Position numbers and translations under genes: made by a program
In this document: positions 1 through 64,000 of the stretch, piece by piece
Layout: each line of letters opens with the position of its first letter
How positions within the stretch are numbered: position 1 is the first letter of the stretch
The notes under the pieces: generated by a model
What the model saw: only the letters and a program-made list of their open reading frames with translations
What the model was told of the DNA's origin: nothing
The model's database searches: none
Source: Callorhinchus milii
Lineage: Eukaryota
Assembly (NCBI RefSeq): GCF_018977255.1
Contig: NW_024704747.1
Location: 434,001-498,000, forward strand
Direction: 5' to 3'
DNA length: 64,000 bases

Positions 1-1059
1 AGTAACAGACACACACCAGTAACATACACAAACATGCCAGCATCATGGCAACAACACAACTCCAGCAAAACCCCAGTCTGTCAGCCTGGCTCAATTGGTA
101 CCTGACTTGTTCCGGAGTCAGGATTGTGGTGGTGGTGGGTGGGGGGGTTGGAATCCCATTGTACAATGCCCCAAATCCTGGGATCTTGAATTTTACCTTG
201 TCCAGGCACTGGTGGGGGGAGGTAGGGGGGGATCTGCAGTGTAGCTGTGGGGAGGGGGTGTTGTAGTGTCAGAGGGTTACATTGAGCTCTTGTGTGTCTG
301 TCTGCTCAGACGGACATCAAATATGCCGCAGTGCTATTCAACAAGAAAAGGGAGTTTCTCTCTCACGGTGTTCTGCCCAACCATTCCCCAAGATAAAATT
401 GCAGTCACTTCATGACTGTTTTTGTGGACATCACTGTGTGTCGCGTTTGCCGCAAAACACACAGTCACTGCACTTATTCCAGGAATATCCCATAATACGC
501 CAACAATACCTCATAATACCCCAGATTCTGACTGAATCCAGTTGCCACTTACATAGATTTGGCCTCGCAGTTGCCATCAGTTCCTCTCCTCACAGCAACG
601 CTGAGCTCTGCAAAGTAAAACCATTTAGAAACACTCCAGCCACAAAACCCGGGGAGGGGAAAGAGTGAGTGGGGGCATGGTGAGGGGGGCAGACTGAGGG
701 GTGGTGGGGGGAGTGAAGGTGAGGAGAGGAGCAAAGAGGCAGAGATAAAGAGAAGCATCAACAACAACTTGCATTTATATAGCGCCGTCATGCCGGACGG
801 TGTCTTGGCAAAGTAAAGAGGCAGAGAGAGAGAAAGAGAGAAGAGAAGCTGTAAGGCAGTACCAGCACAATCACAGTACATCCCTGGCACCAGCTGTGGA
901 TGCGGAGTATGTGCAGGGGGAGGGAAGGCAGAGACCAGCTCCTCCCTCTGAGACACCTCAATGTTGCTGAGTCAGCCCTTCCCCTCCCACTGCGGCTCCT
1001 CACAGTCCAGTCTCATACAGGACAAGGCATTGTACACCCCCCCATCTCATCCCACATTG

Positions 1060-1235
1060 TAACCCCATTCCCTGCTCTCTCTCTCCTTCCCTATCGTGTC
1101 TGTGCTGGGGCTCACTCCCCCACTGGAGCTCTCTACTCTAACCCCATTCCCTGCCCTCTCTCTCTCTCCCCATCGTGTCTGTGCTGGGGTTCGCTCCCCC
1201 ACTGGAGCTCTCTACTCTAACCCCATTCCCTGCTT
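1060..1235. repeat. Short tandem duplication, about 79-bp period
   Basis: AACCCCATTCCCTGC recurs at about 1061, 1140 and 1219 with shared internal CCCCACTGGAGCTCTCTACTCT. Confidence 0.85.
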
Positions 1236-2575
1236 TTTCCCTATTGTGACAACGCTCTGTGTAAAATCATTTTTCTTCAATTGATGCCCATCAGAGAAAA
1301 TGTATCTTGAACAAGCGTAATAGTAAAGAACTTGCTGGGATTCCCATTGAACCTTCTCTGCTCCCACATAATCACTGACACAAGCCTATACCCTGCACCG
1401 TTATGTAATGCAAACTGTTCCCTGTTGACTGTGAAACCTACACACTGTTCAGTAACTTTTGCAATAATTGTTGCATAGATTGTAAAACTATTAACACAAG
1501 CTGTTTCAGTGACACGCAGAGGAAGCTGCTCCAGTGTTACCTCACTCCTCAATAGGGCTTCAGTCTGTGTGTGAGACTGTGTCCAAACAGCTCCTCATGG
1601 CTCCCAGCTCCTGGCTCCTTCAGCCCATATGTCCCGGATCAAGCAGGAGGTAGATTGCTGATAAATGGGGAAGTGTCTGCAGGATGTGGCCCACACTGAT
1701 CTGTGGCTGAGCAGCTGCTCAAGCTCCCCGCCACCAGCTGCGGGATTATGGCTCAATGGGAAAAGATACGCTTCTGAGCAGTGGGCAGGAAGATGCTCAC
1801 ATACATTTCATGCTGAGCTGTGATGCTGACCAGAAAGCTCGCAGGGAGTGCCTCCAACCTGCCACCCGCCCAGTGAGGCCTCAGATGACAAATGACCGAC
1901 TAGTGATAGGTTTCTAACTGCATCGGAGACATCCCTCCACACACCTGATATTTACACCTCACCCTAATCCCAGAGTGTGCACACACACACACATACATCA
2001 CACACACAGTAGTGCACACAGGAGTGCATAGGTACACACACATACGTACATACACAAGCGTACACACGCACACATACATACACACACACAGACACGGGAG
2101 TGCACACAGACACACACAGGATTGTACACAAATCCTATTTGGAGAAGTGCACACACAAGGTGTAACATAAACATATACACACACACAGGGTGGGATGTAA
2201 CAAGCACCAGAGACTGTGGATTCTCACCAGAGCAGAGTGGGCAGGATTGAGAGCCGGGAGCGGCTCAGACACGGTGTTGGGTGAGGGAACTGGAGCATTG
2301 TGCTGAGCACAGGCTGGGAAGCCAGGAGGTGAAGAAAACTGATCGGTGCCATCAGAGCCAGACCTTAAAGCAAGGATGTTGGGCGTTGCCGGCTGCTGGT
2401 GTGAGCTACTGTGGCAGCATCACTGCTTATACCTTCGCCTTCATTATATCTCCCGTCTGGTGAGCGATCTGAGGGGTCCGAGCAGAGAGCAGGGCAGGGG
2501 CCTGACAGGAGACAAGGGTCCCCTCCCCCTCATCTTCCCAGTTAGGCTGTCTGCAACCACAAACATGTGTTTTTA

Positions 2576-2986
2576 ACCTGGGAGTGTGGAAGCACAGTAA
2601 CGAGGGAGCTTTACTGTGTCTCTAATCCTGACCTGGGAGTGTGGACACACAGTGTAGATGGAGCTTTACTGTGTCTCTAACCCTGACCTGGGAGTGTGGA
2701 TGGACAGTGTAGAGGGAGCTTTACTGTGTCTCTAACCCTGACCTGGGAGTGTGGACACACAGTGTAGAGGAGCTTTACTGTGTCTCTAACCCTGACCTGG
2801 GAGTGTGGACACACAGTGTAGAGGAGCTTTACTGTGTCTCTAACCCTGACCTGGGAGTGTGGACACACAGTGTAGATGGAACGTTACTGTGTCTCTAACC
2901 CTGACCTGGGAGTGTGGACACACAGTGTAGAGGAGCTTTACTGTGTCTCTAACCCTGACCTGGGAGTGTGGACGCACAGTGTAGAG
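2576..2986 (-). repeat. Same 54-bp satellite, opposite orientation, about 7 copies
   Basis: CTAACCCTGACCTGGGAGTGTGGACACACAGTGTAGAGGAGCTTTACTGTGTCT repeated. Confidence 0.95.
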
Positions 2987-3803
2987 ATGTGAGCCATTGA
3001 TTAACTGTCTGAGGAATGAAAGGCAAGAATGACAACACAGCTTTAAGTGTGTGCTTGTCCCCTGAGATGGTCAGGGTAACAGATACATATTTAATGAGCG
3101 GACACTGGATCCCGCAGCTTGCCTCGCTCCAGGAAGTGGGAACATTCAGGGCTGCAACCAGCTCGTCACCAAGGATTGTGCGGGCAGGGGTTAGAGACAG
3201 AATAAAGTTCCTTCTATACTGCGTGTGTCTGTGTGAGAGACAGTGTAAGGGAGTGACGGTGCACATCCATGCCTGTATGTGTGTGTTACAAGCATCATCC
3301 TCATAACTGTGGGTTAGATTCCCCCCCTGCTGTCCCCCTTCCCCCAGTCCTGCCCCCCACGCCCACTGCACCCCCTCCATTGCGTGAGGAAAGTTGGTGC
3401 AGGATTAAAACACGACAGAGGAGGGATTGGAGACAGAGGAATATTTATAGACATTTACTGACAGTGAGTCACTGACGCTGTTTCACTACAAACTACAAAC
3501 TAAAAACTCACAGCAATTCAGGAAACTCTCTCCAGAGACGCCAGTGAGCACCGGGAGCGGCTCCTCTCCCCTCCTCACACACAGCCTCAGCCCCGCATGG
3601 CCTACAGGGCACGGCCCTCCATCACACATAGTCCCTCCCCACAGCTCACAGAGCAGGGGATCTCACACTAGCGTCACAGCCTGAGCCACCCCCCACCACA
3701 CACAGCCTTGCCAATCACAGTCCTGCAAGGTGGGTTAGGCTGGAGCTGGTGGGGAGGGGGCTGGTGACCGCCTGCGGGGTCAGGCAGTGCCAGGGGAAGC
3801 CCT

Positions 3804-6800
3804 TCACTGGGGTGGCAGTGGGATGCCCCGAGGGTCAGTCACTTGCCCGTCTTGGAGGTTCTTGACGAGCTGAGCCAGCCAGCGCTTGGTCGTGGTGTCG
3901 TCCTTCAGCACCTGAGCAAATGTGGTGTCTTTCAGCTGGTCAGGAAGACACTGCCTCAAGGCCTCCCGCGCCCTGCAACACACACAGCGTCAGTGAGGGG
4001 GGCAACACACACACACAGCGTCAGTGAGGGGGGCAACACACACACAGCGTCAGTGAGGGGGGCAACACACACACACACAGCATCAGTGAGGGGGGCAACA
4101 CACACACACACAGCGTCAGTGAGGGGGGCAACACACACACACACAGCGTCAGTGAGGCGGGCAACACACACACACAGCGTCAGTGAGGGGGGCAACACAC
4201 ACACAGCGTCAGTGAGGGGGGCAACACACACACACACAGCGTCAGTGAGGCGGGCAACACACACACACACAGTGTCAGTGAGGGGGGCAACACACACACA
4301 GCGTCAGTGAGGGGGGCAACACACACACACAGCGTCAGTGAGGGGGGCAACACACACACACAGCGTCAGTGAGGGGGGCAACACACACACACAGCGTCAG
4401 TGAGGGGGGCAACACACACACACAGCGTCAGTGAGGGGGGCAATACACACACAGCGTCAGTGAGGGGGGCAACACACACACAGCGTCAGTGAGGGGGGCA
4501 ACACACACACACACAGGGGTGGTGCTCACTAGCCATGGCTTCACTGATACTCACCGGGGATTGTCAGACAGACGGAGGTAACAGCGAACCACGTGCTTCA
4601 GCAGCCGCGCCGACGGCTCTTTGGAAAGTTGCAGCACCATCTTCCCCTGTGTGGACAACAGAACCTTCATCATCACCACTACCATCATCATCATCATCAC
4701 CATCATCACCAGCACCGCATATCGGCCGCTTTTATAGTCACCATCACTGCACACAGCAGAGTCATTGGCCACCACACACTGTCACCATCACAGCCCCACA
4801 CGCTGAGCGATGGCTCCAGGTGTTGGTGTGGCGTTTGAGCTGAGGCCGGTTACTCACTTCTCTGCAAACCAAACGGTGGATTCCAGGCACTGGACGTACG
4901 ACCGGGTGTCACAAAGTAGGATCCAGGTCACACCTTCCAGCAGCTGTAACCCCAGCCTCAGAGTTTCCTCATCAGCTACTGATGGACATCAGCCTTCAGT
5001 GTGACGGAAGGACAGATGTCGCCCCCCCCCACTCCCAGCACTGACACCCCACCCTCCGACAGTAATACCACCCCTCGCCTCTCATCAACCCCCGGCAGTG
5101 ACAAGCCGTCCGCTGATCCCAGACTCACCAGAATCATTGCCACATGAGAGAAACGCTCGTACGTCTGGCAGATGTAGGCCAGCCCCGTGTCATCCAGGAG
5201 AATCTTCTGCAGAATAAACGTGGCGACCTGCAGCGATAGAGAGTGTCAGAGAGAGTGTGAGAGAGAGAGTATCAGTGAGGGGAGAAACAGTCAGTGAGAG
5301 TCAGTGAGGTAGAGAGAGAGAGAGTTGGTGAGAGAGAGAGTCAGTGAAAGAGAGAGAGTTGGTGAAAGAGAGAGTCGGGGAAAGAGAGAGAGTCGGTGAA
5401 AGAGAGAGTCAGCTAGAGGGAGAGAGAGTCAGTGAGGGGCAAGAGTCAGTGAGGGGGGGAGAGTCAGTGAGGGGGGGAGATTCAGTGAGGGGGGGGAAGA
5501 GTCAGTGAGAGGGGGAGAGTCAGAGAAAGTCAGTGAGAGAGAGAGTCAGTGAGGGGAGAGAGAGAGAGAGAGAGACGCTTACACACATGGCAGCCCTCCC
5601 CCCGCTGACAGAGCCATGGGATCTGTACTCACTGTTTTAGACAGTTCACTGCCTGATTCCATGATCCGCAGACAGAGAGGGATAATCTCTGTTGTGAGGA
5701 GAAAGTTAATCACTTCCTGCTCATCAGTTTTCACAAGTGCTCCTGCATCAAATACAACAGTCAGTGAGTGAGTGAGTGAGTGAGTGAGCGAGCGCAAATG
5801 TGAAAGTGAGTGCCGAGGCATCAGACTGCTTGCAGTCACACTGACCACCGGGCGCTGTGTTATGCTCACCAATGACGCCCAGACTGGTGAGACGCAGGTA
5901 CTCGAAGGGCCTGGTTTTGCTGACCGTGTGGAGAAATGGATACAGGAAGAGTGGGATGTGGGCTGCAAGGAAAGCCGACCTGGAACACAGCACCAACACA
6001 CATCACACATTACACCACAAAGCCAACAAGAAATCACATGACTGACTCCTACATTAACATGATTGTCCCTCTCCTCTCGGCCAGCATCCCCGGGTTCCAG
6101 CCTCTTCTGTGGGACAAGTTCCAGGGAGCAACTTTACTGCTGCCCAATGTCTCCACCAGTTTGTTAAGTTGTACTGTGGCCTCTGGCCACTGTGATAAAG
6201 ACTGTAACAGAGGTGACAGTGTCACAGCCAGAAAAACCCCAGCTCCCGAAAATATCCAGCAACAAGGGTTCCCGACACTGACTCTAACCCAGTGACAGGG
6301 TCTCAGCCAGAAACTGCTGGCACAGAAATTCTATCATCCTGACCTGAAACAAGGCACCTTGTTCCTCTCTCTGCAGCAAATTAACAAGTGCTGGGAGGAC
6401 AACATAAAGGAACAAACTGCCATGTGCTTCTCACATCGACCTCAAACACAGGCCTGGCAGTGACTGGCACCAGCCTGCGGATGGGGGGAGCACCGGTCGG
6501 GGGGCGGGGGGGGGGGGCCACCGGCGTGGGGGCAGTGAGGGGCACAGAGGGCTGGGGGCAGTGAGGGGCACAGAGGGCTGGGGGCAGTGAGGGGCACAGA
6601 GGGCTGGGGGCAGTGAGGGGCACAGAGGGCTGGGCGCAGTGAGGGGCACAGAGGGCTGGGGGCAGTGAGGGGCACAGAGGGCTGGGGGCAGTGAGGGGCA
6701 CAGAGGGCTGGGCGCTGTGAGAGGCACTAGCTCTCCCTGGGGGCACTTACCTAGTTTCTGGGTGAGAAGCCACACACTGAAGCAAGGCCAGGGCGTTGCA

Positions 6801-9424
6801 CACACGGTTAGACTGATGTGCTGTCAGTGTTGGGGGGTTGATCGATGGGTAAATATTTACAATCTCCTGGAGAAAAACTAGTATTATATTTACCAGAAGC
6901 AAATGTAACATTTCATATCTTCAACTCTAGTTCCATGACCTCAACACACCACTGGCTCCCCACACAATAACAGTATAATAATAATAATAATAATAATCCT
7001 TGCATTTGATATAGCGCTTTTCACGTCGGGAGGACGTCCCAAAGCGCTTCACAGAATAGACTGTAAAGTGAATTGACTGTATATTTGTGGGCGAACGCGG
7101 CAGCCAATTGCGCACAGCAATGTCCCACAAACAGTCGTAGATTGAAAATGACCAATTTATTATTGTTTTTTTTTTGTTTTGGAGGGATTATTATTAGGCT
7201 CTGTGTGGAGTAAGGAAACTTGCCCAAGGTTTCGCCCTCTGCCTGGAATTGAACTCAGGTCTCTCACTTGCAAAGCGAGTGCTCTAACCACTGAGCTACA
7301 GGACTCCACTCCATATAGGTTAGAGACACAGTAAAGCTCCTCTACACTGTGTGTCCACACTCCCAGGTCAGGGTTAGAGACACAGTAACGCTCCCTCTAC
7401 ACTGTGCGTCCACACTCCCAGGTCAGGGTTAGAGACACAGTAAAGCTCCTCTACACTGTGCGTCCACACTCCCAGGTCAGGGTTAGAGACACAGTAAAGC
7501 TCCTCTACACTGTGTGTCCACACTCCCAGGTCAGGGTTAGAGACACAGTAACGCTCCTCTACACTGTGCGTCCACACTCCCAGGTCAGGGTTAGAGACAC
7601 AGTAACGCTCCTCTACACTGTGCGTCCACACTCCCAGGTCAGGGTTAGAGACACAGTAACGCTCCTCTACACTGTGCGTCCACACTCCCAGGTCAGGGTT
7701 AGAGACACAGTAACGCTCCTCTACACTGTGTGTCCACACTCCCAGGTCAGGGTTAGAGACACAGTAACGCTCCTCTACACTGTGGTCCACACTCCCAGGT
7801 CAGGGTTAGAGACACAGTAACGCTCCCTCTACACTGTGTGTCCACACTCCCAGGTCAGGGTTAGAGACACAGTAACGCTCCCTCTACACTGTGTGTCCAC
7901 ACTCCCAGGTCAGGGTTAGAGACACAGTAACGCTCCTCTACACTGTGTGTCCACACTCCCAGGTCAGGGTTAGAGACACAGTAACGCTCCTCTACACTGT
8001 GCGTCCACACTCCCAGGTCAGGGTTAGAGACACAGTAACGCTCCCTCTACACTGTGCGTCCACACTCCCAGGTCAGGGTTAGAGACACAGTAACGCTCCC
8101 TCTACACTGTGTGTCCACACTCCCAGGTCAGGGTTAGAGACACAGTAACGCTCCTCTACACTGTGTGTCCACACTCCCAGGTCAGGGTTAGAGACACAGT
8201 AACGCTCCTCTACACTGTGTGTCCACACTCCCAGGTCAGGGTTAGAGACACAGTAACGCTCCTCTACACTGTGTGTCCACACTCCCAGGTCAGGGTTAGA
8301 GACACAGTAACGCTCCCTCTACACTGTGCGTCCACACTCCCAGGTCAGGGTTAGAGACACAGTAACGCTCCTCTACACTGTGCGTCCACACTCCCAGGTC
8401 AGGGTTAGAGACACAGTAACGCTCCCTCTACACTGTGCGTCCACACTCCCAGGTCAGGGTTAGAGACACAGTAACGCTCCCTCTACACTGTGCGTCCACA
8501 CTCCCAGGTCAGGGTTAGAGACACAGTAACGCTCCCTCTACACTGTGCAAGATAGGGGGCAGCACTCACACAACACCACGTACACCCGCAGCCCCACTGC
8601 CGGTACCTGTAACAGAGCAGCAATGGTTCCAAACGAGTGCCAGAGCATGGGCGCCAGGTCGGGCACAGATTCTCGCTTCTTGCTCAGCTCCAACAGGGCA
8701 TTCTCCCGCGTCTCAGGACTCGACAGCTCATTAATCCATTGGTAAATCTTTTCCCGATCCACCTGTGCCAAGGCCGTGGCCGGCTGCCAACCAAACACAG
8801 TGTCAGTCACAGAAAGAGAGCACCAGCCCCCTACCCCCGCTCCACACCAGCCCATTCCCCCCCCCACAGCAGTCCCCCCACTCCCCATACCTCAGCCCTT
8901 CCTGTCAGCTCACTGCTCCCACTAAGCCTCGGCTGTTAGTAACGCTCGGGGCTTGAGTCAGTAATTTGAGGGTTCAATGCCCTCCGTTGAGCTCAGTCCA
9001 CGCCGCTGCCTCAGTGCCACAGCTCAGATGAGAGGTTAAACCAAGGCCCCATCTGCCAGTTCAAGAGGACTGTGAAGACCCCACGACATCACTTGGAGGG
9101 AGTTTCCCGGGAACAGCCTCTCTCAAATATAATGTACCGTTCACTTCGTGGCTGTTGTGGGGCAGTGCTGTGCGCAAATTTAGCCACAAACATCCTGTGA
9201 AGTGCTCGGAGACATTTTACTGATGCGATAAGGAGCGAATATGGCAAATGTTATTTACAGAATAGCTACTGCCTCCCGGGATCGAGCCTCAGCCCTCTCC
9301 CCCGCGCCCCCCCCCGCCTCTCCCCCCGCCTCAGCCCTCTCCCCCGCGCCCCCCCCGCCTCTCCCCCCGCCTCAGCCCTCTCCCCCCGGGCCCCGCTCAC
9401 CGCCCCGGCCGCCAGGCTGTGCAT
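3804..9424 (-). CDS. CNOT9: CCR4-NOT subunit 9 (RQCD1/CAF40), 8 coding exons, 298 aa
   Basis: Exons on - strand: 9401-9424 (MHSLAAGA), 8607-8783, 6751-6866, 5870-5979, 5633-5742, 5129-5227, 4555-4646, 3804-3972. All introns GT-AG with consistent phases; total 897 nt. Peptides [50 protein letters not shown] and C-terminal [10 protein letters not shown] are near identical to vertebrate CNOT9. Confidence 0.97.
3976..4515. repeat. Minisatellite CAGCGTCAGTGAGGGGGGCAA(CA)n filling the last CNOT9 intron
   Basis: About 17 copies with variable CA tract. Confidence 0.95.
6528..6722. repeat. 26-bp G-rich minisatellite
   Basis: GGGGGCAGTGAGGGGCACAGAGGGCT, about 7 copies. Confidence 0.93.
6976..7308 (-). 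mobile_element. Full-length tRNA-derived SINE (Ala-TGC-like head, L2-like tail, (TTA)n end)
   Basis: On - strand: GGAGTCCTGTAGCTCAGTGGTTAGAGC (A box), GAGTTCAATTCC (B box), tail GTGAAAAGCGCTATATCAAATGCAAGGATTATTATTA. Confidence 0.9.
7319..8546 (+). repeat. 54/55-bp satellite array, about 23 copies, CNOT9 intron 2
   Basis: Unit GGGTTAGAGACACAGTAACGCTCCTCTACACTGTGTGTCCACACTCCCAGGTCA, near-identical copies. Confidence 0.97.
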
Positions 9425-9554
9425 GGTGCTGGTGCTGGTGTCGGTGCTGGTGTCGGTGTCGGTGGTGGTGGAGGCGGTGGCGCTGCCGCTGAGGGTGTTG
9501 TTGCCGCCGCCGTTGGGTCCTGCCGTCCCTGACCCCTGACCCCGGGCTGTCCCG

Positions 9555-9945
9555 CTCCCGCCGCCATAACAACAATAATAAGACTACAGCAGCAACTGTG
9601 GCACCGACACCGACACCGCAGTGACCGTCCGCCGCGCGGACTCTCACACACGGTTTGTTTGTAAATATATTGTTGTAATAATAGGTTTTACACGTGACCT
9701 TTCAACCCTCCTCCCGCCTGTGTGTCAGTGACAATAATCACAATAACCCGCGGCGACAAACACCGAATAACTGCTAATAACCACACACACAAACACACAT
9801 AATAACCCACAACATCATATGATTTCATGTGTGTAAATACAACAATAAACTGCAATAAATCACTGGAATCCCGGCAGCCCCCGCGCCGCACAGCATTGTG
9901 GGTAACAGCAGCTTCCCGCCATCAGCGCGAGAGAGGAACAGGTAC
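9555..9945. promoter_or_regulatory. Bidirectional CpG-rich promoter for CNOT9 (-) and USP37 (+)
   Basis: Genes are head-to-head. ZNF143/SBS-like TTACCCACAATGCTGTGCG on - strand (9887-9905), E-box CACGTGAC (9691-9698), YY1-like CCGCCAT (9561-9567, 9916-9922). Candidate USP37 non-coding exon donor CAG|GTACAC at 9941; acceptor upstream of the ATG exon at 11299/11300. Confidence 0.7.
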
Positions 9946-9952
9946 ACCCCGT

Positions 9953-10880
9953 CATGTACTCACACACACACATACACATACATGTACTCACACACACACA
10001 CACATGTACTCACANNNNNNNNNNNNNNNNNNNNNNNNNNNNNNNNNNNNNNNNNNNNNNNNNNNNNNNNNNNNNNNNNNNNNNNNNNNNNNNNNNNNNN
10101 NNNNNNNNNNNNNNNNNNNNNNNNNNNNNNNNNNNNNNNNNNNNNATGTACTCACACACACATAACATACATGTACTCACACACACACATACATGTACTC
10201 ACACACACACACACATACATGTACTCACACACACACACACATACATGTACTCACACACACACATACATGTACTCACACACACACACACACATGTACTCAC
10301 ACACACACACATGTACTCACACACACACACATGTACTCACACACACATAACATACATGTACTCACACACACACATGTACACACACACATACATGTACTCA
10401 CACACACATGTACTCACACACACATGTACTCACACACATGTACTCATACATACACATGTACTCACACACACATGTACTCACACACACATGTACTCACACA
10501 CACATGTACTCACATACACACACATGTACTCACACACGTACTCACACACACATACATGTACTCACACACACTCATACATGTACGCACACACACTCATGTA
10601 CTCACACACACATACATACACTCACACACATACATGTACTCACACACACACATGTACTCACACACACATGTATTCACACACACACATGTACTCACACACA
10701 CACATGTACTCACACACACGTGTACTCACACACACACACATGTACTCACACACATGTACTCACACACACACGTACTCACACACACACACACACATGTACT
10801 CACACACACATACATACACTCACACATATACATACATGTACTCACACACACATACTTACGTATACTCACACATACATATA
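9953..10880. repeat. CATGTACT(CA)n compound microsatellite containing an assembly gap (N 10015-10145)
   Basis: Visible directly; lies in the predicted USP37 5' UTR intron. Confidence 0.95.
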
Positions 10881-11352
10881 TATGCTCATACATACATATA
10901 TGTTTATGTACATTCACATAGACACTCATATATATATAATACGTACACACACTAAGAGAGAGAAATGGGTACCGACAGTCAGTGCGTGTATGCATGAATA
11001 TTTCTCATACATTACATTTCTCATACATTATACGTGTATATAATAATAATAATCCTTGCATTTGATATAGCGCCTTATCACATCTTCGAGATGCCTCAAA
11101 GCGCTTCACAGAATGTACTGTAAAGTGAATTGACTGTGTGATTTGTGGGTAAATCTGCACATCATGGAGTCTGTATTGAGGGCTCGGGACTATGAGCGAG
11201 GGCACAGGGGGGTGGGGCTGAGTGAAGCGGGTTCTATCCTGAATGTTCAGCCTGAGAGAGCTTTCTGACGTTGACTCTTCGTTGCCTTGTGCTCAGCAGG
11301 TTACATGGTTACATGGTTGTGGTAAAGTTGTTGAGAGCCATTAAAATCTGTG

Positions 11353-14300
11353 ATGGCCCTACTGAAAGTTTTCGGTCAGATTCGGATCAACAGCATCCAG
11401 ACAGGGACGACACGCTGGCGTGAGGGCAACCTGGAGGTGGTGGAGAGGGACAACAAAGCCTCTCTCCTCGTTCGCTTCAAATGTGGCGGCCCCACCAGAA
11501 CATTCCAGGTACCTCAGGGACTATGGTTCAGTGGAGTCTGACACCTCTGCCTGTGTGGGGGCACTTGTGAGCCAGGCTGGGGGTGCCCTATGTGTAAGCC
11601 TGAGGGGAGAGACCCTGTGTGTAAGCGGGGTGGGTGGGTGCAGGGGCGGGAGGCACAGACTGTGAATGTTGATAAATTCCCGGGAAGTGAATGCAAGCCA
11701 GGCAGCCCGTCAGGTCTGGGCTGGTGTTTCCCTCCACATGTTTTACCTAATTTAATCCACTCACCTGCTGCTCCCCCAGACTCTCTGAGTATCTAGCTAA
11801 ATCCTTTTAAACAAATTGATGAACGCTCCTTCAACAAGGGTTTGTGGCAGAGAATCTGGCAGCGATCACCCTATGCCACTCTGTCACTGAATCCCAAACA
11901 CAAACAGCTCTCCCCAGTCACGCACTCACTAACTCAAGGTTACTGTGTGACTAGTTGTGTGTATTAATGAGGTTGCTGTATGACTAGATGTGTGTATTAA
12001 TGAGGTTGCTGTATGACTAGATGTGTGTATTAATGAGGCTGCTGTGTGATTAGCTGTGTGTATTAATGAGGCTGCTGTATGACTAGCTGTGTGTATTAAT
12101 GAGGTTACTGTGTGATTAGCTGTGTGTATTAATGAGGTTACTGTGTGACTAGCTGAGCCGCAATGTGAAGACAGTGAAGATGAGCCCCGCGGTGAAGCAG
12201 GAGACCCGGCTGATGCTGACGCTGCAGGACAAGAGCAGCCTGACCATCGACAAGGCCCCAAGCTCCCAGGCTCAGCTCCTCGTGGACTTCTTGGAGGATC
12301 TGAGCAGCGAGAAGCTTCCAAGCGGTGAGTTGTGGCGTTCAGTTTCAGAACCGGCGCATTTTGTGTGTGTGTGTGTGTGTCAGCCCAACTCAGTGTGTGT
12401 CAGCCCGGCTCGGTGGGAGCGCTCTCACCTCTGAAACAGAAGATTGTGGGCTCAAGACCCATATTGGGACTTGTAATCACACAGTCTAAGCTGACGCTCC
12501 AACACAGCACAGTTGGATAGTCAGAGACACCATCCTTCAGACGAGACGTTAAAACCAAGGTTGGTTTATTTCCTCATCCACAGGACAATCCCACACTCGA
12601 GTATGGTATATACTGTAGTTGCTCTCACATCGGAAGCTCAGGGGCGCTGTATATATATGTGTGTGTGTGTGCGTGAGATGCTGACCCTGACGTGTGTTCA
12701 CTTTCCCTCAGGAATGAAGCTGACCCCGGGATCAGGCAGTTTTGGGGGAACATTGGGGAAGAGGATTCCCTCAAAGGAAAGTCACAGGCAGTTGTGTAAC
12801 ATAGAGAACCAGGTGAGGCAATGGGGAACCTGATTGGGACCCGCTCTGTGCTACAGTGACTGGTGGGGAGTGCTGTGTGCGGGGAAGGGGGAGATGTGCT
12901 TCTGTGGCTGACCTCCATCTATGTGTCACAGACCCCAGTGAGGAGGGAGGAGGCTGCGTTGAGGGAGGAAGCTGTGGTGAGGAAGTCTCCAGCAGGGCCA
13001 AGCAGGGCTGGGCTGCGGCCGCCTGTGCCGGTGGTGGTGACGGTTCCCGGGAACAGCCGGAGCGGATCCCAGAGCCCCAGCTCTTACAGTAACAGCCGGA
13101 ACATCCTGGCAGAGAACAGGTGGGAAACAGCAGCATCAACAGCCAGTCACTAGGAGGTTGTCACTGTGGAGCTCACTGAACTGTCTCACTTGCTGCCTGT
13201 TTTGGGGGCACAGTGGGTGGGTCAGTATATGGGGGCTGTATAGGGGGCACTGTGTGAGTGGGGCTTGTCACTGTAGGGTGGAGGGCGCTATGTGAGGTGG
13301 GCGTCTTGCTTGCTGCCTGTTTTGGGGGCCTGTGGGTGGTGGGGGTGGGGGTTCAGTGTTGGGGGGGGGCTGGTTGTATGTGGGGGGTTGTGGAGGGGGA
13401 GCAGTGTGTGGGTGTGGATCATGGTGGGGGGGTTGCTGCGTGTGTGGGGGTGTTTGTCACTGTGGTGGGGGGCACTGTGTGAGTGGGGAGGAGTCTCACT
13501 CGCTACATGTTTTGCTTAAGGAGTGAGAAGAGGAAGAGGCTTCCGGCCCCAGAGCCAGAAACGGCTGAAGATTATCCCAAAGAGAATGATTCCTCCAGGT
13601 CAGTTACAACACCAGCTGGGTAACGGGGGAAGGTGAGGGGAGAGGGTGACAGTGTGGGAGAGAAGGTTGAGAGCTTGGCTTAAAATGTGTGGAGGGGTGG
13701 GAGGAGGGAGAGGGTGACCAGGGACCGGGAGGTAAGAGGGAGAGAGTGGTGGGAGGGTTGAGGAGAGGGTGAGGTTTAAGAGCTCGGCTCGGTAGAGGTG
13801 AGGAGGGAGCAGGGGGGAAGGGCTAAGGAGTGGGAAATTAACGGCTAGGCTCGGTCCGGGGGTAGAGAGAGGGGGAGGTGGAGGATGAGGTGGGGGAGTT
13901 GGGTGGTGGAGGATGGCTGGCGGGGGGGTTGTGGGGATGCGGATTGAGGGCTCGGCTCAGGGTTAGAAATAAGGGAGGGGAGGGTGAGAGGGGTGGCGGG
14001 GGAAATAGGGTAGCTAGGGTTAATGGCTCGGGCTGGGGATAGAAGGGGAAGGGTTGGGGGGTGTTGAGGATGGGTTACAGGTTGAGGACTCGGCTCGGGC
14101 TGGAGGTAGAGTGACCATGGCTGGAATTTCCACAGCAATAACCAGGCCTGGAGCGACACTGGCCGGAGGTTCCTGAGCAGCAGCCGTGACAAACAGCTCA
14201 GCCTCCGTCAGGCAGAGGATAATAAGCCGAATGGTGAGTGTCTGCCCTGGGCCACAGATCCCGGTACCCTCCTCACCTCACATTCCCCCCAGCCCCACGT

Positions 14301-17300
14301 GCTCTAGATGTAGTGATATCATCACTGACAGCCCCCTGCCCAGACCCTGGGGGGGGGGGCGTGCTGCTGCATACTGGGAGAGAGGGCTAAGAGCCTGGTG
14401 TCATGTGACTGTGTCTCCTTCTCAGGGCCGCTGTCGTTGCCGGTGCCATCGGCCTCTTTCTACGGCAGCAAAGCCTCAGCCAGGGATTACACTACTGGGA
14501 ATTCAGTGCTCGACAGGTAAGCTCTGTGTCAGCCCCTGGGCAAACTCCCAGCGTCTGAGTGGGGTGGCGGTCAGGGTAAGCTCCCAGTGAACTGTGAGGG
14601 TGGTCAGCCTTGGACAAGCAACTTTGACTGCTGGCTTTCTTCCTGTGAAAGGGGGAGGTGGGTGTGCTTTGTTGTGTGTCCTGGTAACATAAAGCCCACA
14701 TTGAGACCTTTGAGGCTGAATGAATGAAGCTGTAAAGTATCCAGTGGTGTTGATGTGTCAGCCTGGCTCCCTCCCCTGAGCAGCAGGTTATGGGGTGGTG
14801 ACTTGCTGATTTATTATCCATTCTAAATCCTGCGTGTGTGTCTCTCTCGCTCTATCGTTCTGCCTGTCTGTATCTGTCTCTGTGTGGGTATGTGTCTGTC
14901 TCTCTCTATCTGTCTGTGTGTCTGTCTATCTCTCTCTCTCTCTCTGTGTCTCTCAGGACCAGCCTTTCAAGCCAGAATCCTTCAGTAAAAAAGACCCCAG
15001 GATTTTTGCCTCAGCCGAGCCCTCAGTCTGCAAAGCGACTGCGTCTCAATCAGGATTATGCCGGCTGGAACAAGCTGAGAGTCCAGCCCTCCACACAGCA
15101 GCCACAGCAGCTGCAGGGGTGAGTACAGCACAGCACAGAGCAGGGAAACACCACCTGCAGAAATGTGACAGTGAGGCCAGAGCTGTGTGAGAATGGATTT
15201 CAGTTTGTGGAGTCCTGTAGTGTGAAGAGGACCCGGGTTCGATTCCTGGGCGAGGCGTAACCTTAGTCAAGTTTCCTTACTCCACACGCCTCTGCTTACC
15301 AGCAGTACGTAGAAATTCGGTTGTTAGTTGATTGGCAGATCACTTTTCCTGGGGTATTAATTAATAATAATAATCCTCGCATTTGATATACGTCTCAAAG
15401 CGCTTCACAGAATATACTGTAAAGTGAATTGACTATATTTTGTGGGAGAAACGCTTCCCTTCAATTTAAATAATAATAATAATAATTTGGTCACTCAATC
15501 TATGACTGTTTGTGGGACGCTGCTGTGTGCAATTGGCTGCCGTGTTTCGCCCACAAAATACACAGTCAATTCACTTTATTCTGTGAAGCGCTTTGAGATA
15601 TCTCGAAGACGTGATAAGGTGCTATATCAAATGCAAGAATTATATTATCAGTTACTGTAAACTTATGTGAGACTGTATAGCTGATGGAGGGTATAGTGTG
15701 TGTATGTTGTGTGTGGGGTGAGGGTGTGTGCGCGGGGGTGTGTGCATGCACGTGGGGGGTGTGCCCGGGGTGTGTGTGTGGAGTGGGGGTGTTGTACATG
15801 TGCGGGTGGACTCCTGTAACTGGATTCCCTCTGAATGGCAGGTTCTCTAACCTGGGGAATACCTGCTATATGAACGCTATCCTGCAGTCGCTGTTCTCCC
15901 TGCAGTCGCTATCCATTGATCTGCTGAAGCAAGGCATTCCCTGGAATAAGATACCAACCAACGCACTGCTCAAGTGAGGCTGGCTGGCTGCTGGGTTCGG
16001 GGAGGGGGTGGGGGCAATGATGGGAGTTAGGGCTGTGGGATGGGAGGGGCAGGCAGTGAGGAGATTTGGGTTAGGGTTGTGGGGGCACGGGACGGTGGGG
16101 GGCGGGCAGGCAGTATGGAGAGTTGGGTTGGGATGGGTGGGATGCAGTGACGGGTTATGGATGTGGGGGAGCTGGGATGGGGGGGCCAGGCACTGTGGAG
16201 AGTTGGGTTGGGGATGACGGAGCAGTGAGGGAGGTTAGGGCTGTGGGGGCGCAGGAGGTCCAGGCAGTGTGGAGAGTTGAGTTGGGGTCCAGGGTGCAGT
16301 GAGGGGGCTTAGGGCTGTGGGTGGGGGACAGGGGTTCCAGGTGGTGTGGAGAGTTGGGGTGGGGGGTTTGGTGGGGAGGTTGGGTGGTGGGCGGGGGGCA
16401 GCGAGGATGTTAACCCTATGATGTTGTGTTGCCCTCGGCAGGCGCTTCGCCCACCTCCTGGCCAAGAAGGACAACTGCAGCCCAGAGATGAAGAAGGAGC
16501 TACTGAAGAAGGTGAAACACTCCATCTCGGCCACGGCAGAAAGGTTTTCCGGTTACATGCAGAACGTAAGCCTTGCTCAGAGCCCCCCAAAGTGTCACTG
16601 TCAGCCTCAGAGACTCACTGTGTGCAGCCGGGATCACAGTGTTGATGTCAGTATTTGAACAATTGTCATTACGATTTTATTTTCACATTCGGGGGATGTC
16701 AGTGCATTGACATCGGCTCAGCACCGACTCTGGCCCTGTTGTTAGATCGTAGTGCTGCAGTACGTCCTCTCTACCAACAGAGGGAGCAGTACTGCACACT
16801 GAGGGCTTTGTAGTAATGATAATAATCCTTACGTTTACTATAGTGCCTTATCAACCACGTTGTCAAGACGTCTCAAAGCGCCTCACAGGTTCTCGTGTAA
16901 AGCCAGTCGGCTGTTTTGTGGCTGCTGTGTTTGCAGGACGCCCACGAGTTCCTGAGCCAGTGTCTGGACCAACTGAAGGAGGACATGGAGCGGCTGAACA
17001 AGAGCTGGAGGAACGAGCAGGAGCCGGGGGGTGAGGGTCCAGCGGCTCACACCAAGCTCTATACCTGCCCCATCGTCTCCAACGTGGAGTTTGAAGTTTT
17101 ACACTCAATCAGCTGTAAAATGTAAGTGAACCAGAGCAGATGTGTGCGAGTGTGTGTGTCTAGGTGGGGTGGTGTGTGTGTGTCTGGTTGGGGTGTGTGT
17201 GTCTGGGTGGAGTGTGTGTGTGCCTGTGTGTATGGGTGTATGGGGGGCGTGGGGTGAGGTGATTGAGGCTGTATGTGTGTGAGGCACAGTGGCTGTGTGT

Positions 17301-20300
17301 GTGTGTGTGGGAGGTGTGGGGGTTGAATGAGGTGGTTACTGTGTGTGTGGTGGAGGTGTATCCAAGCCATGAACCACTCTGCCTTCCGTCACCTCTGTTA
17401 CATCGCCCGACTCCGCCACTACCTCACCCCTCAGGCGCTGAAACTCTTGTTCATGCCTTCATCACCTCCAGGCTCGACTATGCAAACTCCCTGCTTGTCG
17501 GCCTTCCCAAATCCTCCCTCCACAGCTGAAGATAATCCAGAACTCTGCAGCCCGTGTCCTCTCTCGCACCAAACTCCGTGACCCCTCTCCCCCATTCTCG
17601 CCCGACTCCATCGGCTCCCTATCCTTCAGAGGTTTAGCGCTTTGGGACTTCCTCCCGATGTGAAAGGCGCTCTATAAATGTAATTTTGTTGTTGTTTAAG
17701 ATCCTGGTCCTCACCTACAAAGCCCTCCATGTCCTCGCCCCACTCTACATCTGCGACCTCCTCACCCCCTATCAACCCGCCCGTTCCCTCCACTCAGCTG
17801 GCTCCGACTACTCCACGTCCCCCGACACACCCGCCCCACCATTGGCTGGAGAGCCTTCAGCCACTCTGCCCCCAACCTCTGGAATTCCATCCCCCAATCA
17901 TTCCGCCTCTCCCCCCCCCCCGCCCCCACTTAGCCTCCTTCAAGTCCCGCCTCAAATCCCTCCTCTTCGACCATGCCATTGATCACCCCCCTTGCCCTCC
18001 CCTCCCTTCTCCCCCCCCCCTGACCCCAGCTCGGGTCTGAAATGCTGTACACTGTCCAGCGCCCGGGGGAGCTGTGTGCGCGTGGGGGGGGGGAGGCGCT
18101 GTGTGCGCATGGCGGGGGGGCTGTGTGCGCGTGTGGGGGATGTGTGCGTGTGTTGAGGGCGTTTGTATCTGGGGTGGTGTCTGGATTGGGTGTGTCTGAG
18201 TTGGGTGTGTGTGTCTGGGTGGGGTGTATGTGTGTCTGGGGTGGGGTGTGTGTGTCTGGGGTGGGGTGTGTGTGTCTGGGGTGGGGTATTTGTGTTTGTC
18301 TGGGGTGGGGGGTTGTGTCTGGGGGTGGGGTGTGTATCTGGGGGTGGGATGTGTGTGTGACTGGGGTGGGTGTGTCTGGGGAGGGGTTGTGACTGGGGAG
18401 TGTGGGGTGTGGGGGTGGAGTTGTCTGTGGGGTGTGTTTATGTGGGGTGTATGTGGAGTGTTGTATGAGGAGGTGACGGTTTCTGCGTCACAGGTGCTGT
18501 GAAACCGTCACTAAGCGAGAGCAGTTTAACGACCTGTCCATTGACCTCCCGCGACGACGGAAGTCGCTGCCTCCACGATCCATCCAGGATTCTCTGGACC
18601 TGTTCTTCAGGGTGAGTGACTGAGGGTCCATCTCACTGACTGAGTGACACTGGGCAGCCATGTCTCCTGATCTCAATATAAATTATCTGCATTCTCTAGG
18701 TTTGCTGAGGACCGTTAACAAGAGGGAATGTGGTTAGCAATGAAGGAAATTGTAAACAACTTCAGGAGATGAATAGACGAGGACTGGTCAATGGGACAGA
18801 AAGAATTGCTCTTTTAAAAGGGCTGTTTCCCATAGAACCAGAAAGATGTACAGCACAAAAGGTGGCCCTAACCCTTTAAGATGTGCAGCAATGCTCTGAT
18901 CCCCACCTTGTCCGTGTGCTTTGGTGTGAGTGTGTAAGCTTTGTCGTTCGGTACAACCTGCTGCTGGTATTTAGTCGTTCCCATGTTCTGTTGCAGGCTG
19001 AGGAGATCGAATACGCCTGTGAGAAATGCCAGGGCAAAGCTGCTGTAGTCACTCACAAATTCAGCCGCCTCCCGAGGTCAGTGCTGTGTGTAGTGTGGTC
19101 TTTATCTTGTCTGTCACTGACCTGGGAGTGTGGACGCACAGTGTAGAGGGAGCTTCACTGTGTCTGTAACCCTGACCTGGGAGTGTGGACGCATAGTGTA
19201 GAGGGAGCTTTACTGTGTCTCTAACCCTGACCTGGGAGTGTGGACGGACAGTGTAGAGAGAGCTTTACTGTGTCTCTAACTCTGACCTGGGCGTATGGAC
19301 GGACAGTGTAGAGGGAGCTTTACTGTGTGTAAGCTGTACGGACAGTGCTCTCTCAGTGACTGTGTGGATATGCTGGTTACAGGGTACTGATCCTCCACCT
19401 GAAGAGGTACAGCTACAGTGTGGAGTTGTCAGTGAGCAGTAAGGTGGGGCAGCAGGTGAAGATCCCCAAGTACCTGAGTCTCCAGGCTCACTGCAGCGAG
19501 GGCACACGGGAGCCATTGGCTCTGGCTTCCAGCTCACAAGGCTCAGCGTGAGTGTGTGTGTGTGTGTGTGTGATAGAGAGCACGGGTGGGGAGTCACAGC
19601 TGGAGGGGAAGGGGGAGCTCAGCAGTGGGTGTAGGTGGGGGGAGTGGGCGCTAAGCGGGTGGGTTAACAATTAAAAATAATAATCCTGGTATTTGATATA
19701 ACGCCTCATCATGTCTTCAAGACGTCTCAAAGCACTTCACAGAATATACTGTAAAGTACAGTGACTATATTTTGTGGGCAAAGCATGGCAGCCAATTGCA
19801 CACAGCAGCTTTCCCACAAACAACCATGGGTTGGGGGTCGTCTGAGCGGATGTGGGCGGGGGAGGGGTGTTGAAGAGGGTATGCAGTGGGGGCTGAGCGG
19901 GGAGGGGGGCTGACCAGGGAGGGGTATTGGAAGAGTATGCAGTGGGGCTAAGTGGGGAGGGGTGCTGAGCGGGGAGGGGTGTTGAAGAGTATATGCAGTG
20001 GGGCTGACATAAACCCTTGTGTTGCTTTCCAGGCCACAGCCTCTCAAAACCTCACAGTCACTGAACTCCTGCACAGCCCTTCCCTCCACACTGGCCAGGT
20101 GAGTGGTCACTGCTGTAATTGTGGGGAGAAACTGGGCAAGAAACCATCTAAAGAGATGAGCCCCCTACCCCGCCCACACTCACACACAGGCTGTTACAGT
20201 CCCAGCACGAGGCGTCTTGTGTGTACAGGCTAAGCTGGTTTGTGTGTATGTGTGTGTGTGTACAGGCTAAAATGGTTAGTGTGTGTGTGCAGGCGAAGAT

Positions 20301-23300
20301 GGTTAGTGTGCGTGCAGGTTAAGCTAGTTAGCGCGTGTGTGTGTATAGGCTAAGATGGTTTGTGTATGTATGTGTGTCAGGCTAAGCTGGTTAGTGTGTG
20401 TGTGTCTACAGGCTAAGCTGATTAGTGTGTTAAGGCTAAGATGATTTGTATGTGTGTACAGGCTAAGCTGGGTAGTGTGTGTGTACAGGCTAAAATGGTT
20501 TGTGTATGTGTGTGTACAGGCTAAGCGGGTTAGTGTGTATGTGTATAAGGGATATGGGGAAATAGCGGGAAATTCGAATTGACAGGATTAATTGAAGTAC
20601 AGATCAGCCATGATCTATTTAAATGGCGGAACAGGCTCGAAAGGCTGAATGGCCTACCCCTGTTCCTATGTTCCTAAGGCTAAGCCGGTGTTCTCTCTGA
20701 CAGGAAGTACAGCTTTAAGCCTGCGGTAGTGTTGCTGGACTCTGACAGTGAGGAGGAGCAGCTGAGACGGGCCATGTCGCTGAGCCGGCAGCTAAACGAG
20801 CAAACACCGGACACGGAGCCCCAAACGGTCAGTCACTCGCCCTTGTCATCCCCCAAACCACTGCCCCCATTACCCCCAAACCACTGCTCCCGTCACCCCC
20901 CCAAACCACTGCCCCCGTCACCCCCAAGCCACTGCCCCCGTCACCCCCAAACCACTGCCCCCGTCACCCCCAAACTACTGCCCACGTCACCCCCCAAACC
21001 ACTGCCACGGGGCACCTTCATCCTGCTCCACCCTCTCACCAATAGCACTCCCTCGCCCTAATTTACCTGCCCCTCACCCCGCCAGCCCCCAGCTCCCTCA
21101 GCCAGCTCACTGCTGTGTGCTTTCCCAGTTCCCAATCGAAAATACTAATCATTGCATTTGCTCGAGCGCCTTAGTCACATCATGTTGTGGAGATGCCTGG
21201 GTGTAACGCTGCTCTCTCCCCAGGCAGTGAAGGGCAGCCGGCAGGAGGCTGAGGGGCCGGGGTCAGGGCTGCACACGGTGCTGGACGGGCTGACTGAGGA
21301 GGAGGTGCTGGCGGTTGTGTTGGAGATGAGCAGGCGGGAGAGCGTCCAGGCCGGGAGCTCAGAGCGGGAGGACAAGCCGAGCAGCAGCCCTGACACCGGT
21401 TTTGGGGAGGACGAGGCCCAGGAGTTCCCGGAGCAGCCAGTGACCATGGAACCTGAGGCCGTGAGGTCCAGCGCGCACCCAGGTGTGAGGGTCAGCGCGC
21501 GCACCAGTGTGAGGCTAGTGACAGGGAGCGGGGACTTGTTAGTGAGACAGCTCGACTGATGAAGGAAGAAATGAGGATTGTGTGTGGGGGGGACTTTGTG
21601 TGTGTGTGTGTGTGTGTGTGGGGGGGAGGTGGGGCTGACACAGGCAGTCACTGTGTGTGTGTGTGGGAGGTGGGGCTGACACAGGCAGTCACTGTGTGTG
21701 TGTGGGAGGGGGGCTGCTGACACAGGCAGTCACTGTGTTGTGACCGACAGAGGCTGTGTCTGTGGGGAAGGATGGCGATGAGAACAAGGAGAACAAGACA
21801 CCTGATGGCTGGTGTGAGGGAGACTGGCTACAACAATACCAGCTGGACAGGGAGCGAGAGGAGCAGGAGCTACAGCAGGCACTCGCTCAGAGCCTCCAGG
21901 AGCAGGTCAGCCCGCAGAGCAATGGCGAGGGCGAGACGAGGGCGGGGCTGTGAAGGGCAGAGCTGACATTGTTACCTCCTGCCCACAGGAAGCTCGCGAC
22001 CTGAAGGAAGACGATGATCTGAAAAGGGCGACAGAGTTGAGCTTGCAGGGTAACCTCCCGCCCCCCTCCCCTGCGCCACACACTACCCGCCGCACCCCCC
22101 ACCCCGCACACACACTGCCCTCCCCCCCACACACACTGCCCTCCCCCCACCCACACACACTGCCCTCCCCCACACAAACACACTGCCCTCCCCCACACAA
22201 ACACACTGCCCTCCCCCACACAAACACACTGCTGCCCCCCCACCCGGCGTGAGTGACTGGCTGATGGTTACAGTGTGTGTGTGTGTGTGTGACTGTGGCT
22301 GATGGTTACAGAGTGTAATAGCTCCTTTGGGGAGTCGCTGGGGTCTGACGAGGATTCTGGTAACGAGGATGGGGATTTCCTGGATGTGGATTTCTGTCAG
22401 AACGCAGAACTCAAGCGGTGTACAGAGGTGAGCATCTCCCCTGGGTGGGGGGGTGGGGGGGTGGGGAGGGGGAGGCAACTGCATATGTGTGGGGGAGAGA
22501 GGATGTGTGTTGGGGGGCAGTGTATGTGGGGGAGAGTGTATGTGGGGGAGAGTGTGTGGGAAGGGGGCAGTGTGGGTGAGGGGTCTGTGTGCATGGTGGG
22601 GCTAACCCCCTGACAACAATAACAACTTATACATATAGCGCCGTCCACGGAGGGTAGCACCTCAGAGCACTTAACAGTGGCGGAGCCTGATTGAACCGGG
22701 TGGGGTGGGCGGGGGTTGTAACAGGATCGAAGAGGAAGGTTTTCAGGTGGGACTTAAAAAAGGCAACAAGGGGGCAAGGAGGAGGGAGTGAGGGAGCGTG
22801 TTCCAGAATTTCGGGTGTAGTGGCTGAAAGCGTGTTCTCCAGTGTGGGACGGAGGGTGCGAGGGACGAGCAGGAGGCGGTGCAGTCGAGCTGAGGCGCCC
22901 GGTGGTGGATTGGGTAGTGAGGAGGTCGGAGAAGTCGGGAGGTGGAGGGAGTGGGGAGATTTGAACACAAGTGTGATGGGCTGTGTCTGTGCAGATGGAG
23001 GAGCTCAGTCATTCCTATCGGCTCATCAGTGTGGTCAGTCACATCGGCAGCTCCTCCTCCTCTGGTCAGTGTAACACGTGCTACTCACACTGATACAAGT
23101 CACATTCATTCACACGCCGCTCCGCAGTCATTCACACTGACACGGCACTCACTGCCACTCACACTCACACACCCACATGCTGTGCTGTCCTCCCGCAGGG
23201 CACTATATCAGTGATGTGTTTGACATAAAGAAGCAGACGTGGCTGACGTACAACGACCTTGAGGTGTCTCGCACGGCGGAGACCAGCGTCCAGTCCCAGC

Positions 23301-23952
23301 GGCAGCGAAACGGCTATATCTTCTTCTACATGTGCACGTGAGTATCTGTCACCGCGACAACCCCCCACCCCCACCCCCACATATTGTCATACAGCGCTGA
23401 GCCCCTCACCCCCACATACACACACAGGCATACATACCCCCAGTGCAGCCCCTCTCCCCCCCCACACCACACACACACAGGGCAGTTCACTGTGTGCTGT
23501 GCTTTGATGCCAATCTCTGCTGTAAAGCTGTTCTATGCTGTGGGGCTGTGCTCTAAAGCTGTGCTGTGAGGCTGTGCTGTGGGGCTGAGGCTGTGCTGTG
23601 GGGCTGAGGCTGTGCTGTGGGGCTGTGCTGTGGGGCTGAGGCTGTGCTGTGGGGCTGAGGCTGTGCTGTGGGGCTGTGCTGTGTGGCTGAGGCTGTGCTG
23701 TGGGGCTGTGCTGTGGGGCTGTGCTGTGGGGCTGTGGCTGTGGCTGTGCTGTGAGGCTGTGCTGTGGGGCTGTGGCTAAGGCTGTGCTGTGGGGCTGTGG
23801 CTGAGGCTGTGCTGTGAGGCTGTGCTGTGGGGCTGTGCGGGATAACGCTGTCTGTTGGCCTCAGGGAAACACTTGAGGAGTTGGTGGAATTGGAGAGAAG
23901 TTCGCAGCCGTTGAGTGCGGAGTGGAGTCGGCCGGTGCTGCAGCCGCTCTGA
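11353..23952 (+). CDS. USP37: Ubiquitin-specific protease 37, 23 coding exons, 975 aa
   Basis: Exons: 11353-11508, 12153-12324, 12712-12812, 12932-13119, 13521-13598, 14136-14233, 14426-14516, 14957-15118, 15842-15973, 16442-16565, 16937-17121, 18494-18611, 18997-19076, 19383-19547, 20033-20098, 20704-20827, 21224-21482, 21751-21905, 21989-22049, 22312-22427, 22995-23064, 23199-23337, 23865-23952. Total 2928 nt, all GT-AG, phases consistent. N-terminal PH-like domain, Cys box GFSNLGNTCYMNAILQ, QNDAHEFL, His box SSGHYISD..YND, three UIMs, KEN box (DENKENKTP), DSGNED degron. Confidence 0.96.
11936..12155 (+). repeat. 33-bp minisatellite ending in the acceptor of USP37 coding exon 2
   Basis: GAGGTTACTGTGTGACTAGCTGTGTGTATTAAT, about 6.5 copies. 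Confidence 0.93.
15209..15648 (+). mobile_element. tRNA-derived SINE with a nested inverted tail copy
   Basis: Head at 15209, reverse-oriented tail at about 15363-15453, forward tail at 15490-15648. Confidence 0.8.
17362..18065 (+). mobile_element. L2-clade LINE 3' fragment
   Basis: AETLVHAFITSRLDYANSLLVGLP and FKILVLTYKALH. Further L2 pieces at about 22614-22972 (-), 31890-32430 (+), 38360-38595 (+), 58070-58690 (-), 61690-62070 (-). Confidence 0.85.
19116..19330 (-). repeat. 54-bp satellite, about 4 copies, USP37 intron
   Basis: Same unit as 2576-2986. Confidence 0.9.
23555..23838. repeat. GCTGT-based low-complexity tandem repeat in the last USP37 intron
   Basis: GCTGTGCTGTGGGGCTGAG variants. 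Confidence 0.9.
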
Positions 23953-24531
23953 CCGACCCCCACCAGCAGGCGGCGCTGTATCTGGTGACCACAGTGACTG
24001 ATTGACGTGGACGTCAGTGTCCATTCGTTCTCCCTCGTCTCCGGCCACTGACCGAGCGGCTTCATCGGGAGTCACTCACACGCCGCTAATCCGGGAGGAA
24101 TCCCACCTGGAATCCCGCAGGACTGTTGGGATGTGTTCTTTTCATGTGTTAATTTTTAAATATATATAAATATATGATAATGTGTGAGTGCCCCCTCCCC
24201 CCCCCCCGGCACTGTGTCGCTGTGGGTCAGCCCAGGGCCCGGGGCTACTGGTGAGATTCGGGGGCTGTGGGGGGAGCGCTGGCCGGGGGGGGGGGGGGAG
24301 CCCAGGGTCGGCGAGTTCAGTCCCTCCCAGAGCCTCAGCTATTTATGTTACACAGAGCTATTTATGTTGATTGTGGCGGTGGGGGGAGTGGTGTCCAGAC
24401 CGTTTGGGGACTTTACTTTAATGAGTTTCTTTCCTTGTTTGAATGAGAGGCGATTCTCTGTGTTTTAGCAGATGTTTGTGTGTGAAGCGGTTCCCGCACT
24501 GGGATCACCATCTGCTCAAAGAAATTGTGAC

Positions 24532-24552
24532 ATTAAACCCCGATTCATTAAA
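24532..24552 (+). terminator. Candidate USP37 polyadenylation signals (two ATTAAA)
   Basis: ATTAAA at 24532-24537 and 24547-24552, followed by GT/T-rich sequence, about 580 nt after the stop codon. Confidence 0.55.
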
Positions 24553-24714
24553 AACCCGCGACAAACGTCTGTCTTTTGCACAGTGTGAGTGCGTGGGGGG
24601 GGGGGGGGCAGTGTGTGTGGGGGGTCCGGGGGAAAGGTGGGGGGGGGCTGGGGGGCAGTGTGTGTGGGGGGAAGGGTGGGTTAGTGTGGGGGGTGTACAG
24701 TGTGAGCAGAAATG

Positions 24715-24800
24715 TCATGTGACCGCAAGCTCCGCCCCTCCAGCACCAGCGCCGGAAGTTCTTCACGGATCCACCGGAAGCTGTAGGGTTGCCAGGTAAC
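24715..24800 (+). promoter_or_regulatory. BCS1L promoter and first non-coding exon
   Basis: GC box CTCCGCCCC near 24730, tandem ETS/GABP sites CCGGAAG at 24752 and 24774 (typical of nuclear-encoded mitochondrial genes), donor CAG|GTAAC at 24795, acceptor TTTCAG near 25179 before the ATG exon. Confidence 0.65.
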
Positions 24801-25223
24801 CTCGTGTGTGAGGGGGGGACTATGTGTATGGGGAGCAGTGTGTGTGTGTGTGTGTGAGGGGGGAGGTGCGTGTGTGAGGGGTATGTGTGAGGGAAGCAGT
24901 GTGTGTGAGGGAAGCAGTGTGTGTGAGGGGAGCAGTGGGGGGGGGTCTATGTGTGTAAGGTGGGGCTGTGTGTGTGTGAGGGGCTGTGTGTGTGTGAGGG
25001 GAGCAGTGGGGGGGGGCTGTGTGTGTGTGAGGGGCTGTGTGTGTGTGAGGGGAGCAGTGTGTGTGAGGGGGGGGCTATGTGTGTGTGAGGGGAGCAGTGG
25101 GGGGGGGTCTATGTGTGTGTGAGGGGGGGGCTGTGTGTGTGTGAGGGGCTGTGTGTGTGCTCACGCTGTGCTGTTTCAGGCCTGGCTGCTGTACTGGATG
25201 GTGTGGCTCCTGTGACCCTCGAG

Positions 25224-28561
<3,338 letters not shown>

Positions 28562-28585
28562 AAAGGGCACAGTGACAATGTCACA

Positions 28586-28758
28586 GCACTGGGGATTGGC
28601 ACACTGGGCGGTGCTGGGGATTGGCACACTGGGCGATGCTGGGGATTGGCACACTGGGCGGTGCTGGGGATTGGCACACTGGGCGGTGCTGGGGATTGGC
28701 GCACTGGGCGGTGCTGGGGAGTGGCACACTGGGCGGTGCTGGGGAGTGGCACACTGGC
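28586..28758 (+). repeat. 25-bp minisatellite in the BCS1L 3' UTR
   Basis: GCTGGGGATTGGCACACTGGGCGGT, about 7 copies. Confidence 0.92.
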
Positions 28759-28773
28759 CTGGGCACATGAACA

Positions 28774-28779
28774 AATAAA
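28774..28779 (+). terminator. Candidate BCS1L polyA signal AATAAA
   Basis: AATAAA 213 nt after the stop codon with downstream GT-rich sequence; a second AATAAA at 29413. Confidence 0.55.
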
Positions 28780-30172
28780 CTCCATATACATTTCCGTTTG
28801 CTGTATAGTGTGTTTGCTTGTGTTGAGAGGTGTGTGTGCGCATATACTAAGATGTTATGTGTATGGGGGTAAGTGTGTGTAGGCATGCATTGGGAAGTGT
28901 GTGCGCGTGTATCTGTCCAAGTGTTTTGTTCTTTGCTTGTATTTGTACACTTGTGTGCAGTGCAAGTTATTGTGAGAAAACAATTGCCCAAATGGAGATA
29001 AAAACGGGGATATAATTCTAAAATTAAACATGCTATACAACGTAAAAAACATTACATTTGTAAAGCACCTTTCATATGGTGTATATAACAGGCAAATTTC
29101 CCTTATAAACACTTTATGTGTGTTCTGAAGCGTTTACAATATCAGGTTACATATTGCACTCTCATTGGACAATCCACCTGTCCCTTTGTTCTGGATCTTC
29201 TCCCTGGGAATAACATGATTTCCACATGTTATTAATGAGCCCACATTAGCTAATTATAACATTACATTATTAACAGTATAAATACTACACAAACTCAAAT
29301 ATGTGCAAACACACCAATCACAGTTGGCATTGGCTGCCAGTGTAACGGGGACGGGAGGGGGACCGACCCACAGTATTTGAGGCCATGTTCATGTGAGACT
29401 AAATCTCTAACCAATAAATACTTTAATTTAGGTCAAGCTTGTGACATGCAAGACACGTTGCAAACAGTCCTCCTTTACGGCTCTGAGCTCTCGGGGAAGC
29501 AGCGGAGACGTTTCCACTGGCCCTTGTTCTCCCTTGGTTATTGTCACTAGTGCTTTTACAGGAGCTCCTGACCCTCAGCGTCTGTCCCTCACTGTCTGTC
29601 ACTCCACTGACAGTGTGACACAGTTTGAAAGCCTGTGTGTGAAGTACAGTGAGGTGCTGTCACTCACTTAGTCTGAGGACTGTATGACCAGGACTTGAGG
29701 TCTTGATGCTCTTTCCAGAACGCCATGTAGCTGAGCATGAGGAACTTTCCCTTCTGGTGGACTGCGTTGGTGTGGGGGCAGAGGGAGCGCATTGGTATGG
29801 GGGCAGAGGGAGTGTGTTCGGGGAGGGGGGGGGAAAGATGGATAATGAGGTCACAGGGAAATTTCAGTGGAGATGATGCTGGTGTCACAAACGCACATTG
29901 CAGCTTTCACTCACTGCACTGCGACAGCTGTTAAAGAACAAGCGCTCCCTCTCTCTGGGATTACACCCCACATTCCTGGTCTGTGGGCTCCCACAACAGA
30001 GAAATATCACCCGGTAATAAGCTAGATTTATCAAGTTACAGTGAAGTGAGCTAGATCAGGAAGATTCCCGCGCCTTTAGTGACGGCGGCAAATAGAGGAA
30101 CAATTCATCAGTTTACCTTTTTTTTTGTTTTTTCTGTATTTTTCCCAATTGGGTTATTTGGTTCCTGGGGGC

Positions 30173-51219
<21,047 letters not shown>

Positions 51220-52195
51220 TTTGAAGAATTACCAGCTGAAAAACAAAATTAACACTTTTAATAAGGTAAACGGGACAAGCAATTTCAACTGATCATCAAG
51301 TCAATAAGGAACTATAAAATCAGCGCTATTTAAAAGAAGTTGTTGTTGGACCACAGTTGTCATCAACTGTAGTAGTTATTTCTTAGCAATATGTTTACCA
51401 GTATTCATAACTTCTGAAATTGTTTCTATTGCTCATCTAGATACAACAGCAACTTGCATTTATATAGCACACTTCACACAGGCAGCATCCCAGAATGCTT
51501 AAAGATACCTTGCTCAGATAGAATCATAGAATTTTACAGCTCGGAAGCGGGGAATCTGCCCATCATTTTTGGAGGTGCTATCCTTCGGAAGAGATGGATG
51601 CCTGTTCAAATGGACATTAAAGATAACTATGTAACCGTTTGAAAAAAGGTAGTAGGAAAGGTTTTCTGGAAGATAAGATCAGATGAACCGAAAAGGCCTT
51701 CTTCGTGCAAACTAATCTTGTTATCGTATGCTAGCCAATCTGTTGGGGGATAGGGGACCAGTGGAGCCTGATGAGTACTGAGGCTTGTCGAGTTTGCTGC
51801 AGGTGAGGATATGGGTGGGAGAGTCTTGAATCAGTTGGAGCATATCAATGGTGAAATTTAAGGGAGACCGGCGATGATGTAGTTGAAAAAGTTGAGTTGA
51901 GAGGTAGGAAAAACATGCATATTGGTAACATTTGAAATACAGGCATAGGCGATTGAATTCTATTCTTTGTTGCTTAATTGCTGCCTAGTTGCCAACAGTA
52001 AGAAATAATTTAAATGAAAGATATAGTCCACCTAACCTCACCTCAATGCAGCTGAAACCCATTCATTCCTTTGGAAACTCTAGACTTTGTTTGTCAAACA
52101 TACTCCTTGCCAGTCTTTCCATAAGGTCCAGCTTATACAATATTCCCCAGCCATAATCATCTTCCACACAAGTCTCTGTGTACTCATTCTCCCCC

Positions 52196-53157
52196 ATCTA
52201 TATAAATGACCTGGATTTGGGTATAAGGAGTACAATTTCCAAGTTTGCAATGATACTAAGCTATGAAAAGTAGTAAACAGTGAGGAGGACACTAGCAGAC
52301 TGCAAATGGACATAGACAGACTGGTAACATGGGCAGACACGTGGCAGATGAAGTTTAATGTGGAGAAATGCGAAGTGATCCATTTTAGGAGGAGGAATGA
52401 GGAGAGGCAATATAAGCTGATGGTACAAACTTAAAGGGGGTGAAGGAACAGATATATAATAATAATAATCCTTGCATTTGATATAGCGCTTTTCACATCT
52501 TCTAGACGTCTCAAAGCGCTTCACAGAATATACTGTAAAGTGAATTGACTGTATTTTTGTGGGCGAACGCGGCAGCCAATTGCGCACAGCAGTGTCCCAC
52601 AAACAGTCGTAGACCTGGGGGTTCATATAAGTAAATCTTTGAAGGTGGCAAGATAGGTAGATAAAGCTGTTAAAAATGCATATGGAACACTAGGCTTTAT
52701 AAATAGGGGCAAAGAGGACAAAAGTCAGGAGGTTATCAGGAGAGGCGAGAGAAGCTAGGATTGTTCTCCTTGGAGCAGAGATTACGAGGAGACTTAATTG
52801 AAGTTTTCAAAATTATGAGGAGGAACGAGGAGAAACTATTCCCACTGGCGGGTGGGTCGGTAACCCGAGGACACCGATTTAAAATAGTTGTTAAAAGAAA
52901 CAGAGGAGAGGTGAAGAGAAATGTTTTCACACAGCGAGTTGTCGGGCTCTGGAATGCAATTCGCTGAAAGGCTGGTGGAAGCTGATTCGATAACAATTTT
53001 TAAGAGTAGATAATTATTTGGGGAAGACAAGTTTATAGGGCTATGGGGAGAGAGCGGGGGAGTGGGATTGAATTGGAAGCTCTTTTCAAGGAGCCGGCAC
53101 AGACACGATGGGCCGAATGGCCTCCTTTTGCACTGTATAATTCCATGATTCTATGAT
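52196..53157 (+). mobile_element. CR1 LINE 3' part, interrupted by an inverted SINE tail (about 52455-52612)
   Basis: YINDLD..SKFA.DTKL, WADTWQMKFNVEKCEVIH, FSLEQRLRGDLIEVFKIM, TRGHRFK; 3' end GGGCCGAATGGCCTCC...ATGATTCTATGAT. Confidence 0.9.
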
Positions 53158-53399
53158 CTTCAAAAGGCTCCATTGACTCCCTGTCCCCCTCGTTACTAAT
53201 GGGTCTTTATCCTGAACTTCAAGTCCACTTAGCCCCACACTGACTCCCTCCGCAACCTCCTCCAGCCCCGATGCACTCTTGGGCCTTCTGCACACCCTCA
53301 CACACTGAGCTTTCAGCCACTGCTCCCCAACTCTCTGCCCCCCCACGTCCTTCCCCAGGACCCCTTGCCCCTTCCCAGGAGCCCTCCCCAAGAGCCCAT

Positions 53400-53570
53400 G
53401 CCCCCTCACGCCCCTCCCCCAGCCCCCTCACGCCCCTCCCCCAGCCCCCTCACGCCCCTCCCCCAGCCCCCTCCCGCCCCTCCCCCAGCCCCCTCCCGCC
53501 CCTCCCCCAGCCCCCTCACGCCCCTCCCCCAGCCCCCTCCCGCCCCTCCCCCAGCCCCTCACGCCCCTGC
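53400..53570. repeat. 22-bp C-rich minisatellite (G-rich on the ABCB6 sense strand)
   Basis: CCCCTCACGCCCCTCCCCCAGC, about 7 copies. Confidence 0.9.
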
Positions 53571-53613
53571 CCACACCGTTCCTGTGAGGCCCTCTCACCG
53601 CACACCGCTTTAC

Positions 53614-53790
53614 CTCGTCATTCAGGCGGCACCTGAGTGTACAGTACAGCCGCCCTGTGGCCGCTTAAACCGGAGTCTGACCGCGATCAGCGGAAATAGC
53701 CGATCAGAGTCACAGTGGGTGGAGGCGAGACTCGAGACTCGGCAATCCCCGCCCCCACCCGCCCCCACCCGCCCCGCCCCCACCCGCTGG
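53614..53790 (-). promoter_or_regulatory. Candidate ABCB6 promoter and non-coding first exon
   Basis: CpG-rich patch with clustered GC boxes (53747-53785). Donor GAG|GTAAAG at 53614/53613 on - strand pairs with the acceptor TTTTTCAG 16 nt upstream of the ABCB6 ATG (exon starts 51235). Confidence 0.6.
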
Positions 53791-53899
53791 GTCCTAGAAG
53801 CCGCCGATGACATTTTGATTAAACAATCCTACAGTTTAGTCCTGGGGCCAACTGCCTGTTGTTGGATCTTCGGGACTGTGGGTTATGTATCACTGTGTA

Positions 53900-55160
53900 C
53901 CTCACATCAGAAAATGGCTAAAGTGCACTACAAAGGGCCCGGGCAAACTTTTACAGTCATTGCACCAGACCAAACTGCTTTACTCCTCAGGCATGAAAAA
54001 TCACCTATCTCAACCAATTTGTACTCTATAAGCATTCTCTCAATCATTAGTAAAGTGATGGATGGAATTGTTAACAATGTCCTCTCACCTCAGGGTTAGA
54101 AGGTTGTGGGTTCAAGCCCCATATCGGACTTGGAATTTGCATAGTCCATGTTGACACTCCAATGTTGTGCTGGGGTGTGTTGCATTTTTGGAGGTGCCAT
54201 CCTTCGAATGAGACATTAATCCTATACCTGTCTGCCTGTCCAGGTCCCATGGCACTATTTAAAAAGAGAAGAAAGTTGTTGCTGGTGTCCTGGCCAACAA
54301 TCCCGCAAATAAAATTAGTCATTCACTTCATGGCTGTTTGTGGGACATTGCTGTGCACCAAGGTAGCTGCCACATTCACCCAAAAAACATAGGCAGTCAC
54401 ACCACTTTACAATATACTGCGTGAAGCATTTTGAGACTTCTCCGTGATGTGATAAGGCTCTATATTGAATGCAAAGTTTATTATTATTATCAAGAAGCAC
54501 CTGCTATCCAATGACCAGTCCACAGCTGCAACAGACCTGGTCACATCCCTGATCCAAAAATAGACTTGAGCTGAATGTCAGAGGAGGTGAGAGTGACTAC
54601 TCTCGGCATCAAGAAAGCATTTGACTAAATATGGCACCAATGAGCCCAAGCAAATCGAAGGTCAATAGGAGTCAGAGAGAAAACTCACCAGTAGCTGGAG
54701 TCATACCTTGATGGTTGTAGTTATCATAGAACAATTATCCCAGAACATAGAGGAGCTCCTTTGCCCTATCAACTTCAGCTGGCTTATCAATTAAGTCTCT
54801 ATTGTAAGATATTTTTCTTGGGATGTGGATGACACTGGTAGAGTTAGCAGTTATTGTTCATTCCTAGAGTAGATCAGGTAGTGGGACTATTGGCTGATGT
54901 TTCCAGATTATTCAGCTCCATTCCAACACATCTAACGACAACAAATTACACTTGTATGACACACTTCACATAGGAAAGACATCCAAATGAAGCAAGACAT
55001 GGATAATATCCAGGCTTGGGCTGACAAGTGTCAGGAAACATTCACGTCACATAAGTGTCAGGCTATGACTATCTCCTACAACAAAGAGTCCAACCACCTC
55101 CCCCTCAATGGCACAATCACCATCAACATTCTTGGAGTCAGCATTGATGAAAAGCTTCAC
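53900..55160 (+). mobile_element. Highly decayed LINE RT of a further CR1/L2-like family, split by a DeuSINE
   Basis: ISILSIISKVMDGIVN, DIKKAFD-like segment, WLESYL, NILGVSIDEKL. Confidence 0.65.
54082..54490 (+). mobile_element. Deu-domain SINE (DeuSINE-like)
   Basis: AGAAGGTTGTGGGTTCAAGCCCC head, CCCATGGCACTATTT...GTCCTGGCCAACA core, shared L2-like tail. Other copies at about 8925-9258 (+), 12420-12560 (+), 30636-30860 (+), 42820-43170 (-), 46010-46442 (-), 49580-49875 (-). Confidence 0.75.
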
Positions 55161-55239
55161 TGCTGACCCTGCCCGTGTCTTCACATGCCAAGAAATTTGT
55201 AGAATAGAAAATCAGCAAAATAGAGAAAGCAATGAGAGC

Positions 55240-55575
55240 AATAATAAGCCTTGCATTTCATATAGCGCCTTATCACGTCTTTGAGACATCTCAAAGTGCT
55301 TCACAGAATATACTGTAAAGTGAATTGACTGTATATTTTGTGGGCGAAATGCGGCAGCCAATTGCGCACAGCAGCGTCCCACAAACAGTCGTGGAATGAG
55401 TGACTTTTTTTTAAGCAATTACTCCCCCCATAAAAACGATCCACCAACAACTTGGTTCCTACTTACTGCTGGGTAAACAGAGGCGTGTGGAGTAAGGAAC
55501 ATGCCCCAGCGGGACTGAACTCAGGCTCTCTCGCTTGCGAGCCGAGTGCTCTAATCACTGAGCTACAGGACTCCA
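55240..55575 (-). mobile_element. tRNA-derived SINE, related subfamily
   Basis: Same head and tail, longer middle segment (CCTCTGTTTACCCAGCAGTAAG). Confidence 0.85.
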
Positions 55576-56071
55576 CTATAGCATGTAGCAATAGCATATA
55601 ACTAAACTAAAAGCATGCGGAACCATCACCGAGGTGAGGTCATGATGACTGAAGAACAGATGATGGAATATCTGAGGAAATGATGCCAAGACTGCCCCCA
55701 GCTCGGGTCCGTAGCTCTGTCTGTCCAGCGCCTTGGGACATCCCCCAACCTGAGAGGCGCTTTACATGTGTAATTTTGTTGTTGTTGGAGAGGAGCCTCT
55801 GAGTAGATGAGCTTATGATTGAGAGTCAGAGGAGAGCAATGATTGAGAAGATGCTGCCATTACTGAGATACTCAGAGCCACCACAGCAGAGATACTTGGC
55901 ACCGCCATGGCTGAGGGGCTGAGGCCCTCTCGGGTTAGTGGCGGGAAAGCGGCGGGTGGGCGGGGCTCACGTGCTGAGCACGAACTGCCTCGCGCTCCAG
56001 TGACCGTTGGCTGCGCGCGCCGCCTGAACGCGTGTTTTCGGTCGAATCGCCTCGTAGATATAACGGCCGCC

Positions 56072-56472
56072 CGCACTGCCCCCGCACCGACACCCTGACC
56101 CCCACACCGCCCCCGCACCGACACCCTGACCCCCACACCGCCCCCGCACCGACACCCTGACCCCCACACCGCCCCCGCACCGACACCCTGACCCCCACAC
56201 CGCCCCCGCACCGACACCCTGACCCCCACACCGCCTCCGCACCGACACCCCGCACTGCCCCCGCACCGACACCCTGACCCCCACACCCCGCACTGCCCCC
56301 GCACCGACACCCTGACCCCCACACCCCGCACTGCCCCCGCACCGACACCCTGACCCCCACACCCCGCACTGCCCCCGCACCGACACCCTGACCCCCACAC
56401 CCCGCACTGCCCCCGCACCGACACCCTGACCCCCACACCCGCTTCCCGCACTGCCCCCGCACCGACACCCTG
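56072..56472. repeat. 31/39-bp C-rich minisatellite upstream of the IF-gene ATG
   Basis: CCGCCCCCGCACCGACACCCTGACCCCCACA and a longer variant containing CCCCGCACTG, about 11 copies. Confidence 0.93.
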
Positions 56473-56562
56473 GACACTGACCGCCACACCCTGGACACCC
56501 GCCGTCCGGCCGGCAACACCCAGCTTCCCTTTACTTATTTGCAATAAATTAGTGAGGAAGAA

Positions 56563-59500
56563 ATGGCAACGGCGAGAGCTCCCGAGCGCGGCAACATGCA
56601 CCCGGCATGTGCGAGGCCCGTGGCCACTTGCCTTGACAAGAGTGGGGAGCTGGTGGAGCGGGAGCTGCATGACGGCCTGGAGGACGGCAAGGAACGCTTT
56701 AAAGACCTGAATGATCGCTTCGCCAAGTACATCAACAACACCATCCTCAGTCTGATGCGCAAAAACAAGGAGCTGCTGTCCGAGCTCAAACTGGCCGAGA
56801 AGGAGGAGAGCAGTCGCGTCGAAGCCATATTCCTGAGAGCTCGCTGCGACCTGAAGATAAAGCTGGACGAACACCAGAAAGAGCTGTCCGCCCTGAAGTC
56901 AGAAAAGGACAAGTACAAAAAGAGGTGCTTTCTTTCAGTCTGAGTTTGCTCAGAGAAATATTTTTGCAGATCGGCGCGATGCACATCTGTTTGCCGACAG
57001 AACCTTCTATTTGCAACTTTTTGTTTTCAATATACGATTATGAACAATTAGAAATTTGGGTTCAAATTCATAAACAAGAGGTCATATCTTCAAAATTAGG
57101 ACAAAAAAAAGAAAATATTATACATATGTCTTTAGCAAACGGGTGATAGATATGTTGAACAAACGTATGCACAGGTGGTGGATGAACACAAAGTACCAAT
57201 GGTTTCAAAAAGTAACTCAACAATTTTTCTATGAGCTAAAACAAGTCTGGGTCAGTGATGTATTTCAAAGGAAAGCCATGCAATTTGAAGGAATTGTTTT
57301 AGTATTTTAAATTGATCAATTTCTGCCTCAAATAAATAATAGTAATCCTTGCATTTGATATAGCGCTTTTCACGTTTTCTCGACATCTCAAAGCGCTTCA
57401 CAGAATAGACTGTAAAGTGAATTGACTGTATATTTGTGGGCAAATGTGGCAGCTGATTGCGCACAGCAATGACCCACAAACAGTCGTGGATTGAAAATGA
57501 CCAATTTTTTATTGTTTTGTTTTGGAGGGATTATTATTAGGCGTGTGGAGTAAGGAAACTTGCCCAAGGTGTCGCCCTGCCTGGAATTGAACCCAGGTGC
57601 CTCGCTTGCAAAGCGAGTGCTCTAACCACTGAGCTACAGGACTACAATTACTATCCTGTTTGTGAATATTTGGGCGAAGCTTTAGATCTGGAGTTATGGA
57701 GATCATGAAATTGAACGTGGATGGTGATGAGATAAGATAAGCTCAGCATTAGTGAAGGAGGAAAGTATCTGAATATCACCAGGATAGTTCTGCTAAAACA
57801 GGTAGTTGATGAGGAAAATGTGCACAGAAGTAACAAAATTGTGGTGTCTTACAACAAATAGTTAAAGGATATATAATTGATGAGATCCTGTATATATTGA
57901 TTCTTTGTTATCTCCCGCCTCTCCCATATTCCCTGCTTAATGTCCAGCACCATCTATGTAAAGTATGTTGAAATGTTAATCTATATGAAACTCTCTATAT
58001 AAATGCAAGTTGTTATTGAGGCATAGAAGACAAACTTGACAAAACAAAGAGGCAATGTTGAAATTGTATAACAACAACTTGTTATAAGAGTGCCCTTCAC
58101 ATGAGATAATATCGCGGAATACTTCACAGTGGTGGGTTGGACGCTGAACAAGGGAGAAGGGGAGGGAGAAGCTGACCATAGGAGCAGGCGAAGAGATAGG
58201 TTTTAAGGTGGGATTTAAAGAAAGCTAGAGAGGGGGGCGTGTTGGAGAGTTAGCGACGAGATTTCCAGAAGTTAGCATGTAATAACTGAAGGCTTAGCCG
58301 CTGATGGTGAGGTGGAGGCAAGGGACGCACAGAAGGCCTGTTCAACAAAAACAACAAAAAACATTTCTATAGTACCTTTCACATCAGAAGGACATCCCAA
58401 AGCACTGGACAGTTAAGGGTTTGCTGGAGTTTGGAATCAGGAGGGGTGAAGGGTAGTGGTGGGGGTGGGAGCGGGTCCGATAGTAGGATCAAAGAGGAGT
58501 CTTGAGACGGGCTTTGAAGGAGGCGAGCGAGAGGATGAGGTGGAGGGATTCTGGGAGGGAGTTCCAGAGGGTGGGAGCAGAAAAGCTGAAGATCCGACCA
58601 CCGATGGTGGTGGGGGGGGCAGGGTGGGTGCCATGAAGTATGCCAGTGCCCACCAAGCGAAGGGAGCAGACAGGTTGGTACAGTGTTAATAAAGAAAGTG
58701 TAAAAATATTTTAAAAAGGGCCAGAGGCTTTCCTACTTTGTTGTCCATTTCAATGATTCATGCTTTTTGTTACAGATTAGAAAAAGACATTCAACAAAGA
58801 AAGGAATGTGAAAAAGATTTTGAAGAGTTAAAAAAGGCAAGTATATTTCTTAACCAATGATACCAACCATTTCTCGTGGTCAATAAATTTATTCTTCACA
58901 TAACATAGAATCAGACCTCAGACATCTAAAATGAAATGTCTGTTTCCAACTATGATAGTTAACTATGATATTGGCGAATTGTATTCATGATGTTAAATGC
59001 AGTTTGTTTTAAGATTCGTAGTTTGGGAGAAAGCACAGATCCCAAATTAGGCAAGTGCAAGTGAAAGTCTGATGAGCAAAACAAGCCCTAGGGCTCTGTT
59101 AAGTTGCATCCCAGAATGTGAGGGAAAATCAGGAGGAGATAGTAGTCTCTGATTTTCCATACGTCCTTAGAGACTAGTCAGATGCCAGAGGTTTGGAGGT
59201 GGCTTAGGTGGTGCCACTGTTCAAGAAGGGTGCTAAAAATAAGCCATGGAACTGCAGGCCAGTTAGCCATACATCAGTTGTGGGTAAACCTCTGGAGGCA
59301 ATATAAGAGACTAGATATGGAGTCCTGTAGCTCACTGGTTAGAGCACTCGCTTTGCAAGCGAGAGACCTGGGTTCAATTCCAGGCAGGGCGAAACCTTGG
59401 GCAAGTTTCTTTACTCCACACGCCTAATAATAATCCCTCCAAAAAACCCAAAACAATAATAAATTGGTCATTTTCAATCTATGACTGTTTGTGGGACATT

Positions 59501-62500
59501 GCTGTGCACAATTGGCTGCCGCGTTCGCCCACAAATATACAGTCAATTCACTTTACAGTATATTCTGTGAAGCGCTTTGGGACGTCCTCCCGACGTGAAA
59601 AGCGCTATATCAAATGTAAGAATTATTATTATAGATAGCAATTACAGTACTTAAATCTTCATGAGTTAATCAGTCAGTCAGCCAGGGTTTATAATGGGCA
59701 GATCATGTTTGACCAATTTAATAGAGTTTGTTGAAGTAGCAACTGAAAGTGTAGGACAAGGCAATGTTCTGGATGTTGTGTATCTGAGTTTCCAGGAGGC
59801 ATTTGATAAGGTGACACATGGAATATTGGTGGAGAATCTCAGGGTATGTGGATAGGTCTGGATAGAAAGGTGGTTGACAAAAAGGGTTAATAGAATCATA
59901 GGTGGAATCTTAGGTTCTCCTACAAAAGTAGTTACTGCACTTTATAATGAATCCTGAGTTTGAGATGGTCAATAATATGGTAAGGCAATATATCAAACGC
60001 AAGGATTATTATTATGAAATGAACTGGAGTTCAATACAGAACCTATAATGGCTTTGAAAAGGGAATTAGACTAATATTTGAAAAATAATAATTTGAAAAG
60101 ATACTGGAGAAAGTGCAGGAGTGGGAAAAATTAGGAAGTTGCTTCAGAGAGTCAGCATAGACATGACAGGCTGAGTGGTCGCCTTCTGTCCTGGTGAATT
60201 CTATGATTTGAACATACCTGATAATAATACCGCAAGACAAAAAAAAATAATAAAAATTGGTTACTTCAATCCACGACTGTTTGTGGGACACTGCTGTGCA
60301 CAATTGGCTGTTGTGTTTTGCCCACAAATATACAGCCATTCAATTTACAATATATTCTGTGAAGCACTTTGAGACGTCTAGAAGACGTATATCAAATGCA
60401 AGGATTATTATTATTGATTTTACCTGGAAATAAGTAAATCCACCTTTTCCTGTAATGCTTCCCCATATACAGCCTAGAGCAGGGTTGTCCAATACATTAA
60501 CCACTAGCCACATGTGGCTAATTGGGAATCCAAAGGTGGCAAAATTGTACTTTTGATTAACAAATAAAAAATGAGTAACACACCATTGTTGGGCATGTGA
60601 CCTCAACACTCATATTCGCATGTGTATTTTCACCTTTTTGTGAGTCCTGGTAAAATAATAAGACCAAAAGCAGCATGTGCGAGTATTTTTTGATCGTGCT
60701 TTACTTCCTTAGTTGTTGCTTATTGGTTAGCTGCTAAAATTGTGTGTAACATGGGTGAAAATGCTGGATCTGCCACATCTCGCTAAAGAAAACTAAATAA
60801 AGAGAAGACCCACACATGCCCTGCTCTCCATCACAATGTGGTTGGATGCTGCTTGCCCTTTGCCTGCTGGAGATGTCCTTATTGGTTGGGCGTGCTTTCT
60901 TCTGCTGACCTGGAACAGTTATTTTGATTGGTCGAGCTGACCATGATTGATAGCTCCCCTCCCCACACAATATTGTTACTGAAATCTGGAATTTTCAACG
61001 ACAACTTGCATTTATATAGTGCTATTCACGCAGGATAGCGTCCCGGAGCGCTTGACAGTGGTGGTGTCTGACCCTGAGCCAGGGGGAGAGAGGGGGAGCT
61101 GACCATAAGCACGATAACCATTTGCACCCTGGTTGCAGGTGAACGGAAAAGCAACCGACCAATTTGGTGAAAGAGAAAGACTGCAAAGTTTTGCAATGAA
61201 TGGTGGTAAAATGTTTAAGTAAATGTACATGTAAATGTACATCCAAAGTACACATACCTGTATCGTGTGAGTGCATGTAAGGTGTTTTCTGCTAAAATTA
61301 GTGCATGTGGCTAAAATGGTGTTGTCTGTGGCTATTTAGTGATTTCTATTGGATGACGCTGACGTAATGATTGTGTAGAAGCAAGCAATAGTTTGTTTAA
61401 CAACAAAGGAAAAAAGTTTACTGCATTAGAATTTTCATTGATACTCTTATTGACAAAGTCAAATTGAATTTGCAGAAGAGCGATGAAACCAGTGTGGCGC
61501 TAGATAAACTTCAGCGTAGGGTTCGCCTGATGGAAATACAGCTCTTACAACTGGAAGAAATACGCGAACAAGTGAGTACAGCAGCTGAAGTGCTATACCT
61601 AAATCTGTTTTGTTAGAATGATCCAGTTAACACTAGTAAGTCCTTAAATCATCGACAATTTACATACATTTAACAATTCACACAGCTGATTGTGGGCCCG
61701 AATTAGTAGGAGGGAAACTGAGAGTGGCCGAAAGATAGATCTTAAAATGGGTTTTGAAGGCAGGAGGGAGGGAGAATGACAGAGGGCCTCCAGCATAGGG
61801 TTCCAGAGAGTCGAAGCAGAATGGTTCAAATCTCACCTACCAATGGTGGGGAGAATCAGGTGGTGGACATGCAGCAGGCTGGTGCAGAATTGTGAGTTGA
61901 GAAGACGCTGACAGGAGCTAAGCAGGAGAGCCCTGGTCTTGTTGACCTTCACAACTGAAGAAAGTTAGAGCTCATCCAGGACTTGATATCTGAAAGGCAG
62001 TCGGTCAGAACAGCATTGGTCCTGGATTGAAGAATAAAAGAAGCAGAGCAATAGAGTTGAGTGTCCAAACAGCATACAAGTCCTGAGGAACTCTGTGTGT
62101 GACTCTGTGGGGGCGAGATTGGAATAAATGAATAAAATACAAAGAAAAAGGTTTTGTGTTCACCTTAGAAACACTAATAACTATCCTTCAGATTTCATTT
62201 CATCTGAGGGCTATGAGCGTTCAGGTCAAGTCTTTTTAAATGCTACGTACCTGGATTTACATTTTTTTTCACAGATAAACTCAAAATATACATTTCATCC
62301 TTTTCCCATTCAAACTGTCTTTTACAGGAGCGGGTTTACTGGCAGAAGAAAGTTGACCACATACAACATCTTGAACAAGCAGATCAAATCAAATCAGAAC
62401 TGGAACAGGCTTTGAAAGAGATTCATTGTGAATATGAACAGCTTGCTAAAAGGAATAAAGAGGATATGGAAAGATATAAGCAGAAGGTATATAGAAAAGC

Positions 62501-63760
62501 AACAATCCATCGTAGATACTGAATTGAGAATTTAGAAATGAATCCTAGGTTTTATAAATAAGTATACAATATAAAATCAAAGAGTCAATGCCAAACTTAC
62601 GTAAATTGTTAGGTAGACTGCAGTTAGAATATTGTGTTCAGTTTTTGGCATTCCACTTTAGGAAGGACATCAAGGTCATATAGAGACGGTGCAAAGGAGA
62701 TTTACTGGGTTGATATCGGGGATGAAATGGTTTGGCCTATGAGCAGAGACTGAAGGAATTGGGACTTCTTTTGTTAAACAAGGAAAATTATTCTTTTAAT
62801 TTGTGCTTTATTCATAGTTTGAGGAGGCAAGTAATATTTCATTGCAAAATGCTAGGAAGGAATTGGAATCCTATCGCAAAGAGTTGAGTGAATTAAAATT
62901 GAAAGTGAGTATCGAGCTATCTTTCCATTGGTAAAGTGCATCTCAGTTTTTTTCTCAGTAATATTAGTTACCCCAAATCCTACCACTCCACGCTTCCTGT
63001 CCTCAAATTCCTAAAAACCTACCTCGTCTCCATGCTTTTGTTTACAACCCTGTTACCCACTACTTCTCATCTTGCTATGGATTTCATACCAACTCTTTAT
63101 TTTATCCTATGTGAAAGATAATAATAATAATCCTTGTATTTGATAGAGTGCTTTTCACGTCTTCCAGTATAGAATATATTATAAAGTGAATTGATTGTAT
63201 ATTTTGTGGATGAAATGCGGCAGCTAATTGTGCACAGCCGTGTACCATAAACAGTCGTGGATTGAGTGACAAATTTTTTTTCTTGAGGGATTATTATCAT
63301 TATTAATTATTATTAGTAATTATTATTAATTATAATAATAGTGTTATCTTAATATTATTATTACGATGCTTTAGAAGTGCACATTGTTCTTGTTATAGTG
63401 ACATGGGATGTTTCGTATCTACCTGAGGCAGACATGTGCTCCTCAACTTCCCATCCAAAGGACAGCGCGTCCGACAATATAGCTGATCTATAAAAGACCT
63501 CTAAATACCCTTAATATGTAGCATATGTGTAACTGATCTATGAAATCATTTTCTTCTAAAAATAAGGATGAATTAATGAAGAACACACTGCTAGATAAGG
63601 AAAGAGAAATGAACAAGTGTAGGGATGTCGGTAAAGCAATGGAAAAGAAGATTGTAATTCATACAAATGAATATCAGGAACTGCTCAATGTAAAGACTCA
63701 ACTTGAGCAGGAGATTGCTGCTTACAAAAATCTTCTGAATCAGGTGGAGAAGAAAGCAAG
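56563..63760 (+). CDS. Divergent intermediate filament protein with type III-like gene structure; partial, continues beyond the window
   Basis: Exons 56563-56924, 58776-58836 (61 nt, GC donor), 61476-61571 (96 nt), 62328-62486 (159 nt), 62818-62904 (87 nt), 63567-63760 (acceptor less certain). Frame is open across all joins. Coil 1A motif KERFKDLNDRFAKYI, coil 2 start LEQALKEIHCEYEQLAKRNKE, rod end EYQELLNVKTQLEQEIAAYKNLL. Confidence 0.85.
57336..57644 (-). mobile_element. Full-length tRNA-derived SINE
   Basis: Same head, body and tail as 6976-7308. Confidence 0.9.
59150..59890 (+). mobile_element. CR1 LINE RT fragment split by the SINE at 59319
   Basis: VPLFKKG..N.RPVS, GRSCLTNLIEF, DVVYLSFQEAFDKV. 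Other CR1 pieces at about 20545-20676, 35540-35760, 40270-40935 (-), 45675-45885, 62555-62780. Confidence 0.85.
59319..59632 (+). mobile_element. Full-length tRNA-derived SINE inserted in a CR1 fragment
   Basis: Same family as 6976-7308; possible TAGATA target-site duplication. Confidence 0.9.
60480..61361. mobile_element. Non-autonomous hAT (Charlie1/MER3-like) DNA transposon remnant
   Basis: Imperfect terminal inverted repeats CAGGGTTGTCCAATA ... TATTGGATGACGCTG, subterminal CCACTAGCCACATGTGGCTA and TGTGGCTA motifs, left flank GCCTAGAG resembling a Charlie target site. Confidence 0.6.
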
Positions 63761-64000
63761 GTTAGTACTTTGTAAGTAAGGCTTGTAGGTCAAGTATACC
63801 AACAACTTACATTTGTACAGCATTTTTCATGTTGGGAGCATGTCTCAAAGCGCTTCACACAGCTGACTGGAAGCCTGAGCTGGGGGGTGGGAGAACTGAA
63901 GGGGGTGGGGGAGGCGCCTAAAAGTGTGGTTGAAAATAAAATTCTTAAGGTGGGCCTTAAAGATGTATGGGAAGGGGCGAGGCAGACGGAGTTCAGGATA

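What the first reader, a model, noticed from the sequence alone, without database searches (positions are those of the whole stretch)
56563..63760. Divergent type III-like intermediate filament gene with a shortened rod, next to ABCB6
Seen: six exons join in one open frame (about 319 aa to the rod end) with coil 1A LNDRFAKYI and rod end EYQELLNVK..LEQEIAAYKNLL. Established: type III IF genes (VIM, DES, GFAP, PRPH) have one first exon covering head to early coil 1B, then exons of 61, 96, 162, 126 and 221 nt; type II keratins have an extra earlier intron. Here the series is 61, 96, 159, 87, 194 with no extra intron, so the structure is type III. The protein is far from any canonical type III member: a head of only about 42 aa without the Ser/Arg-rich character, one extra residue in coil 1A, about one heptad missing from coil 1B, roughly 24 residues missing from coil 2, and the near-invariant YRKLLEGEE changed to YKNLLNQVE. 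Inference: a fast-evolving, lineage-specific paralogue, possibly desmin-derived since DES lies near ABCB6 on human 2q35, that may need a partner or act as an assembly modifier.
Basis: partly seen in the sequence, partly recalled or inferred. Interest (0 to 1): 0.85.

Follow-up and report, generated by a model that had tools for sequence, protein, structure and literature searches.

The report
Stutter-less short-rod shark filament protein family
An intact gene shared by chimaeras, sharks and rays encodes a relative of desmin and vimentin whose central rod is 31 residues shorter and lacks the kink and charge pattern such proteins use to build filaments, so it likely forms a different kind of structure and could show which textbook assembly features are really required.

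Summary
Confirmed and larger than reported. The six exons splice in frame, and three tail exons past the window complete a 354-aa protein whose 8 intron phases match desmin's. Full-length orthologues from 17 sharks and rays have the same short rod (264 residues between the end motifs vs 295 in desmin; 70-79% identity in the six aligned). The genome also holds a spliced paralogue 30 kb from desmin and two intronless copies. No member turned up outside cartilaginous fishes. New here: the coil-2 stutter, described as obligatory in IFs, is gone. So are the tetramer knob Phe, the basic head, the acidic rod and the 9.8-residue charge period. Heptads, intradimer salt bridges and both rod-end motifs remain, under purifying selection. 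Best reading (inferred): family-internal coiled-coil dimers that do not pack into ordinary 10-nm filaments. Evolution was fast only on the stem. Descent from desmin rests on synteny alone; trees disfavour it and weakly point to filensin. Expression of this gene and assembly are untested. Only automatic '-like' names exist; five paper searches and the scan's notes showed no description.

The parts
56001..56562 (.). CpG island and likely promoter, including a GC-rich tandem repeat (about 56060-56500); likely shared head-to-head with a non-coding first exon of ABCB6 (inferred)
   Evidence: GC 0.74 and CpG o/e 1.08 at 56001-56500, partly due to the repeat. ABCB6's first coding exon starts at a splice acceptor, and a minus-strand GTGAG donor lies near 55970.
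56563..56924 (+). Exon 1: upstream ATG (56563), conserved ATG (56596), short acidic head, pre-coil, coil 1A with one extra residue (near 56734-56745), L1, and coil 1B lacking one heptad; phase 2
   Evidence: Pfam Filament E 5e-6
58776..58836 (+). Exon 2, 61 nt, GC-AG donor shared with the spliced paralogue
61476..61571 (+). Exon 3, 96 nt; the tetramer knob Phe position is Gln
   Evidence: Q in 15 of 15 family rows
62328..62486 (+). Exon 4, 159 nt: end of coil 1B with a family-specific YW motif, L12 and start of coil 2; the Trp of the AEEW motif is deleted
62818..62904 (+). Exon 5, 87 nt, 13 residues shorter than desmin's, in the hendecad region
63567..63760 (+). Exon 6, 194 nt: stutter-less coil 2 (35 instead of 46 residues to the EYQ motif) and altered termination motif YKNLLNQVEKK; phase 2
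   Evidence: Pfam Filament E 9e-10
63761..64000 (+). Start of intron 6. The gene runs on past the window edge: exon 7 (35 nt, L005:2643-2677, phase 1), exon 8 (68 nt, L005:4131-4198, acidic Ser-rich tail motif, phase 0) and exon 9 (36 nt with the stop, L005:5963-5998); L005 begins at the base after window position 64000
   Evidence: the tail matches the 17 full-length orthologues, whose last 12 residues are identical in 16
50701..51201 (-). Neighbour: first coding exon of ABCB6 (MTABC_N domain), divergently oriented

Best explanation
This is an intact nine-exon gene, conserved in sharks and rays, for an intermediate-filament-family protein with a 31-residue shorter, stutter-less, uncharged rod, which is predicted to form coiled-coil dimers with itself or its own paralogues that likely do not pack side by side into ordinary 10-nm filaments. 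Shown: the gene, its four copies in this genome, its conservation, and the loss of the stutter, knob Phe, AEEW Trp, basic head, acidic rod and 9.8-residue charge period. Inferred step 1: unbroken heptads and favourable g-e' pairs give a parallel in-register dimer; equal rod lengths within the family (263-264) and a 31-residue mismatch with desmin keep dimers family-internal. Inferred step 2: the retained LNDR and LLNVK..LE.E..Y ends, now an acidic pre-coil (-3) and a basic rod end (+2), let dimers join head to tail. Inferred step 3: with the lateral-packing signals gone, the product is a soluble rod or a thin end-to-end fibre that serves as a scaffold, and the invariant acidic tail is the docking site for a partner. 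Origin: an old duplicate from the type III/IV/filensin group that was remodelled before chimaeras and sharks split, then tandem-duplicated and retroposed.
For: Conservation: 17 of 17 full-length spliced orthologues have rod 264; rod identity to the six aligned is 70-79%; dN/dS between own-genome paralogues is 0.13-0.35, with one of four pairs saturated. Stutter: the hydrophobic phase is unchanged in 6 of 6 windows of coil 2 over 15 family rows, whereas 19 type III rows shift by 4 in the two N-terminal windows. Papers call the stutter obligatory or conserved in all IFs (PMC3065449, PMC11121635). Knob: Gln in 15 of 15 vs Phe in 16 of 19 type III rows; knob mutants impair tetramers and filaments (PMC8466517, PMC7555247). 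Charge: head -4, rod +2, tail -10 vs desmin +6, -19, -1. The 9-10-residue charge period is significant for type III in both coils (p 0.001) and absent in the family (p 0.66, 0.998); per sequence in coil 2 it reaches p 0.05 or less in 0 of 15 vs 6 of 7. Headless type III proteins do not assemble (PMC11900225). Dimer: g-e' pairs are 4 attractive and 0 repulsive for all seven family pairings tested vs 2 and 2 with desmin, over the last 49 residues. The AlphaFold monomer of an orthologue is one helix, 17-309, with disordered ends.
Against: No assembly, binding, localisation or expression result exists for this gene. A neutral rod might not need a basic head, so loss of the charge code could mean re-coding rather than loss of packing. 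The second knob position stays hydrophobic (I/V in 15 of 15) and a new invariant YW lies nearby. Filensin has a 29-residue shorter rod and still co-polymerises with a normal-length partner (PMC10626283). GFAP lacking exon 5 still forms long filaments (PMC11900225). The g-e' count is crude: keratin homo- and hetero-pairs scored 4/0, 2/0 and 3/0, so it does not recover keratin specificity. The AlphaFold model is a monomer with pTM 0.29 and says nothing on oligomers.
Confidence: 0.5

Rival explanations
1. Mechanism rival: an obligate co-polymer or assembly modifier, as with filensin or nestin. It cannot assemble alone but enters filaments of a normal-length IF, or of its intronless paralogue, at the tetramer level.
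For: Short head as in nestin (PMC11121635). Filensin's short rod co-assembles with phakinin (PMC10626283). Both rod-end motifs are kept. There is a weak filensin affinity. Two conserved clades, spliced and intronless, could act as a pair.
Against: The features that mediate contacts between dimers (knob, charge period) are the ones lost. Filensin keeps an acidic rod (-14) and the stutter, and this family does not. g-e' pairing with desmin is unfavourable.
Confidence: 0.25
2. Mechanism rival: a self-assembling compact filament with a re-coded interface. The neutral rod needs no basic head, the YW motif replaces the knob, and the axial repeat is about 4-5 nm shorter (31 residues at about 0.15 nm, recalled rise).
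For: Rod length is 263-265 in nearly all full-length members, as expected if geometry matters. Complementary end charges of -3 and +2. Purifying selection.
Against: No periodic charge pattern replaces the lost one: no strong peak between 6 and 14 residues. Shark and ray annotations list in-frame isoforms lacking exon 3 or exon 4, and loss of exon 3 abolishes GFAP assembly.
Confidence: 0.2
3. Origin rival: the family is the sister of filensin (BFSP1), not a derivative of desmin.
For: Own-genome BFSP1 shares 14 of 60 family-derived residues vs 3-9 in nine other divergent IFs (permutation p 0.001). It also shares the LN[DE]RFAKYIN start and the same intron phases. Both trees join them, at 64% and 61% of 400 bootstraps.
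Against: Both are long branches and the tool warns of false attraction. BFSP1 scores 27 bits on the family profile vs 75 on type III. One of 24 heptad-shifted controls reached a higher match fraction, 0.27 vs 0.23. The deletions fall in different exons. Only one BFSP1 sequence was available.
Confidence: 0.3
4. Origin rival: a local duplicate of desmin that diverged rapidly.
For: Same block: ABCB6 at C6:485 kb, ATG9 at 706 kb, the spliced paralogue at 854-860 kb and desmin at 889-897 kb. 8 of 8 intron phases match. The type III profile fits best.
Against: Identity to desmin is 28%, no higher than to GFAP, peripherin or vimentin (28-30%). AU p 0.026, 0.052 and 0.129, uncorrected for several tests per set. 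0 of 400 mixture bootstraps.
Confidence: 0.3
5. A decaying pseudogene or an annotation artefact with missed exons.
For: No full-length record of this exact protein was returned; only partial models (P0032, P0066, P0210).
Against: Open frame over nine exons, 17 full-length orthologues, intronless copies with the same rod, and dN/dS far below 1.
Confidence: 0.02

Closest known systems
Type III IF proteins (desmin, vimentin, GFAP, peripherin)
   Same: Nine exons with identical intron phases, 61- and 96-nt exons, LNDR start, L1 and L12 lengths; best class profile (type III ahead of IV, keratin I and keratin II by 65, 81 and 116 summed bits, column bootstrap 0.005 or less).
   Different: 28-30% rod identity; rod 31 residues shorter; no stutter, knob Phe or AEEW Trp; acidic 30-aa head without the SSYRRxFGG motif; neutral rod without the 9.8-residue charge period; altered end motif; acidic tail without the TIET(R/K)DG motif.
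Filensin (BFSP1)
   Same: Short head, short rod (268 in this genome; 29 residues missing from coil 2 per PMC10626283), same first six intron phases, some shared derived residues.
   Different: A separate gene on C3. Its deletions lie in exons 4-5 (90/114 nt) with exon 6 intact and the stutter kept; acidic rod; long tail in mammals; 22% identity.
Nestin / synemin
   Same: Very short head; nestin cannot self-assemble (PMC11121635).
   Different: The own-genome nestin/synemin-like gene has most of the rod in one open frame and scores 3 bits on the family profile. Long tails and normal rod length are recalled.
Killifish short-rod desmin-like proteins (Austrofundulus, Kryptolebias)
   Same: Rod 273, with a heptad gap at the same place in coil 1B.
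   Different: Coil-2 gaps are whole heptads by alignment, so the stutter appears kept; no coil-1A insertion; not grouped with the family.
Isomin (springtail IF)
   Same: Departs from the four-residue stutter (PMC3065449).
   Different: Still has a discontinuity, of two residues; an unrelated protostome protein.

Membership tests
Intermediate filament superfamily | Pfam Filament rod above the curated cut-off | tested here: met
   Orthologue P0236 100.8 bits and paralogues 100.3 and 78.9 vs cut-off 40; 3 of 5 single window exons tested hit, below cut-off
Intermediate filament superfamily | Helix initiation motif LNDR | tested here: met
   Arg in 15 of 15 rows
Intermediate filament superfamily | Helix termination motif TYRKLLEGEE | tested here: not met
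   YKxLLxQVE in 15 of 15
Intermediate filament superfamily | Coil-2 stutter and conserved coil lengths | tested here: not met
   35 vs 46 residues in exon 6; no phase shift; rod 264 vs 295
Intermediate filament superfamily | Assembly into about 10-nm filaments | not testable with these tools
   Needs in vitro or cell assembly
Type III IF | Intron positions and phases | tested here: met
   2,0,0,0,0,2,1,0 in both this gene and desmin; the first six are also shared with BFSP1
Type III IF | Falls inside the DES/VIM/GFAP/PRPH clade | tested here: inconclusive
   Unresolved at the base of type III/IV in all trees; the profile favours type III
Type III IF | Basic Ser/Arg head with the nonapeptide motif | tested here: not met
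   Head of 30 aa, net -4, 2 Arg, 1 Ser
Type III IF | Coil-1B knob Phe and acidic rod with about 9.8-residue charge period | tested here: not met
Desmin (orthologue) | Is the genome's desmin gene | tested here: not met
   Canonical desmin lies at G000:C6:889476-896857, 79% identical to marsupial desmin over the rod
Filensin (BFSP1) | Is the genome's BFSP1, with deletions in exons 4-5 only | tested here: not met
   A separate gene on C3 with exons 356/61/96/90/114/221; the name BFSP1 is assigned by recalled sequence features
Filensin (BFSP1) | Sister relationship | tested here: inconclusive
   61-64% bootstrap with a long-branch warning; the profile score is against
Filensin (BFSP1) | Lens-specific expression and co-assembly with phakinin | not tested
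   No expression data obtained
Type II keratin | Extra intron in coil 1A after FIDK | tested here: not met
   Present in 3 of 3 own-genome type II keratins inspected, absent here. The family's extra residue sits at that same spot, which may be chance.
Type I keratin | Type I sequence class | tested here: not met
   Only exon 6 scores marginally best on the type I profile (LE.EI); the whole rod favours type III

The most novel reading that the evidence does not exclude
A separate vertebrate intermediate-filament class confined to cartilaginous fishes, possibly the non-lens sister of filensin, that builds a real polymer with a shorter axial repeat and without the stutter, knob, basic head or charge period. 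The spliced and retroposed members could be its two chains. It would be a natural counter-example to features held to be obligatory for IF assembly.
Probability: 0.25. Interest if true: 0.87.

Novelty: new variant of a known kind. Interest (0 to 1): 0.7.

Why it matters
Rod length and the coil-2 stutter are treated as fixed properties of IF proteins, and how they control lateral packing versus elongation is an open structural question studied mostly with artificial mutants. This family is a long-selected natural version in which the stutter, knob, basic head and charge period were removed together while the dimer code and end motifs were kept. Expressing one 354-aa protein would directly test which features are needed for which assembly step. 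It also resolves a naming problem: the same gene is labelled vimentin-, desmin-, GFAP-, peripherin- or neurofilament-like, and the intronless copy even as a LACTB isoform, which can mislead expression studies in sharks and skates.

Tried and rejected
RNA evidence: no RNA holder was listed for exon 1; this is no evidence either way. The AlphaFold monomer was one long helix, and no fold search was run on it. The ESM Atlas returned only generic IF clusters. The PDB search gave only vimentin. A search for DNPEP as a desmin neighbour found nothing (not evidence of absence). Type II keratin origin: considered because of the 35-nt exon and the site of the extra residue. Rejected because own-genome type II keratins have a 50-nt candidate exon there and the extra intron, and their profile fits worst. 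Cyclostome members: lamprey P0108 and hagfish P0146 and P0071 lack the family's indels and do not group with it. Long or fused forms: only an automatic LACTB fusion model (a weak search). Missed exons: none plausible. Tissue of the GenBank record AFK11078.1: the supplements of PMC3466250 were unreadable and its main text has no mention of intermediate filaments. The class rod-length tallies are not used, because those rows had been pre-filtered to 292-304 residues; the class profiles use the same filtered rows (86 in all).
Full report
1. Observation. The six exons are real. Intron 2 uses a GC donor. The window is G000:C6:434001-498000. The next 10 kb hold three more exons of 35, 68 and 36 nt, plus an optional 51-nt candidate. 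Orthologues start at the second ATG, and from there the nine-exon product is 354 aa, the length of most shark orthologues. A scan for in-frame cassette exons gave 0 candidates in introns 3-5 and one poor candidate each in introns 1 and 2.

2. A family, not a single odd gene. The genome has three more members: a spliced paralogue at C6:854-860 kb and intronless copies on C26 and C4. All have the same short rod, which independently confirms the splice pattern. Database proteins identical to these copies are named as Callorhinchus milii. The search with the C26 copy gave 52 hits. The first 32 are all from cartilaginous fishes (134-733 bits); the other 20 are ordinary IFs at 28% identity or less. 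A profile search gave 32 family hits and 10 keratin-type proteins. HMMER over 1.84 billion representatives gave 607 hits, of which 150 were shown. Seven of those are family pieces (five named from cartilaginous fishes, two unnamed and shark- or skate-like) and the rest score 100 bits or less; the other 457 were not seen. Absence from bony vertebrates and cyclostomes is therefore shown for protein collections only, not genomes. All 17 full-length spliced orthologues retrieved have a rod of 264 residues and the same tail. The six aligned are 70-79% identical to the window rod, while own desmin vs marsupial desmin is 79%. Sources name these proteins vimentin-, desmin-, GFAP-, peripherin- or neurofilament-like.

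3. Gene structure and place. A canonical desmin lies at C6:889476-896857, with exons 536/61/96/162/126/221/44/86/45 and phases 2,0,0,0,0,2,1,0; the window gene has the same eight phases. ABCB6, ATG9, the paralogue and desmin lie in one 0.4-Mb block. Type II keratins in this genome do carry the extra coil-1A intron. However, the filensin-like gene on C3 has the same first six phases and no extra intron, so structure alone does not prove type III.

4. What changed in the rod. Relative to desmin there is +1 residue in coil 1A, -7 in coil 1B, -1 in exon 4 (the AEEW Trp, 15 of 15 rows), -13 in exon 5 and -11 in exon 6. The last is one heptad plus the four-residue stutter. In 15 family rows the hydrophobic phase does not change over six windows of coil 2, whereas 19 type III rows shift by four. 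Papers describe the stutter as obligatory (PMC3065449, passages; isomin there has a two-residue variant) or highly conserved in all IFs (PMC11121635, passages), and coil lengths as largely conserved (PMC8466517, passages). The coil-1B knob Phe is Gln in 15 of 15; knob mutants impair tetramers and filaments (PMC8466517; PMC7555247, passages). Net charge is head -4, rod +2, tail -10, against +6, -19, -1 in desmin. The 9.8-residue charge period is clear in type III coils 1B and 2 (p 0.001 each) and absent in the family (p 0.66 and 0.998); per sequence in coil 2 it is seen in 0 of 15 vs 6 of 7. Kept are the LNDR start, most of the end motif, regular heptads and favourable g-e' pairs (4 attractive and 0 repulsive within the family, 2 and 2 with desmin). 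That count is crude and fails on keratins. AlphaFold gave one long helix with disordered ends for an orthologue monomer.

5. Selection and tempo. dN/dS between own-genome paralogues is 0.16, 0.13 and 0.35, with the fourth pair saturated (a simple counting method, paralogues only). The family stem is 1.2-2.1 changes per site and the window protein's own branch 0.14. Remodelling and at least one retroposition therefore predate the chimaera-shark split (about 400 million years, recalled), after which change was ordinary.

6. Origin. Class profiles favour type III over type IV, keratin I and keratin II (column bootstrap 0.005 or less; built from 86 length-filtered rows). Trees leave the family unresolved near the base of type III/IV. 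Seven groupings were tested in each of two taxon sets. Only desmin came near rejection (p 0.026 with killifish rows, 0.052 without), and it gave 0.129 once filensin was included. Filensin shares 14 of 60 family-derived residues against 3-9 for nine other divergent IFs and joins the family in 61-64% of bootstraps. Against this, both are long branches, filensin scores higher on the type III profile (75 vs 27 bits), and one heptad-shifted control did better. I put origin at roughly 0.35 old stem duplicate, 0.3 filensin sister and 0.3 desmin duplicate. It is not filensin itself, which keeps the stutter and loses other residues.

7. Expression. Not shown for this gene, and junction reads were not obtained. 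Indirect signs: the full-length spliced skate orthologue P0236 occurs in Logan assemblies, which implies a spliced contig (inference). The C26 copy has a GenBank accession, AFK11078.1; that this is a cDNA-derived record is recalled, and its tissue may be in supplements I could not read. Retrocopies imply germline transcription of an ancestor (established principle), and all four genes have CpG-rich 5' ends. An unchecked scan note reports another old retrogene of cartilaginous fishes in this genome (e1-7812034); it is context only.

8. Mechanism. The pattern is selective: dimer and end-to-end features are kept, while features for side-by-side packing are lost. Headless type III proteins fail to assemble (PMC11900225, passages). 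I therefore favour family-internal dimers that stay soluble or link into thin fibres and present a conserved acidic tail (0.5; every step inferred). The rivals are co-polymerisation with a partner, as filensin does despite a 29-residue shorter rod (PMC10626283, passages; 0.25), and a re-coded self-assembling filament (0.2). GFAP without exon 5 still makes long filaments, so short rods alone do not bar assembly.

9. Novelty. Five literature searches (listings only) showed no paper on this family. Passages of two IF or keratin surveys (10.1101/2020.05.06.063123; PMC8733776) did not mention it. The library lacks most subscription journals, and supplements of those surveys were not read. The scan's own notes held nothing on it. 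Short rods are not unique: filensin and killifish desmin-like proteins have them. I found no other vertebrate example of clean stutter loss combined with charge neutralisation among the sequences examined. Verdict: a new variant of a known kind, outside the defining features of type III; interest 0.7.

Noticed in passing
G000:C26:6710867-6711889 (L003:742-1764): The intronless paralogue sits on the same strand between the first and later exons of LACTB. Automatic models fuse the two (P0238, P0225, P0230), and bamboo- and epaulette-shark orthologues are named LACTB isoforms, which suggests a conserved nested position.
   Followed up: partly
G000:C4:15888537-15889565 (L004:739-1767): The second intronless paralogue lies about 4 kb upstream of a TPP2-like first exon (name recalled) and downstream of an open frame of at least 1439 codons; no elasmobranch counterpart of this copy was resolved.
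   Followed up: partly
G000:C6:854115-859638: The spliced paralogue (P0019), 30 kb from desmin, has 8 exons, the same GC donor in intron 2 and a poly-Asp tail; no shark or ray orthologue appeared in the searches.
   Followed up: partly
L005:3800-3850 (about 3.8 kb past the window): A frame-preserving 51-nt candidate exon with good splice sites, absent from orthologue proteins; a 36-nt candidate lies at the same place in the paralogue.
   Followed up: no
P0020-P0029: Annotated shark and ray isoforms skip exon 3 (2 records) or exon 4 (7 records) in frame, across several orders.
   Followed up: no
exons 8-9, L005:4131-5998: The tail motif (hydrophobic residues, then SSSDED and an acidic run) is nearly invariant in 17 orthologues and resembles a CK2-regulated SUMO-binding motif; the resemblance is recalled and untested.
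   Followed up: no
window 55970-56560: Possible bidirectional CpG promoter with ABCB6. All four family genes have CpG-rich 5' ends.
   Followed up: partly
G000:C2:18.42-18.47 Mb: Two tandem vimentin-like genes, one about twice as diverged as the other.
   Followed up: partly
P0080, P0083, P0078: Killifish carry divergent desmin-like proteins with rods of 273-288 residues, apparently an independent shortening.
   Followed up: partly
window 4500-51200: Neighbours: CNOT9/Rcd1 (minus strand), a USP37-like gene (name recalled; the one exon tested had no Pfam hit), BCS1L (plus) and ABCB6 (minus), a block recalled from human 2q35.
   Followed up: partly
window 59670-59852: An older automatic model (P0032) wrongly starts this gene in a LINE-like fragment of intron 2 and skips exon 5.
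   Followed up: yes
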